Source of the DNA: an uncultured Muribaculaceae bacterium
GTDB lineage: Bacteria; Bacteroidota; Bacteroidia; Bacteroidales; Muribaculaceae
DNA: 64,000 nucleotides
Assembly (NCBI GenBank): GCA_964517875.1
Contig: CAZFEU010000001.1
Location: forward strand, 22,831-86,830
Direction: 5' to 3'
In this document: piece after piece, positions 1-64,000 of the stretch
How the letters are laid out: each line of letters starts with the position of its first letter
Position numbering within the stretch: the first letter of the stretch is position 1
The notes under the pieces: model-generated
Told to the model about the DNA's origin: nothing
Seen by the model: only the letters and a program-made list of their open reading frames with translations
The model's database searches: none
Translations under genes and position numbers: made by a program

Positions 1-1669
1 CAAGCTTCTCAGCTGCCGATGTGGCGGTGAAGATTTTTTCACCGGTATATGGGTGAAAACCGGTATAGAATATTTCTGTAGCGAGTGTGAGTGGTGTAGG
101 TGTGAAATCCTGCACTTGCTCAAGTCTTAGATTCAGAGCTTTTGTTTTTATCGCCAGTTGTGCCATGTCAATCTCGTGGCACCCGGGATGGCTGGAAATA
201 AAATAGGGTATCAGCTGTTGATTGAGCCGGTGTTTGTGGTTGACTTGCTCGAATATTTGCTCAAACCTGTAATATAGATCGAACGATGGCTTGCGCATCA
301 CCTTGAGCACATCATCCTCTGTATGCTCGGGCGCAACCTTTAGTCGACCTGAAACGTGGTGAGCTATCAGCTCCTCGTTGTAACGACGATTGGTCTCGTC
401 GATGCGCTTGTTGCCGGTGTGGTGCATAGATAAGTCGTAGCGTACACCCGATCCAATAAACGATTTCTTCACTTTGGGGTTGGCATCAACGGCATGGTAT
501 ATGTCAAGAAGTTGAGCGTGGTCGGTATTTAAGTTGGAGCAAATTTGAGGGTGAAGGCATGACGGACGTAGGCATTTGTCACATATCGATAGGTCTTTGC
601 CTCGCATATTGTACATGTTGGCCGATGGCCCTCCCAAGTCGCTGATATACCCCTTGAAGTCGGGCATTTGTGTCACCTGTTCAACTTCACGCAGTATCGA
701 CTCCTTACTGCGCGATGCAATAAACTTACCCTGATGTGCAGAGATCGTGCAGAATGCACAGCCGCCGAAACACCCGCGGTGCATATTGACCGAGTGACGT
801 ATCATTTCGTACGCCGGTATACGCTTGCCACGGTAGCGTGGGTGAGGTAGTCGGGTGTACGGAAGATCGAATGAACGGTCAATTTGCTCGGTTGTCATTG
901 GTGGAAGCATGGGGTTGACGCGCACCACCTTGTCGTTATACTCCTGCCATAGAGTAGCTCCTCCTTTGCGACGATTGCTCTGCTGCTCAAGATGCCTGAA
1001 GTTAGCTGCTTGTAAGCGTTTATCCCGGTGGCAGTGCTCCCAAGAGTTGAGTATTATATTTGTATCGTCACTCTGGGGAAGCTCAATAGCCGGACGCAAC
1101 ATCGCTGTTTGCGGTACGTCAGTGATTTCAGATATAGGTTCACCCGCTTTAAGTCGTCGTGCTATCTCTACTATCGGAATCTCCCCCATGCCGTATATTA
1201 GCATATCGACTGGTGCATCAAGTAATATTGACGGTCGTAGTCGGTCCTGCCAATAGTCGAAATGACTGACGCGACGCATTGATGCCTCGATACCACCGGC
1301 GATTATCGGAGTGTCGGGATATAGCTTTCGTAGAATTTCGGAGTAAACTATTGTGGGGTAGTCGGGGCGCGCGCCGTGTCGACCATCTGGTGTATAGGCA
1401 TCGTCGCTACGTCGACGCCGGTTGGCAGTGTAATGATTGACCATGGAGTCCATCGCACCTGCCGATACTCCAAAAAATAATTTTGGTATGCCGAATTTAC
1501 GGAAGTCGCGTAGGTCGTCTTGCCAGTTGGGTTGAGGCACTATAGCCACCCTGTAGCCATGTGATTGCAGCACACGCCCAAGCACCGCCGCCGCAAACGA
1601 TGGATGATCAACGTAAGCATCGCCAGAGAAGAGGACTACATCAACATAATCCCAACCCAACGCTTTCAT
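1..1669 (-). CDS. ygiQ: YgiQ-family (UPF0313) radical SAM protein; N-terminal part only, the C-terminus lies beyond the left window edge
   Basis: Manual minus-strand translation from the ATG at 1669..1667 gives MKALGWDYVDVVLFSGDAYVDHPSFAAAVLGRVL...HRGCFGGCAFCTISAHQGK. The frame stays open to position 1. The ORF track misses it because it has no stop inside the window. Confidence 0.75.
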   Translation of the reverse strand, partial: MKALGWDYVDVVLFSGDAYVDHPSFAAAVLGRVLQSHGYRVAIVPQPNWQDDLRDFRKFGIPKLFFGVSAGAMDSMVNHYTANRRRRSDDAYTPDGRHGARPDYPTIVYSEILRKLYPDTPIIAGGIEASMRRVSHFDYWQDRLRPSILLDAPVDMLIYGMGEIPIVEIARRLKAGEPISEITDVPQTAMLRPAIELPQSDDTNIILNSWEHCHRDKRLQAANFRHLEQQSNRRKGGATLWQEYNDKVVRVNPMLPPMTTEQIDRSFDLPYTRLPHPRYRGKRIPAYEMIRHSVNMHRGCFGGCAFCTISAHQGKFIASRSKESILREVEQVTQMPDFKGYISDLGGPSANMYNMRGKDLSICDKCLRPSCLHPQICSNLNTDHAQLLDIYHAVDANPKVKKSFIGSGVRYDLSMHHTGNKRIDETNRRYNEELIAHHVSGRLKVAPEHTEDDVLKVMRKPSFDLYYRFEQIFEQVNHKHRLNQQLIPYFISSHPGCHEIDMAQLAIKTKALNLRLEQVQDFTPTPLTLATEIFYTGFHPYTGEKIFTATSAAEKL

Positions 1670-1710
1670 TTCTTTAACCGAAGTGGGTAGCCATTTTGTG
1701 GTATCTGGTA

Positions 1711-3774
1711 TCATGCCTTGTCGAGTAGATCTTGCATTTTGAGCATCTCGTCGCGCAGACGTGCTGCTTCAATAAATTCCATATTCTTTGCTGCCTGCAT
1801 CATTTGATCCCGAGTTCGGTCAATAGAGCGTCGCAGTTCGTCAGGGTTCATATACGGTATCACCGGGTCGGCTGCTATGTTGTCCGACTCTGTCATGTCA
1901 TAATCGTATGGACGTGGAGCCGGGGATGAAGCTTTGGTTCGCTGTGGGATATGCTGACGCTCTGTAGTTTTCTCCTCCTTGTCAACACCGATAATCTGTC
2001 GGCGTGCTTTCACAATGGCTTGTGGTGTTATGCCGTGCTCCTCGTTATAGGCCAACTGGAGTGATCGGCGACGGTTTGTCTCATCGATGGTGAGTTGCAT
2101 CGATTCTGTGATCTTGTCGGCATACATTATCACTTTGCCATTGAGATTACGTGCGGCACGACCCACAGTCTGTGTGAGAGAACGATGAGAACGTAGGAAG
2201 CCCTCCTTGTCAGCGTCGAGAATGGCAACAAGCGATACCTCGGGTAGGTCAAGACCCTCGCGTAATAGATTCACACCGATCAGCACGTCGTAGGTGCCGG
2301 CACGCAGGTCATCGAGTATACGAATGCGATCCATCGTCTCCACATCGGAGTGAATGTAGGCGGTGCGCAGTTTCATCTTCTGCATGTATTTGTCAAGCTC
2401 TTCGGCCATGCGTTTGGTGAGTGTTGTGACAAGTACTCGTTCGCCCAATTCTATACGCTGCTGAATCTCTTCTATGAGGTCGTCAATCTGATTGAGCGAT
2501 GGACGTACCTCAATAACAGGGTCAAGCAATCCAGTGGGGCGTATAATCTGCTCCACTACCACACCCTCACTCTGCGCAAGCTCATAATCGGCAGGGGTGG
2601 CCGATACATAGATGGTCTGATTTTGAAGATTCTCAAATTCTTCGAATTTCAAAGGACGATTGTCGAGCGCTGCGGGTAGACGGAAGCCATATTCCACCAA
2701 GTTCATCTTGCGCGAGAGGTCGCCACCATACATGGCTCGGATTTGAGGAATGGTGACGTGGCTTTCGTCAATTATAGTAAGATAGTCCTTCGGAAAATAG
2801 TCAAGAAGACAGAAGGGACGCATCCCGGGTTCGCGGCCGTCGAAATAGCGGCTATAGTTCTCGATGCCTGAACAGTGCCCAATCTCGCGTATCATCTCCA
2901 TATCGTAATTCACTCGCTCATCAAGGCGCTTAGCCTCAAGCTCGCGGCCTTCACGCTGGAAGAACGATACCTGCTCGGTAAGGTCGACCGCTATCTGCGA
3001 CAGTGCTGAATTGACACGCTCTTTGGAGGTGACAAAAATATTAGCGGGATAAATTTTGAAAGAATCATGGCTACCTAACGAAATACCCTCCTGAGGATGG
3101 ATAGTTGATATCGATTCGATCTCATCACCCCAAAATGTAACTCGTATGGTTATTTCCTCATAAGCCAAGCGAATATCGACAGTGTCACCCTTGACGCGGA
3201 ACGTGCCTCGCGACGGCTCTATCTCATTGCGCGAGTAAAGTGCGTCAACAAGTTTGCGCAGAAATACGTTACGCGCTATTTTTTGTCCAACCTTGATTTC
3301 TACAACATTGCTGTGAAAATCCTCGGGATTGCCGATGCCATAAAGACATGACACCGACGACACAACAATTACGTCTCTCCTGCCTGATAGGAGTGCCGAT
3401 GTTGTGGCAAGGCGCAGCTTGTCAATCTCATCATTGATCATCAGGTCTTTTTCGATGTACTTGTCGACCGACGGGATATAAGCCTCAGGCTGATAATAGT
3501 CGTAATACGACACAAAATATTGCACCGAATTGTTGGGAAAAAATGACTTGAACTCGCTGTAGAGCTGTGCTGCGAGCGTTTTGTTGTGGCTAAGAATGAG
3601 GGTGGGGCGCTTCACCTGTTGAATCACATTGGCCATGGTGAACGTCTTGCCAGAGCCTGTTACTCCAAGCAGCGTTTGAGCCGGGAGACCTTGATTGATA
3701 CCATCCACCAATTCCTTGATTGCCTGTGGCTGGCTCCCCGTAGGTTGATATGTTGAGCTGAGTTGGAAATCCAT
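1711..3774 (-). CDS. uvrB: Excinuclease ABC subunit B
   Basis: The 701-aa ORF has a Walker A motif (GVTGSGKTFT), helicase motifs and a C-terminal UVR motif (FIEAARLRDEMLKMQ). The likely true start is the internal MDFQLSSTYQPTG at 3774. Confidence 0.95.
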   Translation of the reverse strand: MDFQLSSTYQPTGSQPQAIKELVDGINQGLPAQTLLGVTGSGKTFTMANVIQQVKRPTLILSHNKTLAAQLYSEFKSFFPNNSVQYFVSYYDYYQPEAYIPSVDKYIEKDLMINDEIDKLRLATTSALLSGRRDVIVVSSVSCLYGIGNPEDFHSNVVEIKVGQKIARNVFLRKLVDALYSRNEIEPSRGTFRVKGDTVDIRLAYEEITIRVTFWGDEIESISTIHPQEGISLGSHDSFKIYPANIFVTSKERVNSALSQIAVDLTEQVSFFQREGRELEAKRLDERVNYDMEMIREIGHCSGIENYSRYFDGREPGMRPFCLLDYFPKDYLTIIDESHVTIPQIRAMYGGDLSRKMNLVEYGFRLPAALDNRPLKFEEFENLQNQTIYVSATPADYELAQSEGVVVEQIIRPTGLLDPVIEVRPSLNQIDDLIEEIQQRIELGERVLVTTLTKRMAEELDKYMQKMKLRTAYIHSDVETMDRIRILDDLRAGTYDVLIGVNLLREGLDLPEVSLVAILDADKEGFLRSHRSLTQTVGRAARNLNGKVIMYADKITESMQLTIDETNRRRSLQLAYNEEHGITPQAIVKARRQIIGVDKEEKTTERQHIPQRTKASSPAPRPYDYDMTESDNIAADPVIPYMNPDELRRSIDRTRDQMMQAAKNMEFIEAARLRDEMLKMQDLLDKA

Positions 3775-3882
3775 AACCCACAAAGATACAAAACAAATCC
3801 TTAATCTCCTAACCATATACTCCCTTCGCTATTCTTTATAACGTTTTATAACATTGTCTTTGTCTAATACGGGGATATTAAC

Positions 3883-3890
3883 TACATTTG
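3883..3890 (+). promoter_or_regulatory. Candidate Bacteroidetes -7 promoter element (TAcaTTTG) upstream of the kinase gene
   Basis: Matches the TAnnTTTG consensus about 22 nt upstream of the ATG at 3912. It overlaps the TTG start used by the ORF track, which argues for 3912 as the real start. Confidence 0.35.
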
Positions 3891-3911
3891 CAAAAACTCA
3901 AACCAACATAT

Positions 3912-5843
3912 ATGTATACACTCCCTGTCGGCACCAAAATCACCTCACCTAAAACAACCTACACAATCACCGGCGTGCTCGGTCAGGGTGGGTTCGGTAT
4001 CACTTACAGTGCCACTGTTGTGACATATATTGGAGCAGTCAAGGTCAAAGCCAGCGTTGCTCTTAAGGAGCATTTTGTAAAGGCTGACTGCCTCAGGGAT
4101 AAGGAATCGACGAGTGTGTCATGCTCCGAGCCGGCGCAACAGCGCGTGTCCCTCGCCCGCAGGGATTTTTTGGGCGAAGCGCGCCGACTCTCAGGGTTAA
4201 GCGGCAAGAACCCCCACATAGTGGCTGTCAATGAGGTCTTTGAAGCCAACAACACCGCCTATTATGTAATGGAGATGCTCGAAGGGGAGTCGCTGCGCAA
4301 TTACGTTGCGGCTTGCGGCTGTCTGTCGGAGGAAGAGATGCTGTCTGTTATGACGCCGATTGTCGATGCTGTGGCATTTCTCCACCGCAACTGCATCACC
4401 CACCTCGACATCAAGCCACAAAACATAATGATTACTGCCGACGATAGCGGCGAGTTAAGGCCAGTGCTCATCGACTTCGGCCTGTCAAAGCACTACGATG
4501 AGAATGGCGAGGCCACGTCAACAATCAACTCGCAAGGTTACAGCGAGGGCTTCGCTCCCATCGAGCAATACAAGTGCATCACCACCTTCTCCCCGGCCAG
4601 CGACGTATACTCACTCGCCGCAACCATGGTTTATTGCCTTACAGGCAAGCGACTTCCAAGCGCATTCGACTTAAGACCCGAGACATTGGAGGCCGCAATC
4701 CCTGTCAACATATCTTCGAACCTGCGCCACACCCTGCTCCGCGCCCTGTCTATGCACGCCGAAGGACGCCAACCCGATGCCACCGCTCTCCTCACCGCCC
4801 TCGGCCGTAAGACAACGCCCATAGCAGTCCAGACTCCCAACGACGAAGCAACTGTCCTAAACGCGACACCCCCAAAACAAGCGCAGCTCAAGCCCATAGA
4901 AGCGAAGCAGAAGCCAAAAGGAAAGTCGAAAATTGGAGTGTGGGAGATAATCTTAACTCTGTCCCTTGCAATTATAGTCATTGGAGGTATAATCTATTCT
5001 AACAAGGATAATTTCTTCTCATCATCCATTAAAACTTATAACAAAACTACTACCACTCCATCAGCATCCAACTCCGAAGATGCTTATGTTTCTGACACAG
5101 AGGATTCCTCTTTACCAGCTGATGAATCGTCAGTTGCTGATGCTTTGCCTGTCGATACATCTACATCCAGTGGAAATCCATCCGAGGACATAAAGATTCA
5201 AGACACAAAAACTCAAACAGATTACCGCAGCAAGTATGACTATGTCGATAGTTTCCACGAAGGACTTGCCGGAGTCATGAAAGGAGAGAAATACGGCTTT
5301 ATCGACAAGATGGGCTATGAAGTAGTTCCACCAGTATATGATTACATTGATGCTTTCTACGAGGGGCGGGCTGTTGTCATGAAAGGAGGAAAATTTGGTT
5401 TTATTGACAAGTCGGGCAATGAGGTGGTTTCCCTCAAATACGACTGGGCTGGGAGATTCTCTGAAAGGAGGGCTGTAGTAGAGAAAGGTTTCAAATATGG
5501 GTACATTGATGCGTCTGGAAACGAGGTGATTCCGCTTGAATATGACTATGCAGAAATAATCACGTGTGGGAGGGGTAAGGTTAAGAAAGGTAAAGAATAT
5601 GGGTACATAGACAAGACCGGAACAGAAGTAATTCCTCTAAGATACGATGATGCCAAGACTTTCTCTGAAGGGATGGCCGCAGTTAAAAAAGATGGGAAAT
5701 TTGGTTTTATTGATAAAACAGGCATTGAGGTGATTCCATTCATATACAACGATATATGGACTGTTTTCAAAAATGGGAAGGCGCACGTCAAGAAGGACGG
5801 TGAATGGTTCGACATAGACAAAAACGGGAACAGAGTGGATTAA
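3912..5843 (+). CDS. Membrane-anchored Hanks-type Ser/Thr protein kinase with a C-terminal WG-repeat domain
   Basis: Has a glycine loop (GQGGFGITY), catalytic loop (HLDIKPQNIM), DFG (IDFGLSK) and an APE-like motif (APIEQ). A single TM helix (IGVWEIILTLSLAIIVIGGIIYS) is followed by an S/T/D-rich linker and six WG-type repeats of about 34 aa. Confidence 0.8.
   Translation: MYTLPVGTKITSPKTTYTITGVLGQGGFGITYSATVVTYIGAVKVKASVALKEHFVKADCLRDKESTSVSCSEPAQQRVSLARRDFLGEARRLSGLSGKNPHIVAVNEVFEANNTAYYVMEMLEGESLRNYVAACGCLSEEEMLSVMTPIVDAVAFLHRNCITHLDIKPQNIMITADDSGELRPVLIDFGLSKHYDENGEATSTINSQGYSEGFAPIEQYKCITTFSPASDVYSLAATMVYCLTGKRLPSAFDLRPETLEAAIPVNISSNLRHTLLRALSMHAEGRQPDATALLTALGRKTTPIAVQTPNDEATVLNATPPKQAQLKPIEAKQKPKGKSKIGVWEIILTLSLAIIVIGGIIYSNKDNFFSSSIKTYNKTTTTPSASNSEDAYVSDTEDSSLPADESSVADALPVDTSTSSGNPSEDIKIQDTKTQTDYRSKYDYVDSFHEGLAGVMKGEKYGFIDKMGYEVVPPVYDYIDAFYEGRAVVMKGGKFGFIDKSGNEVVSLKYDWAGRFSERRAVVEKGFKYGYIDASGNEVIPLEYDYAEIITCGRGKVKKGKEYGYIDKTGTEVIPLRYDDAKTFSEGMAAVKKDGKFGFIDKTGIEVIPFIYNDIWTVFKNGKAHVKKDGEWFDIDKNGNRVD
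5232..5840 (+). repeat. Six tandem ~34-aa WG (KWG-like) repeats, a coding repeat inside the kinase gene
   Basis: Periodic pattern YDy.d.F.eGrA.VkkggKyGfIDk.G.EViP, counted six times from aa 449 to the C-terminus. Confidence 0.6.
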
Positions 5844-6418
5844 GCTCGGAGGTGGAGGGAGGATGACTTGCGGCTTTGCCGCAGAGCTCGGCGTAGCCGG
5901 GCGTGAGTGTTAGCCCACGGTAAGCGCCGCATCGCGAGCGCAACCGTGGGTTGTGGATGCCATTCCTCCCTATAATGCTCCGCATAGCGGGGTGTCTCGC
6001 TTCATGGTCAACCTCTTCAAGGTTGAAGCTCATGCTATCATCTCACTACCTCATGTAGGCTTGGTCTTCAACCAATCTCAACATGAGGCTGTTCAAATGT
6101 ATCGTCTTCGACGAAATGGCTTTTTTAGAGGTATTATTGGGTTAAGCCTTGTTGTTACCGTTTTGACGTGTCTTTGATTATTGACGTGCAGGAGGCTACT
6201 CGGAGAGGCCGAGTTGCATCCTATTAATGACTGCGAGTAACTGATTGGGGTGGCAAAATTATCAAGCCGTGAGTGACTAACCCACGGCTACTATATTGCG
6301 TGGCTATGCCACTTCAAAAATGCCAAGATATAAGGTATTATTTGGACTTACGAGCCATGCGGGTGCGGTTGGGAACTGTGCGATGACGAACCCGGGGTTC
6401 TCATCCCGTTCTTCCTTG

Positions 6419-6506
6419 CGGAGAGAGCGGGATTCGAACCCGCGATAGGCTTTTGACCTATACACGCTTTCCAGGCGTGCCTCTTCAGCCACTCGAGCAT
6501 CTCTCC
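6419..6506 (-). tRNA. tRNA-Ser (anticodon GGA)
   Basis: The reverse complement GGAGAGATGCTCGAGTGGCTGAAGAGGCACGCCTGGAAAGCGTGTATAGGTCAAAAGCCTATCGCGGGTTCGAATCCCGCTCTCTCCG folds as expected. It has a 7-bp acceptor stem, anticodon stem CACGC/GCGTG with loop CTGGAAA, a long variable arm and a GGTTCGAATCC T-arm. Confidence 0.9.
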
Positions 6507-6584
6507 AATTGCTTAAAGCAGTTGCAAAGGTAGCAATATATTTTGAGGTGGCAATAGGTGTGGGTGGATTTGTGGGATTTTTTG

Positions 6585-6592
6585 TATCTTTG
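6585..6592 (+). promoter_or_regulatory. Candidate -7 promoter element (TAtcTTTG) for mutS2
   Basis: TAnnTTTG match 22 nt upstream of the ATG at 6614. Confidence 0.35.
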
Positions 6593-6613
6593 TGAGCGCA
6601 ATAAGTGTGAAAG

Positions 6614-9070
6614 ATGATTTACCCCGATAGTTTTGAGCGAAAAATAGGATTTGACACCGTAAGGTCGCTTGTGGCCGGTAAATGTGTGTCGCCCCTCGGT
6701 GTGTCCTGGTGTGAGCATATGACATTTATGACCGATTTTAAAGCAATCGAGGATGCCTTACAGCTTACTGCTGAAATGCTGCAAATCATCAATGGAGCTA
6801 CTGATTTTCCGCTACATCAACTGCGTGACGTGACTGGCATGTTGCGCCGAATCACAGTGCCCGGTACTTTCCTAAGTGCCGACGAGGTTGTAGCATTGCG
6901 TAAGTCGCTTGAAGCAATATCAGACGTAAGCACATTTATGACAGATATTTCGCGTGATGATACAGCTACAACTCAATACCCGAGATTACGCCAACTGACT
7001 TACACCCTCGATTCCTTCCCAACGGTGACACGCTCCATCGACAGGCTGATTGACCGCTATGGCAACATCAAGGATAACGCTTCACCAGAATTGGCATCGA
7101 TACGCCAACAGCTTAGATCAATCTCAGGCTCAATAAACTCGATCATGCGCCGTGTGATGGCAAAAGCTGTGGCTGAAGGCTTTATTGACGGCGATGCGGC
7201 ACCATCGGTACGCGACGGTCGACTTGTGATACCCGTGGCTCCTATGCACAAGCGCAAGATAAATGGTATCGTACATGATGAATCGGCTTCAGGAAAAACC
7301 ATCTTTATAGAACCCGCCGAAGTGGTGGAGGCCAACAACCGCTACCGCGAGCTGGAGATGGAGGAACGTCGCGAAATTAACCGCCTTTTGGTAGAGCTGG
7401 CCAACGAGATTCGCCCGGAAATACCCGGAATGCTCGATAGCTATGAAGTGATGGGGCATTTAGATTTTATTCATGCAAAAGCGCTATTTGCTCAGGATGT
7501 GGGTGGATGCTTACCTCATATTGATAAGAAACCTGAAATGGAGTGGTATCATGCCACGCACCCCATTCTGCTGCTCTCGCTGCGCAAACATGGCAAAGAA
7601 ATTGTTCCGCTCGACATCACACTGTCAAAAAATGACCGCCTTCTAATAATTTCAGGTCCTAATGCTGGTGGTAAATCAGTGTGTCTTAAGACGGTAGGTA
7701 TCATTCAGTATATGACCCAATCAGGTCTTCTACCACCGGTTTACGAGAATTCGCACATCGGACTTTTCGACGATATTTTTATTGACATAGGTGACGATCA
7801 GTCGATTGAGGATGATCTCAGTACATATTCATCTCATCTTCGCAATATGAAGCTCGTGCTCTCCAAAGGGCGTAGCACTTCACTGGTGTTGATAGATGAA
7901 TTTGGAGGGGGTACTGAGCCTCAGATCGGTGGTGCTATAGCTCAAGCTATGTTAAAGCAGTCCAATAAGATAAAGATGTGGGGCGTGATTACCACCCATT
8001 ATCAAAATCTTAAGAAACTCGCTGAAGAAACTCCGGGGCTGATTAATGGATCGATGTTATATGACCGACAGAAGATGTTGCCACTCTTCCGTCTGTCGAT
8101 TGGACATGCGGGTAGCTCATTCGCTATTGAGATTGCGCGTAAAATAGGGTTGCCCCGCGAGATTATCGATGATGCGTCGGAGATAGTAGGGAGCGACTAT
8201 GTGAATCTTGACAAATATCTGCTTGATGTGGCTCGTGATAAGCGATATTGGGAGAATAAGCGAGACTCAATTAAGCTTAAAGAAAAAAAACTTGATCAAG
8301 TGCTTGAAAAGTATGAGTCGGAAGCTGCAACACTGCATGAGCAACGGCGTGAAATCATAAATGACGCTCGTCGACAAGCACAACAAATAATAGAGGGTAG
8401 TAACTCAACCGTTGAGCGCACAATCCAGGAGATACGTAAGGCTCAAGCCGAGCGAGAAAAAACGATGAAAGCTCGCCAAGAGCTCCAGCTGCAGAAGGAG
8501 AAGCTCAACGTGGAGAAAGTCGACAACCATCCCCTGCTGGCAAAAGCTCCCAAATCAAAAGGTAAAAAAAATCATCAACAACCCAATGTGCCTGCAGCTG
8601 CTGCACCAATAACAGTTGGCGACGTGGTAAAGCTTGATGGTGAGGGTGTTCCTGGAAAAGTGTTGGAAATCAATGGAAAAGATGCTGTTGTGGCTTTCGG
8701 AATGATCAAAACCACAGTAAAGATTAACCGTCTGCGCCACACAATGGCAGCTATTCCTACGGGATCGAAGAAATCAACCTTTGTTAGTTCATCTACCACC
8801 GACATGATGCGCGACCGGCAACTGCAGTTCAAACAGGACATTGATGTGCGCGGTATGCGAGCTGACGAGGCCATCCAGGCCATAACTTATTTTATCGATG
8901 ACGCCGTGCAGTTTAATGCCAAGAGGGTGCGCATACTGCATGGTACAGGTACTGGAGTACTGCGCCAGGTGATACGCCAGTATCTCGATACTGTGCCAGG
9001 AGTAGAGGCCTACCGCGATGAGCATGTACAATTTGGCGGTGCAGGAATCACTGTAGTTGATTTAGGCTGA
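6614..9070 (+). CDS. mutS2: Endonuclease MutS2 (MutS-family ATPase with C-terminal Smr domain)
   Basis: 818 aa with Walker A (GPNAGGKSV), a DEFGGGTEP motif, a coiled-coil middle region and a C-terminal Smr-like segment (IDVRGMRADEA...ILHGTGTGVLR). Confidence 0.9.
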   Translation: MIYPDSFERKIGFDTVRSLVAGKCVSPLGVSWCEHMTFMTDFKAIEDALQLTAEMLQIINGATDFPLHQLRDVTGMLRRITVPGTFLSADEVVALRKSLEAISDVSTFMTDISRDDTATTQYPRLRQLTYTLDSFPTVTRSIDRLIDRYGNIKDNASPELASIRQQLRSISGSINSIMRRVMAKAVAEGFIDGDAAPSVRDGRLVIPVAPMHKRKINGIVHDESASGKTIFIEPAEVVEANNRYRELEMEERREINRLLVELANEIRPEIPGMLDSYEVMGHLDFIHAKALFAQDVGGCLPHIDKKPEMEWYHATHPILLLSLRKHGKEIVPLDITLSKNDRLLIISGPNAGGKSVCLKTVGIIQYMTQSGLLPPVYENSHIGLFDDIFIDIGDDQSIEDDLSTYSSHLRNMKLVLSKGRSTSLVLIDEFGGGTEPQIGGAIAQAMLKQSNKIKMWGVITTHYQNLKKLAEETPGLINGSMLYDRQKMLPLFRLSIGHAGSSFAIEIARKIGLPREIIDDASEIVGSDYVNLDKYLLDVARDKRYWENKRDSIKLKEKKLDQVLEKYESEAATLHEQRREIINDARRQAQQIIEGSNSTVERTIQEIRKAQAEREKTMKARQELQLQKEKLNVEKVDNHPLLAKAPKSKGKKNHQQPNVPAAAAPITVGDVVKLDGEGVPGKVLEINGKDAVVAFGMIKTTVKINRLRHTMAAIPTGSKKSTFVSSSTTDMMRDRQLQFKQDIDVRGMRADEAIQAITYFIDDAVQFNAKRVRILHGTGTGVLRQVIRQYLDTVPGVEAYRDEHVQFGGAGITVVDLG

Positions 9071-9138
9071 ACATTTGGCGTAGAGCGATTGTTTTTTTAA
9101 TAAAACAATAGTTTCAACTTAAAATAATTTCAGGAGCT

Positions 9139-9744
9139 ATGAAACGATTTCTACCTATAATCGCACTTTTAGCGCTATTCACATCATGTAGCCAATACCA
9201 GTTGGTTAACTCAGAGGTGTATAACAATGCTGATTTAGCATCGTACAAAACATTCCGTATAGTCACCCCCGAGGAAGGAAAATTGCCTCCTGGCATGGAG
9301 ATGGTGACATATTACAATATCGCCGCTGCAATACGCGAGCAGATGGTAGAACGTGGCTATACCGAAAATCCCACATCACCGCTGCTTATCAATATAGCCG
9401 TGACTACACAACGCGAGATTTCCACCGAACCAGCACTTCCTCCGGGAGGGTTCCCCTACAATGGACCGTATTATCCCTACTGGATGTATCCTCGCTACAA
9501 TTACTGGTCGAATTACTATGCTAATGCCCAAGTAATTACTGGAATATACAAAGAGGGTGTATTGACCATGGACATGGTGAATATCAATGAAAAGATTCCG
9601 CTCTATTCATCATCGGTGGCAACCATTATCAACAATGGAGGATCAGGTCCTTCGCAATACCGCAACCTCGAAGCAATTGCTCAGGCAGTAGAAGTGTTGT
9701 TCTCCAAATATCCTGTACCCCTGCTTCCGCAATATCGTAAATAA
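9139..9744 (+). CDS. Lipoprotein, probably DUF4136 family
   Basis: Lipoprotein signal MKRFLPIIALLALFTSC. The family assignment is from memory of similar sequences only. Confidence 0.5.
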   Translation: MKRFLPIIALLALFTSCSQYQLVNSEVYNNADLASYKTFRIVTPEEGKLPPGMEMVTYYNIAAAIREQMVERGYTENPTSPLLINIAVTTQREISTEPALPPGGFPYNGPYYPYWMYPRYNYWSNYYANAQVITGIYKEGVLTMDMVNINEKIPLYSSSVATIINNGGSGPSQYRNLEAIAQAVEVLFSKYPVPLLPQYRK

Positions 9745-9764
9745 GACAATCAAATTGATAATCG

Positions 9765-10409
9765 CTATACTTTATTAAGGCTCGGTACGAGAATCATCTC
9801 AACACCGGGCCAATTTTTTGCCAGATATTGGCGGAGATAATCTTGAGTGTCATTAGCTATCACCTTATCATTGTCGAAATAAGTATTATAGAGTAGCGAA
9901 TGCAGACGCAACCCCCTTGTTTGTAATGCTTCGAGAGAGAGTATCGTATGATTGATGGATCCAAGACGACCATTAGTAACGAGAGCAACAGGGATATGCC
10001 TTGTAAGGGGATAGTCAATGGTAAGCATTTCATCGGTCATTGGCACCATTAATCCGCCTGCACCTTCAATCAGCACCACATCATATAGCGATTCAAGGCG
10101 TTTAGTAGCTTCGTCAATCAATGTAATATCCACTTTGGCGCCATCAAGCTTTGCAGCTAAATGAGGTGAGGCGGGGTAGCTGAAAATAATAGGAGCTGAG
10201 GTGTGGTCAAGGTCTACTGGCTGCATTCCTATCCCCATGATGTGCCGATGTACTTCAATATCCTCCGAATACTCATGATTTCCTGTCTGAATAGGCTTTT
10301 CAGTGATTACCGAAAAGCCTTGATCCATGTATCGTTTAGCCAACCACCCGGTTACATAACTTTTGCCCGCATCGGTATCGATGCCCGATATAAATATTGT
10401 CTCGCTCAT
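9765..10409 (-). CDS. bioD: Dethiobiotin synthase
   Basis: N-terminal P-loop ISGIDTDAGKSYVTG, about 214 aa, last gene of the bio operon. Confidence 0.85.
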   Translation of the reverse strand: MSETIFISGIDTDAGKSYVTGWLAKRYMDQGFSVITEKPIQTGNHEYSEDIEVHRHIMGIGMQPVDLDHTSAPIIFSYPASPHLAAKLDGAKVDITLIDEATKRLESLYDVVLIEGAGGLMVPMTDEMLTIDYPLTRHIPVALVTNGRLGSINHTILSLEALQTRGLRLHSLLYNTYFDNDKVIANDTQDYLRQYLAKNWPGVEMILVPSLNKV

Positions 10410-11812
10410 AGTTTGCGATAGATGAAGTAAAGTGGATTAAAAGTTAGTGTAGCGTGTCCATCCACATCAAGTGGATATGATGTTATAGCATTCCGCATGG
10501 AAACTGTTGAGATAGGATTACGACGCAGGGCGTTAACCCCTGACCGACGTAAATGTCGGAATACATGATGAGGGGTGTCGAACCGCTTTGTGAGCAATTC
10601 ATCTTCGCATGTGATAAGCTGAAGCTCGCCTACAGCCGATGACCACAGGGGTGAATCAGCGTCAAAATAATGATGAGTTGGGACTCCTGACATCTTCAAC
10701 TCTCGACACATTTGTGAGCCAAAGGTGCTAAAGGCAAGTATTCCTCCACGGCGAAGTGCTTTAGCGGCATTGTGCAGGAAGTTCTCGGGAGAATGAAACC
10801 ATTGAATTGTTGATGAACTTATTATTAAGTCCAGGCTATCAGGAGCAACCTTGTGAAGCTCGATTTCGGCATCACACTGCTTAAATTTAATGTTTAATTC
10901 TTTTTCGTAACCTATTGTGGTTGGGTTGATAGAGCTTGCGGATATATCCCATAATTCAATTTCAGAAGGATTAACGTCAGCGAGGTATTGACGGGTTAGG
11001 AACCCCGATCCGCAACCAATTTCAAGTATCTTAGCGGGGTTTGTGCTCGGCAATTGGTTGCGTGTAGACAACCACAGATGAGTAGCAATTTCTCTTTGCA
11101 AGTCGGCCTCTTTATCGTAGCTTTCAGCTGCTGATTCAAAACGCTGGGCTACATATTCTTTATCGACAATTGCTTGGTCGATTAAAGCTTGCCAATTGGG
11201 AAAATGCCCCGACTCCATTTCGATATAGGGAATCCTCATATCCGACCAGCAGTCAGCCTGATTCTTAGGTGGAAATATAGCGTCAGACTCACCAATATAC
11301 GCTACTGTCCATGGGAGATGAGGAGTGGATTGACGTGCCCGTTCACGAAGAATGCGCAGCTCTTCGGTCAGTTCTTCGATCGGTCGTTGTGGCATTTTGA
11401 CACTGAAATCATCCCAATCGTGCTTCGAAGCGAACATTCGTCTATAAAACTTGCGGAGATTTCGTTCGTTAAGATTTGCGAGCGTTCCTTCACAAATTTC
11501 TATTGGTATACCAAACTTGTCGTCAACTGGGCGTTCCGTGCCGTTAATGGCCAAAAGTAGTGTTACGTTGTCAGGCTTCCAGTTGCCTAACACACGAGCA
11601 GCCTCCATTACACCAAATGACCAAGCTATCACACACACTTCATAATAATCCTCAGTTGGCAATTGAATGGATTCATCCGAGTAATTCCAAAGGACAAGTA
11701 TATCATACCCGGGGCGAGAGATTCCGCTAAGAGCAGTGGCATCCGCAGCCCATCCCAAGAATATGATAAGAAGGCGCTTATTGTGTGCTTTAGTAATCCA
11801 ATACTGTGTCAT
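10406..11812 (-). CDS. bioC: Fusion of BioG-like pimeloyl-ACP methyl ester esterase (DUF452) and BioC malonyl-ACP O-methyltransferase
   Basis: The N-terminal half has a DUF452-like pattern (LLIIFLGWAADA...VIAWSFGV). The C-terminal half has a SAM-binding motif (ILEIGCGSGFLT). It overlaps both bioF and bioD by 4 nt. Confidence 0.75.
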   Translation of the reverse strand: MTQYWITKAHNKRLLIIFLGWAADATALSGISRPGYDILVLWNYSDESIQLPTEDYYEVCVIAWSFGVMEAARVLGNWKPDNVTLLLAINGTERPVDDKFGIPIEICEGTLANLNERNLRKFYRRMFASKHDWDDFSVKMPQRPIEELTEELRILRERARQSTPHLPWTVAYIGESDAIFPPKNQADCWSDMRIPYIEMESGHFPNWQALIDQAIVDKEYVAQRFESAAESYDKEADLQREIATHLWLSTRNQLPSTNPAKILEIGCGSGFLTRQYLADVNPSEIELWDISASSINPTTIGYEKELNIKFKQCDAEIELHKVAPDSLDLIISSSTIQWFHSPENFLHNAAKALRRGGILAFSTFGSQMCRELKMSGVPTHHYFDADSPLWSSAVGELQLITCEDELLTKRFDTPHHVFRHLRRSGVNALRRNPISTVSMRNAITSYPLDVDGHATLTFNPLYFIYRKL

Positions 11813-12909
11813 AGAGAAGACGCTAATTTGTCAAGATCGCTATGTGAGAGAGCAGAGCTTAAGGAGAATCGAATGCGTTCGGTGCCGGGAGGTACAGTAG
11901 GCACTCGTATCGGTAGTGCTACTATGCCGGATTCTTTTAACTTAGCCGCAAGTGATAAAGCTCTATGCGCATCACCTATTATCAATGGCTGGATATGAGA
12001 TACCGGGGTGTCGCAACCATGATTTACAAGAATGTCATGGAGGTGTATGGCAAGTTCGTGTAGATGCTTACGACGACTATCAGCCTCAAGCATTCGGTCA
12101 ATCATCACAGACGACCAGGCGCAATTGACAGGGGGCAATGAAGTGGAAAAAATAAAGCTTCGTGCTGTGTTAATCAAATAGTGACGTATATCTTCATTTG
12201 TCACACAAAACGCGCCGACTGAGGCTAATGCTTTACCCATAGTGCCAACCATTACATCTACATCGTCCCCGTAAGACTGAGCCAAACCAAGCCCGTGCTT
12301 GCCAAGTACGCCGAAAGCGTGCGCTTCGTCGACCATAAGTAACGCTTGCGGGAAACGACGTTTAAGTTCCACAATCTGCTGCAGTGGGGCCAAATCCCCA
12401 TCCATTGAGTAAACGCTTTCTACGATGATTAATAAGCGCGACGCATTGGCGTTGGCTATAAGCAACTTTTCCAGATGCGTCATATCGTTATGTCGGAATC
12501 GCTCAAAACGAGCACCCGAAAGCTTTATGCCGTCGATAATAGAAGCATGCACTAATTTGTCGGCGATAATTACAGTGTGCTTGTCGGTCAAAGAGCTTAC
12601 GATCCCGGTATTGGCGTGGTAACCTGAGTTGAAAAGCAGGGTAGGGCGCTGGTACAAATCGGCCAGTTTATTTTCAAGTGATCTATACTCCCTTTGATGT
12701 CCGGCCAGCAGGCGTGATGCCGATGAAGTCATGGGGATGAGAAGATCGGCTTGTACCTTCCAAAAAGCCTCGATTGAAGATATATCTGAAGCCAATCCAA
12801 GATAGTCATTGCTCGACAGGTCAATCATTGATTGATCGGCTTCGGTGGGAATAATGCGAAAGTTACCCTGCTGTCGAAGCACTTCGAGTTTATTCCTTAT
12901 TGTATCCAT
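11809..12909 (-). CDS. bioF: 8-amino-7-oxononanoate synthase
   Basis: PLP-dependent class II aminotransferase-like ORF of 366 aa ([18 protein letters not shown] with the lysine), in bio operon context. Confidence 0.85.
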
Positions 12910-14218
12910 TTACGGGGGAGATAATCTGAAGCATATTATTAACCAGAGTTGTCAGATCTTCATCAGAAATGATGTATGGAGGCATTATGTACACCAGTTT
13001 GCCAAATGGGCGCACCCATATGCCTCGTTCTACACATTGCCGCTGAAAACTCTCGACATCTACAGGCTCTTTCATCTCGATAACGCCGATTGAACCTATA
13101 GAGCGAACTTCCGCTACATTGTCAAAATGTGCTGCAGGTGCAATGAGCTGTGTTATTTTTGCATTGAGATGTTCCAGGCGCATCTTCATATCCTGTGTCT
13201 GGAGCAGTCTGATCGACGCAATGGCAATTGCACATGCGAGCGGATTTCCCATAAAGGTAGGACCATGCATAAGTACACCGGCTTCACCCTTGGATAATGT
13301 AACTGCCACATCCTCGGTAGTAAGCACGGCGCTCATCGTCAGATATCCGGCGGTCAGTCCCTTGCCAATGCACATTATGTCAGGCTCCACACCAGCATGT
13401 TCCCACGCAAACAGTCGTCCTGTGCGCCAAAAGCCGGTTGCTATTTCATCGAAAATGAGCAATAATCCGTATTTATCGCACAGCTTTCGTGCCTCAACAA
13501 GATATTGCGGTGAGTATATCCTCATGCCGCCGGCCCCCTGCACAATCGGCTCGAGAATCAGGGCTGCAAGTGTGTTATGATGCTCTTCAATAATGCGTTT
13601 TAAGGGTTCAATATCAGTTGGATCCCATGGTGCGCCGTAAGGTGTCTGTGGCGCCGGCGCGAAGAAGCGTATAGGGAGAGCTGGGCCAAACGCCCCATGC
13701 ATACCGGTAACCGGGTCGCAAACGCTCATCGCATTCCATGTGTCACCATGGTATCCGGAGCGGATTGTTACGAAATCGGTTTTGTCATGGCGTCCACTCG
13801 TTGCTATGGCATACTGTACAGCTATTTTCATCGCCACCTCCACCGCTACAGACCCTGAGTCGGCATAAAACACATTATGCATCGATGGTGGTGCCATATT
13901 CAGGAGAAGTTTTCCTAATTCGATCGCTGGCTCATGAGTCAACCCGCCAAACATTACATGGCTCATCTGTGACAACTGCTGCGTTGCAGCAGCGTTTATT
14001 ACCGGATGATTATACCCATGTATAACGCACCACCACGACGACATACCGTCAATCAACTCAGTGCCGTCGGCCAGCTTTAGTCTTACGCCATCGGCCGAAA
14101 CCACTTTGAAAGTAGGAAGTGGATCGATAGCAGATGTATAAGGGTGCCATAAGTGCTTGCGGTCCCAAGCGTCGGATATCTTGTCAAAGTCTACTTTTCC
14201 CATTGGTATAAATAGCAT
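12890..14218 (-). CDS. bioA: Adenosylmethionine-8-amino-7-oxononanoate aminotransferase
   Basis: Class III aminotransferase of 442 aa ([31 protein letters not shown]); first gene of the bio operon. Confidence 0.9.
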
Positions 14219-14276
14219 TGTGAGAATGCGACTACAAAATTAGCAAAATTCACTGATATCATCAGCTATATACACG

Positions 14277-14305
14277 TAAAAAGGGTTGCCGTTGAAGGCA
14301 ACCCT
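14277..14305 (-). terminator. Intrinsic terminator downstream of the DUF308 gene
   Basis: 9-bp stem AGGGTTGCC/GGCAACCCT with a 6-nt loop, followed on the minus strand by TTTTT. Confidence 0.5.
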
Positions 14306-14331
14306 AAAAGTTCAGTTATTTATTTCTGGAT

Positions 14332-14892
14332 TTATTCGTTTCCGCTGTCAACGGGCTTCATATCGTAGGATGACATTGCGATTGTGAATCCCCAATAGAT
14401 AAATGCGAGGGCGGTAAGGAAGCTAACCATCATCATATCCTGTAACCAACCTGCTTCGAGGAAGAAGAATCCAATGAGGATCAACAGGATACCATTGATC
14501 AGATACAACCACCAATAGCGACGTTGACGTGAGCTAACTGAGCCTACAAGCGCTTCAAAGCCCCAAAAGAGGAAAATGAAAGCCAGGAAGTAGGGTAGTA
14601 TAAATTCTGACAAGATTACTGAGCGTACCATAAGGAAGCCGATGAACATATCAATCACGCCTCCCGCAAGCCACCAGCCCCATCCACGCGGACGGTTGAC
14701 GCCTGCCGACACACAAAGTTGAACGATACCGGCGAGGATAAGTAACCAACCGAAAATCTGAGATGCTACAGCATATCCGGCTGCAGGCCAGAACCAGTAG
14801 GCAAACCCTCCTACTACCATCAAAATACCAACGACAAGGACAATCCACCAATACTTTGACTGTCCTAAATAGTTAAATTGTAAGGCTTTCAT
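14332..14892 (-). CDS. HdeD/DUF308-family integral membrane protein
   Basis: 186 aa with about 6 TM helices and repeated W/G-rich helices typical of DUF308. Confidence 0.65.
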   Translation of the reverse strand: MKALQFNYLGQSKYWWIVLVVGILMVVGGFAYWFWPAAGYAVASQIFGWLLILAGIVQLCVSAGVNRPRGWGWWLAGGVIDMFIGFLMVRSVILSEFILPYFLAFIFLFWGFEALVGSVSSRQRRYWWLYLINGILLILIGFFFLEAGWLQDMMMVSFLTALAFIYWGFTIAMSSYDMKPVDSGNE

Positions 14893-15054
14893 AGTTAATA
14901 ATTTTTTAGATTAATTTTTTGTTTAAATTGTTGTTTCGCTTTTGTAATTATAACAATCGTTTATTAATTTTGTTTTTGCTTGTTAAATTAAAATGATAAT
15001 AAAACATATCATAGTTGATGGGTTCAAAAATTTGTGGAATATAGTGGATTTGTT

Positions 15055-15062
15055 TAATTTTG
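15055..15062 (+). promoter_or_regulatory. Candidate -7 promoter element (TAatTTTG) for the polyferredoxin-thyA-folA unit
   Basis: TAnnTTTG match 20 nt upstream of the ATG at 15082, in an AT-rich intergenic region. Confidence 0.3.
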
Positions 15063-15081
15063 TGGTGCAATAGCACACTCA

Positions 15082-15939
15082 ATGGGCCGTATACTCAAAT
15101 ATGCACGTATCATAATATCAGCGATTATTTTGCTGATGGTCACCGCATTGTTGGCCGCACCTACCCCTATTATCATAGATATTGCGCATTGGATAGTTGA
15201 AATACAGCTCTTTACGCTTGCTTTGACATTCTCTGTAGGATGGTTTATGCTATGGATTGCCATCACCCTTGTGTTTGGTCGTATATATTGCTCCACCATA
15301 TGCCCGTTAGGTACGTTGATGGACATATTCTCAAGTTTGCGACGTAGACGTATCTATCGTTTCGTAGCACCCATGGCCAGACTTCGATATCTTATACTCA
15401 CGTTAGCCGTAATTTCGGCTATCCTCGGTATTAGTTGGATATATCAATATCTTGACCCTTATAGCGATTTTGCAATTATAATTGATGCTTTTTCACATCT
15501 TGGTGAGGCATCAGTAATAGGGTTGGTTATCGCGATGGTGCTATTGGCTATTGTAATCGCTGCTGCTTTATGGCGAGGACGTATATTGTGCAATACTCTT
15601 TGTCCTGTGGGCACGACCTTGGGCTCAGTGAGCCGCTACTCGATAATGCATATTGATATCGATACTGACCTCTGCGTCAACTGTCGGCGGTGTGCCGATG
15701 TGTGCAAAGCCCAATGCATCGACCTGAATGACCACGTAGTCGATTCATCGCGGTGCGTCAATTGCTTCAACTGCCTACCCGTATGTCCCAATGACGCAAT
15801 ACATTATACTACTCAACGGAAACAACTGTCAATACCCATGATGCAGGCGCTTTCGACAGGAGCTGCTTCGGCAATGACATCACCCTGCGCATCGGCGAGG
15901 ACAAAAATGAATAATAACAAGAATATCAATCCAAGATGA
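15082..15939 (+). CDS. Membrane-bound 4Fe-4S binding protein (NapH/MauN-like polyferredoxin)
   Basis: Several TM helices with two CxxxCPxG motifs ([18 protein letters not shown]) and two ferredoxin motifs ([23 protein letters not shown]). Confidence 0.7.
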
Positions 15940-16730
15940 AACAATATCTCGAACTGTTGCAACATATTCTCGACCACGGTACTGAAGTGCCCGACCGTAC
16001 AGGCACAGGCACTCTCTCAACATTCGGATATCAGATGCGTTTTGACTTGAGTAAGGGTTTTCCTTTGCTGACTACTAAGAAATTGCATCTAAAGTCAATA
16101 ATATATGAGCTTCTGTGGTTTCTTGCCGGCGATACTAATGTGAAGTATCTGCAAGACAATGGCGTGAGGATATGGAATGAATGGGCTGATCCCGATGGCG
16201 ATCTTGGTCACATTTATGGATATCAATGGCGTTCGTGGCCCGATTATAATGGGGGGCATATCGATCAGATCACCCAAGCAATAGAAACAATTAAGTCTGA
16301 CCCCCATTGTCGGCGTAATATTGTGAGTGCATGGAATGTGGCCGACCTTAAGAATATGAATCTGCCACCCTGTCACGCATTTTTCCAATTTTACGTTGCC
16401 AATGGCAAATTGAGTCTGCAATTATATCAACGGAGTGCCGATTCATTCCTTGGGGTGCCATTCAACATCGCATCCTATGCATTGCTCACTATGATGGTAG
16501 CCCAAGTTACAGGGCTTGAACCAGGAGAGTTTGTGCACACATTGGGCGACGCTCACCTATATCTTAACCATCTTGATCAAGCACGACTACAGCTTACCCG
16601 AGAGCCGCGACCCCTTCCCCGAATGCTAATTAATAATGACGTGAAGTCAATATTCGATTTCACCTACGATGATTTTAAGCTCGAAGGTTACGACCCACAT
16701 CCACATATAAAAGCCATCGTATCAGTATGA
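15936..16730 (+). CDS. thyA: Thymidylate synthase
   Basis: 264 aa with DRTGTGT, the active-site [12 protein letters not shown] and a C-terminal IAV-like end. Confidence 0.95.
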
Positions 16731-17215
16731 CAATTACAATTATAGCCGCCATCGCCGCCGGCGGAGCAATTGGTCGCAACGGCGACTTGTTGTTTCATAT
16801 CTCCGATGATCTTAAGCGATTCAAGCAACTCACCGTCGGACACACAGTGATTATGGGTCGTAGAACATTTGAATCATTGCCGGGCGGTGCGCTACCACGC
16901 CGACGAAACATTGTAATCACCCGCAACCCGGACTACACAAAGGAAGGTATAGAGACCTATACATCGCTCGATGATGCTCTTGATGCTCTTGATGATACCG
17001 ACGATGTTTACATAATTGGAGGAGGGCAGATTTACAAAGAGGCAATCGATCTCGCCGACCGATTGGAGCTGACACTGATTGACGCGAAGGTTGAGGATGC
17101 TGACACTTTTTTCCCTCGCTTCGATACTTCGGAGTGGGAGTTGGTTTTTCTTTCGCCCGACCACACTGACCCCGTAAGTGGCGTCACTTACCGCTTCGCC
17201 ACTTACGAGTCGTGA
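16727..17215 (+). CDS. folA: Dihydrofolate reductase
   Basis: 162 aa with [25 protein letters not shown] and IIGGGQIY motifs; ATGA overlap with thyA. Confidence 0.9.
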
Positions 17216-17237
17216 GTGTAGTGGAATCACTCACTTA

Positions 17238-19076
17238 TTAATCACGAGGGGTGATTCGGTAAATCGTACCTTCTATTAGCGATAGGTAAACGTCGGAGGT
17301 TGTGGGGTCAAGGTCGATTCCATTAACTTCGGATGATCCCAGTTTAATATTTGTCACATGCTTGCCGTCGGGTGTGACAATTGCGATGTGTCCTCGACGC
17401 GAACCAGCGTAAATGAGTCCATCGCGCTCGGCTACGATACATGGCGCATGTTCATATCCGAATCCAAGGTCGACGGTCCACAGCTCTTTGAAATCGGGAG
17501 CGGTAAGGTCAACAGCAACTAACTCACCATCCATGGTTTTTGCGTAAGCACGCGAACCATCCTGGCTTACTCCGAGCGATTCGCGATATTTGTGGTCTTT
17601 ATTACGCCATATAGTTTTACCGTTGTTTCGATCGATGGCTGTCATATAGCGGTCGGGGGCCACAATTACCACCTTGTCGTCAGTCACAACAGGGACACAG
17701 TTGCCAGGACCAAGCATATTGGCTGATTTACCATTGTTCCACTTCCAACGGAGTGTTCCATCGTTTTTGTTCAGACAATATAAATATGTGTCCCATGCAC
17801 CAAAAATCACATCGTCGCCATCAACCACAGGTGCAGCCTGGCAGTAATTAGCAAGAGAATTATTGCGCCATATCAATTCGCCTGTATTTATGTCGTAGCA
17901 TTCCATTTTTTTGTATCCACCTTGGTAAAGACGACCATCCACTATAAGACCATCGGCTACATAAGGGCCATCGGAACGCACAACAGAATAGGCCGAACCG
18001 GTGCGAGAGTCGATAAAACGTAAAGCATCATCGGCGCTGGGTATTGCTACTATGGTGTCGTATGCTGATGAACGTGAGAATAGTGAAGCTCCGGTGACTC
18101 TTGACCAGATTTCTTGGCCGTTTACCTTGTCAACAGCTTTCACATCGCCAAGCGAAGTGCCGTAATACACTTTGTCAGTGTCAATACCAAGTCGGGTGAA
18201 AATTGATGCACTGTCAGCAACAATGCGACTAATCGCCAGTGTTTTCCCATTCACATTTACAGTGGTATCGCTCAATGTAGTTACGGCCCAAGTCAGGTCG
18301 GGGCGGGGGGTTGATGTGCCGAAGGCTTGAATCCGTTCAGCAGGTTGATTAAGACGTTTCTGGTAGAAAATAACAGAGTCAGAGGTAACATCCATAAGTG
18401 TATAACCATAGTCGCCGTTGCGGCAGTCAAGAGCCCTCACCATCATGCAGGGAATGTCGCCACATTGATAGGGCCGGTTCACATGATAGTGTCCGTTGAC
18501 GTGGACTACAGTGGGGTAACGGTGGAGTATTTCGGCATAAGCCTGATAGTTGTCAAGATCGTCCTGCAAAGGATAATGGTTGAATGACACTACACGCCGC
18601 CCGTCTGTGGCTTTCTCTGCAAGCGTTGCATCCAGCCAGTGAAGATCTTCCTGTTTTATGTGTCCATCTCCCATCTTCATAAATGGCCCACAATTGATAC
18701 CAATAATCACAAGCGAATCGGTAGTAGTAACAAACCGGTCGTTACCCCATATTTCGTTGAAAGTACGGGTAGCTGACTGGCTCCAGTTATTCTCGTGGTT
18801 GCCGGGGAGTACATATAGGGGTTGCTTAATGTTGTCAAGAATAGATTTTATATTATATAACTGTTCATCAGACCCTTCATTGGTCAGGTCACCGTCAAGC
18901 ACAACGATGTCGATGCCAGATGTAGTGTTTATTTCGTTAACAACTTGACGCAATATAGTGTCGTTGGCGTTATGCGGAGTAACATGCACGTCACTAAGCA
19001 CTGCGATGCGGTAAGCAGATGCCGTTGTGGCTAAGAGCGATAGACTGATTAAGGGTAATACCTTACGTAGTTTCAT
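17238..19076 (-). CDS. Secreted calcineurin-like metallophosphoesterase fused to a PQQ-like beta-propeller domain
   Basis: Signal peptide, then phosphoesterase motifs (LSDVHV, DGDLTNEG, PGNHEN, GHYH). The C-terminal ~350 aa carries repeated G.LiW/...YaG beta-propeller-type repeats. Confidence 0.7.
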   Translation of the reverse strand: MKLRKVLPLISLSLLATTASAYRIAVLSDVHVTPHNANDTILRQVVNEINTTSGIDIVVLDGDLTNEGSDEQLYNIKSILDNIKQPLYVLPGNHENNWSQSATRTFNEIWGNDRFVTTTDSLVIIGINCGPFMKMGDGHIKQEDLHWLDATLAEKATDGRRVVSFNHYPLQDDLDNYQAYAEILHRYPTVVHVNGHYHVNRPYQCGDIPCMMVRALDCRNGDYGYTLMDVTSDSVIFYQKRLNQPAERIQAFGTSTPRPDLTWAVTTLSDTTVNVNGKTLAISRIVADSASIFTRLGIDTDKVYYGTSLGDVKAVDKVNGQEIWSRVTGASLFSRSSAYDTIVAIPSADDALRFIDSRTGSAYSVVRSDGPYVADGLIVDGRLYQGGYKKMECYDINTGELIWRNNSLANYCQAAPVVDGDDVIFGAWDTYLYCLNKNDGTLRWKWNNGKSANMLGPGNCVPVVTDDKVVIVAPDRYMTAIDRNNGKTIWRNKDHKYRESLGVSQDGSRAYAKTMDGELVAVDLTAPDFKELWTVDLGFGYEHAPCIVAERDGLIYAGSRRGHIAIVTPDGKHVTNIKLGSSEVNGIDLDPTTSDVYLSLIEGTIYRITPRD

Positions 19077-19310
19077 GATTGGTTATTAAATATGTCTAAA
19101 TAATTGTGATAGCGCGAAGTTACGAAATATTTTGGTCAAAGACGTGGCAATTATGGCCATTATTGCCACTCGCTAACATTAAGGTAAGAATAATTATTAT
19201 CTTTGTTGAGCAGGCACTATATTCACTTTATTTCATAACCAAGTATCATACTGTTTAAGGTGAACAAAAATTTATTTATAAGTGTTAAAACAGAAATTAT
19301 CACATAAAAT

Positions 19311-20351
19311 ATGAACGTTTCAACAAAATTTACAAGTGCATGTTTGATGTCGTTATTGATGACATCTTGCCATAAAGAGAAAGAGGCCACAGTACAGGAG
19401 CCTATAAGAGTGGATATTACAGCTGTAGAGGCTACTGAAGTAACAAAAGGTCGCACATATTCGGGCACTGTTGAGGAGTCGAGTGGCACAGCGGTGAGCT
19501 TTGCCACAGCCGGAACTATCAATACAGTGAATGTAAATGTTGGTGATAGGGTGAATAAAGGGCAGCTTATAGCCACGGTAGATGGATCAAATCTTCAAAA
19601 CGCTTATGCTATCTCACAGGCTACTCTAAACCAAGCCCAGGATACCTACAACAGAATGAAGCAGTTGCATGAAGCCAACGCACTACCCGACATCAAGTGG
19701 GTTGAAGCTCAAAATGCGTTGAAATCGGCGCAAAGTGCTGCTGCCATTGCTCACAAGGGGTTAAGCGACGCCTCATTGTATGCGCCCCAAAGCGGATACG
19801 TGTCCGAGAAGTTTCTGGATGCGGGTATGAATGCCGCCCCTGGCATACCTGTTGTGAAGATTGTAGATATATCTAAAGTTAAGATTTCCATACCGGTGCC
19901 TGAGAATGAAATTTCGGCGGTGAGCGACAATGCCGTTGCTACAATTACTGTAGGAGCCCTCGGTGACAAAAAATTTACTGGACATCTTGTAGAAAAAGGA
20001 GTGTCGGCCAACTCGCTGTCGCGCACCTATAGTGTGAAATTTGAAGTCGACAACACTACAGGCGAGTTGCTCCCCGGTATGGTATGTGATGTAACCATTG
20101 ACAATGCCCAGGCACAGCACGCCTTGACATTGCCAATTGACGCTGTGCTTCTTGATGCCGACAATCAAAATTTTGTGTGGATAGCAAAAAACGGTAAAGC
20201 CCATAAGCAGATTGTGAGAGTCGGTGGTTTTACTTCGTCAACTCAACTCATCATTAACGAAGGTCTTGAGCAAGGTGATTCTGTGATTGTTAGAGGCCAG
20301 CAGAAGGTGAGCAATGGTACTCCGGTTGTAAATATTGACAGCGAAAAGTAG
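19311..20351 (+). CDS. Efflux RND transporter periplasmic adaptor subunit
   Basis: Lipoprotein-like N-terminus (LLMTSC), a coiled-coil hairpin segment and beta-barrel motifs, directly upstream of an RND permease. Confidence 0.85.
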   Translation: MNVSTKFTSACLMSLLMTSCHKEKEATVQEPIRVDITAVEATEVTKGRTYSGTVEESSGTAVSFATAGTINTVNVNVGDRVNKGQLIATVDGSNLQNAYAISQATLNQAQDTYNRMKQLHEANALPDIKWVEAQNALKSAQSAAAIAHKGLSDASLYAPQSGYVSEKFLDAGMNAAPGIPVVKIVDISKVKISIPVPENEISAVSDNAVATITVGALGDKKFTGHLVEKGVSANSLSRTYSVKFEVDNTTGELLPGMVCDVTIDNAQAQHALTLPIDAVLLDADNQNFVWIAKNGKAHKQIVRVGGFTSSTQLIINEGLEQGDSVIVRGQQKVSNGTPVVNIDSEK

Positions 20352-20361
20352 ACACAAGGTT

Positions 20362-23300
20362 ATGGCTATTGAAAACAGCAACATCAAGCGCAGCGGTATC
20401 GTAGCCTTTGGTCTTCGATATCACAAGCTGGTAATTCTGGTTGTGGTGGCACTTGTATGCTTTGGCATATATGCACTGGAACAGATGAATAAAAACGAAT
20501 TCCCGAGTTTCACAATTCGAGAGGGATTAGTGGTGGCGGTGTGTCCCGGAGCCACATCAGAAGAAATGACCGACGAGGTGCTTAAACACCTCGAAGATTA
20601 CATTTTCAGCTATAAGGAAGTAGATAAATCGAAAACACACTCACGATGCACCAATGGTATGGTAATCGTGTTTGTGGAGCTTGACAATAACATATCTGAC
20701 ACCGAGCCATTCTGGAATAAATTCCAAATCGGACTATCAAAAGCAAAGGCCAATTTACCCAGCAGTGTTCTGGCCGTAGAAGCACTTACTGATTTCGGCG
20801 ATACTTCAGCCTTGTTGATTTCGCTGTCGAGCGAGGACAAAACTTACCGCGAACTCGGTGACATGATTGACAATCTTCGTGATCGACTACGCTCGGTTGA
20901 GAGTGTAGGTTCAATGTCGATTGTCGGGAAGCAAAATGAGCAGATTTCGATAATAGTTGATAACGAGAAACTTGCACATTATGGAATAAAGTCAAGCTTA
21001 TTGGCGGCATCCCTTGCACGGCAAGGTTTTAATACTACCGGTGGAGAGCTTAAAGGTGAATACTATACTACTCCCATCAGTATTCAGCGTCCGGTAGATT
21101 CAGAGCAAGATGTAGCCGATATGATAGTGCTTTCTACACCCGACGGCTCAGTGGTGAGGGTAAGAGATATTGCGGAAGTGAAACGTGAATACCCCGATCC
21201 ATCCTCTTTTATTACCTACAACGGCACAAAATCTGTGCTATTGAGCGTGTCGATGAAGGACGGCAACAATATAGTAAAGATGGGTGAGGAGGTGCAGAAA
21301 GTGCTTGATGAGTTCGAGCAGACTGCACCGGCGGATGTGAAAATAGAGAAGATCACCGATCAACCTACAGTTGTAAGCTCAAGTGTGTATGATTTTCTTC
21401 GCGAGTTGCTGATAGCCATTGTAGCGGTAGTGATTGTGATAATACTGCTCCTCCCGATCAAGGTAGCTTTAATTGCCGCCGGCACAATACCGGTTACAAT
21501 CTTCATATCCCTTGGTATTTTCTACGCCTTAGGCATAGAGTTGAATACAGTGACGCTTGCATGCTTGATTGTGTCGCTGGGTATGATTGTCGATAATTCC
21601 GTGGTGATAATCGATAATTATGTTGAGCTTATATCGGAGGGTGTTGACCACGCTACCGCAGCATACCGATCAGCCGTAGAATTCTTGAAAGCTATATTCT
21701 CGGCTACATGCGCTATTTCTATAACGTTCTTCCCCTTCTTGCTTACACTCACGGGTATGTTCCGTGACTTCATGAACGATTTCCCATGGGCTATCACAAT
21801 TATCTTGTTCATATCACTTGTAATTGCCGAAACACTCGTTCCATGGTTGCAGAAAAAGATTATTAAAAAACCGATTTACAAGCTCGAACAAGAAGCTGTA
21901 GCTTCAGGCAAAAAGAAATTCTCTTTCTTTACGATGCTTCAGGGGGGATATAATAAGCTCGTTGACTTTTGCTTTGCATGGCCTAAAACTACACTTATCC
22001 TTGGTTTGATATGCATCGTAGGTGGTACAATGATGTTTGTAGACCGTCCGATGAAACTTATGCCAATTGCCGAACGCAATCAGTTTGCAGTGGAAATCTA
22101 TCTTCCCACAGGAGCTTCGCTCGAACGCACCAACAGTGTAGCCGACTCACTGGAGAACATATTACTAAAGGATAAAAGAGTGGTTTCGGTTGCATCGTTC
22201 CATGGATGTTCTTCTCCACGATTCCAGACCACATATGCACCACAGGTAGGAGGCCCCAACTACTGTCAATTTATTGTCAACACAATAAGTGAAGAGGCAA
22301 CAATTGAGTTGCTTAATGAATATACTCCTAAGTGTGAGTCATATTTCCCGGATGCTTTCTGCCGCTTCAAACAGCTTTCATACTCTAATGCCGACTATCC
22401 TATTGAGGTGCGAGTGACCGGTAGCGATTTTGCACATATCCAGATGGTCGCCGACTCTGTGCTTGCTGTGATGCGCAACACTCCCGGTGTGCGCCTTGCT
22501 CGTCCAAACACCAGCACACCTCAGGTCTCAGCTCAGGTTCAACCCGATGTTACCAAAGAATCACGTCTTGGAATCAGCAACCTATGGCTTGAAGGGGCAC
22601 TTGCCCTTCGCTATAGCGATGGTTTGCCTGTTGCTACAATTTGGGAGGGTGACTATGGCGTACCAGTTGCCGTAAAGAGTCTTCGTGCAGATAGTTCGAC
22701 TTATGGCGACCTCATAAATGAGAATATTCCTATACTCGACATCGCTAATGCACCTCTAAGCCAGTTCGCCGAGGTTAACCCCACGTGGAGCTATGGTTTG
22801 ATGGGGCATTACAACGGCAAACCAACTATTACACTAATTGCCGAACATGAGCGCGACCTAAATACCATCAATCTTACACGTGAGATAATGTCGGAAATCG
22901 ACAAGATCGACCTTCCCGATGATGTTTCAATAGAGTATGGCGGTGACTACGAAAACACCTTTGACATACTTCCACAAATCATCAAAGCCTTGTTGATTTC
23001 GGTAGTAATCATTTTCTTCATCATTCTATTGCACTACAAGCAGGTGGGCATTTCGATGATATTATTGCTCTCGCTCTTGCTCTGCATCCCTGGTGCCGCG
23101 CTTGGCCTCTTTGTGATGGGTGAACCTATAAGCCTCACTTGCACACTGGGCATCATATCGCTCATGGGTATATTGGTGCGTAATGCTATTATAATGATTG
23201 ACTATGCCGAACAGATTCAAGGTCAGGAAGGACTTAACAACCGACAGGCATCACTCGAGTCGGCCAAACGACGCATGCGCCCTATATTCCTCACTTCGGC

Positions 23301-23571
23301 CGCAGCCACTATGGGTGTGTTGCCTATGGTGATTGAAGGAAGTGCGCTATGGCAACCGATGGGTACTGTGATATTCTTCGGAACACCTCTTACAATGATC
23401 TTTACTCTTACTGTAATTCCCGTGGCTCTTTGGAAATTCTCAGGTAAACAACCGCTTGATCCACCTTATGGACCTCCCACGCCTGATTTCCCAAATGTCG
23501 AACCAACATCCTCAGCCACTACATCATCTACCACTCCGGTGGCAGCAACCAATAATGCTACACAATCATGA
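20362..23571 (+). CDS. Efflux RND transporter permease (AcrB/HAE family)
   Basis: About 1070 aa with 12 TM helices and two large periplasmic loops. The start is set at ATG 20362 (MAIENSN), after the adaptor stop. Confidence 0.9.
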   Translation: MAIENSNIKRSGIVAFGLRYHKLVILVVVALVCFGIYALEQMNKNEFPSFTIREGLVVAVCPGATSEEMTDEVLKHLEDYIFSYKEVDKSKTHSRCTNGMVIVFVELDNNISDTEPFWNKFQIGLSKAKANLPSSVLAVEALTDFGDTSALLISLSSEDKTYRELGDMIDNLRDRLRSVESVGSMSIVGKQNEQISIIVDNEKLAHYGIKSSLLAASLARQGFNTTGGELKGEYYTTPISIQRPVDSEQDVADMIVLSTPDGSVVRVRDIAEVKREYPDPSSFITYNGTKSVLLSVSMKDGNNIVKMGEEVQKVLDEFEQTAPADVKIEKITDQPTVVSSSVYDFLRELLIAIVAVVIVIILLLPIKVALIAAGTIPVTIFISLGIFYALGIELNTVTLACLIVSLGMIVDNSVVIIDNYVELISEGVDHATAAYRSAVEFLKAIFSATCAISITFFPFLLTLTGMFRDFMNDFPWAITIILFISLVIAETLVPWLQKKIIKKPIYKLEQEAVASGKKKFSFFTMLQGGYNKLVDFCFAWPKTTLILGLICIVGGTMMFVDRPMKLMPIAERNQFAVEIYLPTGASLERTNSVADSLENILLKDKRVVSVASFHGCSSPRFQTTYAPQVGGPNYCQFIVNTISEEATIELLNEYTPKCESYFPDAFCRFKQLSYSNADYPIEVRVTGSDFAHIQMVADSVLAVMRNTPGVRLARPNTSTPQVSAQVQPDVTKESRLGISNLWLEGALALRYSDGLPVATIWEGDYGVPVAVKSLRADSSTYGDLINENIPILDIANAPLSQFAEVNPTWSYGLMGHYNGKPTITLIAEHERDLNTINLTREIMSEIDKIDLPDDVSIEYGGDYENTFDILPQIIKALLISVVIIFFIILLHYKQVGISMILLLSLLLCIPGAALGLFVMGEPISLTCTLGIISLMGILVRNAIIMIDYAEQIQGQEGLNNRQASLESAKRRMRPIFLTSAAATMGVLPMVIEGSALWQPMGTVIFFGTPLTMIFTLTVIPVALWKFSGKQPLDPPYGPPTPDFPNVEPTSSATTSSTTPVAATNNATQS

Positions 23572-24938
23572 AATCCCGGATCATCATATTAACCATAAGC
23601 TTACTTACCGCTGGCTCATTATTAGCTCAAAAAGCATTGACACTTCAAGACTGTAGGCGCTTGGCGGCAGAAAATAACGCAAAAGTGCGCATTGCCCGAG
23701 GCAACCGTGAAGCCGCTACCGAAGTAAGCAAAGATGCTTTTACTAAGTATTTTCCTAACGTAAGCGCTAATTTTTTAGCTTACAGATCCAATAAGGGAGC
23801 GTTGCAATATTCCCTACCATCAATCGGATCCTTGCTTCCCGCTGAAATTGCGCCAATAATACCTCCTCAGTTTGCACCGCTCACCGATAAGTCACTCGGA
23901 AATATTGATCTGATTAAAAGCGGTTGGAACTTTTCGGTTCTTGCTGTACAGCCTGTATTCATGGGAGGACGCATATTAAATGGGAATAAGTTGGCTCATG
24001 TTGGTGAGGAAGTGGCACGCTTGCAAGAGAACGATGCCACCGATGAAGTAATGCTCACTGCCGAAAAATACTATTGGCAGATTGTAACTCTGCAATCAAA
24101 GAAACGCACATTGCAATCAGTGTTGAAAATGGTTGATACTCTCGAATATCAAGTCAATGCTGCCGTAAAAGCAGGAGTTACACTACCCAACGACTTACTT
24201 AAAGTACAGTTGAAGCGTAACGACTTACGGGCAACGATGGTTGACCTCGACAACGGCATAACATTAGCTTCAAACCTCCTGGCACAATATGTGGGTCTTA
24301 GTGGCGATTCAATTACAATAATTTACGAAGAAGCGCCGGCAGAGGTTCCTGACTACCCATTGTCGCTCTACATCGAGCCGCAGCAGGCAGTAAGTCTAAC
24401 AACTGATTATCTATTGTTGAATCAGAGTGTCAAGGCATCTGAATTGCGTACCAAACTGGCAGTTGGAGAAAATCTGCCGGAAGTGGGACTTGGCGGAGGA
24501 TGGGTCTACGATGACCTTTTCAGCCAGCATCACAATTTTGCCGCGGTGATGCTCACCGTAAGTGTGCCTATCACTGATTGGTGGGGTGGGTCGCATAAGA
24601 TAAAGAAAAGCCGAATCGAAGAAACTAACGCACGTTTACAGCAGGAAGATCTTACACAGCTGCTCCAGATTAAAATGGAGAACGCTTGGGATGAACTCAC
24701 CGCTTCGCATCGCAAAATGACAATAGCCCACGAGAGCATATCTCAATCTACAGAAAATCTGCGTCTGAACGATAACTATTACCGCGTAGGTGTGTCTACG
24801 ATTACCGATCTGCTCGATGCTCAGACACTATATAGACAGAGTTGTGACCAATATACCGAAGCTTACGGTGATTTCCGGCTCAAAGTAGCACAATACCTTG
24901 ACGCCACCGGTCGGCTTGACTATCAGGTAACTCAATAA
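23568..24938 (+). CDS. TolC-family outer membrane efflux protein
   Basis: 456 aa with a signal peptide and duplicated coiled-coil/OEP repeats; 4-nt overlap with the RND permease. Confidence 0.85.
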   Translation: MKSRIIILTISLLTAGSLLAQKALTLQDCRRLAAENNAKVRIARGNREAATEVSKDAFTKYFPNVSANFLAYRSNKGALQYSLPSIGSLLPAEIAPIIPPQFAPLTDKSLGNIDLIKSGWNFSVLAVQPVFMGGRILNGNKLAHVGEEVARLQENDATDEVMLTAEKYYWQIVTLQSKKRTLQSVLKMVDTLEYQVNAAVKAGVTLPNDLLKVQLKRNDLRATMVDLDNGITLASNLLAQYVGLSGDSITIIYEEAPAEVPDYPLSLYIEPQQAVSLTTDYLLLNQSVKASELRTKLAVGENLPEVGLGGGWVYDDLFSQHHNFAAVMLTVSVPITDWWGGSHKIKKSRIEETNARLQQEDLTQLLQIKMENAWDELTASHRKMTIAHESISQSTENLRLNDNYYRVGVSTITDLLDAQTLYRQSCDQYTEAYGDFRLKVAQYLDATGRLDYQVTQ

Positions 24939-24974
24939 ATTGTTTTATTACCCTAAAGAATAGTGTTTTATATT

Positions 24975-25406
24975 ATGGAGAAAGGACACTGGTGGACTGC
25001 ACCCACCGAGAGCGCCAACGGTCGACTTATAATGGTGACAGGACGAAAAGATGTGGCTGAATTTCGCAATAATCCACGCTTCAACGTTCGTGTAGAAGTG
25101 ACATGGCCTTACACCGGTGATGATACGGGTATGCCCAACAAGGCAACGTCAGAGTTGATGGAGCAAGTGCAAGAAGCCTTGCAAGTTGCATTTGATAAGG
25201 ATCCTGTGGCAGTACTCACGGGAATATATACCGGCGACGATGAACGCAACTGGATATTCTATACGCTATCAACTCATATATTCGGTCGTAAGCTGAATGA
25301 AGCACTCGCCGATTTTCCCCAACTTCCGCTTTCTATCTACTGCGAGAATGATGCGGAGTGGGGTGAATATGACGAGATGTCAGAGGCCGAAATCAATCTC
25401 GACTGA
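24975..25406 (+). CDS. DUF695-like small cytoplasmic protein
   Basis: 143 aa from the ATG at 24975. Family recognition (VEVTWPY...GMP...E.L...DDERNWIFY...DAEWGEY) is from memory. Confidence 0.5.
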   Translation: MEKGHWWTAPTESANGRLIMVTGRKDVAEFRNNPRFNVRVEVTWPYTGDDTGMPNKATSELMEQVQEALQVAFDKDPVAVLTGIYTGDDERNWIFYTLSTHIFGRKLNEALADFPQLPLSIYCENDAEWGEYDEMSEAEINLD

Positions 25407-26967
25407 GGCTTCGTGCCACTGCTTGTGCGCAACGTTGGCCGTCAATAGCCGCCGACACTATTCCGCCGGCATAGCCCGCTCCTTCACCACAAGGAAATAA
25501 GCCCTTGAGGCGTATGTGTTGTAATGACTCATTATCGCGCATCAGTCTCACAGGTGATGAAGTGCGCGTCTCCGCTCCGATCAGGACAGCATCGTTTGTA
25601 AGAAAACCACGCTGTTTTTTGCCAAATTCCTGAAATCCTTTTTGCAGCCTCTTGACAATGGGCCTCGGAAGCAATTGATCTATACGAGCCGCATGAATCC
25701 CCGGGGCATAACTTGTTGCCGGGAGTTGAGTCGATGTTTTTGAATTGACAAAATCGTGCATGCGCTGGGCTGGAGCGTTCTGCGAATTTCCACTCTCAGC
25801 AAAAAATTTCTGTTCAATTCCCTCTTGATATCGCATTATCTTCAACGGATCATCGCTTTGTGGCTCTATGTCCTCAGGAAGCACCTCCACTACCATGCCA
25901 GAATTGGCCCATCGGGTGCCGCGATTGCTGGGTGACATGCCGTTGACAGCCTGTAGTCCCGGTGCCGATGCACAAGGCACTATAAATCCTCCAGGGCACA
26001 TGCAAAATGAATATACAGCGCGGTCATCAACCCGTGTAAGCAACGAGTATTCGGCAGGAGGTAAGAATTTACCACGACCGCCCGGTTTGTGATATTGAAT
26101 AGCATCAATGAGTTGCTGAGGATGCTCCAGACGTACACCAACAGCAATACCTTTAGCTTCCATATCTACTCCCTGTGCATTGAGTGAGCGATATAGATCG
26201 CGCGCAGAGTGTCCTGCGGCAAGTATCACTGATCCATGCAGCTTACTTCCATCGGCCAGTTCCACGCCCTCTACGGTGTCACCATTTATGAGCAACCGAT
26301 CCACGCGGGCATTGAAACGTACCTCTCCACCATATCGAAGTATTGTGTTTCTTATGGATTTGATAACTTCGGGCAATCTATCAGTGCCTATATGGGGATG
26401 TGCGTCTATCAGAACCGACTCTGGAGCGCCATTGCGATAGAATGTCTCCAATACATCGGTGATTGAGCCGCGTTTTTTTGAACGGGTGTACAGCTTGCCA
26501 TCGGAGTAAGCTCCTGCACCACCTTCGCCAAAGCAGTAATTGGAGTCGGGGTCTACCACATCTTCTCGCGCTATTTTAGCTAAGTCTTTTCTTCGTTGGT
26601 CTACATCTTTACCACGCTCTACAACAATTGGTTTCAATCCCAACTTTATCAGTTCTAAAGCGGCGAATAATCCAGCAGGTCCGGCACCGACCACTACAAC
26701 AGGCAGGGCGTATGTAACATCGCCATAATGAACCGGAGTCAGGATGGGGGTAGTATCAAAGGGCTTGTCAACGCCTACTTTAAGTGTAAGATTTATCATT
26801 ACCTGACGCTGTCGGGCGTCGATTGAGCGTCGCGTAATTCTGATGCCGGTAATTCGGTTGCCGTCAATTCCCAATTGATCACTTACGGCGGTGAGCAGTC
26901 GGAGATCACTTGCGGCAACCTCGGGCGTAACCCGCAGACTTACTTCTCTGATTGTATCGTTGGGCAT
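25393..26967 (-). CDS. NAD(P)/FAD-dependent oxidoreductase (COG2509-like)
   Basis: 524 aa with the dinucleotide-binding motif VVVVGAGPAGLFAALEL and a C-terminal GEGAGYAGGI motif. Confidence 0.75.
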   Translation of the reverse strand: MPNDTIREVSLRVTPEVAASDLRLLTAVSDQLGIDGNRITGIRITRRSIDARQRQVMINLTLKVGVDKPFDTTPILTPVHYGDVTYALPVVVVGAGPAGLFAALELIKLGLKPIVVERGKDVDQRRKDLAKIAREDVVDPDSNYCFGEGGAGAYSDGKLYTRSKKRGSITDVLETFYRNGAPESVLIDAHPHIGTDRLPEVIKSIRNTILRYGGEVRFNARVDRLLINGDTVEGVELADGSKLHGSVILAAGHSARDLYRSLNAQGVDMEAKGIAVGVRLEHPQQLIDAIQYHKPGGRGKFLPPAEYSLLTRVDDRAVYSFCMCPGGFIVPCASAPGLQAVNGMSPSNRGTRWANSGMVVEVLPEDIEPQSDDPLKIMRYQEGIEQKFFAESGNSQNAPAQRMHDFVNSKTSTQLPATSYAPGIHAARIDQLLPRPIVKRLQKGFQEFGKKQRGFLTNDAVLIGAETRTSSPVRLMRDNESLQHIRLKGLFPCGEGAGYAGGIVSAAIDGQRCAQAVARSLSRD

Positions 26968-28331
26968 GGGGCGAAATGCTTGTTAAGACGTTTAATGATA
27001 ATTACGGCGGTAATAACTGTTACCACAAATGCTATGAAGTCGCTTGATGCAATGCTCATCCACACTCCTTCTATTCCAAATCTCGGAGGTAAAAGTATGA
27101 GCAGAGGTATCAAGCAGATAAGCTGACGAGTGAGCGACAGGAAAATAGATATCTTAGGTTTACCAATAGACTGGAAGAAGTTTTGGATTACTATCTGTGC
27201 GCCGATAAGCGGATAGAACATGAAATACATCCGGGCTCCATCTCGCGAAATGTTAATCAGCACCTGCTCGGTAGTGAATAATCCGTTAACCTGATCGGGA
27301 AATATCTCATATATTATCCATCCTATTGAATTGATAATCACGCCGATAATGATACCTATTTTGAGTGTGCGCTTCACACGTTCCCATAGCTTGGCTCCGT
27401 AGTTGTAACCCAAAATAGGCTGCATACCCTGAGTAACACCAAAAACTATCATCACAAAGAACATACCTGATCGGTTGAGAATCCCATATGCTCCGACCGC
27501 AAGGTCTTTTGCGTCTCCGCCATAGTCGAGAAGCGCTCTATTGATAAATAGCACTACAATGCAGCCGCACACATTCATCAGGAATGGTGATAAGCCTATG
27601 GCATATATGCGTTTTAAGATTGATGGGGTAAACCAACGATCATGGAAGTTGAGATGAACATAACTTTTCTTAGAAAGGAAGTGGCACAGGACCCATATAA
27701 GCGAGGCAAATTGCCCAATATTTGTAGCCCATGCCGCACCTTTTATACCCCAATCGAGGGTAAATATAAAGATAGGTGCGAGTACGACATTAACCACTAC
27801 CGACAGTAAGGCCGACACCATCGCTTTCTTAGGGTATCCGGTGGCACGCATAAGGTTGTTAAGACCGATGAATACATAACTTATAGGTGTACCTATGAGT
27901 ATGACTTCCATAAATTCGCGTGCGTAGGGTAGGGTGGCATCGGTGGCTCCAAAAAAGGTTAATATTTCATCAAGGAATATCAATGTGATGCCACCAAAAA
28001 AGATGGAATGGATCAGGCACGCAAAAGCCACATTGTTTACGGTATCGGTGGCACGTTTAGTATTGCGTTGACCAAGAAATATCGAGCTTATTGTGGCACC
28101 ACCTACTGCTATCAGTGTGCAGAAAGCAATCACAAGATTCATCAACGGGAAGGTAATGGCAAGTCCGGCTATAGCCATAGCCCCAACTCCTTGACCTATA
28201 AACATGGAGTCGATGATATTGTACAACGACACTGCAACACTGGCAATAATTGCCGGAACAGAGTATTGTACGATTAATCGGCCGATAGTCTGCGAACCTA
28301 ATGACTGCGGTGATGTCTGCTCTTTTCCCAT
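26940..28331 (-). CDS. MATE-family efflux transporter
   Basis: 463 aa with 12 predicted TM helices and a typical MATE N-terminus (YSVPAIIASVAVSLYNIIDSMFIGQ). Confidence 0.85.
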   Translation of the reverse strand: MGKEQTSPQSLGSQTIGRLIVQYSVPAIIASVAVSLYNIIDSMFIGQGVGAMAIAGLAITFPLMNLVIAFCTLIAVGGATISSIFLGQRNTKRATDTVNNVAFACLIHSIFFGGITLIFLDEILTFFGATDATLPYAREFMEVILIGTPISYVFIGLNNLMRATGYPKKAMVSALLSVVVNVVLAPIFIFTLDWGIKGAAWATNIGQFASLIWVLCHFLSKKSYVHLNFHDRWFTPSILKRIYAIGLSPFLMNVCGCIVVLFINRALLDYGGDAKDLAVGAYGILNRSGMFFVMIVFGVTQGMQPILGYNYGAKLWERVKRTLKIGIIIGVIINSIGWIIYEIFPDQVNGLFTTEQVLINISRDGARMYFMFYPLIGAQIVIQNFFQSIGKPKISIFLSLTRQLICLIPLLILLPPRFGIEGVWMSIASSDFIAFVVTVITAVIIIKRLNKHFAPCPTIQSEK

Positions 28332-28369
28332 GATAATTCTATTGAATTGATACTTCTAACCACTAACAA

Positions 28370-29284
28370 CTAATAGATGAGACCACCTATGATTTCGTTA
28401 ATATCAGCTATGCTATGTCTGGTACAATATTCTTCAATACCATCAATTATCTTCAAGGTCACCGAGGGATCAACAAAATTAGCTGTTCCGATTTGTACCG
28501 CCGAAGCACCGGCAAGCATAAACTCAATAGCATCGGTTGCCGTCATTATTCCACCTAATCCCACTACCGGAATTTTCACGGCCTTGGAGACTTGCCATAC
28601 CATGCGCAGAGCCACGGGCTTAACTGCGGGCCCTGACAGACCACCTGTTACTGTTGACAATACCGGGCGACGGCGTTCAGCGTCAACGGCCATACCCAGA
28701 AGTGTGTTTATCAGTGATACCGCATCAGCACCTTCATCCTCAGCTGCTCGTGCAATCGAAACGATATCACTCACGTTTGGTGATAGCTTTATTATCAAGG
28801 TTTTGTCGGGATAAGCTTCTCTGACAGCCTTGGTGACGGCACCAGCTCCTTGGCATGATGTGCCAAATGCCATGCCCCCTTGCTTAACGTTAGGACATGA
28901 GATGTTAACTTCAATACCTGCTATTTTATCGAGCGGTCGCAAGCGTCGGCACACTTCTACATAGTCATCGATTGTTGAGCCTGAAACGTTGACAAATATA
29001 TTGGTGTCAAGATCTTTAATGCGAGGATATATATGCTCTATGAAGTAGTTAACACCTTTGTTCTGGAGTCCTACGGCATTAAGCATTCCTGAGGGAGTTT
29101 CGGCCATGCGAGGATAAGGATTTCCTTCACGGGCATTAAGAGTAGTGCCCTTAACAATAAATCCACCAAGCCGATTGAGGTCAATCAAATCACTGAACTC
29201 CTCGCCGTAGCCAAATGTTCCTGAGGCTGTCAAAACAGGATTTTTAAGCTTCAGCTTACCCAAATTTACTTCTAATCTTGCCAT
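28370..29284 (-). CDS. pyrD: Dihydroorotate dehydrogenase, class 1B catalytic subunit
   Basis: Has [22 protein letters not shown] and GLGGI motifs. The start is set at MARLEVNLG (29284); it overlaps the pyrK stop. Confidence 0.9.
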
Positions 29285-30051
29285 AACAATTGATCGATGT
29301 TGAATATCGGCCCATCTGTACATACGCAACGATGTCCTTCGGTTGTAGATTGTACGCAGCATAAGCAAGCACCTAATCCACAGGCCATTGTGTTTTCAAG
29401 CGACACTTCACAACCTATATGAAGGCGATACGCAACAGCGGCAACTGCCTGCATCATTGGTTCTGGGCCACAGCAGTATATATGGCTCCATGAGCCGTGT
29501 AGCAACTGACGGTGATTTATCACAAAGCCTTTTTCACCATGTGAACCGTCTTCAGTGGTTGTGAACACAGTGCCATACTGCATGAAGTCGTCAATCTCAA
29601 GCAAGTCGTACTTTGAGCGAGCCCCTAATAAGAATGCAGGCTCAATGCCCGACTCTTTGAACTTACGACCCAAATATAACAGTGGCGCAACACCAACTCC
29701 ACCTCCAATCAACAATGGACGATCACCTGCCTTATCCATATTCCAGCCATTTCCTAAAGGAAGGAGTGAATTAATAATGTCTCCAGGTTTGGATTTAATA
29801 AGTTCGCTGGTTACAACTCCGGCATTGCGAATGAGTAAACGCATACAATTGCCGTCAACATCATTTATCGATATAGGCCTGCGCAGCAATGCACCAGATG
29901 CGGCAGGTGCTTTAAGTTCAACGAATTGTCCTGGAAGCATAGGAGGAAGATCCCCCTGAGATGGTTTTAGCCATAAACTTACATAGTTGCTACCCAGGGG
30001 TTCAGCCTTGGTAACAACCATGTCAATAAGATATTTCTTCAGCTTTGTCAT
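29272..30051 (-). CDS. pyrK: Dihydroorotate dehydrogenase electron-transfer subunit
   Basis: FAD/NAD-binding fold ([15 protein letters not shown]) and a C-terminal 2Fe-2S Cys cluster (CGLGACLCC). The start is set at MTKLKKY. Confidence 0.85.
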
Positions 30052-30093
30052 ATTGCCAACAAAATTACCACTTTTTGCTGACAACCGCAAGAC

Positions 30094-30798
30094 TCATTCA
30101 GTTACTTCTCCCTTTTCTTTACTTACGGCAGATGCAGCAAGGGCCTGCCACAGGGGATCATCGGGTATGGGTGCATCGATTGCGATTTGCTCCTTGCTCA
30201 CGGGATGAATGAAATCGATGTGCTGTGCCCTGAGTGATATCGAGCCATCGGGGTTACTGCGCTTGTCACCGTATTTCAAGTCCCCCTTAACAGGACATCC
30301 TATCGATGCCAATTGCGCTCTGATCTGATGCTTACGACCAGTGTGAAGATCTACTTCGAGCAGATAGTAACGGTCGCTCTCTCCTATAAGCTTATAGCTG
30401 AGTATGACTTCCTTTGCTCCAGGTTTAGGCGAAGTACTTATATAAGATTTATTGTTGCGCTCCACTGTGGTAATATAACCTGTAAGTGTGTCAGCGTCTT
30501 TGGGAGGACGGTTTCGCACAATGGCCCAATAGCGCTTGTTGACCCGCCGATCACGGAACATATCATTAAGACGTGCCAGCGCCTTTGATGTGCGTGCAAA
30601 CACCACAAGCCCACCCACCGGACGGTCAAGTCGGTGTACAAGCCCACAGAACACATTACCAGGGCGGTTGTATTCCGTCTTTATCCATTCCTTGACGGCA
30701 TCTATCAGGGTAGGGTCGCCAGTCTTGTCGCCTTGAACAATCTCGCCGGGTAGTTTTTCTACCACGGCGAGATGATTGTCGATATATATTACTTTCAA
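30094..30798 (-). CDS. RluA-family pseudouridine synthase
   Basis: Catalytic HRLDRPVGGLVVFA motif; 234 aa. Confidence 0.85.
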   Translation of the reverse strand: MKVIYIDNHLAVVEKLPGEIVQGDKTGDPTLIDAVKEWIKTEYNRPGNVFCGLVHRLDRPVGGLVVFARTSKALARLNDMFRDRRVNKRYWAIVRNRPPKDADTLTGYITTVERNNKSYISTSPKPGAKEVILSYKLIGESDRYYLLEVDLHTGRKHQIRAQLASIGCPVKGDLKYGDKRSNPDGSISLRAQHIDFIHPVSKEQIAIDAPIPDDPLWQALAASAVSKEKGEVTE

Positions 30799-30815
30799 AT
30801 CCTGAGAAAATAAGG

Positions 30816-32564
30816 TTAGATGCCCAGGTCCTTCTTAACAGCATCAATTTTGGACTTGGCCTCGGCTTGTGCCTTATCGTAGTCGGCCTTATCTGTAAGT
30901 TCTCCTTTGACCTCGATATAGAATTTGATTTTCGGCTCTGTGCCCGACGGGCGTACAGATACCTTAGATCCATCAGCTGTGAAGAATTGAAGCACATTGC
31001 TGGTGGTGGGCATATCCATCTTATCAACCTTCCCGTTAGTTAGGTCGGTGACATTAAGGTCTGCGTAATCTTTTACGATAACTACTTCAGAACCGCCAAG
31101 CGATTTAGGAGGATTAGCGCGGAATGCCTTCATCATTGCAACGATTTCCTCAGCTCCCGACTTTCCGGTGCGTACAACTGAAATACCCTCTTCACGCGAG
31201 AAGCCGTATTTGATATAGATATCCTGAAGCATGCCCATGAAGTCGAGGTTGCGATCTTTTGCCCAAGCGCAGATTTCGGCCATAAGTGAGATTGCTGACA
31301 CAGAATCCTTGTCGCGCGCGAAATCTTCGGCCAGGAAGCCGTAGCTCTCTTCACCACCACCTAAATAGTGGGCGGTGCCTTCGTGGTCGCGTATCACAGA
31401 TGCAATCCATTTGAAGCCGGTGTAGCAGTCAAACATCGTAACGTTATTCTTGTCGGCAATTGACTTGATAGTTTCAGTGGTGACGATTGTCTTTACAATA
31501 TACTCCTTGCCGGTGAGTCTACCTAACTCGGCATTACGCTCGATAAGGTAATTAAGGAGAATCATTACGATCTGGTTGCCGTTGATAAGCTGATATTCTC
31601 CATTATTGTCGCGTATTACGCATCCAATACGGTCGGCATCAGGGTCAGATGCTACGATAAGATCAGCTTCTACTTCTTTCCCTTTGGCGATTGCCATTGC
31701 CATGGCTGAAGCATTCTCGGGGTTTGGTGAGTCAACAGTTGGGAACTCTCCGGAAGGAACGTCCTGCTCGGGCACATGGATAATGTTGGTAAAGCCATAG
31801 TTCTTGAGCGATGCGGGTACCATCTCAACGCCTGTACCATGTATTGGGGTATAGACGATTTTGAGGTCGTGGTGACGCTTGATAGCATCTGGGCTCAGTG
31901 AAAGGCCTTTGATAGCTGCAAGGAAAGCATCGTCAACATCCTTGCCGATGATTTGGATAAGGTCTTTGTTACCCTTCATTTTAATTTCGCTCACATCGTG
32001 GATGCGATTGACATTGTCAATTATATTGACATCGTGAGGGGCAATAATCTGAGCACCGTCGCTCCAATAAGCTTTATAACCATTGTATTCCTTGGGGTTG
32101 TGCGATGCAGTGATGTTAACACCGCTCTGACAACCGAGATGACGTATTGCAAACGACAATTCGGGAGTAGGGCGGAAATTCTCAAATAGGTAAACCTTAA
32201 TGCCGTTGGCCGAGAAGATATCGGCTACTATTTCGGCAAACTTACGTGAGTTATTGCGCACGTCATGGCCTACAACCACGCTGATCTGCGGTAGCTCGGC
32301 AAAAGCCTCCTTAAGATAGTTGGCCAGACCTTGTGTAGCTGCGCCAACGGTGTATATGTTCATGCGGTTGGTGCCTGCGCCCATAATTCCGCGCAGACCT
32401 CCGGTCCCAAATTCAAGGTCGCGATAGAATGATTCGATAAGTTGAGTTTTATCCTCAGCATCGAGCATGCGTTTCACTTCAGCGCGAGTCTCAGGGTCAT
32501 ATCCTTCGCCAAGCCATTTCTCAGCTTTGGCAACAACTTCGTTAAGTAATTCTTGGTTGTCCAT
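30816..32564 (-). CDS. Phospho-sugar mutase (phosphoglucomutase/phosphomannomutase family)
   Basis: 582 aa with the active-site TASHNPKEYNGYK and the metal-binding DPDADR. Confidence 0.85.
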   Translation of the reverse strand: MDNQELLNEVVAKAEKWLGEGYDPETRAEVKRMLDAEDKTQLIESFYRDLEFGTGGLRGIMGAGTNRMNIYTVGAATQGLANYLKEAFAELPQISVVVGHDVRNNSRKFAEIVADIFSANGIKVYLFENFRPTPELSFAIRHLGCQSGVNITASHNPKEYNGYKAYWSDGAQIIAPHDVNIIDNVNRIHDVSEIKMKGNKDLIQIIGKDVDDAFLAAIKGLSLSPDAIKRHHDLKIVYTPIHGTGVEMVPASLKNYGFTNIIHVPEQDVPSGEFPTVDSPNPENASAMAMAIAKGKEVEADLIVASDPDADRIGCVIRDNNGEYQLINGNQIVMILLNYLIERNAELGRLTGKEYIVKTIVTTETIKSIADKNNVTMFDCYTGFKWIASVIRDHEGTAHYLGGGEESYGFLAEDFARDKDSVSAISLMAEICAWAKDRNLDFMGMLQDIYIKYGFSREEGISVVRTGKSGAEEIVAMMKAFRANPPKSLGGSEVVIVKDYADLNVTDLTNGKVDKMDMPTTSNVLQFFTADGSKVSVRPSGTEPKIKFYIEVKGELTDKADYDKAQAEAKSKIDAVKKDLGI

Positions 32565-32737
32565 TTGAGTGGAATATTTAGTTTGAAATTTGGTTATTTG
32601 AATCTATGCAAAAATAAAGTTTAATTTTCTCATTAGCAAGCATCAACTATTTTTTCATAATACGGAGGGAATAATATCTCGGCTTATGTAAATAGGTTTG
32701 AGGCTCGTATTCATAACCTATCTGAGAAGTCAGTTGT

Positions 32738-34312
32738 TCAAAATATTGACTTATATTGAGTTAAAAGTTCGTTAAAACGTTTTTCATCACGAATTGGGGC
32801 GCAATTGATTCGGGCCGTATCTTCTCGGTTCCAATCATGATAATTGGCATATCCGGCTTCAAGTGCACATTCCATAAAATCAAGAGCCTTATCCTTATTG
32901 CCTGACTGAGCATAGTAGCAGGTAGCGAGGTAAAGCATATGAGGATCCTTGGGGTCAGCAGAAAGTTGAGATTCGAGCAGAATTTCACCTTTCTTGTTAT
33001 CGCCATTGAAAAGGTAAGCGAAATCGGTGAGCGGTTCCATTGTATTTTCAAGTGAAATCACCCTATTGCAATAATTTTTGGCCGCGCCAGGCTGATTGAG
33101 ATAATCTGTAAGTATCCATGCGCGTTCAAGTAGGAATAATGGGTCATCGCCATCGTTTAGAATAGCTTCGCCAATTGCTGTTGAGGCATCTGAATAATTC
33201 TTTAGGTCAACCAAAGCAAGGCCTTTTTGCTCCATTGCGTCAACATTTGCAGGGTCTTTTGCTAATGCCTTGTCAGCAGCCTCGAGGGCATCTTCCGGCC
33301 GCCACTGAGCACGGCGTATCTTTGAAAGTGTAACATAGAAGTCAGCATTGTCGGCAGTAGCACTAATGGCAAATTCAATGTCCACAGCGGCCTGGGCATA
33401 ATTGCCGAGCGCATAATAGCACTGTGCAAGTGCTTGATATATTCCAGGGCTTGTGGTGTTACCCTCAATAAGCTTGTTGAAGTCGTTGATCGCATCTTTA
33501 TAGTGATAATTAATCATTGCGACCTCGGCACGGAGATATTTGAACATATCCACATTTGGCGCGTCCTTGATTGCCTCGCTGAGAGCTGTAGAAGTGGCGG
33601 GATAGTCTTTTCCACCCAGAGCTATAAGATCACTGAGCGCTCGACCGTTAGCATCGATAGAGATAGCGGCTATTAGGTCTTGAGCAGCGGCTGTATTGTT
33701 GCCAAGCTCCATGCGGATATTTGCTCGTGTGACATACACGCTGCTTTCGCCGGCGTTAAGTTGCACTGCTTTATCGGCATATTCATTGGCCTGACCGTAG
33801 TTTCGCTCTTTTATTGCAGCACGAGCGAGCCCGAACAGCGCCTCGGGGCTACGGGGCGAGAGCCCTTGCATCCTAATATAACCGGCCTTGGCATCCTGAA
33901 GTTTACCCAGTAGGAGGTCCGTGTTTGCCTTTTGATGTATTGTGTTAAAGTTGGTTGGATCAAGCGCCAAAGCAGATTCAAAGTCAGCCGAAGCCTCTGC
34001 CGGTCGGTCAGTCATCAGGTAGATATTGGCTCTCAGCACCAACTCTTCATATCGCATATCTGTGCGATCGGCAGGAGTAAGTTTGATGGCCTCATTGATG
34101 TCGCTTAACGCACGCAGATATTGATTCAGTCTATAATAGTCGGAAGCACGGCGGAAATATGGTTCAAAATCCGTAGGGTCTTCCTTGATAAGGCGATCAT
34201 ATGTGTTCATAATAGCCTGCTGGACCGGGTTGGAGGACAAGTCCTGTCCGTATACGTATGACGTAGATATTGAAGCAAGCGCTAATGAAATCAATATTGG
34301 AAACTTACGCAT
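32738..34312 (-). CDS. Secreted tetratricopeptide-repeat protein
   Basis: Signal peptide followed by many TPR-like A..Y...G....A..DF..AL..DP units. Confidence 0.7.
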   Translation of the reverse strand: MRKFPILISLALASISTSYVYGQDLSSNPVQQAIMNTYDRLIKEDPTDFEPYFRRASDYYRLNQYLRALSDINEAIKLTPADRTDMRYEELVLRANIYLMTDRPAEASADFESALALDPTNFNTIHQKANTDLLLGKLQDAKAGYIRMQGLSPRSPEALFGLARAAIKERNYGQANEYADKAVQLNAGESSVYVTRANIRMELGNNTAAAQDLIAAISIDANGRALSDLIALGGKDYPATSTALSEAIKDAPNVDMFKYLRAEVAMINYHYKDAINDFNKLIEGNTTSPGIYQALAQCYYALGNYAQAAVDIEFAISATADNADFYVTLSKIRRAQWRPEDALEAADKALAKDPANVDAMEQKGLALVDLKNYSDASTAIGEAILNDGDDPLFLLERAWILTDYLNQPGAAKNYCNRVISLENTMEPLTDFAYLFNGDNKKGEILLESQLSADPKDPHMLYLATCYYAQSGNKDKALDFMECALEAGYANYHDWNREDTARINCAPIRDEKRFNELLTQYKSIF

Positions 34313-34346
34313 AAGTGTTATCTAAAAAATTAATTAATTGTGTGAA

Positions 34347-35171
34347 TTACTGATTAATTGAATTTACTGCCATGCGCAACGTGGAGAGTCGTTCGAGCAG
34401 TGATGGCAGCAATTCAAGGCGCAACATATTTGCTCCGTCGCTTTTAGCCACTGACGGATCCTGGTGAGTCTCCATGAAAAGACCGTCGGCTCCCGCTGCA
34501 ATACCGGCTCGAGCTATGGTTTCTATCATTTCAGGCATACCACCTGTTACGCCAGCAGCTTGATTGGGTTGTTGCAGTGAGTGGGTAACGTCGAGTATAA
34601 CCGGGCAGTTGTTGCGTTGCATTATTGGTATGCCACGGAAATCGACTACCAGGTCGGTATAACCGAATGTAGTGCCACGCTCAGTAATTGCAACTTGCTT
34701 TCCACCGGCATCACGTACCTTTTCAACGGCATGTAACATGGCTTGTGGTGAAAGAAATTGCCCTTTCTTGATATTGACCATCTTCCCGGTTCGGGCTGCA
34801 GCGATTAGGAGTTCGGTTTGTCGGCACAGAAATGCCGGAATCTGAAGAATATCCACATATTCAGCTGCTAATTCAGCCTCTTCGTTGGTGTGAATATCAG
34901 TTACGACTGGAATCTCAAAAGTCTCTTTAACTTTATATAGAATTTTCAATGCCTTTTCATCTCCAATGCCCGTGAACGAATCAATGCGCGAGCGGTTGGC
35001 CTTACGATAACTCCCTTTGAAAACATATGGGATATTTAGTCGGGAGGTAGCCTCGCAACATTTTTCTGCGATATCAAGTGCCATCTTTTCCCCTTCGATC
35101 ACACAGGGACCGGCCAGTAGGAAAAAATTGTCGGTAATTGACGATGTAAGGTAAGTTAATAGATTATCCAT
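34347..35171 (-). CDS. kdsA: 3-deoxy-8-phosphooctulonate synthase
   Basis: 274 aa with GPCVIE, KGSYRKANRS and DVTHSLQ motifs. Confidence 0.9.
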   Translation of the reverse strand: MDNLLTYLTSSITDNFFLLAGPCVIEGEKMALDIAEKCCEATSRLNIPYVFKGSYRKANRSRIDSFTGIGDEKALKILYKVKETFEIPVVTDIHTNEEAELAAEYVDILQIPAFLCRQTELLIAAARTGKMVNIKKGQFLSPQAMLHAVEKVRDAGGKQVAITERGTTFGYTDLVVDFRGIPIMQRNNCPVILDVTHSLQQPNQAAGVTGGMPEMIETIARAGIAAGADGLFMETHQDPSVAKSDGANMLRLELLPSLLERLSTLRMAVNSINQ

Positions 35172-35880
35172 TTGCTTGGTTTATTATATGGACTGTATCA
35201 CAGCCTACAAGAGCCGCAGTCTCGGTACGTAGCCGGTTGTCGCCCATTGTAACTGGTATAAAGCCTGCATTTATTGCTGATTCAACTTCATCGGGAGTGA
35301 AATCACCCTCAGGACCAATTAATATAATTGTGTCAGAGCCGGGGCGACACATTCTTGCCATCAGTCTGCGTTCCACTTTATCGCTACAATATCCTATAAA
35401 CTTCTGAGCCGCTGCATGGCTTATGTTGCTTATCAAAGTCTTGATGTCGGTTATAGCGTCAATTTGAGGTAATACCGACTTAAGCGACTGTTTCATAGCT
35501 GATATAGCGATTTTTTCAAGGCGTTCTGTTTTGATTTCCTTCCTTTCCGAGCGTTGGCATCGGATGGGAATGACTCTGTTAACTCCGATTTCAGTGAGTT
35601 TCTCAACAAGCCATTCCATTCTATCCATATTCTTGGTAGGAGCAACAGCAACGGTAATATTGTAATTCCATGGAAGCGGTGCATCGATGCGCTCAAGAAT
35701 CTCAACCATCGTACGCTTGGGGTGTGGGTCGAGTATGCTTGCACGGAAGCGATGCCCGCAACCGTCTACTATTTCCAGTTCATCCCCCATACCCATGCGC
35801 AGCACGCGGATTGCGTGTTGCGAATCACTTTCGGGCAACACAGGGTTGCTTTCAATCTCAGGGGCGTAAAACTGAATCAT
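35164..35880 (-). CDS. rsmE: 16S rRNA (uracil1498-N3)-methyltransferase
   Basis: 238 aa with HAIRVLRM at the N-terminus and GPEGDFT..E plus LG..RLRTETAA at the C-terminus. Confidence 0.85.
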   Translation of the reverse strand: MIQFYAPEIESNPVLPESDSQHAIRVLRMGMGDELEIVDGCGHRFRASILDPHPKRTMVEILERIDAPLPWNYNITVAVAPTKNMDRMEWLVEKLTEIGVNRVIPIRCQRSERKEIKTERLEKIAISAMKQSLKSVLPQIDAITDIKTLISNISHAAAQKFIGYCSDKVERRLMARMCRPGSDTIILIGPEGDFTPDEVESAINAGFIPVTMGDNRLRTETAALVGCDTVHIINQANG

Positions 35881-35894
35881 ATGGATGACGCAAA

Positions 35895-37232
35895 TTAAAT
35901 CTTTCCAACAAATCCATCAGCTCCCTCTCCATCTATATCAGCAGCTTGGTCGAGCGATACGTTGGGAGTCTTTCGGGGATTCTTGAACAAAAGGGCGAAT
36001 AATACACCCACCACTAATGCGTAACCGGCAAATATATACCACGACTCAACCCATCCCTGTGCCTGCGCCTCGGGGGAGGAGAGAGAAAATACACGGTTAT
36101 TGATCACTGCCTGTGCAGCAAGCGTACCTATTGTTGCACCGATACCATTAGTCATGATCATAAACAAGCCTTGTGCTGAGCTGCGCTGTGCGGGGTCGAC
36201 TTTCTGGTCAACAAAAAGCGAACCTGAAACATTGAAGAAATCGAATGCAATGCCGTACACAATCATTGAGAGTATAAAGAGCCACAAGCCGCTACCAGGG
36301 TTGCCGGCTCCAAAAAAGCCGAATCTGAAAACCCATGCAAACATTGACAGCAGCATTACCGTTTTGATTCCAAAGCGTTTCAAGGCAAATGGAATTAAAA
36401 GAATGCAAAGGGTTTCGCTCATTTGAGATAATGAAATCAATGCGTTGGCATTCTTTACGCCCCATGCGCCGGCGTATTCCGGGAGATTTTCGAAACTGGA
36501 TATAAATGGATTGGCAAATCCATTGGTGATTTGCAAAGATACACCCAGTAGCATACTGAAGATAAAGAAAATAGCCATCTGCTTGTCTTTGAACAGCACA
36601 AATGCCCTAAGACCAAGTATGTCAACAAGCGACTGTTTTTTGTCAGAGACCTTGCACACAGGACACCCCGGCATCGTAAGCGCATAAGCGGCAAGAACAA
36701 GACTTATGAATCCGGAAGTCAGCAGCTGATTATATGTATTCTGAAAACCAGTGAAGTTTACAAAAAGCATCGAGCATATAAAACCAATTGTACCGAAAAC
36801 TCGTATCGGCGGGAATGCCTTCACTGTGTCAAAACCGGCCTTTGTAAGAACCGAATAAGCTACAGAATTAGACAAGCCAATTGTAGGCATAAAAAATGCT
36901 ACAGACAATGTGTATAGTGTAAACAGCAGGCCAAAACCGGGAAGAATACCCTCTGGTTGTATCATACAGTAAGCGCCAGCAGAACACATAAATATACCGG
37001 CTAAGAGATGCGAGATGCTTAGCATCTTCTGTGCCGGTATACAGCGGTCGGCGATAATGCCCACTATTGCAGGCATAAAGAGTGATACTATACCTTGTAT
37101 AGCGTAGAACCAACCTATGTTTTCGGCCATACCGATTCGTGCCAGGTAGTTGCCCATTGAGGTGAGGTAAGCTCCCCAGACAGCAAATTCCAGGAAATTC
37201 ATCACTATTAGGCGAAACTTCAAATTTTTCAT
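35895..37232 (-). CDS. Nucleoside:H+ symporter-family MFS permease
   Basis: 445 aa, about 12 TM helices, N-terminus FRLIVMNFLEFAVWGAYLTSMG typical of NupG/XapB-like transporters. Confidence 0.7.
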   Translation of the reverse strand: MKNLKFRLIVMNFLEFAVWGAYLTSMGNYLARIGMAENIGWFYAIQGIVSLFMPAIVGIIADRCIPAQKMLSISHLLAGIFMCSAGAYCMIQPEGILPGFGLLFTLYTLSVAFFMPTIGLSNSVAYSVLTKAGFDTVKAFPPIRVFGTIGFICSMLFVNFTGFQNTYNQLLTSGFISLVLAAYALTMPGCPVCKVSDKKQSLVDILGLRAFVLFKDKQMAIFFIFSMLLGVSLQITNGFANPFISSFENLPEYAGAWGVKNANALISLSQMSETLCILLIPFALKRFGIKTVMLLSMFAWVFRFGFFGAGNPGSGLWLFILSMIVYGIAFDFFNVSGSLFVDQKVDPAQRSSAQGLFMIMTNGIGATIGTLAAQAVINNRVFSLSSPEAQAQGWVESWYIFAGYALVVGVLFALLFKNPRKTPNVSLDQAADIDGEGADGFVGKI

Positions 37233-37246
37233 GGTTATGATAATTT

Positions 37247-37849
37247 TTATTTATTATTCTTACGTTTCATGTCGAGTATCGACTGCACCTTTTCTGCTTG
37301 CTCGTACTCCTCATTTTCAATCATACGTGCCAGTGTGCGCTCCAGCTCTTCGATTGAGTAGTTTTCGAGACGTGGTTGGGTACTGCCGAGCGATTCCGGT
37401 GTTTCATCGTCGGCCGACGGGTCAACCTGAGTTTCCATCTCAAATCCTACTTCATCCATAATCGCACGTGTGGTATAGATAGGGGTATGTGTGCGCATTG
37501 CGATGGCAATAGCGTCAGATGTGCGGGCATCAAGGGTCACTTGTCGTTCACCGTCGTCAAACACCATTTCGGAGTGGAATATTCCGTCCTCAAACTTGTA
37601 AATATATACCTCCCTTAAAATCACTCCGAATGCATGAGCAAAACTCACAAACAGGTCGTGGGTGAGAGGTCGCGGAGGTTTGATGCCTTCAATTATTAGA
37701 GCTATTGATTGAGCATCAGAGTTGCCAATGACAATGGGAATCTTCACCGGACCATCAACCTGTGCCAACAATAAGGCGCTGACCCCCGAATGAGTTTGTG
37801 AATAGGAAATGCCCATTACTCGAAATTCAATACGTTCATCCATGGTCAT
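37247..37849 (-). CDS. Bifunctional nuclease-family (DUF151) protein with a C-terminal UVR motif
   Basis: DUF151-like core (PIVIG..DAQSIA...G.KPPRPLTHDL) and a C-terminal IEELERTLARMIENEEYEQAEKV. The start is set at MTMDERIEF, abutting the mnmA stop. Confidence 0.7.
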   Translation of the reverse strand: MTMDERIEFRVMGISYSQTHSGVSALLLAQVDGPVKIPIVIGNSDAQSIALIIEGIKPPRPLTHDLFVSFAHAFGVILREVYIYKFEDGIFHSEMVFDDGERQVTLDARTSDAIAIAMRTHTPIYTTRAIMDEVGFEMETQVDPSADDETPESLGSTQPRLENYSIEELERTLARMIENEEYEQAEKVQSILDMKRKNNK

Positions 37850-38916
37850 TAAAGTGTTATTATTCCTGAACCGTAGCACAGGCGGTGATCGCGGTCGTAT
37901 ATTGCAGTGAATTGTCCCGGAGCTATCCCTTGAATCTTTTCGTCCGACTCAATTCGATAGCTTCGTTCACCGGTACGCATGATTTTTCCGGACACGAATT
38001 GGGGCGTATGACGATTCTTAAATGTAATCTCATAACCATCAATTGCATCAGCCCATGGTGCGGGGGAAATGAAGAGCATCTCGTCGAGGAGTATTTCTCG
38101 TCCATACTGCTTCTCGGTATCATATCCGCGTGACACATAAATTACGTTGTCGTGCACGTTTTTCTTCACCACATACCACGGGCCACCACTCAGGCCTAAA
38201 CCTTTGCGTTGCCCAATAGTATGGAACCAATAGCCGTGATGCTCCCCAAGCTTTCGGCCTGTTTCAATCTCTACTATCGCACCCTTCTTTTCACCTAAAT
38301 GGCGGCGTATAAAGTCATTGTAATTGATATTTCCAAGGAAGCAGATTCCTTGTGAATCCTTGCGATAGGCGTTTGGCAAATTGGCTTCGATAGCCATTTC
38401 GCGCACCTTTGATTTTGGCAAATCTCCAATCGGGAATATGAGGTGTTGTAGCTGTTTGTAGGTAATTCTGGCTAAAAAGTCGGTCTGGTCCTTTACGGGG
38501 TCGAGGGCTGTGCCAAGATAGTCGATACCGTCAATTTTCAAGTGCGTAGCATAATGTCCAGTAGCAGTAAGGTCGAATTCATGCCCCCACCGTTCCTCAA
38601 AGTAGCCGAACTTAATGATACGGTTGCAAAGGATGTCAGGGTTGGGAGTCAATCCATCCTTCACTGTACGCAGAGCATAGTCCATAACGTGGTCCCAATA
38701 TTCCTGATGAAGCGATACCACTTCGAAGGGCAGGTTGTATTGTCGGGCTATATACGAGCACATCTCTATATCTTCTTCAGCCGAGCAATCACCTTCCCCG
38801 TTATCCATACCAATACGGATATAGAATAGGGTAAGGTCTGCATGACCCTGGTCGAGAAGTCGTCTCACTGAAACCGCTGAGTCAACGCCACCTGATATAA
38901 GTACTGCTATCGACAT
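37849..38916 (-). CDS. mnmA: tRNA 2-thiouridine(34) synthase
   Basis: PP-loop motif LISGGVDSAV; 355 aa with the typical MnmA length and C-terminal barrel. Confidence 0.9.
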   Translation of the reverse strand: MSIAVLISGGVDSAVSVRRLLDQGHADLTLFYIRIGMDNGEGDCSAEEDIEMCSYIARQYNLPFEVVSLHQEYWDHVMDYALRTVKDGLTPNPDILCNRIIKFGYFEERWGHEFDLTATGHYATHLKIDGIDYLGTALDPVKDQTDFLARITYKQLQHLIFPIGDLPKSKVREMAIEANLPNAYRKDSQGICFLGNINYNDFIRRHLGEKKGAIVEIETGRKLGEHHGYWFHTIGQRKGLGLSGGPWYVVKKNVHDNVIYVSRGYDTEKQYGREILLDEMLFISPAPWADAIDGYEITFKNRHTPQFVSGKIMRTGERSYRIESDEKIQGIAPGQFTAIYDRDHRLCYGSGIITL

Positions 38917-38919
38917 AGA

Positions 38920-39831
38920 TCAGTTATTAGATGTGCCCTCGGCGGGAGTTAGTTTGACGTCGGGCAACACGGCTAACGCATTGAGAACGTTGTCAACGGG
39001 TATATTTTTTGCCACAATCTTCTTTTCACTGTCAAGGAAATAGAATGTGGGATTGGTGCGTGTATCAACCTTCTCGTCAATTTGGTCAGAGGCAGTAACG
39101 ATCCAATTTGCGGGATAATCTGACAGAGACTCACCCCAAACCTCATCTGCTTGATCGGGATATACACTTACTATGGCAATCGTGCCTGAGTTGATAAGCC
39201 TCTGCGCGTCATAGTTGGTAGCCAGGCGTGCGCGCGCAAGTCGGCAGTCGCTGCACGTGGGGTCGTTGATAAAGACGATAGTGTAAGGGGTAGTGATGTC
39301 ATTGATTGATTTCGACGAACCGTCGGCCGATTTAAGGTTAACCTCGGGGAAAACTTGCCCCATTTGCGAGTGTGCGAGCACCGATGCCTGATGCTGAAAG
39401 CGCGCACGTTGCTCACCAGGGATCTTCTTACACTCAGCAACCGCTTTGGCGAATGGAAGGTATGCCTCGTCGCTCACCATCTCGGCTGAGTCACCATAGA
39501 GTGCGTTTTCAGCCATCTCACCAATGATAAGAAGGTGCTTGGGGTCTTTCTTCACTTGGTTTATGAGTTTGTCGATTGATTGGTGAACAACGTTAGCGTC
39601 GGCATATGGCATAAATGACACATAGTCATTAAATGCCTGTGCCAATTTGGCACGTGATGAAAATGCGCTTTTAAGATCACAACGGTCCCAAAAATGTTCC
39701 ACAAGATAACTTGTGCGGTCACTTAGAGACTCAAGTGACTCGGGTGGAGTGGGATAGGGGAAGTAAGTATCTTCGGCATAACCCATTACCGCTATGAAGG
39801 TTAATATAAGTGAAGATATGATGCGTCTCAT
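38920..39831 (-). CDS. Secreted DUF5106 / thioredoxin-like (TlpA-type) protein
   Basis: Signal peptide, an N-terminal helical domain, then a thioredoxin-like segment with CSDC. Family naming is from memory. Confidence 0.55.
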   Translation of the reverse strand: MRRIISSLILTFIAVMGYAEDTYFPYPTPPESLESLSDRTSYLVEHFWDRCDLKSAFSSRAKLAQAFNDYVSFMPYADANVVHQSIDKLINQVKKDPKHLLIIGEMAENALYGDSAEMVSDEAYLPFAKAVAECKKIPGEQRARFQHQASVLAHSQMGQVFPEVNLKSADGSSKSINDITTPYTIVFINDPTCSDCRLARARLATNYDAQRLINSGTIAIVSVYPDQADEVWGESLSDYPANWIVTASDQIDEKVDTRTNPTFYFLDSEKKIVAKNIPVDNVLNALAVLPDVKLTPAEGTSNN

Positions 39832-39963
39832 ATGATAATTCGCAGTTGTTAAAAATTATAGCGCAAAGTTAAGGCTTACTGCCTTCAATTCCAAATCCTA
39901 TAATCAAACATTATGGCACGATAATTGTTAAAGTTAATAAAGAAATCAATAATAACATAACTT

Positions 39964-42558
39964 ATGAATTTCAATAACTTTACAATCAAGTCGCAGGAAG
40001 CTATCCAGAAGGCTGTAGAAATCACCCGCAGCGCTGGTAGTCAGGCCATAGAGCCTGTTCACCTGCTCAAAGGCGTTATCACTGAGGGAGAGACATTAGT
40101 GAAGTTCATATTCCAGAAAATCGGGGCCAATATTCAGCTACTACAGCAGCAAGTTGACCGCGAAATATCTTCGCTCCCCAAAGTGTCGGGTGGCGAGCCC
40201 TACCTGAGTCGTACATCAAATGATGTATTGCAACGCGCTCTTGACATCGCAAAAAAAGAGGGTGATGAATATGTAACACTTGAGGCTTTGCTGATGGCGA
40301 TCTTCATCATCAACTCCCCCGCTTCAACCATTCTTAAAGACGCAGGCTTGAGCGAGAAGGAGCTGAAAGCAGCCGTTGATGAACTCCGCAAAGGTAAGAA
40401 AGCAACAGATCAAAACTCGGAGGAAACTTACAACTCCTTATCGAAATATGCGATCAATCTCAATGAGAGAGCTCGTCAAGGCAAGCTTGACCCTGTAATC
40501 GGGCGTGATGACGAAATACGTCGCGTGCTTCAGATTCTGAGTCGTCGCACGAAGAACAACCCAATGCTCATAGGTGAGCCTGGTACTGGTAAGACCGCCA
40601 TTGCCGAAGGTCTTGCTATGCGTATCGTAAGAGGCGATGTGCCCGAAAATTTAAGATCAAAGCAGATTTATTCGCTTGATATGGGCGCACTTGTAGCCGG
40701 CGCTAAGTATAAAGGAGAGTTTGAAGAGCGACTCAAAGCCATCGTCAACGAAGTAACCCAAGCTGATGGAGAGATAATCCTATTTATCGACGAGATCCAC
40801 ACCCTTGTCGGAGCTGGCAAAGGGGAGGGAGCAATGGATGCTGCCAATATCCTAAAACCTGCTTTGGCTCGTGGCGAGCTACGCTCAATCGGCGCCACAA
40901 CTCTCGATGAATATCAAAAATATTTTGAGAAAGATAAGGCACTTGAACGTCGTTTCCAGAAAGTGATGGTAAATGAGCCTGACGAGATCAGTGCAATTGC
41001 CATATTGCGTGGACTTAAGGAGCGCTACGAGAACCACCACAAAGTGCGTATCCGTGACGAAGCGATTATTGCCGCCGTACAGCTTTCTGAACGCTATATT
41101 ACTGACCGTTTCCTCCCCGATAAAGCGATCGACCTGGTAGATGAGGCCGCTGCAAAGCTTCGTCTTGAGATTGACTCTGTGCCTCAGGCACTCGATGAAA
41201 TCACACGTCGCATTGCGCAGAAAGAGATTGAACGCGAAGCAATTAAGCGCGAGGGAGATAAGGCCAAGGTGAAAGATATCGAAAAGGAGATTGCCACTAT
41301 GCGTGAACAAGAAAAGGAATATACCGCTAAGTGGAAAGCCGAAAAGGATCTTATCAACCGCATTCAGCAGAATAAAATTGATATCGAACAACTCAATTTC
41401 GATGCCGAGCGTGCTGAGCGTGAAGGTGATTACGCTCGTGTGGCCGAAATTCGCTACTCGCGTATCCAGCAAAAAGAGCAGGAGAACAAAGATATTCAGG
41501 AACAACTGAATATGATGCAAGGCGACCGAGCCCTTATAAAGGAGGAAGTAGATGCCGAGGATATAGCCGACGTAGTATCGCGCTGGACCGGGATACCTGT
41601 CAACAAGATGATACAGAGCGAGCAGGAAAAACTGCTCCACCTTGAGGAGGAGCTCCACCATAGAGTTGTAGGACAGGATGATGCCATCCGTGCCATAGCT
41701 GACGCTGTGCGCCGCTCGCGTGCTGGCCTTAACGACCCACGCCGTCCTATCGGATCGTTCATCTTCCTTGGTACTACCGGCGTTGGTAAAACTGAGCTTG
41801 CAAAGGCATTGGCCGAATACCTGTTTGACGACGACTCGATGATGACTCGTATCGATATGAGCGAGTATCAGGAGAAGCACTCTGTGAGCCGACTCGTAGG
41901 AGCGCCTCCCGGATACGTCGGCTATGATGAAGGTGGCCAGCTTACTGAGGCTGTGCGTCGTAAGCCATATTCAGTTGTGCTGTTTGATGAGATAGAAAAG
42001 GCTCACCCGGATGTATTCAACATTCTGCTCCAGGTGCTCGACGACGGACATCTTACGGATAATAAGGGCCGACTTGTCAACTTCAAGAACACTATCATCA
42101 TTATGACTTCAAACATGGGCTCCGCTCTGATTCGTGATAATTTCTCTAAAATGACTCACGAAAACCGCGATGAGACCATTGAAAAGACCAAGAATGAAGT
42201 TCTTGAGCTTCTCAAGCAGACAATACGTCCTGAATTCCTGAACCGTATTGATGAAATCATCATGTTCACCCCCCTTAATCAGAATGAGATTGAGGAGATT
42301 GTAGGACTTCAGATCGACTCAGTGAAGCGTATGCTCGCCAAAAATGGTGTGGAATTGCAGATTACACCTGCAGCACTCCACTTCCTGGCCGAAGAGGGTT
42401 ACGACCCCGAGTTTGGTGCACGCCCCGTTAAGCGAGTTATTCATCGTATGGTGCTCAACCGCCTGTCGAAGGACATCCTCGCACAGAAGGTCGACCGCAC
42501 TCGTCCTATCGTCATTGACTATGATAAAGAAAATGACGATGTAATCTTTACCAACTGA
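39964..42558 (+). CDS. clpB: ATP-dependent chaperone ClpB
   Basis: 864 aa with two AAA+ modules ([10 protein letters not shown] and [11 protein letters not shown]) separated by a long coiled-coil M-domain. Confidence 0.95.
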
Positions 42559-42578
42559 CCAAGATAATTCATATACTA

Positions 42579-42616
42579 CCGGGGAGATAGCTATAGTAGC
42601 TATCTCCCCGGTTTTT
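42579..42616. terminator. Strong stem-loop between the convergent clpB gene and the oxidoreductase operon (intrinsic terminator)
   Basis: Perfect 15-bp stem CCGGGGAGATAGCTA/TAGCTATCTCCCCGG with a 3-nt loop, followed by TTTTT on the plus strand. Confidence 0.7.
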
Positions 42617-42637
42617 ATTGTGATATATTTCTCTTGA

Positions 42638-43606
42638 TTAGACCGTGATTACGATTTTGCCGGCAAGGCTCCTTTGCTCGGCAAGCGTGTGAGCTTCGTC
42701 TATATGCTGCAATGTGTACTTGGCTGCTATGACGGGATGGATATTATGAGCCTCAATAAGTTTCAGCATAGCATCAATTTGCTCTTGTGTTGGATTATTG
42801 CTATAAAAGCCTGTGAGATAAACGCCTGAGGGTATTTCTTTAATAGGGTCAAAATCCTTAAGGGAGAAAACATTACCGAGCAAACCGGTATGACACACTA
42901 TGCCATGAAGAGCGGTGACCCGTAATGATTGTGGTATAGTTGCTGCCCCAATAAGCTCAAGCACTTTGGTTGCTCCATGTGGGTACGCTCTTAAGAATCG
43001 CTTGACAAAATTATCTCCTTCGAGTACCACGCCGTCGGCACCTGCATCCAGCAGTAATTGTACTTTCTTATCGTTGCGTGTCGTTGCGATAACTTTTGCT
43101 CCCATTGCTTTACCAAGCTGAATTGCCGCAAGCCCGACGGTTGAAGTGCCTCCCCTTATCAACAAAGTGTCACCAACGTGTAATTGCAGTGATAATGTCA
43201 GTGAGCCATAAGCTGTATAAAATGTCTCTGGCACAGCAGCAAGTTCGCAGTCGGTAAGGGAGGAGTCAACAGCAAACACATGGCTCTCGGGCAATAATGC
43301 ATATTCAGCATAACTACCATTGAAACTGCGCCCCATGCCACCCATCATCGCAATGACGGTTTGAGAAATTTTAAATTTTGAGTCAGACTTATCCACGATT
43401 TCTCCAACACATTCTATGCCGGGAATGATTGGTGTGTGGATATACGGTCTATCGGCCTCAAACTGGCGCAACAAAACTTCTGAATGATTAATGCCAAAAG
43501 CTTTGATACGCACTAACACCCAGCCTGGTTTAACTTGTGGTATTGGCACATCAGTCAAAGTAAGATCAGAGGCGGCACAACAATGGTTGATTAGTACAGC
43601 TTTCAT
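42638..43606 (-). CDS. Zinc-type alcohol dehydrogenase-like / quinone oxidoreductase (MDR superfamily)
   Basis: Has a GroES-like N-terminus and a Rossmann motif (IRGGTSTVGLAAIQL). The start is set at MKAVLINH (ATG 43606..43604), which forms an ATGA overlap with the stop of the upstream rSAM gene. Confidence 0.8.
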   Translation of the reverse strand: MKAVLINHCCAASDLTLTDVPIPQVKPGWVLVRIKAFGINHSEVLLRQFEADRPYIHTPIIPGIECVGEIVDKSDSKFKISQTVIAMMGGMGRSFNGSYAEYALLPESHVFAVDSSLTDCELAAVPETFYTAYGSLTLSLQLHVGDTLLIRGGTSTVGLAAIQLGKAMGAKVIATTRNDKKVQLLLDAGADGVVLEGDNFVKRFLRAYPHGATKVLELIGAATIPQSLRVTALHGIVCHTGLLGNVFSLKDFDPIKEIPSGVYLTGFYSNNPTQEQIDAMLKLIEAHNIHPVIAAKYTLQHIDEAHTLAEQRSLAGKIVITV

Positions 43607-44622
43607 ATTTCTTTCCAACATTGAGGGTCGGGTGCATAAAACGAGTGGTGATAACCGTATGCCACGGCCGGACATCCGCGACAGAATCTGAGCAACTCGC
43701 ACTTTGCACATTTTTGAAATTTATCAAACTGGCGGTACTCGTTCATCTTTTCACCAGTCCACAAATCGTGAATATCTGTTTTGAAAAGATTGCCTACCAC
43801 GCTATCAAAACGTCGGCAAGCCATTACTTTCCCATCAGGCTGGATGGTGAAGTGGCAATCTCCGCAGTGGCAACCGTCGTAAATAGCATCGGGGTCGGTA
43901 TCATCGGGAATCTTAAAGAGTCCCTTTTCAAAAAGATATAGAGTCCAAAGGTGATCTTTAAGATTGAATATTGTATGAGCATCTTTATGTTGCTCGAATT
44001 TCTTCCAAATTGTATCAAGGAAGTTGCGATAATCAATAGGGGTGATATGGGTTGATTTCTCATCAGATGTCGGGCAATATCGTCCGAACGCAAACACATC
44101 AACACCTTTTTCCACCACCAAGTCAATAATATCAGGAATCTCTTGAATATTAGTACCTGAAACGGTGGTCATTACAGCCACTCGTATACCATTGCGTTTG
44201 AGCACATCAATCTTCTCAACCGTAGTGTCAAACGACCCTTTCTTTCGAATTCCATCGTGAGTGTCGCGCATGCCGTCGATTGAAAGTTGATATTTCTCAC
44301 AGCCGTAATACTTAAGGCGTTGGCACACTTCATCTGTGATATGAAAGGGATTGCCAAGAATGGTAAATGGGATTTTGTGCTCTTTCACTAACTTCAATAT
44401 CTTCCAAAAATCACGATGTAGAATTGGATCACCACCAGTGATATAGAGATATGGAAGCTTATGCATCTTTCTGCACATTTCAACACATTGTTCTATTACC
44501 ATCCGTGCTTTTGACAAGGGCATTTCGATAAGTCTGGGATGTCCCTCAGCGAATATGTAGCAGTGTTCACAGCGTTGGTCGCAACTATCAGTTATATGCC
44601 ATTGAAAAGCGAAATACTCCAT
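43603..44622 (-). CDS. Radical SAM/SPASM-domain peptide-modifying enzyme
   Basis: Has the N-terminal CX3CX2C motif (CDQRCEHC) and a GGDP motif. The C-terminal Cys-rich SPASM-like region is CHCGDCHFTIQPDGKVMAC...CAKCELLRFCRGC...DPQC. It sits directly downstream of a Cys-rich repeat peptide. Confidence 0.85.
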   Translation of the reverse strand: MEYFAFQWHITDSCDQRCEHCYIFAEGHPRLIEMPLSKARMVIEQCVEMCRKMHKLPYLYITGGDPILHRDFWKILKLVKEHKIPFTILGNPFHITDEVCQRLKYYGCEKYQLSIDGMRDTHDGIRKKGSFDTTVEKIDVLKRNGIRVAVMTTVSGTNIQEIPDIIDLVVEKGVDVFAFGRYCPTSDEKSTHITPIDYRNFLDTIWKKFEQHKDAHTIFNLKDHLWTLYLFEKGLFKIPDDTDPDAIYDGCHCGDCHFTIQPDGKVMACRRFDSVVGNLFKTDIHDLWTGEKMNEYRQFDKFQKCAKCELLRFCRGCPAVAYGYHHSFYAPDPQCWKEI

Positions 44623-44654
44623 ACCTAATATTTTTTACAATCGTAAAATTGAAA

Positions 44655-44687
44655 GCTCCAATGCGCCTACTTCAGGAGCATTGGAGC
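44655..44687 (-). terminator. Intercistronic stem-loop between the precursor peptide and the rSAM gene (putative leaky terminator or attenuator)
   Basis: Perfect 10-bp stem GCTCCAATGC/GCATTGGAGC with a 13-nt loop, followed on the minus-strand transcript by UUUCAAUUUU. It lies 32 nt before the maturase ATG. Confidence 0.55.
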
Positions 44688-44706
44688 AATGATTGTCAAA
44701 GCCGGA

Positions 44707-44880
44707 TTATTTCTCACCGGCTCCACATGCCGAACCGCATGCTGCGGGCTTGGGCTCAGGCTTTTCATCGCCAGCACCACAAGCCGAACCACATGCACCC
44801 GCAGGTTTCTCGGTTTCAGCTGAAGCACACAGATAAGCCTGTGCGGTGTGCTTTACAGCACCATTGTTGATACGCTTCAT
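44707..44880 (-). CDS. 57-aa Cys-rich tandem-repeat peptide, putative rSAM substrate (ACGX-repeat-like precursor)
   Basis: Manual translation gives MKRINNGAVKHTAQAYLCASAETEKPAGACGSACGAGDEKPEPKPAACGSACGAGEK, running from ATG to TAA. The two ACGSACGAG copies differ at 5 synonymous and 0 non-synonymous positions. It is below the 60-aa cutoff of the supplied ORF track. Confidence 0.7.
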   Translation of the reverse strand: MKRINNGAVKHTAQAYLCASAETEKPAGACGSACGAGDEKPEPKPAACGSACGAGEK

Positions 44881-44920
44881 CGTAAATTTGTATTTTGGTT
44901 AAACTTGAAATATTCAGTGG

Positions 44921-44928
44921 CAAATGTA
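44921..44928 (-). promoter_or_regulatory. Candidate -7 promoter element (TAcaTTTG on the minus strand) for the peptide-rSAM operon
   Basis: The reverse complement of CAAATGTA matches TAnnTTTG, about 40 nt upstream of the peptide ATG. Confidence 0.35.
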
Positions 44929-45101
44929 GAATATTATTTTTAAGGAATCAAGTAGAGGAAATTTTATCACTTAGTAACCTTTTTCTCGCTTTTGTGTAGC
45001 AACTACATCCTAATTGAATCATTTGTAAAAAAGAATTTTTCCGGGTAGAATTCCAGTGGCTTTTGAGCGACTCTATATTTGCCTAACCATTGAAATTGGT
45101 A

Positions 45102-45109
45102 TATCTTTG
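45102..45109 (+). promoter_or_regulatory. Candidate -7 promoter element (TAtcTTTG) for the HxlR-family regulator
   Basis: TAnnTTTG match about 22 nt upstream of the ATG at 45131. A second match, TAtaTTTG, lies at 45074..45081. Confidence 0.35.
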
Positions 45110-45130
45110 TGTCGAAAAGGTGAAAAAATC

Positions 45131-45517
45131 ATGAGAAGAAAAGAACAGCTTAATTCCATTATAGAGATCTGTCCGGTGCGCAATGTGGTAGCACGTTTTG
45201 GCAACAAATGGGCACTGTTGGTGCTCCTTGTAATAAGTGAAAACGAGCCTATTCGATACAATGAGCTCGGACGCAAAATCCCTGACATATCATCACGTGT
45301 GCTCTCGGGGACTTTACGTACCCTCGAGGCCGATGGTCTGGTAAGTAGAAAACTTTACAATGAGGTGCCGGCAAGAGTAGAGTATTCTCTCACTGAAATA
45401 GGACATTCACTTATCCCCATAATCATGCAATTGACCGAGTGGGCACAGAACAATATGAAAACCATAATTGCACACCGAAAGAATAGTGAAATCGATGATA
45501 TGTCAGATAAATCCTGA
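45131..45517 (+). CDS. HxlR-family winged-helix transcriptional regulator
   Basis: CPVRNVVARFGNKWALLVLL...RYNEL...ISSRVLSGTLRTLEADGLVSRK.Y.EVPARVEYSLTE is a classic HxlR/MarR-like signature. The start is set at ATG 45131. Confidence 0.85.
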   Translation: MRRKEQLNSIIEICPVRNVVARFGNKWALLVLLVISENEPIRYNELGRKIPDISSRVLSGTLRTLEADGLVSRKLYNEVPARVEYSLTEIGHSLIPIIMQLTEWAQNNMKTIIAHRKNSEIDDMSDKS

Positions 45518-45557
45518 AATTAAAAAATAACAATCAAAAATAACGCTGTTATCACAA

Positions 45558-46421
45558 TTATTTTTTGTTAGCCGAGCGCCGCATCATGAAGATAGCAGCT
45601 GCGGTGAATAGAAGTGAGAGGATGACTATTGGCAGACTTCCTTCACCTTGAGCGATGTGGTCGATATCGGTTTCAGACGACAATTCGCCATGCGCTGCCA
45701 TCCACGAGGTTATCACCACCAATGAGTTATTAAGCGCATGAAGAATTATAGGGAGCCATAGCGAACCGCTCCACCACATTGAGTAGCCAAAAAATGCTCC
45801 GAGCAATACGCGCGGCACGAACCCATAGAGCTGAAGATGCATTGCGCTAAATATGATGGCCGCTATCCATATCGCCAGGTGAGGATTGATACGAGAGCAT
45901 ATTAGCAGTTTCTGAATGCCCCCACGGAAAAACATTTCTTCAGCTATGCCTGTAAGCACTCCCACTATTAGTACCGAGATAATCAACGAACCAATCGAAG
46001 TGCCACCAAGCATAACTTGGGTTGTAAGACGTGCATCCTCCTCAAGCCGTCTTGCCCATCCCATGCTGTCAGGTAGATTCCATCCGTCGTTCCACTCAAT
46101 CACGGCATTCATAGCCGGTATACTTATCAGTAGCGCCAGTATCGCCCAAAGTGTAGTGACGAATCTCGGTCCATGCATCACTTCAAGCAATTCACCGGGA
46201 TAACGTGTGGTGAGCAGTGCGGTGACAATAGCGGGTAGTATAAACACGAGCACATCTTGTAGCACCGCCATTATGCGTAATGAAGCAACCGTGCCACCAA
46301 TTACGTTTGAAAGAAGCTGTGTGAGCAGTGACGTTACCACAAGCATGAATATCATCAGGCAAAAGAGCATACCCAGTGCAAGTGAGGGCTTTACGGCGGT
46401 GCGATATCGGTTGTAAGTCAT
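45558..46421 (-). CDS. CPBP-family intramembrane glutamic endopeptidase (CAAX protease-like)
   Basis: Multi-TM protein with EEMFFRG, FSAMHL and HALNN motifs. Confidence 0.8.
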   Translation of the reverse strand: MTYNRYRTAVKPSLALGMLFCLMIFMLVVTSLLTQLLSNVIGGTVASLRIMAVLQDVLVFILPAIVTALLTTRYPGELLEVMHGPRFVTTLWAILALLISIPAMNAVIEWNDGWNLPDSMGWARRLEEDARLTTQVMLGGTSIGSLIISVLIVGVLTGIAEEMFFRGGIQKLLICSRINPHLAIWIAAIIFSAMHLQLYGFVPRVLLGAFFGYSMWWSGSLWLPIILHALNNSLVVITSWMAAHGELSSETDIDHIAQGEGSLPIVILSLLFTAAAIFMMRRSANKK

Positions 46422-47092
46422 AGATAGAAGTCTTTTGTTAACTGCGAGAATTCTGGAGAAGAAATATAAAGTGATTGTTTAATTGTCGGCGCTAATTGTT
46501 TTGATAATAGCGCCATGACACGACGTGCAGGCTTGCCTTCACAATGCGACACCGCCACTTCGATATTAATGTGTAGGTAATGCATCGCTGCTGAGTAAGT
46601 CAATACATCACGACGTATATAGGGGAGAATTAATGCAAGTTTACCACAGTCGGTAAGCAGGTCGGCCGCATGTTCGATTAAACGGTCCAATGGCAAAGAT
46701 GAATCTGACCTTGCCATGGCTCGCCTTGGGTCGGGGCTGAGCAATGATTCATCAAAGAATGGAGGATTGCTTACAATAAGGTCGTAGCGATGCTGCGGAT
46801 AGAAATCAAGAAAATCATCATTTATCACTTTAACCTGATGGCTCCAGATTGAGCGTCTTATATTCAGGGATGCTTCTGCGGCTGATGCCGAATCAATTTC
46901 CAAGGCGGTTATATCGCTCACACCTCGCTGGGCAAGCATCAGGGCGATTAATCCCGTGCCTGTGCCTATGTCGAGGGCCGTAGACACACCATCAACAGGC
47001 ACCCATGCGCCGAGTAAGACACCGTCAGTGCCTACTTTCATGGCATTGATATCTTGGTTTATCGTGAATTGCTTGAATCGAAAATCAGTCAT
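46418..47092 (-). CDS. tRNA1(Val) (adenine37-N6)-methyltransferase-like SAM-dependent methyltransferase
   Basis: F.F.QF.I.Q......VGTDGVLLGAW, DIGTGTGLIALMLAQR and SNPPFF motifs. Confidence 0.75.
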   Translation of the reverse strand: MTDFRFKQFTINQDINAMKVGTDGVLLGAWVPVDGVSTALDIGTGTGLIALMLAQRGVSDITALEIDSASAAEASLNIRRSIWSHQVKVINDDFLDFYPQHRYDLIVSNPPFFDESLLSPDPRRAMARSDSSLPLDRLIEHAADLLTDCGKLALILPYIRRDVLTYSAAMHYLHINIEVAVSHCEGKPARRVMALLSKQLAPTIKQSLYISSPEFSQLTKDFYL

Positions 47093-47552
47093 GGTGATAT
47101 GGTTCGCCTCGAAGAATTGTCATTGCGCGATATAGCTGCTCGGTGATGAACAGTCGCACCATCTCATGGGGGAAAGTCATCTGCGAAAGTGACAATAGTG
47201 CATTGGCCCTGTCGTACATTGCCTGAGAAAAACCGTATGGGCCACCAACCACTATGATCCACCGGCTTGGGAGGGTTGACATCTTTCGATCGATATCATG
47301 GGCAAATTCACGCGAGGTCATCTGTCGGCCACGTTCATCGAGAAGCGTCACATAGTCGGCAGCGGAGATAGTGGCAAGCATGGCCTCTCCTTCAAGCACT
47401 TTTTGACGCTCAGGCCCCTGATTGCGCTTAACATCAGGAATTACCCTAATATCCATAGGCACATAGCGGCGCACCCTACTCGCATATTCCTCAATGCCTT
47501 GCGACAAATAGCCGGTAGCCGTCTTTCCTACAACAAGCAGTGTAATCTTCAT
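47085..47552 (-). CDS. rlmH: 23S rRNA (pseudouridine1915-N3)-methyltransferase
   Basis: SPOUT fold of about 155 aa with a MKITLLVVGK start, GGPYGFS and a C-terminal EQLYRA..I..G.PYHH. Confidence 0.85.
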   Translation of the reverse strand: MKITLLVVGKTATGYLSQGIEEYASRVRRYVPMDIRVIPDVKRNQGPERQKVLEGEAMLATISAADYVTLLDERGRQMTSREFAHDIDRKMSTLPSRWIIVVGGPYGFSQAMYDRANALLSLSQMTFPHEMVRLFITEQLYRAMTILRGEPYHHD

Positions 47553-47628
47553 GGCTGAATTTGAATTTGTTGGCAAAGGTAAGTATTTATCGGGAATTCA
47601 AAAAAATTGCGTTTTCCGAATTTTTGTG

Positions 47629-47636
47629 TACCTTTG
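47629..47636 (+). promoter_or_regulatory. Candidate -7 promoter element (TAccTTTG) for parC
   Basis: TAnnTTTG match 34 nt upstream of the ATG at 47670. Confidence 0.35.
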
Positions 47637-47669
47637 TAGCAAATCCACTATTATTGCCACCTGCTTGAT

Positions 47670-50264
47670 ATGAACCATGAAATAGCCCGCCCTCATCAGC
47701 TGAGAGGCATGTTCCAAAACTGGTTTCTCGATTTTGCCTCATATGTGATATTGGAGCGCGCAGTGCCTCATATCGATGATGGCCTCAAGCCGGTACAACG
47801 TCGTCTTATGCACTCGCTGCAGACCGTTGACGATGGACACTTCATAAAAGTGGCTACCGTGGTGGGTGAGACCATGAAATATCACCCTCACGGCGATGCG
47901 TCTATCAATGATGCTCTTGTTACTTTAGGTCAAAAGGGATTGCTCGTCGATACCCAGGGCAACTGGGGTAATATACTCACCGGCGCATCGGCGGCTGCCG
48001 GTCGATACATCGAGGCCCGATTATCGACATTTGCACTCGAGACTGTGTATAACCCGAAAATCACTGAGTGGGTGCCCTCATACGACGGACGCAACCGTGA
48101 GCCGGTGACACTTCCAGTTAAATTTCCACTTTTGCTTGTGCAGGGAGTGGAGGGTATAGCGGTGGGATTATCGTCTAAAATTCTGCCACACAACTTCAAC
48201 GAGGTGTGCGACGCAGCTGTAAGCTATCTTCAGGGAGAAGACTTCAATCTATATCCCGACTTCCCCACAGGTGGTTTTATTGATGTGAGCCGATACAACG
48301 ACGGTGCACGCGGCGGAGCAGTGAAGATACGTGCTAAGATTGAAAAAGTCGACAATAAAACCCTTGCCATCACAGAGATACCCTATGGCAAAACCACCGG
48401 TGTCATTATTGATTCGATTCTTAAGGCTTTCGAGAAAGGGAAGATAAAAATACGCAAAATCGATGACAATACTGCCGAGCAGGCCCGAATCATGGTGTAT
48501 CTGATCCCGGGCACTTCGAGCGATAAGGCTATCGATGCCCTCTACGCTTTCACCGACTGCGAGGTGAGTGTGTCGTCCAACTGCTGTGTGATCCGCGACA
48601 AGCGCCCTGAATTTCTTGGAGTGGGTGATGTGCTTCGCCATAGTGTTGACCGCACAATCGACCTTTTCCGCAGTGAATTTGAAATACAGCTCGGCGAGCT
48701 ACGCGAACTTCTATTTTTCGCAACGCTTGAACGCTTATTTATCGAAAACCGCATATATAAAGACAAGGAATATGAGCACGCTGAATCGACTGAGTCGGCT
48801 ATCGCTCACGTCAAGGGACGACTCATACCGCTGGTTGATGAATATTACCGCGACATCACCGACGACGATGTGAAACGCCTATTTGACATACCGATGAAGC
48901 GCATTTTCCGCTTCAACTCCGACAAGGCCGACCAGGTAATTGCCAACTATAAGTCAAAGATTGAAGAGCTACTGTATAAGTTGTCGCATCTCACTGAAGT
49001 GACTATCGAATGGTTTAAACACCTTAAGGAGAAATATGGTGCCGCTTTCCCCCGACGCACCACACTGCGCAATTTCGACAACATCGAGGCAGCTACTGTG
49101 GCCGAAGCTAATGAAAAGCTCTACATCAACCGTGAGGAAGGATTTATAGGCACATCGCTCAAGAAAGATGAATTTGTGTGCAACTGCTCTGCCATCGATG
49201 ATATCATAATATTTTACAAAGATGGACGCTACAAGGTGGTGAAGGTGCAGGAAAAGCTATTTGTTGATAAGAATGTACTGTATATCAACGTGTTCAAACG
49301 CAATGATCAGCGCACTATATACAATGTGATATACCAGAATGGTCGTGGTGGCGTTTATTACATGAAACGCTTCAGCGTAACTGGCATAACACGTGACAAA
49401 GAGTACAATCTCACCCCCGGAGCCCCTGGCACAAAGGTTGTATGGTTCTCTGCCAATCCTAATGGAGAGGCTGAGGTGGTGAAAGTGACTCTAAAGCCCA
49501 AGCCAAGGCTCAAGACTCTGCAATTTGATGTTGATTTCAGCCAACTCGCCATCAAGGGCAAGCAGTCGTTGGGTAATCTCGTCACCAAAAACGAGGTTCA
49601 TCGCCTGTCGCTCAAGGAGCGCGGTGTTTCTACCCTCGGAGGCCGTAAAGTATGGTTTGATCCCGATGTGCTCCGTCTTAACTACGACGGCAGGGGCAAC
49701 TATTTAGGGGAATTTTCAGGTGGCGATCAGATACTTGTAATTCTCAAATCGGGTGAATACTACATGACCACATATGATGCCGGCAACCATTATGAGGATA
49801 ATATACTACGCATAGAAAAATTCCGCAAAGGCACAATATGGACGGCGGCACTCAACGATGCCGATCAAGGTTATCCCTATCTAAAACGGTTCTTATTCGA
49901 ACCCACAGCACGCAAACAGCGATACCTGGGCGAAAATGAACAGTCGACACTTATTGCACTCACTGATGCTCCGGGAGCACGGTTTGAGGTGAAATTTGGT
50001 GGAGCTGACGAGTTCCGTGAACCTCTGATCATCGACGCCCATGAGTTCATAGCAATAAAGTCGGTTAAAGCCAAAGGAAAGCGCATCTCCAATTACACAA
50101 TTGAGTCCATCACAGAAATTGAGCCTGTCGAAGTGCCTCAAGATGAGATTCCGGACGGCAATGAGGAAGCAGAGGTTCAAGATGTAGAACCACTCGAGCC
50201 GGAGCTGAGCGATGACGAAGTGCGCGATGAAATACTTGGTCAACAACGCTTATTTGATGACTGA
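47670..50264 (+). CDS. parC: DNA topoisomerase IV subunit A (type IIA topoisomerase A subunit)
   Basis: 864 aa with RAVPHIDDGLKPVQRRLMHSL, HPHGD and the catalytic-Tyr region AAGRYIEARLS. The N-terminus and acidic tail resemble Bacteroidetes ParC rather than GyrA. Confidence 0.85.
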   Translation: MNHEIARPHQLRGMFQNWFLDFASYVILERAVPHIDDGLKPVQRRLMHSLQTVDDGHFIKVATVVGETMKYHPHGDASINDALVTLGQKGLLVDTQGNWGNILTGASAAAGRYIEARLSTFALETVYNPKITEWVPSYDGRNREPVTLPVKFPLLLVQGVEGIAVGLSSKILPHNFNEVCDAAVSYLQGEDFNLYPDFPTGGFIDVSRYNDGARGGAVKIRAKIEKVDNKTLAITEIPYGKTTGVIIDSILKAFEKGKIKIRKIDDNTAEQARIMVYLIPGTSSDKAIDALYAFTDCEVSVSSNCCVIRDKRPEFLGVGDVLRHSVDRTIDLFRSEFEIQLGELRELLFFATLERLFIENRIYKDKEYEHAESTESAIAHVKGRLIPLVDEYYRDITDDDVKRLFDIPMKRIFRFNSDKADQVIANYKSKIEELLYKLSHLTEVTIEWFKHLKEKYGAAFPRRTTLRNFDNIEAATVAEANEKLYINREEGFIGTSLKKDEFVCNCSAIDDIIIFYKDGRYKVVKVQEKLFVDKNVLYINVFKRNDQRTIYNVIYQNGRGGVYYMKRFSVTGITRDKEYNLTPGAPGTKVVWFSANPNGEAEVVKVTLKPKPRLKTLQFDVDFSQLAIKGKQSLGNLVTKNEVHRLSLKERGVSTLGGRKVWFDPDVLRLNYDGRGNYLGEFSGGDQILVILKSGEYYMTTYDAGNHYEDNILRIEKFRKGTIWTAALNDADQGYPYLKRFLFEPTARKQRYLGENEQSTLIALTDAPGARFEVKFGGADEFREPLIIDAHEFIAIKSVKAKGKRISNYTIESITEIEPVEVPQDEIPDGNEEAEVQDVEPLEPELSDDEVRDEILGQQRLFDD

Positions 50265-50273
50265 TAAGCCAGA

Positions 50274-51128
50274 ATGAAAATAATCAAAGGCATAATATCA
50301 GTAATGCTGCTTGCTCCCAACTTAGCATCAGCACAGACCATCGCCGATACATCAATCGACTTGCGCCCCGTGACATCGAGTTACACTGTAGGATTTGGCG
50401 CGGCATACCAGGCCGACACATATCTCACACCACTTAAATATGAGGGTGTGGCTTTTTCGCTCGATTACGAGCGATGGCAGGCCATGAAGTTCAACCCTCA
50501 ACAATGGGTGATGCGTCTTGCTTTTGAAATCAACTTTGACAAGGCCCACAATCCAGCTCACAATGCAACAATGTGGTACGGCGGTGTGGAAGCGTCTTGG
50601 TCAATGATGCATCGATGGACAATATTTCCAAAGCTTACTATCGGAGCCGGCCCAGCCACTTCTATTGATTTAGGCTGTTTATACAATCGTCGCAACGGCA
50701 ATAATCCAGCCTCCGCGAAAGCTGATTGGATGATAGGTGGTGAGGCTTTTGCCACTTACAAGTTAAAATTAGGGTCGCTTCCGATAACACTTGGATACCA
50801 TGCAAGTTTACCTTTAACAGGAGTATTCTTTGCTCCTGAGTATGGTGAGCTTTATTATGAAATATATCTTGGTGACCATTCGGGCCTTGCGCACTGGGGA
50901 TGGTGGGGCAACTATTTCACGTTTGACAATCGCATTACTGCCGACCTTCATTTTGGTGCAACAGCAATGCGACTCGGCTTCAATATTGATTACTCCACCA
51001 CATCAGCCAATCACATTGTAACGCGCAGCACACGCTATATGTTTCAGTTAGGCCTTACAGGAGAGTGGCTTTCGCTTAATCCGCGTTGCGCTTTCAACCA
51101 AAACTCAACAATAATATCAGCCTATTGA
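50274..51128 (+). CDS. Putative outer-membrane beta-barrel protein, family uncertain
   Basis: Signal peptide (LLAPNLASAQ), alternating aromatic/glycine-rich strands and a C-terminal aromatic residue (...ISAY). Confidence 0.4.
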   Translation: MKIIKGIISVMLLAPNLASAQTIADTSIDLRPVTSSYTVGFGAAYQADTYLTPLKYEGVAFSLDYERWQAMKFNPQQWVMRLAFEINFDKAHNPAHNATMWYGGVEASWSMMHRWTIFPKLTIGAGPATSIDLGCLYNRRNGNNPASAKADWMIGGEAFATYKLKLGSLPITLGYHASLPLTGVFFAPEYGELYYEIYLGDHSGLAHWGWWGNYFTFDNRITADLHFGATAMRLGFNIDYSTTSANHIVTRSTRYMFQLGLTGEWLSLNPRCAFNQNSTIISAY

Positions 51129-51130
51129 CC

Positions 51131-52159
51131 ATGCGGTATCTAAGAATTATCTACTGCCTCGCATTAGGGCTCGTGCTCAACGCATGTCACGACATACCCG
51201 AATATCAGGGTGATGTGTATGGCAATTTCGATGCACTTTGGACTATTGTTGACGAGCATTATTGTTTCTTCGAAGAGAAAGATATAGACTGGAATGAGGT
51301 GAGAGCCCGATATCGTCAACGCTTGTCCGACGACATGACATCACAAGAATTGTTTGATGTTTGTGCCGAAATGCTTGACGAACTCAAAGACGGTCACGTC
51401 AATCTTTCTTCCCCTTTCAACACATCGTATTATCATCAGTGGTGGAGCGATTATCCGCAAAACTACGATTCAAGGCTTGTTGAGCAATATTATTTCAATT
51501 TCAACTATCTTACAACCGGCTCAATCAAATACGGCATATTGACTCCCAACGTGGGGTATATGCGCTATCCGAGTTTCTCAGCTGCCATAGGCGAGGGGAA
51601 TCTTGATGCTATACTCACATATCTGGCCACCACCGACGGACTAATTATTGATGTACGCAATAACGGCGGAGGCGATCTCACCAACGTGGAGCGTCTTGTT
51701 GGACGCTTCATCAAGCAGCGCACACTTGCAGGTTATATATCCCATAAAACAGGTCCAGGTCATAACGACTTCTCAGAACCGAGGGCTTTTTACTACAATC
51801 CTGCCACTGATGGACATTTCCTTTGGGGTAAACCGGTGGTAGTGCTCACCAACCGCTCTACCTTCAGTGCCGCCAACAATTTTGTTTCGATAATGAAACT
51901 ACTTCCAGGAGTCACTATAGTAGGCGCTACCACTGGAGGAGGAAGTGGAATGCCTTACTCATCCGAACTTCCTTGTGGCTGGACAATACGCTGCTCCGCA
52001 TGCTCAGTGCTTGACGCACTTGGACAAAGCACTGAATCAGGAGTAGCTCCCTCTGTGGGTTGCGAAGTCGATATGAACCCTGAGCTTGAATTACAAGGGA
52101 TTGACACTATGCTCGATTTCGCTATTTCAATAATCACATCAAATAATCTTGATAATTAA
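51131..52159 (+). CDS. S41-family peptidase lipoprotein
   Basis: Lipobox LVLNAC, an IIDVRNNGGGD motif and the Ser-nucleophile region RSTFSAANNF. The start is set at ATG 51131. Confidence 0.75.
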   Translation: MRYLRIIYCLALGLVLNACHDIPEYQGDVYGNFDALWTIVDEHYCFFEEKDIDWNEVRARYRQRLSDDMTSQELFDVCAEMLDELKDGHVNLSSPFNTSYYHQWWSDYPQNYDSRLVEQYYFNFNYLTTGSIKYGILTPNVGYMRYPSFSAAIGEGNLDAILTYLATTDGLIIDVRNNGGGDLTNVERLVGRFIKQRTLAGYISHKTGPGHNDFSEPRAFYYNPATDGHFLWGKPVVVLTNRSTFSAANNFVSIMKLLPGVTIVGATTGGGSGMPYSSELPCGWTIRCSACSVLDALGQSTESGVAPSVGCEVDMNPELELQGIDTMLDFAISIITSNNLDN

Positions 52160-52184
52160 CGATATAACAATACCACACCGAGTA

Positions 52185-52829
52185 ATGAAAAGAATCGGCA
52201 AACTGTATTTCCGTTACGGCACTATGGGCTCGGCAAAAACCGCCCTACTTTTGACCACGGCATATAACTTTGAGGAGCGTCACATGAATTATGTGTGCAT
52301 GAAACCATGCATTGATACTCGTGAATCGGTTAATGTGATACGATCGCGTATCGGCATTGAGCGCGAGTGCCAGTGGATTTATCCCGACACAGATCTATAC
52401 GTTAAAGCCCGTGAACTATTTGAAGAAGCAGGCCATATAATCGAGTGGTTTCTAATCGATGAAGCACAATTTCTCACAGAGGAGCAGGTTGACCAGCTGT
52501 CGCGTGTGGTTGACCGCTATGGTACTAATGTGATGTGCTATGGACTAAGAACAGACTTCCAGAGCCACCTGTTTGAAGGATCACGCAGACTATTTGAAAT
52601 AGCCGACACAATTGAGGAAGTGAAGTCAACCTGCACATGTGGCCATAAGACTATAATAAATGCGCGTATCGACTCGAATGGCGATATTGTAGACCAAGGA
52701 GCTCAGGTGGAGATTGGTGGTGACGAACGCTATATAGCAGTGTGCCGTAACTGTTGGCGTCATCGACGCATCGAGCAGGCACAGCGCCATGTGCTGCCTT
52801 TCATCGAGGATAACGCCGATGATATTTAA
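52185..52829 (+). CDS. tdk: Thymidine kinase
   Basis: P-loop GTMGSAKTA, IDEAQF and a C-terminal zinc ribbon (CTCG...CRNC). The start is set at MKRIGKLYF. Confidence 0.9.
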   Translation: MKRIGKLYFRYGTMGSAKTALLLTTAYNFEERHMNYVCMKPCIDTRESVNVIRSRIGIERECQWIYPDTDLYVKARELFEEAGHIIEWFLIDEAQFLTEEQVDQLSRVVDRYGTNVMCYGLRTDFQSHLFEGSRRLFEIADTIEEVKSTCTCGHKTIINARIDSNGDIVDQGAQVEIGGDERYIAVCRNCWRHRRIEQAQRHVLPFIEDNADDI

Positions 52830-52853
52830 GAAACACACGTTGTACGATATATT

Positions 52854-53621
52854 ATGAAACGTCATATCTTTGTTTTATTCTTCATTTTTGCCGCTTTTTG
52901 GGGATTGAAGGCCACAGTACCATCCAATCTCAAAAATGAGACACTTAACTATAAAGTGATGTATCGCTGGGGTCTGATTCATAAGCAGGCCGGTACAGCA
53001 CGACTTTCAATCACCACTCACGGCGCTCATTACAACACGCTCCTTACAGCGCGTTCCGATCCATGGGCCGACCGTTACTATCGCTTACGCGACACACTGT
53101 CGGGTACAATAACCCGCAAGGGCTTCATACCACAGAAATATGAAAACATAGCCCATGAGGATGGTGACTATAAGCACGATGTAATCACTTATCGTCATTC
53201 GGGAAACAATGCAAGTGCCACTTGTATCAGGAAAGTCAAAAAGAAAAAAGATACTCAACTCACTACCAAAACCACACATCTTGAGGTATCAGGGGTGGCA
53301 CTGGACATGCTTTCTATGTATTATTATATGCGCTATCTCGACTATGACAAGATGTCGAAGGGAACAACTACTAAACTGCACATTTTCTCAGGAAGCAAAA
53401 AAGAGCTACTCACAATAGTATTTGATGGTAAAGAGACCATCAAGTATGACAATAAAACTTACCATACTTACCACATAAAATTCACCTTCACCACTGATAG
53501 TGGTAAAGAGACATCAAGCCCGATGGAGGCATGGATTTCGGCCGACGAAGCTCGAATACCACTAAAACTCGAAGGAAAATTAAAAGTTGGAAAGGTGCAG
53601 TGTCTGTATACCGGTCACTAA
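52854..53621 (+). CDS. DUF3108-like secreted protein
   Basis: Signal peptide and the pattern LNYKVMYRWGLIHKQAGTARL...ARIPLKLEGKLKVGKV. Family recognition is from memory. Confidence 0.55.
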   Translation: MKRHIFVLFFIFAAFWGLKATVPSNLKNETLNYKVMYRWGLIHKQAGTARLSITTHGAHYNTLLTARSDPWADRYYRLRDTLSGTITRKGFIPQKYENIAHEDGDYKHDVITYRHSGNNASATCIRKVKKKKDTQLTTKTTHLEVSGVALDMLSMYYYMRYLDYDKMSKGTTTKLHIFSGSKKELLTIVFDGKETIKYDNKTYHTYHIKFTFTTDSGKETSSPMEAWISADEARIPLKLEGKLKVGKVQCLYTGH

Positions 53622-53690
53622 TTTCAGGGCACCTCAAACAATAAAGTCTTCGAAATCACAATATATGACGCTGAATTACTATATTTTTCG

Positions 53691-53698
53691 TAATTTTG
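53691..53698 (+). promoter_or_regulatory. Candidate -7 promoter element (TAatTTTG) for valS
   Basis: TAnnTTTG match 38 nt upstream of the ATG at 53736. Confidence 0.3.
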
Positions 53699-53735
53699 CG
53701 CGAATAATTTAAAAACAATTGTAAACACTTCAGAT

Positions 53736-56435
53736 ATGAATGAGTTAGCCACCAAATACAATCCAGCAGATGTTGAGGAGAAATGGTATGCTTATTGGTT
53801 GAAGCATAAACTGTTTCATTCAGAGCCCGATCCCGAGCGCGAACCCTATACCATAGTAATTCCTCCGCCCAACGTTACCGGAGTGCTCCACATGGGGCAT
53901 ATGCTCAACAACACAATACAGGACGTTCTGATACGACGAGCACGTCAACAGGGCAAAAACGCACTGTGGGTACCCGGCACCGACCACGCATCAATAGCTA
54001 CCGAAGCCAAGGTGGTAGGTAAGCTCGCAAAGCAAGGTATAAAAAAATCAGACCTCACCCGCGAGCAATTTCTGGAACATGCTTGGGAATGGACTCGGGA
54101 GCACGGTGGTATAATACTTGAGCAGCTCAAGAAACTTGGAGCATCTTGCGATTGGGACCGTACCGCATTCACAATGGATGAGAAGCGATCGGCAAGTGTA
54201 AACAAGGTGTTTGTCGACCTATACAATAAGGGCCTTATTTACCGCGGCCTTCGCATGGTAAACTGGGATCCTGAAGCAAAAACCGCGCTCTCCAACGAGG
54301 AGGTGATCTACAAGGATGAGCACTCCAAGCTCTACTACTTACGCTATTATGTAGCCGACGACGATATGACAGGCGAGACTGGCGATGAGGCCGAAATTGT
54401 GCACCGTGATGCTCAAGGTCGTCGTTATGCCGTTGTAGCCACAACCCGCCCTGAAACCATCATGGGTGATACAGCGATGTGTATCAATCCCAAGGATCCT
54501 AAAAATCGCTGGCTTGCCGGTAAAAAAGTAATTGTACCTCTGGTAGGCCGTGTCATTCCTGTAATCGAGGACCGTTATGTGGATGTACAATTTGGCACAG
54601 GATGCCTTAAAGTAACCCCGGCTCACGATGTTAACGACAATATGCTCGGCAAAACTCACAACCTGGAAACAATCGATATATTCAATCCGGATGGTACCAT
54701 TTCTGAAGAAGCAGGCTTATACATCGGTATGGACAGATTCGACGTACGCCGTAAAATAGCTGAAGATCTGGAAGCCGCAGGGTTGATGGAGAAGGTGGAG
54801 GACTACAACAATAAAGTAGGCTACTCTGAACGCACAAACGTGCCTATCGAACCAAGGCTATGCCTTCAGTGGTTCCTCAAGATGCAGCACTTTGCCGACA
54901 TCGCACTTCCTCCGGTAATGAACGATGAGCTTAAATTCTATCCATCAAAATATAAGAGTACTTATCGCAACTGGCTTGAGAACATCCAGGACTGGTGCAT
55001 AAGCCGACAACTATGGTGGGGCCATCGAATACCTGCCTACTATCTGCCCCAAGCCGAAGGAGAGGATGAGCAATTTGTAGTAGCTGAGACCGCCGAGGAA
55101 GCCCTGCGACTTGCCCGCATTAAAACAGGTAACGATAATCTACAGCTCGAAGACCTTACACAGGACCCCAATGCCCTTGACACATGGTTTAGCTCATGGC
55201 TATGGCCTGTGTCGCTGTTCGATGGAATCGAAAATCCCGACAATGAGGAAATAAAATATTATTATCCTACAAGCGACCTTGTAACCGGCCCCGACATCAT
55301 TTTCTTCTGGGTATCGCGAATGATTATGGCAGGGTATGAGTATCAGGGTAACATGCCATTCCGCAACGTATACTTCACAGGTATAGTGCGTGACAAGCTT
55401 GGCCGCAAGATGTCAAAGTCGCTGGGCAACTCGCCAGATCCATTGGAACTTATTGCCAAGTATGGAGCCGACGGAGTGCGCATGGGTATGCTGCTTTCAG
55501 CACCTGCGGGCAATGACATCCTCTACGATGATAAACTTTGTGAACAGGGTCGAAATTTCTGCAATAAGATTTGGAATGCATTCCGTCTCGTTAAGGGTTG
55601 GGAAGTAAAAGATAATTTAGAGCAACCTAAGGATGCCGCAGAAGCTATATCATGGTTCGGACAGAAACTCAACGCTACCGTTGCAGAGCTTGACGATTTA
55701 TTCTCTAAATTCCGTCTGTCAGAAGCTTTGATGGTGGTTTATCGTCTATTCTGGGACGAATTTTCTTCCTGGTATCTCGAAATGGTGAAACCCGCTTATC
55801 AGCAACCCATTGATGCCACAACATATAAAGCTACTTTAAGCTATTTCGATTCATTGCTTCGGCTGCTCCACCCATTCATGCCATTCATCACCGAGGAATT
55901 GTGGCAGCACCTTGAAGACCGGAAAGATGGTGAATCAATTATGTATGCGCCCATGCCCCATGCCGGTGAAATCAACAAGACAATCCTCGACAATATGGAG
56001 ATTGCAAAGGAAATTGTCAACGGAGTGAGAGGCGTTCGTGCATCAAAACAGATTTCACCACGTGAGGCACTTACTCTCAATGTCATATCCACAGAGTTTA
56101 AGGTGCCTGATACAGATGTAGTGAAGAAACTCGCCAATCTTGAAGCCATCAACAATGTTGATAGCTCAGACCCAGCGGCCGCTTTGTTTATGGTAGGTAC
56201 TACGGAGTACAATGTACCTCTTACACAGTCAATTGATGTGGAGGCTGAGCGCGCACGTATCGAGAAGGATATCAACTATTACGAGGGGTTCTTAGCTTCC
56301 GTGCTAAAGAAACTATCAAATGAAAGATTTGTAAGCAACGCGCCTGCCGCAGTAGTTGATGGTGAACGCCGCAAACAGGCTGATGCCGAGGCACGTCTTA
56401 AGACATTAAGAGCCAATCTTGAAGCATTGAAATAA
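53736..56435 (+). CDS. valS: Valine-tRNA ligase
   Basis: 899 aa with [13 protein letters not shown] (the HIGH motif), KMSKSLGN and a C-terminal coiled coil. Confidence 0.95.
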
Positions 56436-56436
56436 T

Positions 56437-57219
56437 ATGTTCCGCATAGTCGAAAAGGAGTATTTCTCGGAGAAGGTTGTAAAACTTGTAGTTGAAGCCC
56501 CCGAGATAGCTCGAGCACGTCGTGCCGGCCATTTTGTGATAGTGCGCTGTGGCAAAGAGGGGGAGCGAATCCCATTAACCATAGCCGATTCTGATGTCAA
56601 CCGAGGTACAATCACGCTTGTTATTCAGGCTGTCGGTTACTCCACCACCAAAATTTGTGCCCTCGAGGTAGGTGACGAATTTACCGATCTCGTGGGTCCG
56701 CTTGGCAGAGCGACACATATTGAGAAATTTGGCACTGTAGTTTGTTGCGGTGGTGGAGTAGGGGTGGCGCCTTTGCTCCCTATCATTAAGGCCATGAAAG
56801 AAGCCGGCAACAAAGTTATTACAGTATTGGCCGCACGAACCCGCGAGCTTGTAATACTTGAAGAGCAAGTAGCTCCATATAGCGATGAAGTAATAGTGAT
56901 GACCGATGATGGTTCGTATGGCCGCAAGGGACTTGTAACCGCTGGTGTGGAAGACGTCATCCAGCGTGAACATGTTGACATGGTGGTTACTATCGGACCC
57001 GCAATTATGATGAAATTCGTATCGCTGCTCACAAAGAAATATGAAGTCCCAACTGTGTGCTCTCTTAATACTATTATGGTTGATGGTACGGGTATGTGTG
57101 GCGCTTGTCGAGTGACAGTGGACGGTAAGACCCGATTTGTATGCATCGATGGCCCTGAATTTGACGCTCATCAGGTAGACTTCGATGAAATGATGATGAG
57201 ATTAAGGTCATATAACTAA
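56437..57219 (+). CDS. Sulfide/dihydroorotate dehydrogenase-like FAD/NAD-binding subunit (NfnA/SudB-like)
   Basis: 260 aa with [17 protein letters not shown] and a C-terminal 2Fe-2S Cys motif (CGACRV...C). It sits upstream of, and overlaps, a GltD-like subunit. Confidence 0.75.
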   Translation: MFRIVEKEYFSEKVVKLVVEAPEIARARRAGHFVIVRCGKEGERIPLTIADSDVNRGTITLVIQAVGYSTTKICALEVGDEFTDLVGPLGRATHIEKFGTVVCCGGGVGVAPLLPIIKAMKEAGNKVITVLAARTRELVILEEQVAPYSDEVIVMTDDGSYGRKGLVTAGVEDVIQREHVDMVVTIGPAIMMKFVSLLTKKYEVPTVCSLNTIMVDGTGMCGACRVTVDGKTRFVCIDGPEFDAHQVDFDEMMMRLRSYN

Positions 57220-58646
57220 TGATTACCATGACTGCAAAAGAACGTACTGCCATACCAAGGGTGAAGATGCCTCAGCTTGATGCCGCTTACAGCATAACTT
57301 GCAACGAAGAGGTCAACCAAGGTATATCACCTGAGCAAGCTGTAACTGAAGCAAATCGTTGTCTCACTTGTGCCAACCCTCAGTGTGTCACCGGTTGTCC
57401 GGTTAGCATCGACATCCCCGGCTTTATAAAACATATACAGAATAGCCACTTTTTAGAGGCCGCAAAAGTATTAAAACTCACCAGCACACTCCCCGCAGTA
57501 TGTGGTAGGGTGTGCCCCCAAGAAAGGCAATGCGAATCGAAGTGCATATACAATCGTATGAAGCTACCTCCGGTGGCGATAGGTTACTTGGAACGCTTTG
57601 CCGCCGACTTCGAGCGCAATGTAGGTATTCAGACAAAGGAAAAATCAGCTGAACCTGTCAAACATAACGGGCCGAAAGTTGCTGTGATTGGCTCAGGGCC
57701 TGCAGGCCTTACTTTTGCCGGCGAAATGGCAAAAAAAGGCTATCAAGTTACTGTTTACGAGGCATTGCACGAGATAGGAGGTGTACTTAAATACGGAATC
57801 CCGGAATTCCGCTTACCCAACGATATTGTAGATTATGAAATCAATGCCCTTAGAAAACAGGGTGTAGAATTTGTAAAAGATACAGTAATCGGTAAGACGC
57901 TCAGCTATGACGACCTCAAAGCGATGGGATTTAAAGGTGTATTTGCTGCCTCGGGAGCGGGCTTGCCGCGATTTATGGGTATTCCAGGCGAAAACCTAAA
58001 TGGTGTAATGTCATCTAACGAGTATCTTACTCGCATCAATCTCATGCACGCTGGTCATGGTGGTGACACTCCCGTTTACCACGGAAAATGTGTAGCGATC
58101 ATCGGTGGAGGCAACACGGCAATGGACTCATGTCGCACAGCCCGACGCATGGGAGCTGAGCGGGTATTTGTGGTATATCGCCGTAGCGAGGCTGAGATGC
58201 CGGCTCGAATCGAAGAGGTAGTACACGCCAAGGAAGAGGGCATTGAATTTCTCACCTTACACAATCCTGTGGAATACCTTGGCGATGAACAAGGTCGCGT
58301 CAGAGCGATGCGAGTACAACGAATGGAGCTTGGCCAACCTGACGAATCGGGTCGTCGGTCTCCTGTACCCGTGGAGGGAGCAATTGATGAGCTACCTGTC
58401 GATATGGTGATTGTGAGTGTGGGCGTAAGCCCCAACCCACTTATACCTAACGCAATTAGTGGTCTTAGTATAAGTCGCCGTGGAACGATAGAGGTTGACC
58501 CACAAACTATGGAATCGTCAATTCCTCAAATCTATGCAGGAGGCGACATTACGCGAGGTGGGGCTACAGTAATCCTTGCCATGGGTGATGGCCGACGAGC
58601 CGCTGAAGCAATGGATAAAAAGTTAAAACTTCAGCCGATTAACTAA
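57219..58646 (+). CDS. NADPH-dependent glutamate synthase small-chain-like oxidoreductase (NfnB/SudA/GltD-like)
   Basis: 475 aa with N-terminal Fe-S Cys motifs (CLTCANPQCVTGCP, CGRVCPQERQCESKC) and two dinucleotide-binding motifs (VIGSGPAGL, IIGGGNTAMD). Confidence 0.8.
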   Translation: MITMTAKERTAIPRVKMPQLDAAYSITCNEEVNQGISPEQAVTEANRCLTCANPQCVTGCPVSIDIPGFIKHIQNSHFLEAAKVLKLTSTLPAVCGRVCPQERQCESKCIYNRMKLPPVAIGYLERFAADFERNVGIQTKEKSAEPVKHNGPKVAVIGSGPAGLTFAGEMAKKGYQVTVYEALHEIGGVLKYGIPEFRLPNDIVDYEINALRKQGVEFVKDTVIGKTLSYDDLKAMGFKGVFAASGAGLPRFMGIPGENLNGVMSSNEYLTRINLMHAGHGGDTPVYHGKCVAIIGGGNTAMDSCRTARRMGAERVFVVYRRSEAEMPARIEEVVHAKEEGIEFLTLHNPVEYLGDEQGRVRAMRVQRMELGQPDESGRRSPVPVEGAIDELPVDMVIVSVGVSPNPLIPNAISGLSISRRGTIEVDPQTMESSIPQIYAGGDITRGGATVILAMGDGRRAAEAMDKKLKLQPIN

Positions 58647-58798
58647 ATTAACTTAAAATTCAGTATGCTTCCACAATAATATTAAAGTATTAGCGATAAT
58701 AATTAAAGGCTTTTAATTCCTTCAACTCTGTAAAGGTCTTAAAAGCCTTTAATCATTAATGAGAGTAATACCTTTTAGTTTCAATAATCAATCCCACT

Positions 58799-60226
58799 AT
58801 GAAAATTACTTCGTTACTTGCCGCCACAGCCATGATGACCACGTCAGTGGCAGTTGCGGGAACATCGGGAGTCCCCTCCGATTTTACTAAAGCTGCCGAG
58901 TCAACCGTTAATGGCGTGGTATCAATCAAGAGTTATGCATCGCCCAGAGCCTACAGCAGCCAGGGGGATTTCTTCAACGATCCTTTCTTTGAATTTTTCT
59001 TTGGTTCGCCGCGTCAGGGTCAGCGTGACCGACAACAGCAACAACCCAAGCAACGTCAAACAGGACTTGGATCGGGTGTAATCCTTTCTACCGATGGATA
59101 TATCGTCACTAACAATCATGTGATTGATGGAGCTGAACGTCTTGAAATCACCCTCAACGATAATCGTAATTTTGAAGCAACAATAATAGGTGCTGACCCC
59201 TTGACCGACGTGGCGCTTATTAAAATCGAAGCAACCGATCTCCACGTTATTCCGATGGGAAACTCAGAGGATCTTAAAATAGGTGAGTGGGTTCTTGCAG
59301 TAGGCAATCCATTCGGATTTACCTCTACGGTAACGGCAGGAATAGTCAGTGCCAAGGGCCGTAACATATCATCTCTTACCGGCACGTCTCGCGGACAGAG
59401 TGGAATCGAGTCATTTATTCAGACCGACGCTGCCGTCAATCCAGGCAATTCAGGTGGTGCACTCGTCAATCTTGATGGTCAGCTTGTGGGTATTAACACT
59501 GCAATATACTCACAAACCGGCAACTACGCAGGCTATTCTTTCGCAGTACCCACTTCAATCGTAAAGAAAATTGTGGCCGACATCAAGGAGTTTGGATCGG
59601 TGCAACGAGCTGTGCTTGGGATTGCATTCGGAGAACTCACTCCAGAACTCGCCAAGGAGAAAGATATCACTGAAACTGCCTATGGACTATATGTAGGCCA
59701 GGTAAATGATCGTTCGGCCGCAATGGAAGCCGGCATAGAGGTAGGTGACGTAATTATTGCGATAGATGGCGTTCCAACACGCAATACAGCCGATCTGCAA
59801 GAAACCATGGCAACAAAACGCCCGGGCGACACAATTAATTTAGAGTACGTGCGCAATAACAAACGCTTCAGTAAGACGGTGACTTTGCGCAATGCTGATG
59901 GCACCACCACTGTGAAACGCACTGAAGATTGGAATTCTGCACTTGGGTGCTCATTCCTCAAGGTATCTGACGAAAAACTTAAACGACTTGAGATTTCCTC
60001 AGGCGTAGAGGTGACAGGTGTTCAAGCCGGACGTTTCCAGGATGCCGGAGTGCGCAGTGGATTCTTAATCACCACCATCAACGGCGATAGAGTGAAAACC
60101 CCTGATGATGTGAAGCGTATATACGATAATATTATGAAATCAAGTGAAGATAGCCGAGTAATGTTTATCGAAGGTGTCTACACAACCGGAAAGAAAGATT
60201 ATTACGCTGTAAACCTTGGTGAATAA
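58799..60226 (+). CDS. htrA: Do/HtrA-family periplasmic serine endopeptidase with two PDZ domains
   Basis: Signal peptide and the catalytic triad context (TNNHV, DVALIK, GNSGGAL), then two PDZ-like segments. Confidence 0.9.
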   Translation: MKITSLLAATAMMTTSVAVAGTSGVPSDFTKAAESTVNGVVSIKSYASPRAYSSQGDFFNDPFFEFFFGSPRQGQRDRQQQQPKQRQTGLGSGVILSTDGYIVTNNHVIDGAERLEITLNDNRNFEATIIGADPLTDVALIKIEATDLHVIPMGNSEDLKIGEWVLAVGNPFGFTSTVTAGIVSAKGRNISSLTGTSRGQSGIESFIQTDAAVNPGNSGGALVNLDGQLVGINTAIYSQTGNYAGYSFAVPTSIVKKIVADIKEFGSVQRAVLGIAFGELTPELAKEKDITETAYGLYVGQVNDRSAAMEAGIEVGDVIIAIDGVPTRNTADLQETMATKRPGDTINLEYVRNNKRFSKTVTLRNADGTTTVKRTEDWNSALGCSFLKVSDEKLKRLEISSGVEVTGVQAGRFQDAGVRSGFLITTINGDRVKTPDDVKRIYDNIMKSSEDSRVMFIEGVYTTGKKDYYAVNLGE

Positions 60227-60254
60227 CTTCTGACTTATATACATTTAATAGCAC

Positions 60255-60288
60255 GAGAGGCTGTCCGGTTATCATTGGGCAGCCTCTC
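60255..60288 (+). terminator. Stem-loop downstream of htrA (candidate terminator)
   Basis: 12-bp stem GAGAGGCTGTCC/GGGCAGCCTCTC (one G-U pair) with a 10-nt loop, followed by a moderately T-rich tract. Confidence 0.45.
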
Positions 60289-60320
60289 ACAGTTTATATC
60301 TTTAAAATATATAATGTGCA

Positions 60321-60614
60321 TTAAATAGTGCGTTCAACCGACCAGACAAAAGCTCGTAATCCGAGTTTGGGAGTCTCCAGATCCATAGCGTGTAGCGCAT
60401 TGAGTACGTTGTCAACACGCGAATCTTCGACCATCGTGAGTATTGAACATGCCATAGATGGCCATGCGTGCGATCCGTAATGAGGTTCACCGTTCACCGA
60501 ACCGCGCCCTTGCACCTGCTCCCATGCGGTGAAGCCACGGCAGTTGCTTTTTTCGAGCATAGTGATTATACGGTCATAATATGCCTGGTCAAATGCTATA
60601 AATATTGCTTTCAC
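60321..60614 (-). CDS. Small PII-like transporter-associated protein (PG0541-like)
   Basis: 97-aa cytoplasmic ORF immediately downstream of an RND permease. The family name is recalled from Bacteroidetes annotations and is not verified. Confidence 0.45.
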   Translation of the reverse strand: MKAIFIAFDQAYYDRIITMLEKSNCRGFTAWEQVQGRGSVNGEPHYGSHAWPSMACSILTMVEDSRVDNVLNALHAMDLETPKLGLRAFVWSVERTI

Positions 60615-60643
60615 GATATTTGTAAAGTAAGATGATTAACTAA

Positions 60644-63600
60644 TTAAGATTGAGTATCTCTATATGCCTTGCGATATTTCTTACGATTGCGTCGTACACC
60701 CACATAGGCAAAGATACAATATAATGTAGGCACAAACAGCAGGGTGAGAATAGTAGAAACCGTAAGACCTCCGATAACCGCAGTACCCATCGGGCGCCAC
60801 ATCTCTGCACCTTGGCCAGTACCAATTGCCATGGGTACCATACCAAGAATGGTAGTCAACGTGGTCATGACCACAGGACGCAGACGTGACTTACCGCCAT
60901 GTACCACGGCTGTGCGGATAGACATTCCACGCTCGCGGTTAAGCGATATGTAGTCAATGAGCACGATACCATTTTTCACCACGATACCTATTAGCATAAT
61001 AGCACCGATAAGCGACATTACATTGAGCGTGTGTCCTGTGAGGTAAAGGATGATAAATACGCCTGAGAATGCGAAGAGCAATGAGGTCATGATAATAGCG
61101 GGATAGGTATAGCTCTCAAACTGAGCAGCCATCACTATGTATACCAATATTATGATAAGAGCGGCAAGCGTAAGCAGATCCTTAAACGAGTCTTGCTGGT
61201 CTTCATAGCTACCTGCCAGATCAATGTTTATGCCAACAGGTATGTCCATCTTGTCAATTTCAGCATTAGCGGCCTCTACCACCTGACTCATTGGCACACC
61301 ATCGACTACTGTTGAAACGGTAACAATGCGCTCGCGGTCTTTACGTTCGATAGTAGGTGGCGTAAATCGCTCAACTACTTTGCCAACTTCCTTAATTTTA
61401 ACCGGACTACCTGACGGGGTGATAATGGTGATATTCTCAATGTCGGCAATTGATTGACGATGCGCTGGGTCATACATCACCTTTATGTCATATTCCTCTC
61501 CATCCTCTCGATATTGAGATGCTATAGAACCATTGATACGGTTGCGCAAAGCAGTAGCGGCGGTGGCAAGATTAAGTCCATGCATGGCGAGTTTTTCACG
61601 GTCAAAGTCAACCTGGTATTCGGGTTGATAATCCGCACGTGAAATACGTATGTCAGCAGTGCCGGGAATATTCTTGAGTATGCGTGTCAACTGTTGCGCT
61701 ACGGAGTCGGTCTCGTTAAAGTCATAACCATAGATTTCGAAATCAACGGTTGACTGTCCTGACATTGACCCTCCGCGGTTACCACCAACATTAACTTGCG
61801 CCTTCGAATACTCAGGATAATGTTTAAGATCCTCGCGCATCATCTGAGCGATCTCTATGATTGAACGGTCTCGATCGCCGGGATCGCTCAAACGTATATT
61901 CATCGACACAATATGTGGACCATTGTCACTGAGCGATCCCCATGTGTTATCGCTCGATGCTGTACCGGTAGTGTAGTTGAGCACTTGTATTTCAGGATAT
62001 TTCTCCCTCCACTCTTTCGCAAGACGATTGGTAACTTCATTGGCCACCTCCACGCGCGTGCCGATGGGAAGCTCAAGATTCACCCCAAGTCGCCCATCAT
62101 CGGCAGTGGGGAAGAACTCGGTTCCAACATTGCGCACAAGGAATATCGAGCCGACAAATATTGCTGCACAAACTAAAATAGTAATAAGTTTATGCGACAC
62201 AACCTTTGTAAGAAGCCATGCGTAACCGTTGTCAAATGCATCGAGACCACGATTGATGGGGCCAAAAAGCAAAAGATAAAATTTTCCACGCTTTATATTA
62301 CGTTTCAGCAGCTGTGAGCATAGCATGGGGGTGAGTGACAGCGCACACACCGTTGATATAATCATCATGATCGTTACCATCCACCCTAACTGACGGAAAA
62401 GTACGCCCGTCATGCCGGTGACAAGTGTCAGAGGGAAGAATACGGCAATAAGTGTAAGAGTTGAAGCAATAACTGATACAGCCACCTCATTGGTACCATG
62501 TATAGCCGCTTGCTTTGGATCAGACCCGCGTTCAATATGCGTCGTGACATTTTCCAACACCACAATTGCGTCGTCCACTACCATACCTATAGATATTGAT
62601 AGCGCCGATAATGATACTATGTTTAAGCTATTGCCAGTGATAGCAAGGTAGATGAACGATGCGATCAGCGATATAGGGATAGTAATTGTGATAATCAATG
62701 TGGCTCTCCATCGGCCAAGAAAAACAAACACCACAATAACAACGAATAATAGCGCATAAAGCACTGTTTCGGTCAACGAGGCTATAGTATTGCGGATATT
62801 ATCGGATGTATCGACAATCACACCAAGCTTAACATCGGATGGGAGACGTTTCTGAAGTTGTGGCAACATCTTCAGCACCTGATCAGAAATCTCCACTGAG
62901 TTTGCTCCTGATTGTTTCTGAATGATAATCATAGCACCCTTGTTGCCGTCGTTGTATGTCTGCTGGGCACGCTCCTCAAGGGAGTCATCTATCGTAGCTA
63001 CGTCGCTTAGGTAAATATTATTTCCATCTACCGACCCTACAACAATTTTCGACATCTGGTCGGAAGAAACGAACTCTCCCTGCACGCGCAGCGTATAAGT
63101 ATCTGAGCCGATATCGAATGAACCACCGGGGATGTTGCGGTTTTCACTGGCTACAATCTGCGAGATAGTCTCAACCGATAAATTGTATGCTTCAAGTTTA
63201 TTAGGATCAACGTAGATGTGTATCTCGCGTTTTGGAGCACCGGATATTGAAACCGAGCCAACGCCATTGATACGCGCAAGTGGGTTTACCACCGCATCAT
63301 CAAGTATCTTATATAAGCCGGGCATACTTTCATCAGCTTCCACCGAAAGCATCACAATAGGTATCATGTCGGTAGAAAACTTGAAGATCACCGGAGTCTC
63401 GGCATCATCAGGGAGCATACTGTTGACCATGTCAAGCTTATCACGCACATCGTTGGTGAGTACGTCAATATCCTTGCCATACTCAAATTCAAGAGTAATG
63501 ACTGAGATATTCTCACGCGATTTTGATGTGATGTGCTTTAAGTCATTGACAGCGTTGAGAGTGTTCTCAAGCGGACGTGTCACATTCTGCTCAATATCCT

Positions 63601-63769
63601 GCGCACTTGCTCCCTGATAGGTGGTCATCACCATAATGGTGTTGGTATCTATGTCGGGATAAAGGTCGATAGGTAGGGTGGAAAGAGAAAATAAGCCGAG
63701 TATGGCAACCGCTACGAAACATAGGGTAGTCATAATCGGTCGTTTGACTGCTGAACCGTATAAGCTCAT
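60644..63769 (-). CDS. Efflux RND transporter permease (AcrB/HAE family), second copy in the window
   Basis: 1041 aa with 12 TM helices and two large periplasmic loops. Confidence 0.9.
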   Translation of the reverse strand: MSLYGSAVKRPIMTTLCFVAVAILGLFSLSTLPIDLYPDIDTNTIMVMTTYQGASAQDIEQNVTRPLENTLNAVNDLKHITSKSRENISVITLEFEYGKDIDVLTNDVRDKLDMVNSMLPDDAETPVIFKFSTDMIPIVMLSVEADESMPGLYKILDDAVVNPLARINGVGSVSISGAPKREIHIYVDPNKLEAYNLSVETISQIVASENRNIPGGSFDIGSDTYTLRVQGEFVSSDQMSKIVVGSVDGNNIYLSDVATIDDSLEERAQQTYNDGNKGAMIIIQKQSGANSVEISDQVLKMLPQLQKRLPSDVKLGVIVDTSDNIRNTIASLTETVLYALLFVVIVVFVFLGRWRATLIITITIPISLIASFIYLAITGNSLNIVSLSALSISIGMVVDDAIVVLENVTTHIERGSDPKQAAIHGTNEVAVSVIASTLTLIAVFFPLTLVTGMTGVLFRQLGWMVTIMMIISTVCALSLTPMLCSQLLKRNIKRGKFYLLLFGPINRGLDAFDNGYAWLLTKVVSHKLITILVCAAIFVGSIFLVRNVGTEFFPTADDGRLGVNLELPIGTRVEVANEVTNRLAKEWREKYPEIQVLNYTTGTASSDNTWGSLSDNGPHIVSMNIRLSDPGDRDRSIIEIAQMMREDLKHYPEYSKAQVNVGGNRGGSMSGQSTVDFEIYGYDFNETDSVAQQLTRILKNIPGTADIRISRADYQPEYQVDFDREKLAMHGLNLATAATALRNRINGSIASQYREDGEEYDIKVMYDPAHRQSIADIENITIITPSGSPVKIKEVGKVVERFTPPTIERKDRERIVTVSTVVDGVPMSQVVEAANAEIDKMDIPVGINIDLAGSYEDQQDSFKDLLTLAALIIILVYIVMAAQFESYTYPAIIMTSLLFAFSGVFIILYLTGHTLNVMSLIGAIMLIGIVVKNGIVLIDYISLNRERGMSIRTAVVHGGKSRLRPVVMTTLTTILGMVPMAIGTGQGAEMWRPMGTAVIGGLTVSTILTLLFVPTLYCIFAYVGVRRNRKKYRKAYRDTQS

Positions 63770-63824
63770 TGTAGAGTTATTTAGTGGTGTGTGAGTGTTT
63801 GGATTATTTTTAAGCGTATGGGGA

Positions 63825-64000
63825 TTATTCAGCCGATTCGGTGTTGATAACCTCTACTTCAATACCATCTGCAAGTCGCGACTGACCGTTGATAACAACG
63901 ATATCTCCATCCTCTACGCCTGATAGTACTTCGTAAGTGTCACCGAGTCGCTGGCCAAGTTGAACCTGATTGTAGCTAACTTTACCGTCGTCACCAAGCA
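63825..64000 (-). CDS. Efflux RND periplasmic adaptor subunit, C-terminal fragment (the rest is beyond the window)
   Basis: Manual minus-strand translation ends ...LGDDGKVSYNQVQLGQRLGDTYEVLSGVEDGDIVVINGQSRLADGIEVEVINTESAE, then stops. This is a typical adaptor C-terminus, upstream of the permease. Confidence 0.6.
   Translation of the reverse strand, partial: LGDDGKVSYNQVQLGQRLGDTYEVLSGVEDGDIVVINGQSRLADGIEVEVINTESAE

Follow-up and report, generated by a model that had tools for sequence, protein, structure and literature searches.

The ACGX (acgA/acgM) locus of a Muribaculaceae bacterium is a conserved four-gene unit whose peptide may act inside the cell

The ACGX system, in which the gene for a small repeat peptide lies directly upstream of that for a radical SAM/SPASM maturase, is already catalogued in family databases (TIGR04340 rSAM_ACGX and TIGR04341 target_ACGX, with Pfam entry PF27855 for the peptide), and RefSeq names the pair acgA and acgM. 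A literature search found no publication on it, and the family definition is computational only. By profile score, the closest characterised family to the maturase is SbtM (TIGR04082), which shares the SPASM-type C-terminus and acts on Cys or Sec in a ribosomal peptide. SbtM turns this residue into a thio(seleno)oxazole with the loss of four hydrogens (PMC11002830). 5-Thiooxazoles are also made by MNIOs in a Cys-Gly context, in the EGKCG repeats of fontiphorin and the K-C-G of MmrA. These peptides, together with oxazolin and the bufferins, are captophorins, widely conserved ribosomal peptides with short repeated Cys-Gly units that are tied to copper and oxidative stress and not to antibiosis. 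Their precursors are periplasmic and exported, those of the DUF2282 class by the Sec route. Two further systems resemble the surroundings of the pair. The DUF24 regulators HypR, QorR and YodB act through a conserved N-terminal cysteine on a nitroreductase (HypO), a quinone oxidoreductase (QorA), and an azoreductase and nitroreductase (AzoR1 and YodC), respectively (PMC3351151). The SirTM/Zn-macrodomain pair belongs to the lipoyl-GcvH-L/OYE/LLM antioxidant operon model (PMC11490716, PMC12440151), whose extended operon in S. aureus and S. pyogenes carries lipoyl-GcvH-L, LplA and OYE/LLM oxidoreductases.

The locus described here lies in a stretch of 64,000 nucleotides (the window) from an uncultured Muribaculaceae bacterium (contig CAZFEU010000001.1, positions 22,831 to 86,830). 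A first-pass annotation had listed a promoter, a peptide, a stem-loop, a radical SAM/SPASM enzyme, an ATGA-coupled oxidoreductase and an HxlR regulator, and on re-reading the sequence, with ORF and profile checks, all of these elements were found where it had placed them. The minus-strand order is promoter, acgA, hairpin, acgM, MDR reductase and hairpin, with hxlR divergent. Peptide and enzyme both pass their NCBIfam cut-offs, the repeat architecture is that of the family, and Pfam Target_ACGX is annotated on homologous loci. The locus is thus a typical member of the ACGX system, the same in every respect, and not an unrecognised system. Comparison of ~160 loci further reveals a four-gene unit, no recurring export genes, a conserved hairpin and a subset with SirTM and macrodomain genes.

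The acgA gene (44707-44880, minus strand) encodes the 57-residue ACGX-repeat precursor MKRINNGAVKHTAQAYLCASAETEKPAGACGSACGAGDEKPEPKPAACGSACGAGEK, which passes the TIGR04341 cut-off of 28 with 35.6 bits and is the only ACGX-type ORF within the window. A leader with an HTAQAYL motif is followed by two ACGSACGAG(D)EK units with a KPEPKP linker between them. Orthologues are present in all related loci except a few that are truncated by contig ends or degenerate, and in 19 of the same length the core (residues 29-57) is under strong purifying selection, with 297 synonymous and 22 non-synonymous codon differences. Homologues carry 3-8 core Cys-Gly units in CxxxC-paired spacing. Among 401 core cysteines, the following residue is Gly in 399 and the preceding one Ala, Ser or Gly in 398; outside CxxxC, Asp or Glu stands at +4 in 200 of 221. 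The peptide is hydrophilic and acidic/lysine-rich, without a signal or double-glycine leader, and the earlier statement that its N-terminus is not a signal peptide holds (maximal 9-residue Kyte-Doolittle hydropathy 1.18, GRAVY -0.47).

The maturase gene acgM (43603-44622, minus strand; Pfam Radical_SAM and SPASM) encodes 339 residues with the CX3CX2C motif at C14/C18/C21, scores 555.8 bits against TIGR04340 (cut-off 400), and is 60-83% identical across phyla. AcgM is an oxygen-sensitive enzyme. SbtM is the runner-up family in profile searches, both for AcgM (179 bits, E 1.5e-52, below the cut-off of 350) and consistently for its relatives, with the heme-pathway enzyme AhbD, at 141 bits, not far below. 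AcgM lacks the ~195-residue N-terminal extension of SbtM, and its precursor is multi-repeat and without selenocysteine. An AF2 model (pLDDT 78.7) has SkfB, SuiB and anSME as its closest folds, the best full-length match being anSME (TM 0.74/0.70). The anSMEs are of similar size (~360-370 residues), like AcgM have no RRE, and attack the C-beta of a Cys within a short motif; AcgM, however, scores only 73 bits against the anSME cut-off of 349 and has no sulfatase substrate. The product of AcgM would most likely be a 5-thiooxazole-type oxidised cysteine, like that made by SbtM. The captophorins differ in using an O2-dependent DUF692 enzyme with a DUF2063 partner where AcgA has a radical SAM enzyme; acgAM is found mostly in anaerobes. 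Alternatively, a thioether may link the Cys to the residue at +4, an Asp, Glu or Cys. PapB-type enzymes act on a Cys-X3-Asp/Glu motif, which resembles the CG(A/S)(G/A)(D/E) of AcgA, and judged by this residue pattern a PapB-like thioether would fit equally well. AcgM, at 66 bits, is nevertheless far below the PapB cut-off of 340, and PapB/CteB ranthipeptide synthases carry RRE domains, which AcgM does not.

Between the two genes lies a hairpin (44655-44687) with a U-rich tail (44645-44654; minus strand), read as the stem-loop and then UUUCAAUUUU. The 93-nt intergenic region folds at -25.3 kcal/mol (z -3.0), and 37 of 40 related loci have an equivalent hairpin (z < -2; median z -4.3) with different stem sequences; the hairpin matches no Rfam family. 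It probably terminates transcription in part or stabilises the mRNA, leaving more peptide than enzyme transcript, and its conservation implies stoichiometric and not catalytic amounts of peptide. A second, perfect 16-bp hairpin (42578-42612) occupies the convergent gap between the reductase gene and clpB (86-nt fold, -33.3 kcal/mol, z -6.95) and resembles a shared, bidirectional terminator. The operon terminator reported in the first-pass annotation is thus present but shared with clpB, and weaker for the minus-strand operon than had been implied, since its T-run is on the clpB (plus) side only.

Downstream of acgM, a QOR-type MDR NAD(P)H-dependent oxidoreductase of 322 residues is encoded at 42638-43606 (minus strand; Pfam ADH_N and ADH_zinc_N). 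Its start is the ATG at 43606, which overlaps the acgM stop as ATGA; a longer mechanical ORF starting at 43711 was rejected. The protein scores 178.6 bits, below the cut-off, against a PIG3-type quinone oxidoreductase model, and its top PDB match is the quinone oxidoreductase 4dup (112 bits). In 42 of 58 fully flanked genome loci, an MDR orthologue (49-78% identity) adjoins acgM; conversely, 52 of 58 MDR-seeded metagenome loci contain acgM. Some reductase is present in 55 of the 58 flanked loci (MDR in 42, nitroreductase in 13, a PNPOx-ferredoxin fusion in 7). The reductase is therefore swappable between these families. Neither QOR-type MDRs nor nitroreductases are known to act as disulfide or thiooxazole reductases.

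The unit also includes the regulator. We prefer the ATG at 45131 for hxlR (45131-45517, plus strand; 128 residues, MarR/DUF24-type, PF01638 98.2 bits), a GTG at 45056 being less likely. In 52 of the 58 flanked loci an HxlR homologue lies no more than 3.5 kb from acgM, so that the three-gene unit first proposed becomes one of four genes: HxlR, acgA, acgM and reductase. The same gene order is found in Desulfotomaculum, Caldicellulosiruptoraceae, Treponema, Clostridium felsineum and Desulfosporosinus, and the pair accompanies the regulator and a reductase in hundreds of species of anaerobes. The N-terminal cysteine ('ICPVRN') is retained in the window's HxlR, and the Cys-Pro motif in 69 of 70 homologues. 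A Cys-bearing HxlR-family regulator beside a nitroreductase or QOR-type MDR is also the arrangement of HypR-HypO, QorR-QorA and YodB-AzoR1/YodC, and the DUF24 target families include the two main alternating reductase families of the ACGX loci, although the known regulons lack a peptide and radical SAM pair. The acgA operon has a Bacteroidetes-type promoter (44921-44951, minus strand), with a -33 TTG (44949-44951) 20 nt upstream of the -7 box TAcaTTTG (44921-44928). Of the 33 Muribaculaceae intergenic regions that were aligned, 26 have a TAnnTTTG box that precedes the acgA start codon by 43-51 nt; in the other seven the distance is 31 or 82-106 nt. On the plus strand, the candidate -7 box of hxlR, TATCTTTG (45102-45109; TAnnTTTG), is kept in this alignment, where it reads gCAAAgtTA on the other strand. 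The block AAAAGCGAGAAAAAGGTTACT (44973-44993, minus strand; left half-site GGTTAC), which directly precedes the acgA -33 element, is conserved in 20 of the 33 regions and is a candidate HxlR operator. An inverted repeat GTTAC-N14-GTAAC occurs in 12 of the 33, with a looser GTTAC-N17-GTAAC match in one more locus (L028); in the window the right half is degenerate, leaving a single clear half-site.

No transporter or peptidase family recurs among 141 loci covering ~1.0 Mb of flanks, where ABC ATPase-like ORFs come within 5 kb in three loci only, and no MftB/PqqD-type RRE or MftE/PqqF-type peptidase occurs in any locus examined. That the locus has no exporter, peptidase or RRE protein of its own, as noted earlier, is thus a property of the family and no accident of one locus; an exporter or peptidase consistently linked to orthologous loci would have refuted the first-pass reading, and none was found. 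This concerns linked genes, and generic export or an unlinked gene may still be compatible with it. The partners that do recur are Cys-Pro HxlR/DUF24, MDR, nitroreductase, PNPOx-ferredoxin, flavodoxin-like reductase, cupin and SirTM/Zn-Macro. All are cytoplasmic redox or stress proteins, which speaks for a redox or metal role inside the cell. The earlier proposal of an intracellular, cofactor-like peptide thus gains from the missing export genes and from the redox and stress partners, while the function itself is still inferred.

The window's flanks contain ClpB, RlmH and topoisomerase IV subunit A, as described. The view that the locus is a chromosomal resident amid housekeeping genes is true of the window; the module nonetheless resembles a cassette in its behaviour: related loci do not share these flanking genes, GC dips to 0.39-0.45 at the module against 0.47-0.49 in the flanks, and copies of acgAM are found on Clostridia megaplasmids. 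The first-pass annotation did not mention an adjacent gene for a CPBP/Rce1-like intramembrane protease (45558-46421, minus strand), 41 bp past hxlR and ATGA-coupled to a TrmN-like methyltransferase gene. None of the 80 related genome loci has the protease gene, which is therefore probably unrelated to acgAM.

A subset of loci, not including that of the window, where both genes are absent, carries SirTM (28 of 141) and Zn-Macro (21 of 141), the pair occurring in ~20% of loci. The SirTM homologue has SpySirTM (5a3a, 210 bits) as its top PDB match and the equivalents of Asn118, Gln137 and Arg192 are retained; the macrodomain scores 317 bits against a protein-ADP-ribose hydrolase model (cut-off 272). 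These SirTM-bearing loci resemble the extended operon in combining a small sulfur-bearing carrier, the enzyme that fits it with its reactive group, SirTM/Zn-Macro and an oxidoreductase of the NAD(P)H or flavin type, with a tie to oxidative stress. Their carrier, however, would be a radical-SAM-modified repeat peptide and not a lipoylated H-protein.

Taken together, we would give roughly even chances to a cytoplasmic peptide, induced by thiol stress and modified by AcgM at its A-C-G cysteines, that buffers redox state, electrophiles or metals alongside the reductase. A rival reading, which we hold to be unlikely, is metal handling: the thiooxazole or other sulfur ligands made by AcgM would turn AcgA into a metallothionein-like cytoplasmic chelator of Cu(I) or other thiophilic metals, the anaerobic radical SAM counterpart of the captophorins. 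The 3-8 paired Cys-Gly units, the thiooxazole chemistry of the closest characterised enzyme, the copper binding of the EGKCG peptides and their link to copper and oxidative stress, MerR-family regulators near some loci, and the mostly anaerobic carriers, given that MNIOs need O2, all suit it. Yet the conserved regulator is HxlR/DUF24 and not CsoR, CueR or ArsR, the 141 loci have neither a metal efflux ATPase nor a metal chaperone as a recurring neighbour, AcgA has no signal peptide where DUF2282-class precursors are Sec-exported, and chelation alone leaves the near-obligate NAD(P)H/flavin reductase unexplained. In another reading, on the PQQ/mycofactocin model, housekeeping proteases would excise the units modified by AcgM and the dedicated MDR or nitroreductase would use the product as its redox cofactor or substrate; the first-pass annotation had likewise given a cofactor-like molecule as an example. 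Mycofactocin, too, pairs with its dehydrogenases, as this radical SAM/SPASM maturase does with a tightly co-inherited dehydrogenase subfamily, and identical repeats would yield several product copies per precursor. We nonetheless consider a small cofactor rather improbable. The RRE and peptidase of such pathways are missing, the reductase alternates among unrelated folds, the hairpin implies stoichiometric peptide, and an HxlR-SirTM-Macro-MDR module without acgAM exists in the aerobic Bacillaceae Priestia megaterium and Bacillus coreaensis, so that a cofactor made from AcgA cannot be a requirement of this MDR subfamily.

The same Bacillaceae module means that the reductase need not act on the peptide; it may have its own substrate, with the peptide merely co-regulated. 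HxlR and MDR (with or without SirTM/Macro) would then be a self-standing electrophile detoxification unit, and acgAM would share its promoter while serving an unrelated cytoplasmic role, for example in Fe-S or sulfur handling. Stand-alone DUF24-regulated reductase units are common, and another locus (L115) has HxlR, nitroreductase and MDR without acgAM. Against this, linkage in the anaerobes is very tight both ways (55/58 and 52/58), translational coupling (ATGA or gaps of 0-30 nt) is kept across phyla, and in loci without the MDR another reductase fills the slot directly after acgM, and we therefore rate mere co-regulation as very doubtful. Just as doubtful, in our view, is an ordinary secreted RiPP, whether antimicrobial or signal, that is exported and cleaved by generic or unlinked machinery. 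Precursor, maturase and attenuator hairpin form a classical RiPP layout, the CPBP protease gene adjoins in the window, and MFS or MatE genes are occasionally near other loci; but the CPBP gene is not syntenic, the 141 loci share no recurring family of exporters, peptidases or immunity proteins, the core is near-invariant across Bacteroidota, Bacillota and Spirochaetota, unlike fast-evolving bacteriocin cores, the hydrophilic, charged precursor has no export leader, and the proteins encoded around it, the regulator included, serve stress and redox functions.

Returning to the thiol-stress peptide, one may picture its action as follows. The N-terminal cysteine of HxlR would sense thiol-reactive oxidants or electrophiles, and the regulator would then turn on acgA, acgM and the reductase gene together, acting from the intergenic region that its own gene shares with them, the hairpin 3' of acgA providing more peptide than enzyme mRNA and hence bulk peptide. 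AcgM, RRE-less and anSME-like, would bind AcgA directly and abstract hydrogen at every Cys within the invariant small residue-Cys-Gly motif, giving the SbtM-like oxidised cysteine or, alternatively, the thioether to the residue at +4. With neither leader peptidase nor exporter, the whole small hydrophilic AcgA would remain in the cytoplasm of the anaerobe, where its modified sulfur groups would buffer oxidants, electrophiles or thiophilic metals, and the co-transcribed NAD(P)H/flavin reductase would recycle the peptide or detoxify the same stressor. In about a fifth of loci, the SirTM/Zn-macrodomain pair may add an ADP-ribosylation on/off switch, a parallel to the antioxidant operon with lipoyl-GcvH-L in staphylococci and streptococci. 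The company that the peptide keeps, a stress regulator and a reductase without export genes, suggests that it probably works inside the cell.

The locus in the window is a typical case of the ACGX system, a family already known but without an assigned function. Its radical SAM/SPASM maturase, AcgM, matches the NCBIfam model TIGR04340 ('radical SAM/SPASM domain protein, ACGX system') over the full length (1-341/341) at 555.8 bits against a cut-off of 400, as well as the Pfam SPASM domain (41.8 bits). AcgA, a 57-aa Cys-repeat precursor with two ACGSACGAG units situated 84 nt upstream of acgM, scores 35.6 bits against the NCBIfam model TIGR04341 ('ACGX-repeat peptide', cut-off 28). Since both cut-offs are passed, and homologous loci carry the RefSeq names acgA and acgM and the Pfam record PF27855 (Target_ACGX), the locus belongs to this catalogued family. 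A full-text literature search (ACGX, TIGR04340/TIGR04341, acgM/acgA) found no paper on the family, which appears to be defined only computationally. The pattern of codon change marks the small acgA ORF as a genuine gene under constraint: among 19 orthologues of the same length its core (residues 29-57) shows 297 synonymous versus 22 non-synonymous codon differences, and the two repeat units of the window's own copy, as read from the sequence, differ at five synonymous sites and no non-synonymous one.

The module lies on the minus strand between the convergent clpB (39964-42558, plus strand) and a CPBP-trmN-rlmH gene string. The 57-aa ORF of acgA (44707-44880, minus strand; MKRINNGAVKHTAQAYLCASAETEKPAGACGSACGAGDEKPEPKPAACGSACGAGEK) is followed in its spacer to acgM by a hairpin (44655-44687, minus strand; 93-nt fold, dG -25.3 kcal/mol, z -3.0) and then UUUCAAUUUU. 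The maturase gene itself (43603-44622, minus strand; 339 aa, CX3CX2C at residues 14-21) is coupled to a gene for a 322-aa QOR-type NAD(P)H-dependent oxidoreductase, here called MDR (42638-43606, minus strand), whose ATG at 43606 overlaps the acgM stop as ATGA. A perfect 16-bp hairpin is shared with clpB (42578-42612), and a divergent HxlR-family regulator gene (45131-45517, plus strand; 128 aa) completes the module. The first-pass annotation had described these elements as a minimal RiPP-like locus; all of them were found again in the window; its description is correct beyond chance, and the flanking ClpB, RlmH and topoisomerase IV subunit A were verified as well.

The sole point overlooked was a CPBP/Rce1-like intramembrane protease gene directly beyond hxlR (45558-46421, minus strand; PF02517, 71 bits), which is ATGA-coupled with a TrmN-like tRNA methyltransferase gene (46418-47092, minus strand) that in turn overlaps rlmH (47085-47576, minus strand). 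This protease was considered as the system's peptidase or immunity protein and rejected: none of 80 genome loci has a homologue less than 10 kb from acgM, and its translational coupling to trmN speaks further against a peptidase role, so it is not part of the ACGX system. CPBP, TrmN-like and rlmH genes form an odd housekeeping string that is syntenic with no ACGX locus. With clpB, CPBP, trmN or rlmH near acgM in 0/80 genome loci, the flanks of the module are not conserved. The GC content of the four-gene module (42600-45600) is 0.39-0.45, versus 0.47-0.49 in the clpB and CPBP-trmN-parC flanks, and this low GC, together with flanks common to no related locus, suggests a cassette-like acquisition. 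A mobile-element origin was rejected, as no integrase or transposase adjoins the window's locus and the plasmid matches were only five large non-mobilisable replicons. A search of the locus for riboswitches and known RNAs gave nothing relevant.

The conserved ACGX module comprises four genes, in which the reductase is interchangeable. Among 58 acgM-seeded loci whose flanks extend at least 1.5 kb upstream and 2.5 kb downstream, a reductase gene lay within 3.5 kb of acgM in 55, usually directly downstream (MDR in 42, a PF00881 nitroreductase in 13, a PNPOx-2x[4Fe-4S] ferredoxin fusion in 7), and an HxlR homologue in 52. In loci that lack MDR, its position 3-40 nt after acgM is taken by a nitroreductase; in one further locus MDR is disrupted. 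Desulfotomaculum defluvii, a Caldicellulosiruptoraceae isolate and Treponema show the same arrangement, a divergent HxlR followed by acgA, acgM and MDR. The ACGX-linked MDRs group tightly into one subfamily (identity across phyla 52-72%; signatures include ALMGGMGRSF(D/N)GSYAEY), and the linkage is reciprocal: a metagenome scan seeded with this subfamily gave 58 loci with enough upstream sequence, 52 of which had acgM within 3.5 kb and two more a split or rearranged acgM. Clustering of all ORFs within 5 kb of acgM at 141 loci (~1.02 Mb of flanks) returned as recurrent neighbours MDR (100), HxlR (90), a SirTM-like protein (28), nitroreductase (23) and a macrodomain protein (21), and more rarely a flavodoxin-like FMN reductase (10), PNPOx-ferredoxin (10), a secreted beta-helix protein (10), DUF1848 (9) and a cupin (6). 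The beta-helix protein, a signal-peptide-bearing right-handed fold of ~362 aa encoded ~1 kb downstream of MDR (loci L056, L059, L063, L070, L110 and others), is the sole recurring secreted protein and is confined to one lineage, in 10 Bacteroidales or Marinilabiliales loci. Elsewhere in the window (15664-15801, plus strand) a 47-aa stretch weakly resembles the 4Fe-4S portion of the PNPOx-ferredoxin partner (36%); this ferredoxin-like match probably marks an unrelated gene with a ferredoxin domain.

Both ends of the hxlR-acgA intergenic region show conserved promoter elements. In 26 of 33 aligned orthologous regions a Bacteroidetes -7 box, TAnnTTTG, stands 43-51 nt before the acgA ATG (44921-44928 in the window, where a TTG lies 20 nt further upstream), and a mirror -7 box is the candidate for hxlR (45102-45109). 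The same alignment contains a conserved block, AAAAGCGA(G/T)AAA(A/T)AGGTTACT (44973-44993), which is a candidate operator. In 12/33 regions it pairs with a downstream GTAAC as GTTAC-N14-GTAAC, with one looser N17 match; in the window's copy the left half only is clear, a repeat search of the window's own intergenic region found no palindromic operator, and the block is visible only from the 33-region alignment. The acgA-acgM hairpin is likewise a family trait, with z below -2 in 37/40 loci (median -4.3), its structure being conserved and its stem sequence not. Hairpins between precursor and enzyme genes typically result in much more precursor than enzyme transcript. The window's HxlR protein (PF01638, 98 bits) is of a type encoded divergently from or adjacent to the MDR or nitroreductase operon, and 69/70 homologues retain an N-terminal Cys-Pro cysteine; by its domain, N-terminal cysteine and neighbouring oxidoreductase it has the predicted features of a MarR/DUF24 thiol switch. 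This cysteine senses redox state or electrophiles in the characterised MarR/DUF24 regulators, among whose targets are the nitroreductase HypO (under HypR), the quinone oxidoreductase QorA (under QorR), and an azoreductase plus a nitroreductase (both under YodB) (PMC3351151). These targets include both main reductase families that alternate in ACGX loci.

Relatives of AcgM number 3,046 at E ≤ 1e-30, the best 120 of them being 64-100% identical, and acgM occurs in at least 589 species-representative genomes, mostly of gut, rumen and sediment anaerobes, with many Muribaculaceae, Prevotellaceae, Clostridia and Treponema and some methanogens among them. The top relatives are Muribaculaceae MAGs at up to 83% identity, and identity across phyla is 60-83%; these best matches, together with the TAnnTTTG promoters, place the window in Bacteroidales, probably in Muribaculaceae. 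Carriers among the matches listed include Muribaculaceae, Prevotellaceae, Paludibacteraceae, Marinilabiliales, Treponema, Oscillospiraceae, Vallitaleaceae and a Methanosarcinaceae MAG; the protein search added Desulfotomaculum, and the plasmid search Methanosphaera, Roseburia, Clostridium and Subdoligranulum.

Comparison of 79 AcgA precursors from Bacteroidota, Bacillota and Spirochaetota shows the features of the maturase's predicted substrate. The leader usually carries the motif [HR][ST]AQx[YVIF][LM]; a second class is long (MxKLNxLNxW) and a third has MALSNLxGWN. Each core has 3-8 cysteines and almost always ends in Lys or Arg. Of the 401 core cysteines, 399 are followed by Gly (+1); the residue before them (-1) is Ala in 366 cases, Ser in 25 and Gly in 7, and the one at +4 is Cys in 180, Asp in 137 and Glu in 63, so that the minimal unit is small residue-Cys-Gly-x-x-(Asp/Glu or Cys); some lineages have single-Cys units only, AACGA[AS]DKP. 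A Methanosarcinaceae MAG (L062, 9682-11023) has an archaeal acgM (63% identity) with a precursor whose frameshift could reflect either a nanopore indel or decay of the variant. It keeps the leader motif KRSAQNYI, has Ser replacing Gly after Cys in its repeats (ACSPCA, CACSFSCASGY), and stands without HxlR or MDR, with a small 2x[4Fe-4S] ferredoxin ORF upstream. Decay or assembly trouble is also seen in L070 (~9333-9990, precursor repeats collapsing into an N-run), L090 (3915-4971, acgM split), L020 (11017-11880, MDR split) and L128 (~4700-4990, a truncated acgA remnant without acgM).

The best characterised relative of AcgM is SbtM, consistently the second-ranked profile for AcgM-like proteins (TIGR04082, 179.1 bits, below the cut-off of 350), which removes four hydrogens from Cys/Sec to form a thio(seleno)oxazole (PMC11002830). 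AcgM differs in missing the ~195-residue N-terminal extension of SbtM, its match beginning at model position 198 and its cluster motif at residue 14. AhbD-type enzymes score 141 bits and the PapB family of ranthipeptide synthases (NF047865) 65.9 bits, below its cut-off of 340; the RRE domain of PapB-type enzymes sets them apart, AcgM having no space for an N-terminal RRE. An AF2 model of AcgM (pLDDT 78.7) resembles peptide-modifying SPASM or twitch enzymes, its best full-length fold match being the RRE-less anSME (TM 0.74/0.70), which abstracts a C-beta hydrogen from a cysteine in a short motif. There is no close solved structure for AcgM (best SkfB, 61 bits) or for MDR (best 4dup, 112 bits). 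In a representative-library search, uncharacterised AcgM-like proteins formed a continuum in which some carry an additional N-terminal domain of 270-470 residues or a PapB-like domain, and no characterised relative was closer than SbtM. Six of these AcgM-like proteins (P0131, P0133, P0140, P0148, P0159, P0176), with such 270-470-residue fusions and 285-381 bits against TIGR04340, below its cut-off, are uncharacterised sister families; in P0176 a PapB-like radical SAM domain precedes the AcgM-like one.

On motif grounds, the invariant Gly at +1 and small residue at -1 would be compatible with a heterocyclisation involving the backbone, and the Cys-Gly context is that of the 5-thiooxazoles made by MNIO enzymes (EGKCG in fontiphorin, K-C-G in MmrA). 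Asp or Glu is common at +4 (200 of 221 cysteines without Cys at that position) and would fit a PapB-like thioether equally well, though whole sub-families lack it, ending ...ACGAK or having Lys at +4. As a rough estimate, we tentatively entertain a thiooxazole-type oxidation while giving it less than even weight, and regard a thioether as unlikely; the remainder goes to products of other types.

In ~20% of loci the operon also contains Sir2-like and macrodomain genes, as in the Treponema order acgA-acgM-Sir2-Macro-MDR; neither gene is in the window. The Sir2-like protein is a class M sirtuin, with S. pyogenes SirTM (5a3a) as best PDB match at 194-210 bits. In alignment, the protein of locus L084 (194 bits) keeps the equivalents of Asn118, Gln137 and Arg192, Gln137 being the residue that takes the place of the catalytic His. 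The macrodomain reaches 317 bits against the 'protein-ADP-ribose hydrolase' model NF003163 (cut-off 272). DUF1848 proteins stand beside the SirTM/Macro genes in ACGX operons at 9 loci, for example L167 (5219-10939, on a Roseburia sp. 831b plasmid) and L082 (10598-12115). In staphylococci and streptococci, SirTM and Zn-Macro occur with the lipoyl carrier GcvH-L, its ligase and the oxidoreductases OYE and LLM, where they were proposed to gate a lipoyl-based ROS scavenger (PMC11490716; PMC12440151). GcvH-L is stated to be the sole known SirTM target, and the substrates of 'lone' SirTM/Zn-Macro pairs to be unknown (PMC11490716). Of six close SirTM homologues looked up, those of Clostridium felsineum and Desulfosporosinus fructosivorans belong to complete ACGX operons, those of Priestia megaterium (L169 5412-8852) and Bacillus coreaensis (L172 4436-9029) to HxlR-SirTM-Macro-MDR modules that lack acgAM, and the other two to SirTM-Macro pairs in different settings. 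Within this limited sample, acgAM accompany the module in two anaerobic Clostridia and are absent in two aerobic Bacillaceae. The P. megaterium MDR, of the ACGX-linked subfamily, is 49% identical to that of the window. In L169 and L172 HxlR is divergent, the module is followed by an OpuA-type ABC system, and there is no peptide or radical SAM gene.

With this in mind, one may propose that thiol-reactive stress would induce the operon through HxlR, that AcgM would then modify every A-C-G cysteine of AcgA, and that the full-length peptide, in concert with the reductase, would serve in the cytoplasm as a buffer for redox state, electrophiles or metals. A precursor with a radical SAM maturase might also yield a secreted RiPP, and ABC ATPase-like ORFs do lie within 5 kb of acgM in 3 of the 141 loci; no peptidase or transporter family, however, recurs at that distance, AcgA has no GG-type leader or hydrophobic segment (maximum 9-residue hydropathy 1.18), and C39-ABC export genes do not recur. 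The absence of exporter and peptidase genes remarked on in the first-pass annotation is thus a trait of the whole family, and its suggestion that the peptide may act inside the cell is strengthened by the comparison.

Were AcgA instead the source of an excised, peptide-derived cofactor, the tight linkage of the MDR subfamily to acgM in anaerobes would be that of a cofactor-dependent dehydrogenase, yet the same subfamily occurs without acgAM in Bacillaceae, and neither a mycofactocin/PQQ-type RRE chaperone (MftB/PqqD) nor a dedicated peptidase is among the recurrent neighbour families of the 141 loci. The Bacillaceae modules also weaken the case for MDR as a strictly dedicated tailoring enzyme. 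They imply that the HxlR and MDR stress module, with or without SirTM/Macro, is older or broader than acgAM, which would fit mere co-regulation of the peptide with the HxlR-reductase module; the reciprocal linkage of MDR and acgM points the other way. A metal chelator in place of a redox or electrophile buffer would recall the captophorins, which are 5-thiooxazole metallophores. These are made by an MNIO, whereas the ACGX maturase is a radical SAM enzyme, and their DUF692 MNIO and DUF2063/RRE partner are not among the recurrent ACGX neighbours.

The buffer proposal can be taken further, to a version that we consider improbable but worth stating. AcgA would be a ribosomally made, radical-SAM-matured sulfur-redox carrier (for example, with paired 5-thiooxazole thiols) that acts in the cytoplasm of strict anaerobes as an antioxidant or a trap for electrophiles; MDR, nitroreductase or PNPOx-ferredoxin would recycle it, and ADP-ribosylation would gate it. 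In anaerobes it would then correspond to lipoyl-GcvH-L, and it would be the physiological target so far missing for many 'lone' SirTM/Zn-Macro pairs.

What is new here is the four-gene module, the swapping of its reductase, the reciprocal linkage to MDR, the conserved attenuator hairpin and the connection to SirTM/Zn-Macro. As a compact three-gene system, ACGX is a tractable target for heterologous reconstitution. To our knowledge, Bacteroidales lack the familiar thiol buffers glutathione, bacillithiol and mycothiol. If the peptide is a cytoplasmic stress molecule, it would represent a new post-translational route to a defence resembling that of low-molecular-weight thiols in anaerobes, would extend radical SAM RiPP chemistry past antibiotics and quorum signals, and would give SirTM/Zn-macrodomain signalling a specific candidate substrate beyond the GcvH-L operon.

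Follow-up and report, generated by a model that had tools for sequence, protein, structure and literature searches.

Organization of the locus

The window analysed in this study, a stretch of 64,000 nt from an uncultured Muribaculaceae bacterium, holds a radical SAM/SPASM enzyme gene within a compact group of genes and putative regulatory elements. In the order of their positions, these are:

42578..42612, no strand assigned: GC-rich hairpin (16 bp) closing the cassette, common to it and the convergent clpB gene
42638..43606, minus strand: MDR-superfamily oxidoreductase, quinone-oxidoreductase-like, 322 aa (profiles, start comparison, PDB match)
43603..44622, minus strand: radical SAM/SPASM maturase of the ACGX system, 339 aa (TIGR04340, Pfam, Cys conservation, fold)
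44655..44687, minus strand: stem-loop (14 bp) followed by a U-rich tract (-25.3 kcal/mol, z = -3.0)
44707..44880, minus strand: ACGX-repeat precursor, 57 aa (TIGR04341, 35.6 bits, cut-off 28)
44921..44928, minus strand: predicted -7 promoter element TACATTTG (match to the Bacteroidetes consensus TAnnTTTG)
44948..44993, minus strand: operator-like element AAAAGCGAGAAAAAGGTTACT-N-...CTTGA (comparison of divergent intergenic regions)
45131..45517, plus strand: divergent HxlR/DUF24-family regulator, 128 aa from ATG 45131 (PF01638, 97.8 bits)

Gene order was compared across 81 loci, and across phyla the maturase is accompanied by peptide, oxidoreductase and regulator. Regulator, precursor, maturase and oxidoreductase very likely constitute one cassette of four genes. 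Its order would be a divergent regulator, an operator with a Bacteroidetes-type promoter, the precursor, a hairpin, the maturase and an ATGA-coupled, zinc-free MDR. A CPBP protease encoded beside the regulator (45558-46421) was considered as leader peptidase and rejected, since it shows no conservation elsewhere among the loci.

The maturase belongs to the ACGX family

The first-pass annotation of this DNA had described a 339-aa ORF at 43603..44622 with a set of Cys motifs, and all of these are present where it had placed them; that the ORF lies on the minus strand had not been stated. The SAM-cluster motif CDQRCEHC runs from C14 to C21 (CX3CX2C at C14, C18 and C21), and its three Cys residues are invariant in 98 of 98 relatives. 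Further downstream, CHCGDC supplies C251, C253 and C256, DGKVMAC ends at C269, CAKCELLRFCRGC contains C305, C308, C314 and C317, and DPQC ends at C335. The protein was tested for the SPASM motif C-x9-15-G-x4-C ... C-x2-C-x5-C-x2/3-C ... C, which predicts two auxiliary [4Fe-4S] clusters. The seven Cys of this canonical pattern are C251, C269, C305, C308, C314, C317 and C335, spaced as C251...G264-x4-C269, C305-x2-C308-x5-C314-x2-C317 and C335, and they are kept in 97-100 % of the 98 relatives. C253 is likewise invariant (family alignment A1), whereas C256 is not conserved, and four more invariant Cys residues occur at positions 50, 100, 108 and 183. Pfam assigns both domains (Radical_SAM, 87.4 bits; SPASM, PF13186, 41.8 bits), so that domains and Cys conservation bear out the proposed radical SAM/SPASM identity and a Cys complement sufficient for two auxiliary clusters. 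With just 13 residues ahead of the cluster motif, the enzyme has no N-terminal RRE domain. Its predicted fold, modelled poorly by AF2 (pLDDT < 50) across parts of the SPASM region, resembles those of the SPASM peptide maturases TigE, SuiB, SkfB, anSME, CteB and PqqE (TM ~0.62-0.71).

The first-pass annotation had named an NCBIfam model for an 'ACGX system' radical SAM/SPASM protein, and it does exist: TIGR04340 is the top match of the maturase, with 555.8 bits against a curated cut-off of 400 (E-value 3.6e-167), and residues 2-339 align to profile positions 1-341 of 341. The best match in the profile search is thus to this family and not to a non-peptide one. The enzyme is a further member of the named ACGX family, and there is hardly room for doubt that it works as a peptide maturase of that family. 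The window enzyme is 60-83 % identical to the enzyme of 80 related loci from several phyla. Homologues named 'ACGX system' occur in Bacteroidales, Treponema, Clostridia-type MAGs, Neobacillus and a Methanosarcinaceae MAG, and among the matches listed the family is present in >595 species-representative genomes. Mean column identity across phyla is 74 %, which is unusually high for a RiPP maturase. In the N-terminal extensions of longer relatives (~280-480 aa), no fused reductase or other 'Rosetta stone' Pfam domain was found; the exceptions were one methyltransferase fusion and, in two proteins, tandem or partial rSAM-type matches (Fer4_12, second rSAM/SPASM).

The precursor peptide

The precursor gene adjoins the maturase gene upstream on the same strand, separated from it by 84 nt. 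It encodes the peptide MKRINNGAVKHTAQAYLCASAETEKPAGACGSACGAGDEKPEPKPAACGSACGAGEK, in which an H-T-A-Q-A-Y-L leader motif is followed by a core with two copies of the A-C-G-S-A-C-G-A-G unit (ACGSACGAG[D/E]K) and a PEPKP spacer between them. An equivalent peptide lies upstream of the maturase in 78 of the 80 related loci, and the orthologous peptides match Pfam PF27855 (Target_ACGX). This recurrence and the E-value of the maturase on TIGR04340 go far beyond what chance would produce. Their shared leader motif, [ST](F)A[QK]xx[YL], is located 8-23 residues ahead of the first Cys and was found in 78/79 peptides. Each peptide offers 2-8 repeated sites. Ala precedes the repeat Cys in 89 % of cases and Gly follows every repeat Cys; Cys residues lacking this Gly are confined to the leader. 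At position +4 from a repeat Cys stands Cys (46 %), Asp (33 %) or Glu (16 %), so that the unit can be written C-x3-C-x3-[D/E]: four residues on from the first Cys comes the second Cys of the unit, and four residues on from the second comes Asp or Glu. In some sub-families the +4 position is occupied by Lys or the peptide ends before it (...CGAK). The maturase almost certainly modifies the Cys residues of this small repeat peptide encoded beside its gene.

It is very improbable that the enzyme instead acts, as AhbD or NirJ do, on a cofactor, a tetrapyrrole or another small molecule, with the peptide as an unmodified metallothionein-like or Fe-S-carrier partner. The AhbD, NirJ2, NirJ1 and NirJ profiles do score 140.7, 118.9, 104.7 and 99.8 bits, and both the missing RRE domain and the degree of conservation are atypical of a RiPP maturase. 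However, these scores are far under the cut-offs of 500-650 (500 for AhbD, 515 for NirJ), and no tetrapyrrole genes were seen in the neighbourhoods examined, namely the 81 loci and those reached via the oxidoreductase. The near-constant presence of the peptide, its conserved leader motif at a set distance from the core and a RiPP-like hairpin also argue for a peptide substrate, as do the sister loci L082 and L087, where the partner peptides of related maturases have a similar leader but different Cys/Gly-rich cores. Anaerobic sulfatase maturases are a poor match as well (anSME, TIGR03942, 73 bits, cut-off 349), and the 81 loci showed no sulfatase-like family as a conserved neighbour.

Possible chemistry of the maturase

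The first-pass annotation had cautioned, rightly, against reading the chemistry off the sequence; it was aware of no biochemical work, and our literature search found no paper on the ACGX family (TIGR04340), biochemistry included. Profile comparison nevertheless offers a direction. The second-best family for the maturase is SbtM (TIGR04082), with 179.1 bits compared with 141 for the next family, although the match spans only profile positions 198-504. SbtM is also second-best for 10/10 of the nearest out-group relatives (158-217 bits), and for 8/10 of them no third family is found at E <= 1e-40. The maturase is not itself an SbtM member, because its score stays below the cut-off of 350. That the nearest characterised relative forms thiooxazoles and is not a thioether synthase was absent from the first-pass annotation. 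SbtM acts on Gly-Cys/Sec-Gly and makes a 5-thio(seleno)oxazole that is 4 Da lighter; it abstracts a hydrogen from C-beta, and the product retains a reactive thiol (PMC9204691).

Because SbtM consistently comes out as the closest of the characterised families, our best guess is an SbtM-like oxidation of each Cys in the Ala-Cys-Gly units. The enzyme would dock onto the leader motif, cleave SAM reductively and then abstract a C-beta hydrogen from each of these Cys residues, with the electron passed out via the two auxiliary clusters. By analogy with SbtM, the oxidised Cys might close a ring with the carbonyl of the Ala before it, which could give up to four 5-thiooxazoles in the window peptide. 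Cys C-beta oxidation or thiooxazole chemistry on the ACGX peptide is put forward tentatively, with odds that we place somewhat short of even. One feature of the peptide speaks against the thiooxazole reading: the acidic residue or next Cys at +4 of nearly every Cys would not be needed for a thiooxazole and fits a CX3D/E thioether.

Thioethers are the product of most characterised SPASM enzymes acting on Cys-rich peptides, as the first-pass annotation had noted, and ranthipeptide- or sactipeptide-type links between the Cys sulfur and a carbon atom in a residue close by are the main alternative, which we regard as unlikely. In a PapB- or QhpD-like case (CX3D/E), for example, the bond would be made to the beta or gamma carbon of the Asp or Glu four residues on and would produce small rings in every repeat. 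The C-x3-C-x3-[D/E] unit has the right spacing for this, and the thioether synthases CteB and SkfB are among the structural neighbours of the maturase. The corresponding profiles, however, score low: 65.9 bits for the PapB-type ranthipeptide maturase model NF047865 (cut-off 340), 64 for SkfB and 60.9 for StsB, far under SbtM and under the oxidising group of AhbD, NirJ and MftC, and SCIFF-maturase matches are rare even in relatives. The first Cys of each pair also faces a Cys and no acceptor carboxylate at +4, one sub-family has Lys or the peptide end in this place, and the conserved Ala-Cys-Gly tripeptide favours a local reaction that involves the backbone.

A coupled oxidoreductase

Thiooxazole formation as in SbtM leaves one gene of the cassette unexplained, since SbtM is self-sufficient in vitro and the ACGX maturase is tightly coupled to a reductase. 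The ATG of the MDR gene overlaps the TGA stop of the maturase gene (ATGA). A longer, 357-aa version of this ORF (42638-43711), which would overlap the maturase gene by 109 nt, is an artefact of ORF calling; the conserved start is ATG 43606. In the protein, the His of the catalytic zinc site is replaced (GIECVG), and the best PDB match is the quinone oxidoreductase 4dup. MDR identity across loci is 45-77 % and correlates with maturase identity (r = 0.89), and each of four homologues picked solely by similarity proved to be the next gene after an ACGX maturase (4/4). The MDR proteins are an orthologous group that tracks the maturase. Directly 3' of the maturase, the gene is an MDR in 45 loci and a nitroreductase in 17; an ATGA overlap with the next gene occurs in 35/76 loci, and a PNPOx-ferredoxin protein sometimes sits between maturase and oxidoreductase. 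In sister locus L084 a nitroreductase lies directly upstream of the related maturase. Neither the coupled oxidoreductase nor the HxlR-type regulator had been mentioned in the first-pass annotation.

These observations bring in a pathway of two enzymes, in which the radical SAM enzyme would oxidise or eliminate at Cys and the coupled NAD(P)H oxidoreductase would reduce or further oxidise the intermediate. This intermediate could be a thioaldehyde, formylglycine, dehydroalanine or, in an AhbD/MftC-like reaction, a vinyl group from decarboxylated Asp or Glu. Possible parallels are the LanJ reductases, which lead to D-Ala, and FMN dehydrogenases such as McbC, which oxidise azolines to azoles. The dedicated oxidoreductase gene with its frequent ATGA overlap and the use of two unrelated folds in one slot are in agreement with such a pathway, as is the lack of the zinc His, which is shared with ene- and quinone-reductases. 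It is also consistent with anSME as a structural neighbour of the maturase and with AhbD, NirJ and MftC as the next-best families after SbtM. We nevertheless consider it distinctly unlikely. The nitroreductases of ACGX loci have no match to the SagB/McbC-type NCBIfam models. Moreover, HxlR regulators commonly form free-standing detoxification modules with a quinone reductase or nitroreductase, and the substrate of the coupled reductase may accordingly be a small molecule and not the peptide.

Predicted regulation of the cassette

The divergently encoded regulator has a single Cys, C14, in the sequence EICPV. Models for the redox regulators RrpA and RrpB match it below cut-off, and its best PDB match is B. 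subtilis YybR (4a5m), which we take to be HypR, the activator of the nitroreductase HypO. Of the 81 loci, 54 carry an HxlR-type regulator, as does every locus that was located by way of the oxidoreductase. Between regulator and peptide, the operator-like element lies directly upstream of, and overlaps, the -33 region of the peptide promoter. It recurs in 32/36 divergent intergenic regions, ~100 nt ahead of the peptide ATG, and in many loci takes the form GGTTACT-N12-GTAACC. An inverted-repeat search of the window's divergent intergenic region alone found nothing; the element became visible only by comparing the 36 loci. The predicted -7 element, TACATTTG, is located 41 nt ahead of the peptide ATG and agrees with TAnnTTTG, the -7 consensus of Bacteroides promoters.

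A strong hairpin lies in the spacer between peptide and maturase genes in 40/44 loci (25-200-nt spacer; shuffle z <= -2.5), and in the window it falls within the 84-nt spacer. Its stem sequences differ among distant loci. Hairpins are common between RiPP precursor and enzyme genes, and this one looks like an attenuator or an mRNA-stabilising hairpin.

Proposed role and significance

ACGX loci share no conserved exporter, protease or signal peptide, and the product therefore probably stays in the cytoplasm. The presumably thiol-sensing HxlR-type regulator and the quinone-reductase-type coupling suggest an aromatic-thiol peptide that may buffer soft metals, electrophiles or oxidants in anaerobes. 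A stress-buffer function is possible, though we rate it as rather doubtful; the regulatory link to stress is circumstantial, because the HxlR/quinone-reductase pairing is such a common stand-alone module. As a whole, an ACGX cassette with SbtM-like chemistry and a stress-buffering product is the explanation that we prefer, with a probability of roughly 55 %.

The ACGX maturase is widespread in anaerobes and unusually conserved, and it has so far been a database label only. The present analysis turns this label into a testable model of a regulator-controlled four-gene cassette with a predicted operator and inducer class. The predicted modification would cost 4 Da per Cys, absorb near 305 nm and retain the thiol, whereas a thioether would cost 2 Da per Cys and the thiol would be lost. 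If the thiooxazole reading is true, the system would be a second example of radical SAM thiooxazole chemistry and, should the stress-buffer role hold as well, the class of copper- and stress-protective peptides, itself recognised only recently, would extend to strict gut anaerobes. If it is wrong, ACGX would still be an accessible target for new radical SAM chemistry on a very simple substrate.

Comparison with known systems

At the family level, the window system does not differ from TIGR04340 with TIGR04341/Pfam PF27855 'ACGX-repeat peptide', a family with a bioinformatic definition only (model type 'hypoth_equivalog'). The names of these models make no reference to a coupled oxidoreductase, an HxlR regulator, an operator or a hairpin. 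New with respect to the database family are the coupled MDR or nitroreductase, the HypR/HxlR-type regulator and the operator-like element around maturase and peptide.

With SbtM, the thio(seleno)oxazole-forming maturase of Geobacter and Desulfobacteria, the ACGX maturase has in common the three-cluster SPASM architecture, in its case predicted, and a substrate Cys between small residues and followed by Gly (GG-U/C-G in SbtM, A-C-G here). SbtM possesses an extra N-terminal region of ~195 residues that is missing in the ACGX enzyme, and on the ACGX side there are several repeated sites and the coupled oxidoreductase. The natural SbtM substrate contains selenocysteine; in the ACGX loci examined no version of the A-C-G motif with an in-frame TGA was found, which counts against the tie to SbtM. 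PapB, CteB/SCIFF, SkfB and QhpD share predicted fold, predicted cluster complement and Cys-rich peptide substrates with the ACGX system, and the PapB substrate motif, Cys-x3-Asp/Glu, resembles the C-x3-[D/E] spacing seen from the second Cys of its unit. In contrast to the ACGX maturase, they mostly possess an N-terminal RRE domain, and the conserved flanking Ala and Gly are a feature of ACGX and not of their substrates.

The regulator resembles the HypR-like YybR in having a Cys at position 14, but it has a single Cys, and the HypR mechanism uses two (Cys14-Cys49'). Targets of YybR and of YodB/QsrR-type regulators are nitroreductases or quinone reductases, and the last gene of the ACGX operon encodes a quinone-reductase-like MDR or a nitroreductase; unlike in those systems, a precursor peptide and a radical SAM gene are placed between regulator and reductase.

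O2-dependent MNIO enzymes produce 5-thiooxazole peptides with the ability to bind copper, and metal or oxidative stress induces these peptides (PMC12668002; PMC11626156). Like the ACGX peptide as envisaged here, the MNIO metallophores (bufferins, fontiphorin, 'captophorins') are ribosomal, have several modified Cys residues and are linked to metal or oxidative stress, and in the MNIO-type bulbicupramide a Lys-Cys-Gly site is modified. MNIO systems consist of an O2-dependent DUF692/MNIO enzyme and a partner protein, and bufferins reach the periplasm by Sec export. Neither MNIO nor signal peptide occurs in the ACGX cassette, which is found in anaerobes. Comparison of the loci gave no conserved neighbour family besides those described above, and no DUF692 gene was detected among the Pfam-annotated genes of four loci reached via the oxidoreductase; the resemblance is one of function and speculative. 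To our knowledge, the low-molecular-weight thiol systems of gut Bacteroidales, clostridia, spirochaetes and some methanogens are poorly defined. One may speculate, against fairly long odds, that ACGX is an oxygen-independent counterpart of the MNIO 5-thiooxazole metallophores and would provide these organisms with a ribosomal thiol, metal or electrophile buffer, in which a HypR-like thiol-sensing regulator turns on the cytoplasmic repeat peptide, an SbtM-like radical SAM enzyme makes aromatic thiols of the Cys residues in its Ala-Cys-Gly units, and a dedicated reductase partner of the quinone-reductase type completes the modification or services the product.

Family identity and conservation of the maturase

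In this study, the window maturase was assigned to the ACGX family with its cluster motifs, and it lies in a four-gene cassette (HxlR regulator, repeat peptide, maturase and oxidoreductase) with its control elements:

42578-42612: 16-bp terminator hairpin ending the cassette
42638-43606, after the maturase: zinc-free MDR oxidoreductase, real start ATG 43606, overlapping the maturase TGA stop (ATGA)
43603..44622, minus strand: radical SAM/SPASM maturase, 339 aa (ORF, Pfam, NCBIfam)
44655-44687: 14-bp hairpin with U-rich tail between peptide and maturase genes (-25.3 kcal/mol, z = -3.0)
44707..44880, same strand as the maturase, just upstream: 57-aa ACGX-repeat peptide ORF, MKRINNGAVKHTAQAYLCASAETEKPAGACGSACGAGDEKPEPKPAACGSACGAGEK (TIGR04341)
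44921-44928: -7 box
44948-44993: operator-like element (intergenic-region comparison)
45131-45517, divergent: HxlR-family regulator, closest to B. subtilis YybR (PDB 4a5m)

The first-pass annotation had described the maturase ORF, which exists on the minus strand with all motifs quoted for it, and had pointed to an 'ACGX system' NCBIfam model. TIGR04340 ('radical SAM/SPASM domain protein, ACGX system') proved to be this model and is the top match of the window protein, aligned end to end with 555.8 bits (cut-off 400). The proposed placement in a peptide-maturase family was upheld, as non-peptide radical SAM models fell well short of their cut-offs (AhbD 140.7 vs 500, NirJ 99.8 vs 515, anSME 73 vs 349 bits). 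It is thus very improbable that the gene product is not a peptide maturase. The AlphaFold2 model (mean pLDDT 79.8, pTM 0.82, parts of the SPASM region weak) resembles SPASM peptide maturases and anSME (TigE, SuiB, SkfB, anSMEcpe, PqqE and CteB; TM ~0.62-0.71). Pfam detected Radical_SAM (87.4 bits) and SPASM (41.8 bits).

The SAM-cluster motif CDQRCEHC comprises C14, C18 and C21, and only 13 residues precede it, so that an N-terminal RRE domain is missing. CHCGDC (C251, C253, C256) is followed by DGKVMAC (C269), CAKCELLRFCRGC (C305, C308, C314, C317) and DPQC (C335). Each of the three SAM-cluster cysteines and of the canonical SPASM set of seven (C251, C269, C305, C308, C314, C317, C335) is kept in 97-100 % of 98 aligned relatives, which bears out the earlier suggestion that the cysteines suffice for two auxiliary clusters. 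C253 is invariant in the ACGX family alignment only and C256 is variable. Four extra cysteines outside these motifs (C50, C100, C108, C183) are invariant in the ACGX family alignment and conserved in just 9-20 % of wider relatives.

Maturase matches occur in at least 595 species-representative genomes; from these, 80 related loci were fetched among the matches listed, spanning Bacteroidales, Treponema, several Clostridia-type MAGs, Neobacillus and one Methanosarcinaceae MAG. The nearest homologues among the matches listed (~83 % identity) belong to Muribaculaceae, 'Sangeribacter' and Bacteroides-labelled MAGs, which suggests a probable Muribaculaceae origin of the window. Identity to the window protein is 60-83 % across related loci, and mean column identity is 74 % in a 14-sequence cross-phylum alignment; the maturase is unusually conserved. 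It adds one member to a named family, defined by bioinformatics and biochemically uncharacterised, and is not new in kind. Our literature search found no paper on the ACGX family.

Precursor peptide

The window peptide exceeds the TIGR04341 'ACGX-repeat peptide' cut-off (35.6 vs 28 bits), and orthologous peptides carry PF27855 (Target_ACGX) in precomputed Pfam annotation. A repeat peptide lies immediately upstream of the maturase in 78 of 80 loci. The 76 distinct peptides contain 393 Cys-Gly sites, with Ala preceding Cys in 89 % of them; repeat Cys always precedes Gly, and Cys without a following Gly is confined to the leader. Ala/Ser/Thr stand at position +2 and Ala/Gly at +3, whereas +4 is Asp/Glu in 49 % and the following Cys in 46 %. 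Each peptide has 2-8 Cys-Gly sites (median 5) and usually end in ...CGAG[E/D]K. The leader motif [ST](F)A[QK] is found in 78 of 79 peptides, 8-23 residues N-terminal of the first Cys.

In the Methanosarcinaceae locus (L055:5682-5927), whose maturase shares 63 % identity with the window protein, the peptide retains the leader motif KRSAQNYI, but the core ...AAGACSPCA runs into a stop codon and ...KPCACSFSCASGY continues in another frame. Possible causes are a frameshift arising in a long-read assembly and a variant core of non-Cys-Gly type. Neither MDR nor nitroreductase was seen near this maturase.

Sister radical SAM/SPASM enzymes (45-50 % identity), two of which still exceed the TIGR04340 cut-off, have partner peptides in which a similar leader precedes a different Cys/Gly-rich core (...HSVQSVL...QCNCGGDCNSECGEGECNDGGCNI, L082:540-728; ...APRSVAEV...DCGSGCSGGGCSGPGCGSSCGSSCR, L087:1418-1615); the 'ACGX' label therefore spans a broader superfamily of Cys/Gly-rich precursors. 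One sister enzyme has a nitroreductase directly upstream (L084:2-595).

Oxidoreductase and accessory genes

In 45 loci, the first gene after the maturase encodes a zinc-free MDR oxidoreductase; in 17 it encodes a nitroreductase (~192 aa), in eight a PNPOx-like/ferredoxin protein (usually with MDR or nitroreductase following within the cassette) and in three a sirtuin-like protein. In 35 of 76 loci, the window among them (ATGA, 43603-43606), this first gene's start codon and the maturase stop codon overlap. A 357-aa oxidoreductase call (42638-43711, 109-nt maturase overlap) was rejected, the true start being ATG 43606; its extra 35 N-terminal residues (...MLERN), which recur in other loci, come from reading the conserved maturase C-terminus in another frame. 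The MDR proteins belong to a single orthologous group, with 45-77 % identity across phyla and a divergence that follows that of the maturase (r = 0.89). All four MDR homologues picked by similarity alone lie directly after an ACGX maturase and have an HxlR gene upstream.

Sirtuin-like proteins, weakly matching NAD-dependent deacylase models, follow the maturase in Treponema, Neobacillus, Vallitaleaceae and Bacteroidales (L041:7031-8679, L053:7077-8000, L070:7024-7878, L057:8821-9711, L050:9394-10305). In L041 the next gene encodes a macrodomain 'protein-ADP-ribose hydrolase' (PRK04143, 317 bits vs cut-off 272), and this pair resembles the SirTM/macrodomain oxidative-stress module. A minority of cassettes carry a small cupin (Cupin_2, ~125 aa), located between peptide and maturase or downstream of the oxidoreductase (L006:5217-5849, L015:3579-3956, L028:5611-5991, L029:5621-5998, L048:1317-1754, L094:4503-4862). 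In a Bacteroidales locus (L046:7030-8953), ATGA coupling is lost through two genes inserted between maturase and MDR, which look like a restriction-modification pair (DNA methyltransferase-like gene and second ORF).

The CPBP/Rce1-like intramembrane protease adjoining the regulator (45558-46421) was rejected as leader peptidase, as it is not conserved in the other 80 loci. No conserved protease, exporter, RRE protein or signal peptide was found across related loci.

Regulatory elements

Of 81 loci, 54 contain an HxlR-family regulator, usually divergent from the peptide gene; C14 is the sole cysteine of the window regulator. When 36 divergent intergenic regions were compared, 32 of them proved to share a conserved element, AAAAGCGAnAAAAAGGTTACT-N12-GTAACC. 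It borders a Bacteroidetes-type promoter, TTG (-33) and TAnnTTTG (-7), ~100 nt ahead of the peptide ATG. Among 44 further loci whose peptide-maturase spacer measures 25-200 nt, most have an equivalent strong hairpin in the same position (40/44 at shuffle z <= -2.5), its stem sequence varying between distant loci.

Proposed chemistry and comparison with known systems

SbtM (TIGR04082) is the nearest CHARACTERISED relative by profile score. It is the second-best family of the window protein (179 bits, next family 141) and of all ten nearest out-group relatives (158-217 bits), eight of which lack a third family at E <= 1e-40. However, the window protein scores under the SbtM cut-off and is missing the N-terminal domain of SbtM. 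SbtM acts on Gly-Cys/Sec-Gly, where it abstracts the Cys C-beta hydrogen and, with a loss of 4 Da, yields a 5-thio(seleno)oxazole with a reactive thiol kept; it carries approximately three [4Fe-4S] clusters (PMC9204691).

In the most likely of the mechanisms considered, by analogy with SbtM, the ACGX maturase would recognise the leader motif and take a C-beta hydrogen from each Ala-Cys-Gly cysteine, with an electron leaving via the auxiliary clusters; the oxidised Cys and the preceding carbonyl would then form a 5-thiooxazole, up to four times in the window peptide. The conserved acidic +4 residue fits a PapB-like CX3D/E thioether or a carboxylate-side-chain reaction better than thiooxazole formation. 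Thioether cross-linking is nevertheless unlikely, since the synthase models (PapB 65.9, SkfB 64, StsB 60.9 bits) score far below SbtM. As SbtM alone is sufficient in vitro, a thiooxazole model leaves the coupled reductase unexplained; a two-enzyme pathway of oxidation followed by reduction would employ it, and we consider this quite unlikely.

Beyond the family label, this study adds a dedicated oxidoreductase partner, an HxlR-type regulator with operator-like element, a hairpin between precursor and enzyme, a leader motif and a consistent SbtM affinity, which together make ACGX chemistry and physiology directly testable. The thiooxazole product, probably cytoplasmic, would be co-made with a quinone-reductase-type enzyme under a thiol-sensing HxlR/HypR/YodB-type regulator. 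Copper binding, and induction under metal or oxidative stress, have been described for 5-thiooxazole peptides from O2-dependent MNIO (DUF692) enzymes (PMC12668002; PMC11626156). Therefore, it is plausible, but unproven, that the ACGX product serves as an analogous buffer in anaerobes.

Follow-up and report, generated by a model that had tools for sequence, protein, structure and literature searches.

What does a radical SAM (rSAM)/SPASM enzyme make of the 57-aa, cysteine-rich peptide encoded beside it, and what might the product be for? The peptide had been picked out in a first-pass annotation of the window (the whole 64-kb stretch of DNA that was analysed), which assigned it to an 'ACGX-repeat peptide' family with an rSAM/SPASM partner and considered the product and its function to be undescribed. 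This is correct on both counts: TIGR04341 recognises the peptide (35.6 bits, cut-off 28; E = 1.1e-8, residues 7–57 aligned by the NCBIfam HMM) and TIGR04340 recognises the adjoining gene over its full length (555.8 bits, cut-off 400). Our literature searches likewise found no paper on the chemistry, product or function of the ACGX system.

The precursor peptide

The ORF lies on the minus strand, from an ATG at 44880 to a TAA at 44707–44709, and its translation matches the annotated peptide exactly: MKRINNGAVKHTAQAYLCASAETEKPAGACGSACGAGDEKPEPKPAACGSACGAGEK. It can be divided as follows.

44707..44880, minus strand: ACGX-repeat precursor ORF, 57 aa plus TAA (TIGR04341; 78/78 loci; dN/dS 0.07 overall)
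44827..44853, minus strand: leader motif KHTAQAYLC, aa 10–18, the presumed recognition element (dN/dS 0.031)
44767..44796, minus strand: module 1, ACGSACGAGD, aa 29–38 (dN/dS 0.004)
44743..44766, minus strand: Pro/Glu/Lys spacer EKPEPKPA, aa 39–46 (dN/dS 0.036)
44710..44742, minus strand: module 2, ACGSACGAGEK, aa 47–57, C-terminal (dN/dS 0.005)

The two ACGSACGAG stretches (44770..44796 and 44716..44742) have the same protein sequence, and their DNA differs at five codons, all synonymously (TGT/TGC, GCT/GCA, GGT/GGA, GCT/GCC, GGC/GGT). They provide the four tandem units (ACGS, ACGA, ACGS, ACGA) in a short peptide that are typical of TIGR04341, and four of the five cysteines; the fifth, C18, is in the leader. 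The precursor contains no in-frame TGA (selenocysteine) codon, every reactive residue being a cysteine, and there is no second ACGX-like ORF in the 64-kb window. The TIGR04340 gene follows on the same strand, with its start 84 nt further downstream.

The peptide was initially called unannotated. This is true of the ORF track then available, and it is so because that track had a floor of 60 aa, but the same 57-aa protein has already been called in a public collection. Homologues that are 96% identical to it carry a precomputed match to PF27855 (Target_ACGX); our local copy of Pfam gave no match to that family for the peptide itself and apparently lacks this newer model. NCBI already gives close homologues the name 'ACGX-repeat peptide', and so does JGI. 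The locus is thus a member of a known, catalogued family (TIGR04341/TIGR04340/PF27855), and it is not in itself a discovery, because curated NCBIfam and Pfam models exist and NCBI names the family automatically.

The proposal that selection acts on the peptide is borne out by the relatives. All 78 related loci with upstream DNA carry the ORF upstream of the rSAM orthologue, and the frame is intact in 76 of them (of the other two, one is truncated where its contig ends and one is interrupted by an early stop codon). Variation at codon positions 1, 2 and 3 is 0.063, 0.078 and 0.394, and the synonymous sites of the modules are close to saturation. Within one gene, modules that are identical in protein differ by 0–8 synonymous nucleotides. 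The number of modules, which had been expected to vary, ranges from one to four across the family. At 90% identity, the homologous peptides form 675 clusters, and there are over 3,000 clusters of maturases.

The conserved motif of the leader (aa 1–28) is KHTAQAYL: the segments that flank KHTAQAYLC have a dN/dS of 0.21–0.26, against 0.031 in the motif, and an S/T-A-Q-x-Y motif is also found in distant leader types. Cysteine occupies the C18 position in 72 of 77 loci, arginine in three and asparagine in two; C18 is not essential. The module logo of the family is A-C-G-[ST]-A-C-G-A-G-[DE]-K, with Ala preceding the cysteine in 93% of cases and Gly following it in 100%. Asp or Glu stands at +4 from the second cysteine in 93% of 551 modules, and where isolated half-units persist they always read A-C-G-A-G-D. 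Spacers of the KPE(E/P)KP type occur throughout the family, and in most members the last CGxxCG is trailed by just four residues. Taken together, these comparisons of sequences show that the ORF is translated and that its product is an ACGX-repeat precursor, made of a leader and two modules joined by a PEPKP spacer.

The maturase and its conserved surroundings

The peptide gene belongs to a cassette, whose other elements are listed below in order from the divergent regulator.

45131..45517, plus strand: divergent HxlR-family regulator, 128 aa from its ATG, with an N-terminal Cys-Pro (EICPV) (PF01638, 98 bits)
44948..44993, minus strand: conserved upstream element, a candidate operator and -33 region (AAAAGCGAGAAAAAGGTTACTAAG at 44970..44993, CTACTTGA at 44948..44955)
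44921..44928, minus strand: candidate -7 promoter box of the Bacteroidetes type, TACATTTG
44655..44687, minus strand: stem-loop between precursor and maturase, recognised from its fold energy and its recurrence in relatives
43603..44622, minus strand: rSAM/SPASM maturase of the ACGX system, 339 aa (TIGR04340; PF04055 and PF13186)
42638..43606, minus strand: NAD(P)H quinone-oxidoreductase-like MDR enzyme (QOR), 322 aa, whose ATG overlaps the rSAM stop (ATGA)

The cysteines of the maturase that are invariant in 104 homologues are C14, C18 and C21 (CX3CX2C), and C251, C253, C269, C305, C308, C314, C317 and C335 in the SPASM region. The AF2 model (pLDDT 85) finds its best PDB folds in the peptide-modifying SPASM enzymes TigE, SkfB, SuiB and anSME; the match to the compact, RRE-less anSME has TM scores of 0.77/0.72, and the ACGX maturase too is devoid of an RRE domain. 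A sequence search of the PDB returned no close solved homologue, SkfB being the best at 61 bits. By profile, the best characterised relative is SbtM (179 bits), ahead of AhbD (141), the NirJ family (100–119), anSME (73) and PapB (66).

The -7 box noted in the first-pass annotation, 40 nt upstream of the ATG, is indeed a conserved feature: TAnnTTTG is present 23–84 nt upstream, mostly 37–43 nt, in 68 of 73 related loci, far above chance. From this predicted Bacteroidetes-type promoter the peptide, rSAM and NAD(P)H oxidoreductase genes are transcribed together. Further upstream, the block AAAAGCGATAAAAAGGTTACT..N..(TGTAACC)TCTTGA aligns across related loci, and the HxlR regulator may bind there, at 44948..44993. 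The rSAM/oxidoreductase junction reads ...ATATGAAA, and translation of the oxidoreductase is coupled to that of the rSAM gene; profile matches to the oxidoreductase start at residue 36 of a longer ORF.

The 101-nt intergenic stretch between precursor and maturase folds with -28.3 kcal/mol (z = -3.45), and none of 200 shuffled sequences is as stable. A hairpin of 10–19 bp, with differing stem sequences, recurs at the same site in nearly all related loci with a gap of at least 46 nt, and the region matches no known RNA family in Rfam. It is likely that this stem-loop is a partial terminator or an mRNA-stabilising hairpin. A simple terminator scan misses it because its loop is branched.

The same cassette is kept across Bacteroidota, Spirochaetota and Bacillota: a regulator of the HxlR type, then peptide and rSAM genes, and after these a gene for an NAD(P)H oxidoreductase. 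Between these phyla the maturases are 64–67% identical. The peptide adjoins the rSAM gene in every locus examined. The gene directly 3' of the rSAM gene is a QOR in 66 of 80 loci and a nitroreductase in the other 14, and a divergent HxlR gene occurs in 71 of the 80 close loci and in all seven distant contexts examined. The hosts seen are Bacteroidales, Treponema, Desulfotomaculum and Caldicellulosiruptoraceae, all of which we take to be anaerobes. The nearest relatives, with 83% identity, are Muribaculaceae-type MAGs, and the system is common in gut Muribaculaceae. Elsewhere in the window, two ORFs of 864 aa were considered as a possible duplication, which was rejected: they encode ClpB and a GyrA/ParC-type topoisomerase subunit, and their equal length is coincidental.

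In some lineages the cassette also includes genes for a SirTM sirtuin and a Zn-macrodomain protein. Both proteins (194 bits to PDB 5a3a and 249 bits to 8rsi, respectively) are present with the peptide, rSAM and reductase in loci L067, L077, L087/88, L090 and L091/92. The linkage is infrequent (2/80 close loci and 11/80 SirTM-centred metagenome loci), and the extended operon is not found here, since neither gene has a tblastn match anywhere in the window.

What the maturase may do to the peptide

The best explanation of the whole is, in our opinion, that the peptide is modified on its cysteines by the rSAM enzyme and remains inside the cell, as part of an operon that responds to redox, electrophile or metal stress. 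From what the genes and their relatives reveal, we put its probability at roughly 0.55. The system is accompanied by a redox-type regulator and a reductase but by no gene for a protease, an exporter or immunity, from which we infer an intracellular product. Gene neighbourhood is the basis for this fate and for the proposed regulatory role of HxlR.

In the mechanism that we propose, the rSAM enzyme, with one SAM cluster and two auxiliary [4Fe–4S] clusters, would bind the peptide, and a 5'-deoxyadenosyl radical would abstract a hydrogen from every A-C-G cysteine. In a four-electron oxidation of the SbtM type, each cysteine would then cyclise with the carbonyl of the preceding alanine to give a 5-thiooxazole; the predicted mass change is -4.03 Da per cysteine and -16.1 Da for the whole peptide. 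The reductase would recycle the peptide or complete its maturation, HxlR would turn on the operon when oxidants, electrophiles or metals impose stress, and the peptide would respond to these agents as a thiol- or metal-active factor.

Provided that the peptide is modified, the thiooxazole is the chemistry that we prefer, tentatively and at less than even odds. It is suggested by the place of SbtM as the best characterised relative by profile, by the X-C-G units that captophorin enzymes turn into 5-thiooxazoles, and by the conserved Ala and Gly on either side of the cysteines. Several observations go against an SbtM-like reading: the rSAM enzyme misses the cut-off of SbtM and is without its N-terminal region of about 200 residues, it resembles the tetrapyrrole enzymes AhbD and NirJ almost as closely, and the thiooxazole model does not explain the acidic +4 residue or the lone ACGAGD half-units. 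The latter two fit better with a Cys-X3-Asp/Glu thioether, or with another role of Asp/Glu. Under the same proviso, S–C thioether cross-links of this sort come next in rank, as a possible but somewhat unlikely outcome.

As an account of the whole system, a ranthipeptide- or sactipeptide-like product is unlikely. The maturase would join the sulfur of a cysteine to a carbon, most plausibly that of the Asp/Glu at +4 from the second cysteine, in small thioether rings. PapB acts on CX3D repeats, and the Cys-X3-Asp geometry is that of freyrasin; the prevalence of the acidic residue in the modules and the invariable A-C-G-A-G-D of lone half-units are consistent with such rings. The nearest solved relatives also include the thioether-forming SkfB, and profiles of the PapB, SkfB, StsB and CteB type are detectable (60–66 bits). 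However, these are far under those of SbtM and AhbD, none reaches its cut-off, and the maturase is without an RRE domain. The first cysteine of each module lacks an acidic partner, since its +4 residue is the second cysteine, and the near-invariant Ala and Gly that flank every cysteine answer no known need in thioether formation.

Repeated-core precursors are common among secreted RiPPs. About 700 nt upstream, the same strand encodes a CPBP/Rce1-like intramembrane protease (45558..46421) that could cleave the leader or provide immunity. It is nevertheless quite improbable that the peptide is an exported bacteriocin or signal. The CPBP protease, which is present in 0/80 related loci, was ruled out as a component of the system, and the other flanking genes (TrmN, RlmH, ClpB) are conserved in 0/80 as well. 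In none of the phyla examined is a transporter, protease or immunity gene conserved with the system, and this includes the leader peptidase or exporter looked for in a RiPP in the strict sense. The leader has neither a signal peptide nor a double-glycine site, and an almost invariant core with a maturase so similar across three phyla is the opposite of the diversification commonly seen in antagonistic peptides.

It is slightly less probable still that the peptide is not a substrate at all. It would then be an unmodified metal or Fe–S binder (metallothionein-like, or a donor of clusters or sulfur), a function for which four to five cysteines in CX3C spacing could suffice, and the rSAM enzyme would have a small molecule, for example a tetrapyrrole, as its substrate, as its scores with AhbD and the NirJ family might suggest. 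The cassette, on the contrary, contains no tetrapyrrole genes, and the strict adjacency of peptide and rSAM in all loci and phyla argues against this separation of roles, as does the leader/core layout, in which the conserved leader motif is far from the cysteine modules. A varying number of modules of invariant sequence is, moreover, typical of units recognised by an enzyme. Last, the idea of a chance open frame or non-coding repeat, which the mere 57 codons and the overlapping small plus-strand ORFs could have suggested, is refuted by the comparative data (HMM match, 675 protein clusters, three-base periodicity of the variation, low dN/dS in a frame that is intact in nearly all loci).

Returning to the intracellular, cysteine-modified peptide, a more specific version can be formulated, which as a whole we consider speculative and improbable. 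The peptide would be a thiol/metal stress factor of anaerobes, onto which the rSAM enzyme, as an O2-independent counterpart of the MNIO enzymes, adds thiooxazole-type (or related) ligands; it would be induced through HxlR, recycled by the reductase and, where SirTM and the Zn-macrodomain share its operon, be the sought target of the 'lone' SirTM systems. A literature search found nothing that joins SirTM with radical SAM enzymes.

The locus adds nothing to the catalogue, since NCBI and Pfam model the family and relatives of the peptide are already named. The ACGX system matters as an orphan system that is abundant and unusually conserved (maturases about 65% identical over three phyla). The context added here, namely the HxlR regulator, the obligatory NAD(P)H reductase, the absence of export machinery and the occasional SirTM/Zn-macrodomain partners, makes its function specifically and cheaply testable. 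It may also bear on a question posed in the ADP-ribosylation literature, namely what is targeted by those SirTM pairs that are not part of the GcvH-L operon.

Comparison with known systems

With the ACGX system as catalogued (TIGR04341 and TIGR04340; PF27855), which is defined by sequence and co-occurrence only, the locus shows no difference: both genes are above cut-off, adjacent and in the expected order.

The closest characterised enzyme is SbtM (SbtM/SbtMa, TIGR04082), an rSAM/SPASM enzyme that removes 4 H from Cys or Sec to make a thio(seleno)oxazole (review PMC11002830). Residues 3–325 of the ACGX maturase align with its profile (179.1 bits, E 1.5e-52), but the score is under the cut-off of 350 and the match covers only positions 198–504 of 516, so that the N-terminal part of SbtM has no counterpart. 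The ACGX precursor differs from that of the SbtM system in lacking a selenocysteine codon and in consisting partly of repeated modules.

The captophorins (fontiphorin, oxazolin, gonophorin and bufferins) resemble the ACGX peptide in their repeated X-Cys-Gly core, by analogy only. O2-dependent MNIO enzymes convert repeated X-C-G units of these copper-binding peptides into 5-thiooxazoles; the precursors carry tandem five-residue units (EGKCG), every cysteine of which loses 4 H, and the systems have ties to copper and to oxidative stress (10.1101/2025.11.18.689057). The captophorin enzyme is a multinuclear iron oxidase with an RRE-type partner, whereas the ACGX cassette contains no such gene, and no MNIO (DUF692) gene adjoins any of the ACGX loci examined. 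Many captophorin precursors are exported, contrary to what is expected of the ACGX peptide, which has no signal sequence.

Freyrasin/PapB and the SCIFF-type ranthipeptides share with the ACGX system cysteine-rich, repeated precursors and an rSAM/SPASM enzyme, and their Cys-X3-Asp is like the Cys2-G-A-G-D/E of the modules. The ACGX maturase scores 65.9 bits with the PapB-type profile (NF047865; cut-off 340), and it lacks the N-terminal RRE that PapB/SCIFF-type maturases carry. The anSME enzymes are similar to it in being compact, with rSAM and SPASM but no RRE, and in that they abstract a C-beta hydrogen of a cysteine in an unstructured peptide. The match to their family (TIGR03942) reaches 73 bits where the cut-off is 349, and the locus has no sulfatase partner; the substrate motif of anSME, C-x-P/A-x-R, is absent from the modules, which read C-G-S-A-C and C-G-A-G-D/E, with no Arg.

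The oxidative-stress operon that combines SirTM, a Zn-macrodomain and lipoylated GcvH-L follows a parallel logic, with a small dithiol carrier, a nearby Asp and an oxidoreductase (PMC4518038, PMC11490716). No GcvH-L or LplA2 gene was seen in ACGX cassettes; in those with a SirTM/Zn-macrodomain pair, the CX3C dithiol and the invariant Asp/Glu of the modules would mirror the lipoyl-Lys and Asp27 of GcvH-L.

Identity and constraint of the precursor peptide

The small ORF that precedes the radical SAM/SPASM gene (rSAM) translates exactly into the peptide proposed in the first-pass annotation, and its two modules are the same in protein and differ in five codons, all synonymously.

ATG 44880 to TAA 44707, minus strand: ACGX-repeat peptide ORF
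44770..44796 and 44716..44742, minus strand: ACGSACGAG modules

All the factual statements of that annotation hold. Its description of the peptide as unannotated is correct for its own gene track, from which the ORF is missing only because of a 60-aa floor, but the exact 57-aa sequence is a protein already called on an NCBI contig of 235.6 kb. The annotation had also named an 'ACGX-repeat peptide' family found beside an rSAM/SPASM enzyme, and indeed both partners pass the NCBIfam cut-offs: the peptide matches TIGR04341 ('ACGX-repeat peptide') with 35.6 bits (cut-off 28, E 1.1e-8), and the maturase matches TIGR04340 ('radical SAM/SPASM domain protein, ACGX system') with 555.8 bits (cut-off 400). 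A search of 5.8 billion proteins returned 675 homologous peptide clusters; among the matches listed, almost all peptide clusters carry PF27855 (Target_ACGX), and several bear the name 'ACGX-repeat peptide', given by NCBI or JGI. For the maturase there are more than 3,000 homologous clusters, likewise named as ACGX system. Given these matches, the named homologues and the existing call, the locus is an ordinary member of a family that is already catalogued, with curated models in NCBIfam and Pfam and automatic naming; the finding holds, was read correctly, and is of a known kind. Literature searches found no publication on the ACGX system, in keeping with the annotation, which gave its product and function as undescribed. 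The remaining interest lies in this uncharacterised chemistry and in the functional hypothesis that the gene context offers.

We compared 80 related loci, all from Muribaculaceae-type MAGs, whose maturases are 72-83% identical. The small ORF is present in the same orientation in 78/78 loci having DNA upstream of the maturase; a contig end cuts one of these ORFs, and a premature stop interrupts the leader of another. The latter (L075, 1609-1794, MKRTSASGV*SAKRSAQ...) is the sole such related locus, where a pseudogene, misassembly or a start further downstream may be the explanation.

In 52 gap-free orthologues, synonymous sites are near saturation (pS 0.67), non-synonymous changes are few, and dN/dS of the whole ORF is 0.07. 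The two modules have values of 0.004-0.005, the KHTAQAYLC motif of the leader 0.03, the spacer 0.04 and the remaining leader 0.2-0.26; variation at codon positions 1, 2 and 3 is 0.063, 0.078 and 0.394. The proposal that selection acts on the peptide sequence is thus borne out. Protein-identical modules within single genes differ at 0-8 of 27 nt, which rules out a recent DNA duplication or a non-coding repeat.

The family logo (263 peptides, 551 modules) reads [AGS]-A-C-G-[S/T]-A-C-G-A-G-[D/E]-K: in 93% of the modules Ala is conserved ahead of the first Cys, in 100% Gly after each Cys, and in 93% an acidic residue four positions beyond the second Cys. The number of modules varies from 1 to 4 per peptide, as had been anticipated; isolated half-units are invariably of the A-C-G-A-G-D type, and four residues usually separate the end of the last module from the C-terminus. 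Each leader type carries one or both of the motifs L-x-x-L-x-x-W and S/T-A-Q-x-Y, the second of which is that of the window's peptide. The leader cysteine C18 is unlikely to be essential, since it is Arg or Asn in 5/77 relatives. In some database entries (P0123, P0152, P0220, P0117) an unrelated out-of-frame tail follows the ACGX leader, or the sequence ends after one module; these are probably frameshifts or sequencing errors on short metagenome contigs, and there may be a true one-module form of 39 aa, on 17 contigs.

Operon layout and conserved neighbours

The features around the peptide ORF are the following.

44921..44928, minus strand: Bacteroidetes-type -7 box, TACATTTG, 40 nt upstream of the peptide ATG, as previously proposed
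44948..44993, minus strand: conserved upstream block, between the peptide and the divergent HxlR gene
45131..45517, plus strand: divergent HxlR-family regulator with an N-terminal Cys-Pro (EICPV)
44655..44687, minus strand: hairpin between peptide and rSAM (101-nt stretch, -28.3 kcal/mol, z = -3.45)
84 nt downstream of the peptide ORF, minus strand: start of the 339-aa rSAM/SPASM maturase
43606, minus strand: start of the quinone-oxidoreductase-like gene (QOR), whose ATG overlaps the rSAM stop codon (ATGA)

A hairpin between precursor and enzyme genes is a classic means of holding precursor mRNA above enzyme mRNA; where the gap is at least 46 nt, nearly all loci have a counterpart at this position, with an unrelated stem sequence. 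The ATGA overlap suggests translational coupling. The true oxidoreductase start is ATG 43606 and not that of the mechanical 357-aa ORF (42638-43711, minus strand), which runs about 109 nt into the rSAM gene and whose profile matches begin at residue 36. The listed HxlR ORF (45056-45517, plus strand) begins at GTG; ATG 45131 is the likely start, and -7-like boxes precede it at 45074-45081 and 45102-45109. An N-terminal Cys-Pro is typical of redox-sensing HxlR/DUF24 regulators. The upstream block kept across loci, AAAAGCGA(T/G)AAAAAGGTTACT...CTTGA, ~20 nt, TAnnTTTG, is a candidate binding site of the HxlR protein.

HxlR is found in 71/80 close loci. The gene after rSAM is QOR-like in 66 and a nitroreductase in the remaining 14, so that a reductase is present in 80/80. 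In 7/7 independent distant contexts (from Paludibacteraceae, Bacteroidaceae, an unassigned MAG, Desulfotomaculum, Treponema and Caldicellulosiruptoraceae), HxlR, peptide and rSAM occur with a Zn-ADH/QOR, a nitroreductase or an ABM enzyme, and none of the seven contains a protease or transporter. A cupin gene occurs in 16/80 close loci. That of L008 (3594-3995, ~133 aa, PF07883) is sited between precursor and rSAM, with tblastn matches in 15 further Muribaculaceae-type loci (L007, L010, L013, L023, L026, L033, L034, L036, L039, L041, L060, L062, L063, L073, L076); in 12 loci the peptide-to-rSAM gap is 454-524 nt, as a cupin insertion gives.

The window's CPBP protease, TrmN, RlmH and ClpB do not recur in the 80 close loci. 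The CPBP/Rce1-like intramembrane protease (45558-46421, minus strand), near the ACGX genes and in an apparent operon with the TrmN-like and RlmH methyltransferase genes, is linked to the ACGX system in no other locus, and we rejected it as a partner. The two 864-aa ORFs flanking the region (39964-42558 and 47670-50264, plus strand) are unrelated, being ClpB (TIGR03346) and a GyrA/ParC-type topoisomerase subunit (PF00521), and their equal length is coincidental.

The maturase

Across 104 homologues, no substitution occurs at C14, C18 and C21 (CX3CX2C) or at the SPASM cysteines C251, C253, C269, C305, C308, C314, C317 and C335. The enzyme has no RRE, since the SAM domain sits directly at the protein start. 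The closest folds to its AlphaFold model (pLDDT 85) are TigE, SkfB, SuiB and PqqE, which are peptide-modifying SPASM enzymes; the model also resembles anSME, which is just as compact (TM 0.77 by query, 0.72 by target). In profile comparisons SbtM, a thio(seleno)oxazole maturase, scores highest of the characterised families (179 bits), followed by AhbD (141), NirJ2 (119), MftC (90), anSME (73) and the thioether-forming PapB (66), none of these profiles reaching its cut-off.

Maturases from Muribaculaceae, Treponema, Desulfotomaculum and Caldicellulosiruptoraceae are 64-67% identical, which is unusually high for a RiPP enzyme. The homologues P0348, P0362 and P0363 show this identity across Bacteroidota, Spirochaetota and Bacillota, far above expectation for phyla such as these. 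This implies that constraint is very strong or, alternatively, that HxlR, peptide, rSAM and reductase were transferred horizontally as a whole cassette. What the data demonstrate is that the gene exists and is constrained, to which family it belongs, which partners are obligatory, and that the cofactor motifs are present.

Proposed function and chemistry

The physiology and chemistry of the ACGX system that we put forward are a proposal throughout. The operon has no conserved genes for export or cleavage, and a redox-type regulator and a reductase are constant; we infer from this that the product acts inside the cell, in thiol, electrophile or metal stress.

In some loci (L067, L077, L087/88, L090, L091/92), the ACGX operon extends into genes for a SirTM-class sirtuin (194 bits to PDB 5a3a, E 2e-56) and a Zn-type macrodomain (249 bits to 8rsi, 218 bits to 5kiv), sometimes joined by DUF1848:

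L067, 5619-7245
L077, 5618-7234
L087, 8428-11039
L090, 8038-10115
L091, 7034-8682

The hosts are Bacteroidales, Desulfotomaculum, Treponema and an unassigned MAG, and these operons contain neither GcvH-L nor LplA2. In a SirTM-centred metagenome scan, the ACGX rSAM lies beside SirTM/Macro in 11/80 loci, with the ACGX peptide in 9/9 of those whose sequence extends upstream of rSAM; HxlR lies nearby in many of the other loci. SirTM/Zn-Macro pairs are known from an oxidative-stress operon that also encodes oxidoreductases, where they ADP-ribosylate lipoylated GcvH-L (PMC4518038); for pairs encoded outside that operon, the targets are explicitly stated not to be known (PMC11490716). The co-occurrence suggests that 'lone' SirTM/Zn-Macro pairs could have the ACGX peptide as target or partner. 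The window has no SirTM or macrodomain gene, so this link bears on its function by association only.

As for the chemistry, the rSAM would bind the leader and core of the peptide, abstract hydrogen at every Cys of the A-C-G units and, in an SbtM-like oxidation, convert each Cys into a 5-thiooxazole, with a mass change of -4.03 Da for every Cys. Chief among the rivals is a Cys-X3-Asp/Glu thioether, which accounts better for the conserved acidic residue. We favour SbtM-like thiooxazole formation, since SbtM is the nearest characterised relative, and since the ACGX hosts seen here, which we take to be all anaerobes, are settings where the O2-dependent multinuclear iron oxidases (MNIO) could not work. 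These MNIO enzymes are the other ground for our preference, because they turn tandem X-Cys-Gly units into thiooxazoles in the copper-binding captophorins (10.1101/2025.11.18.689057).
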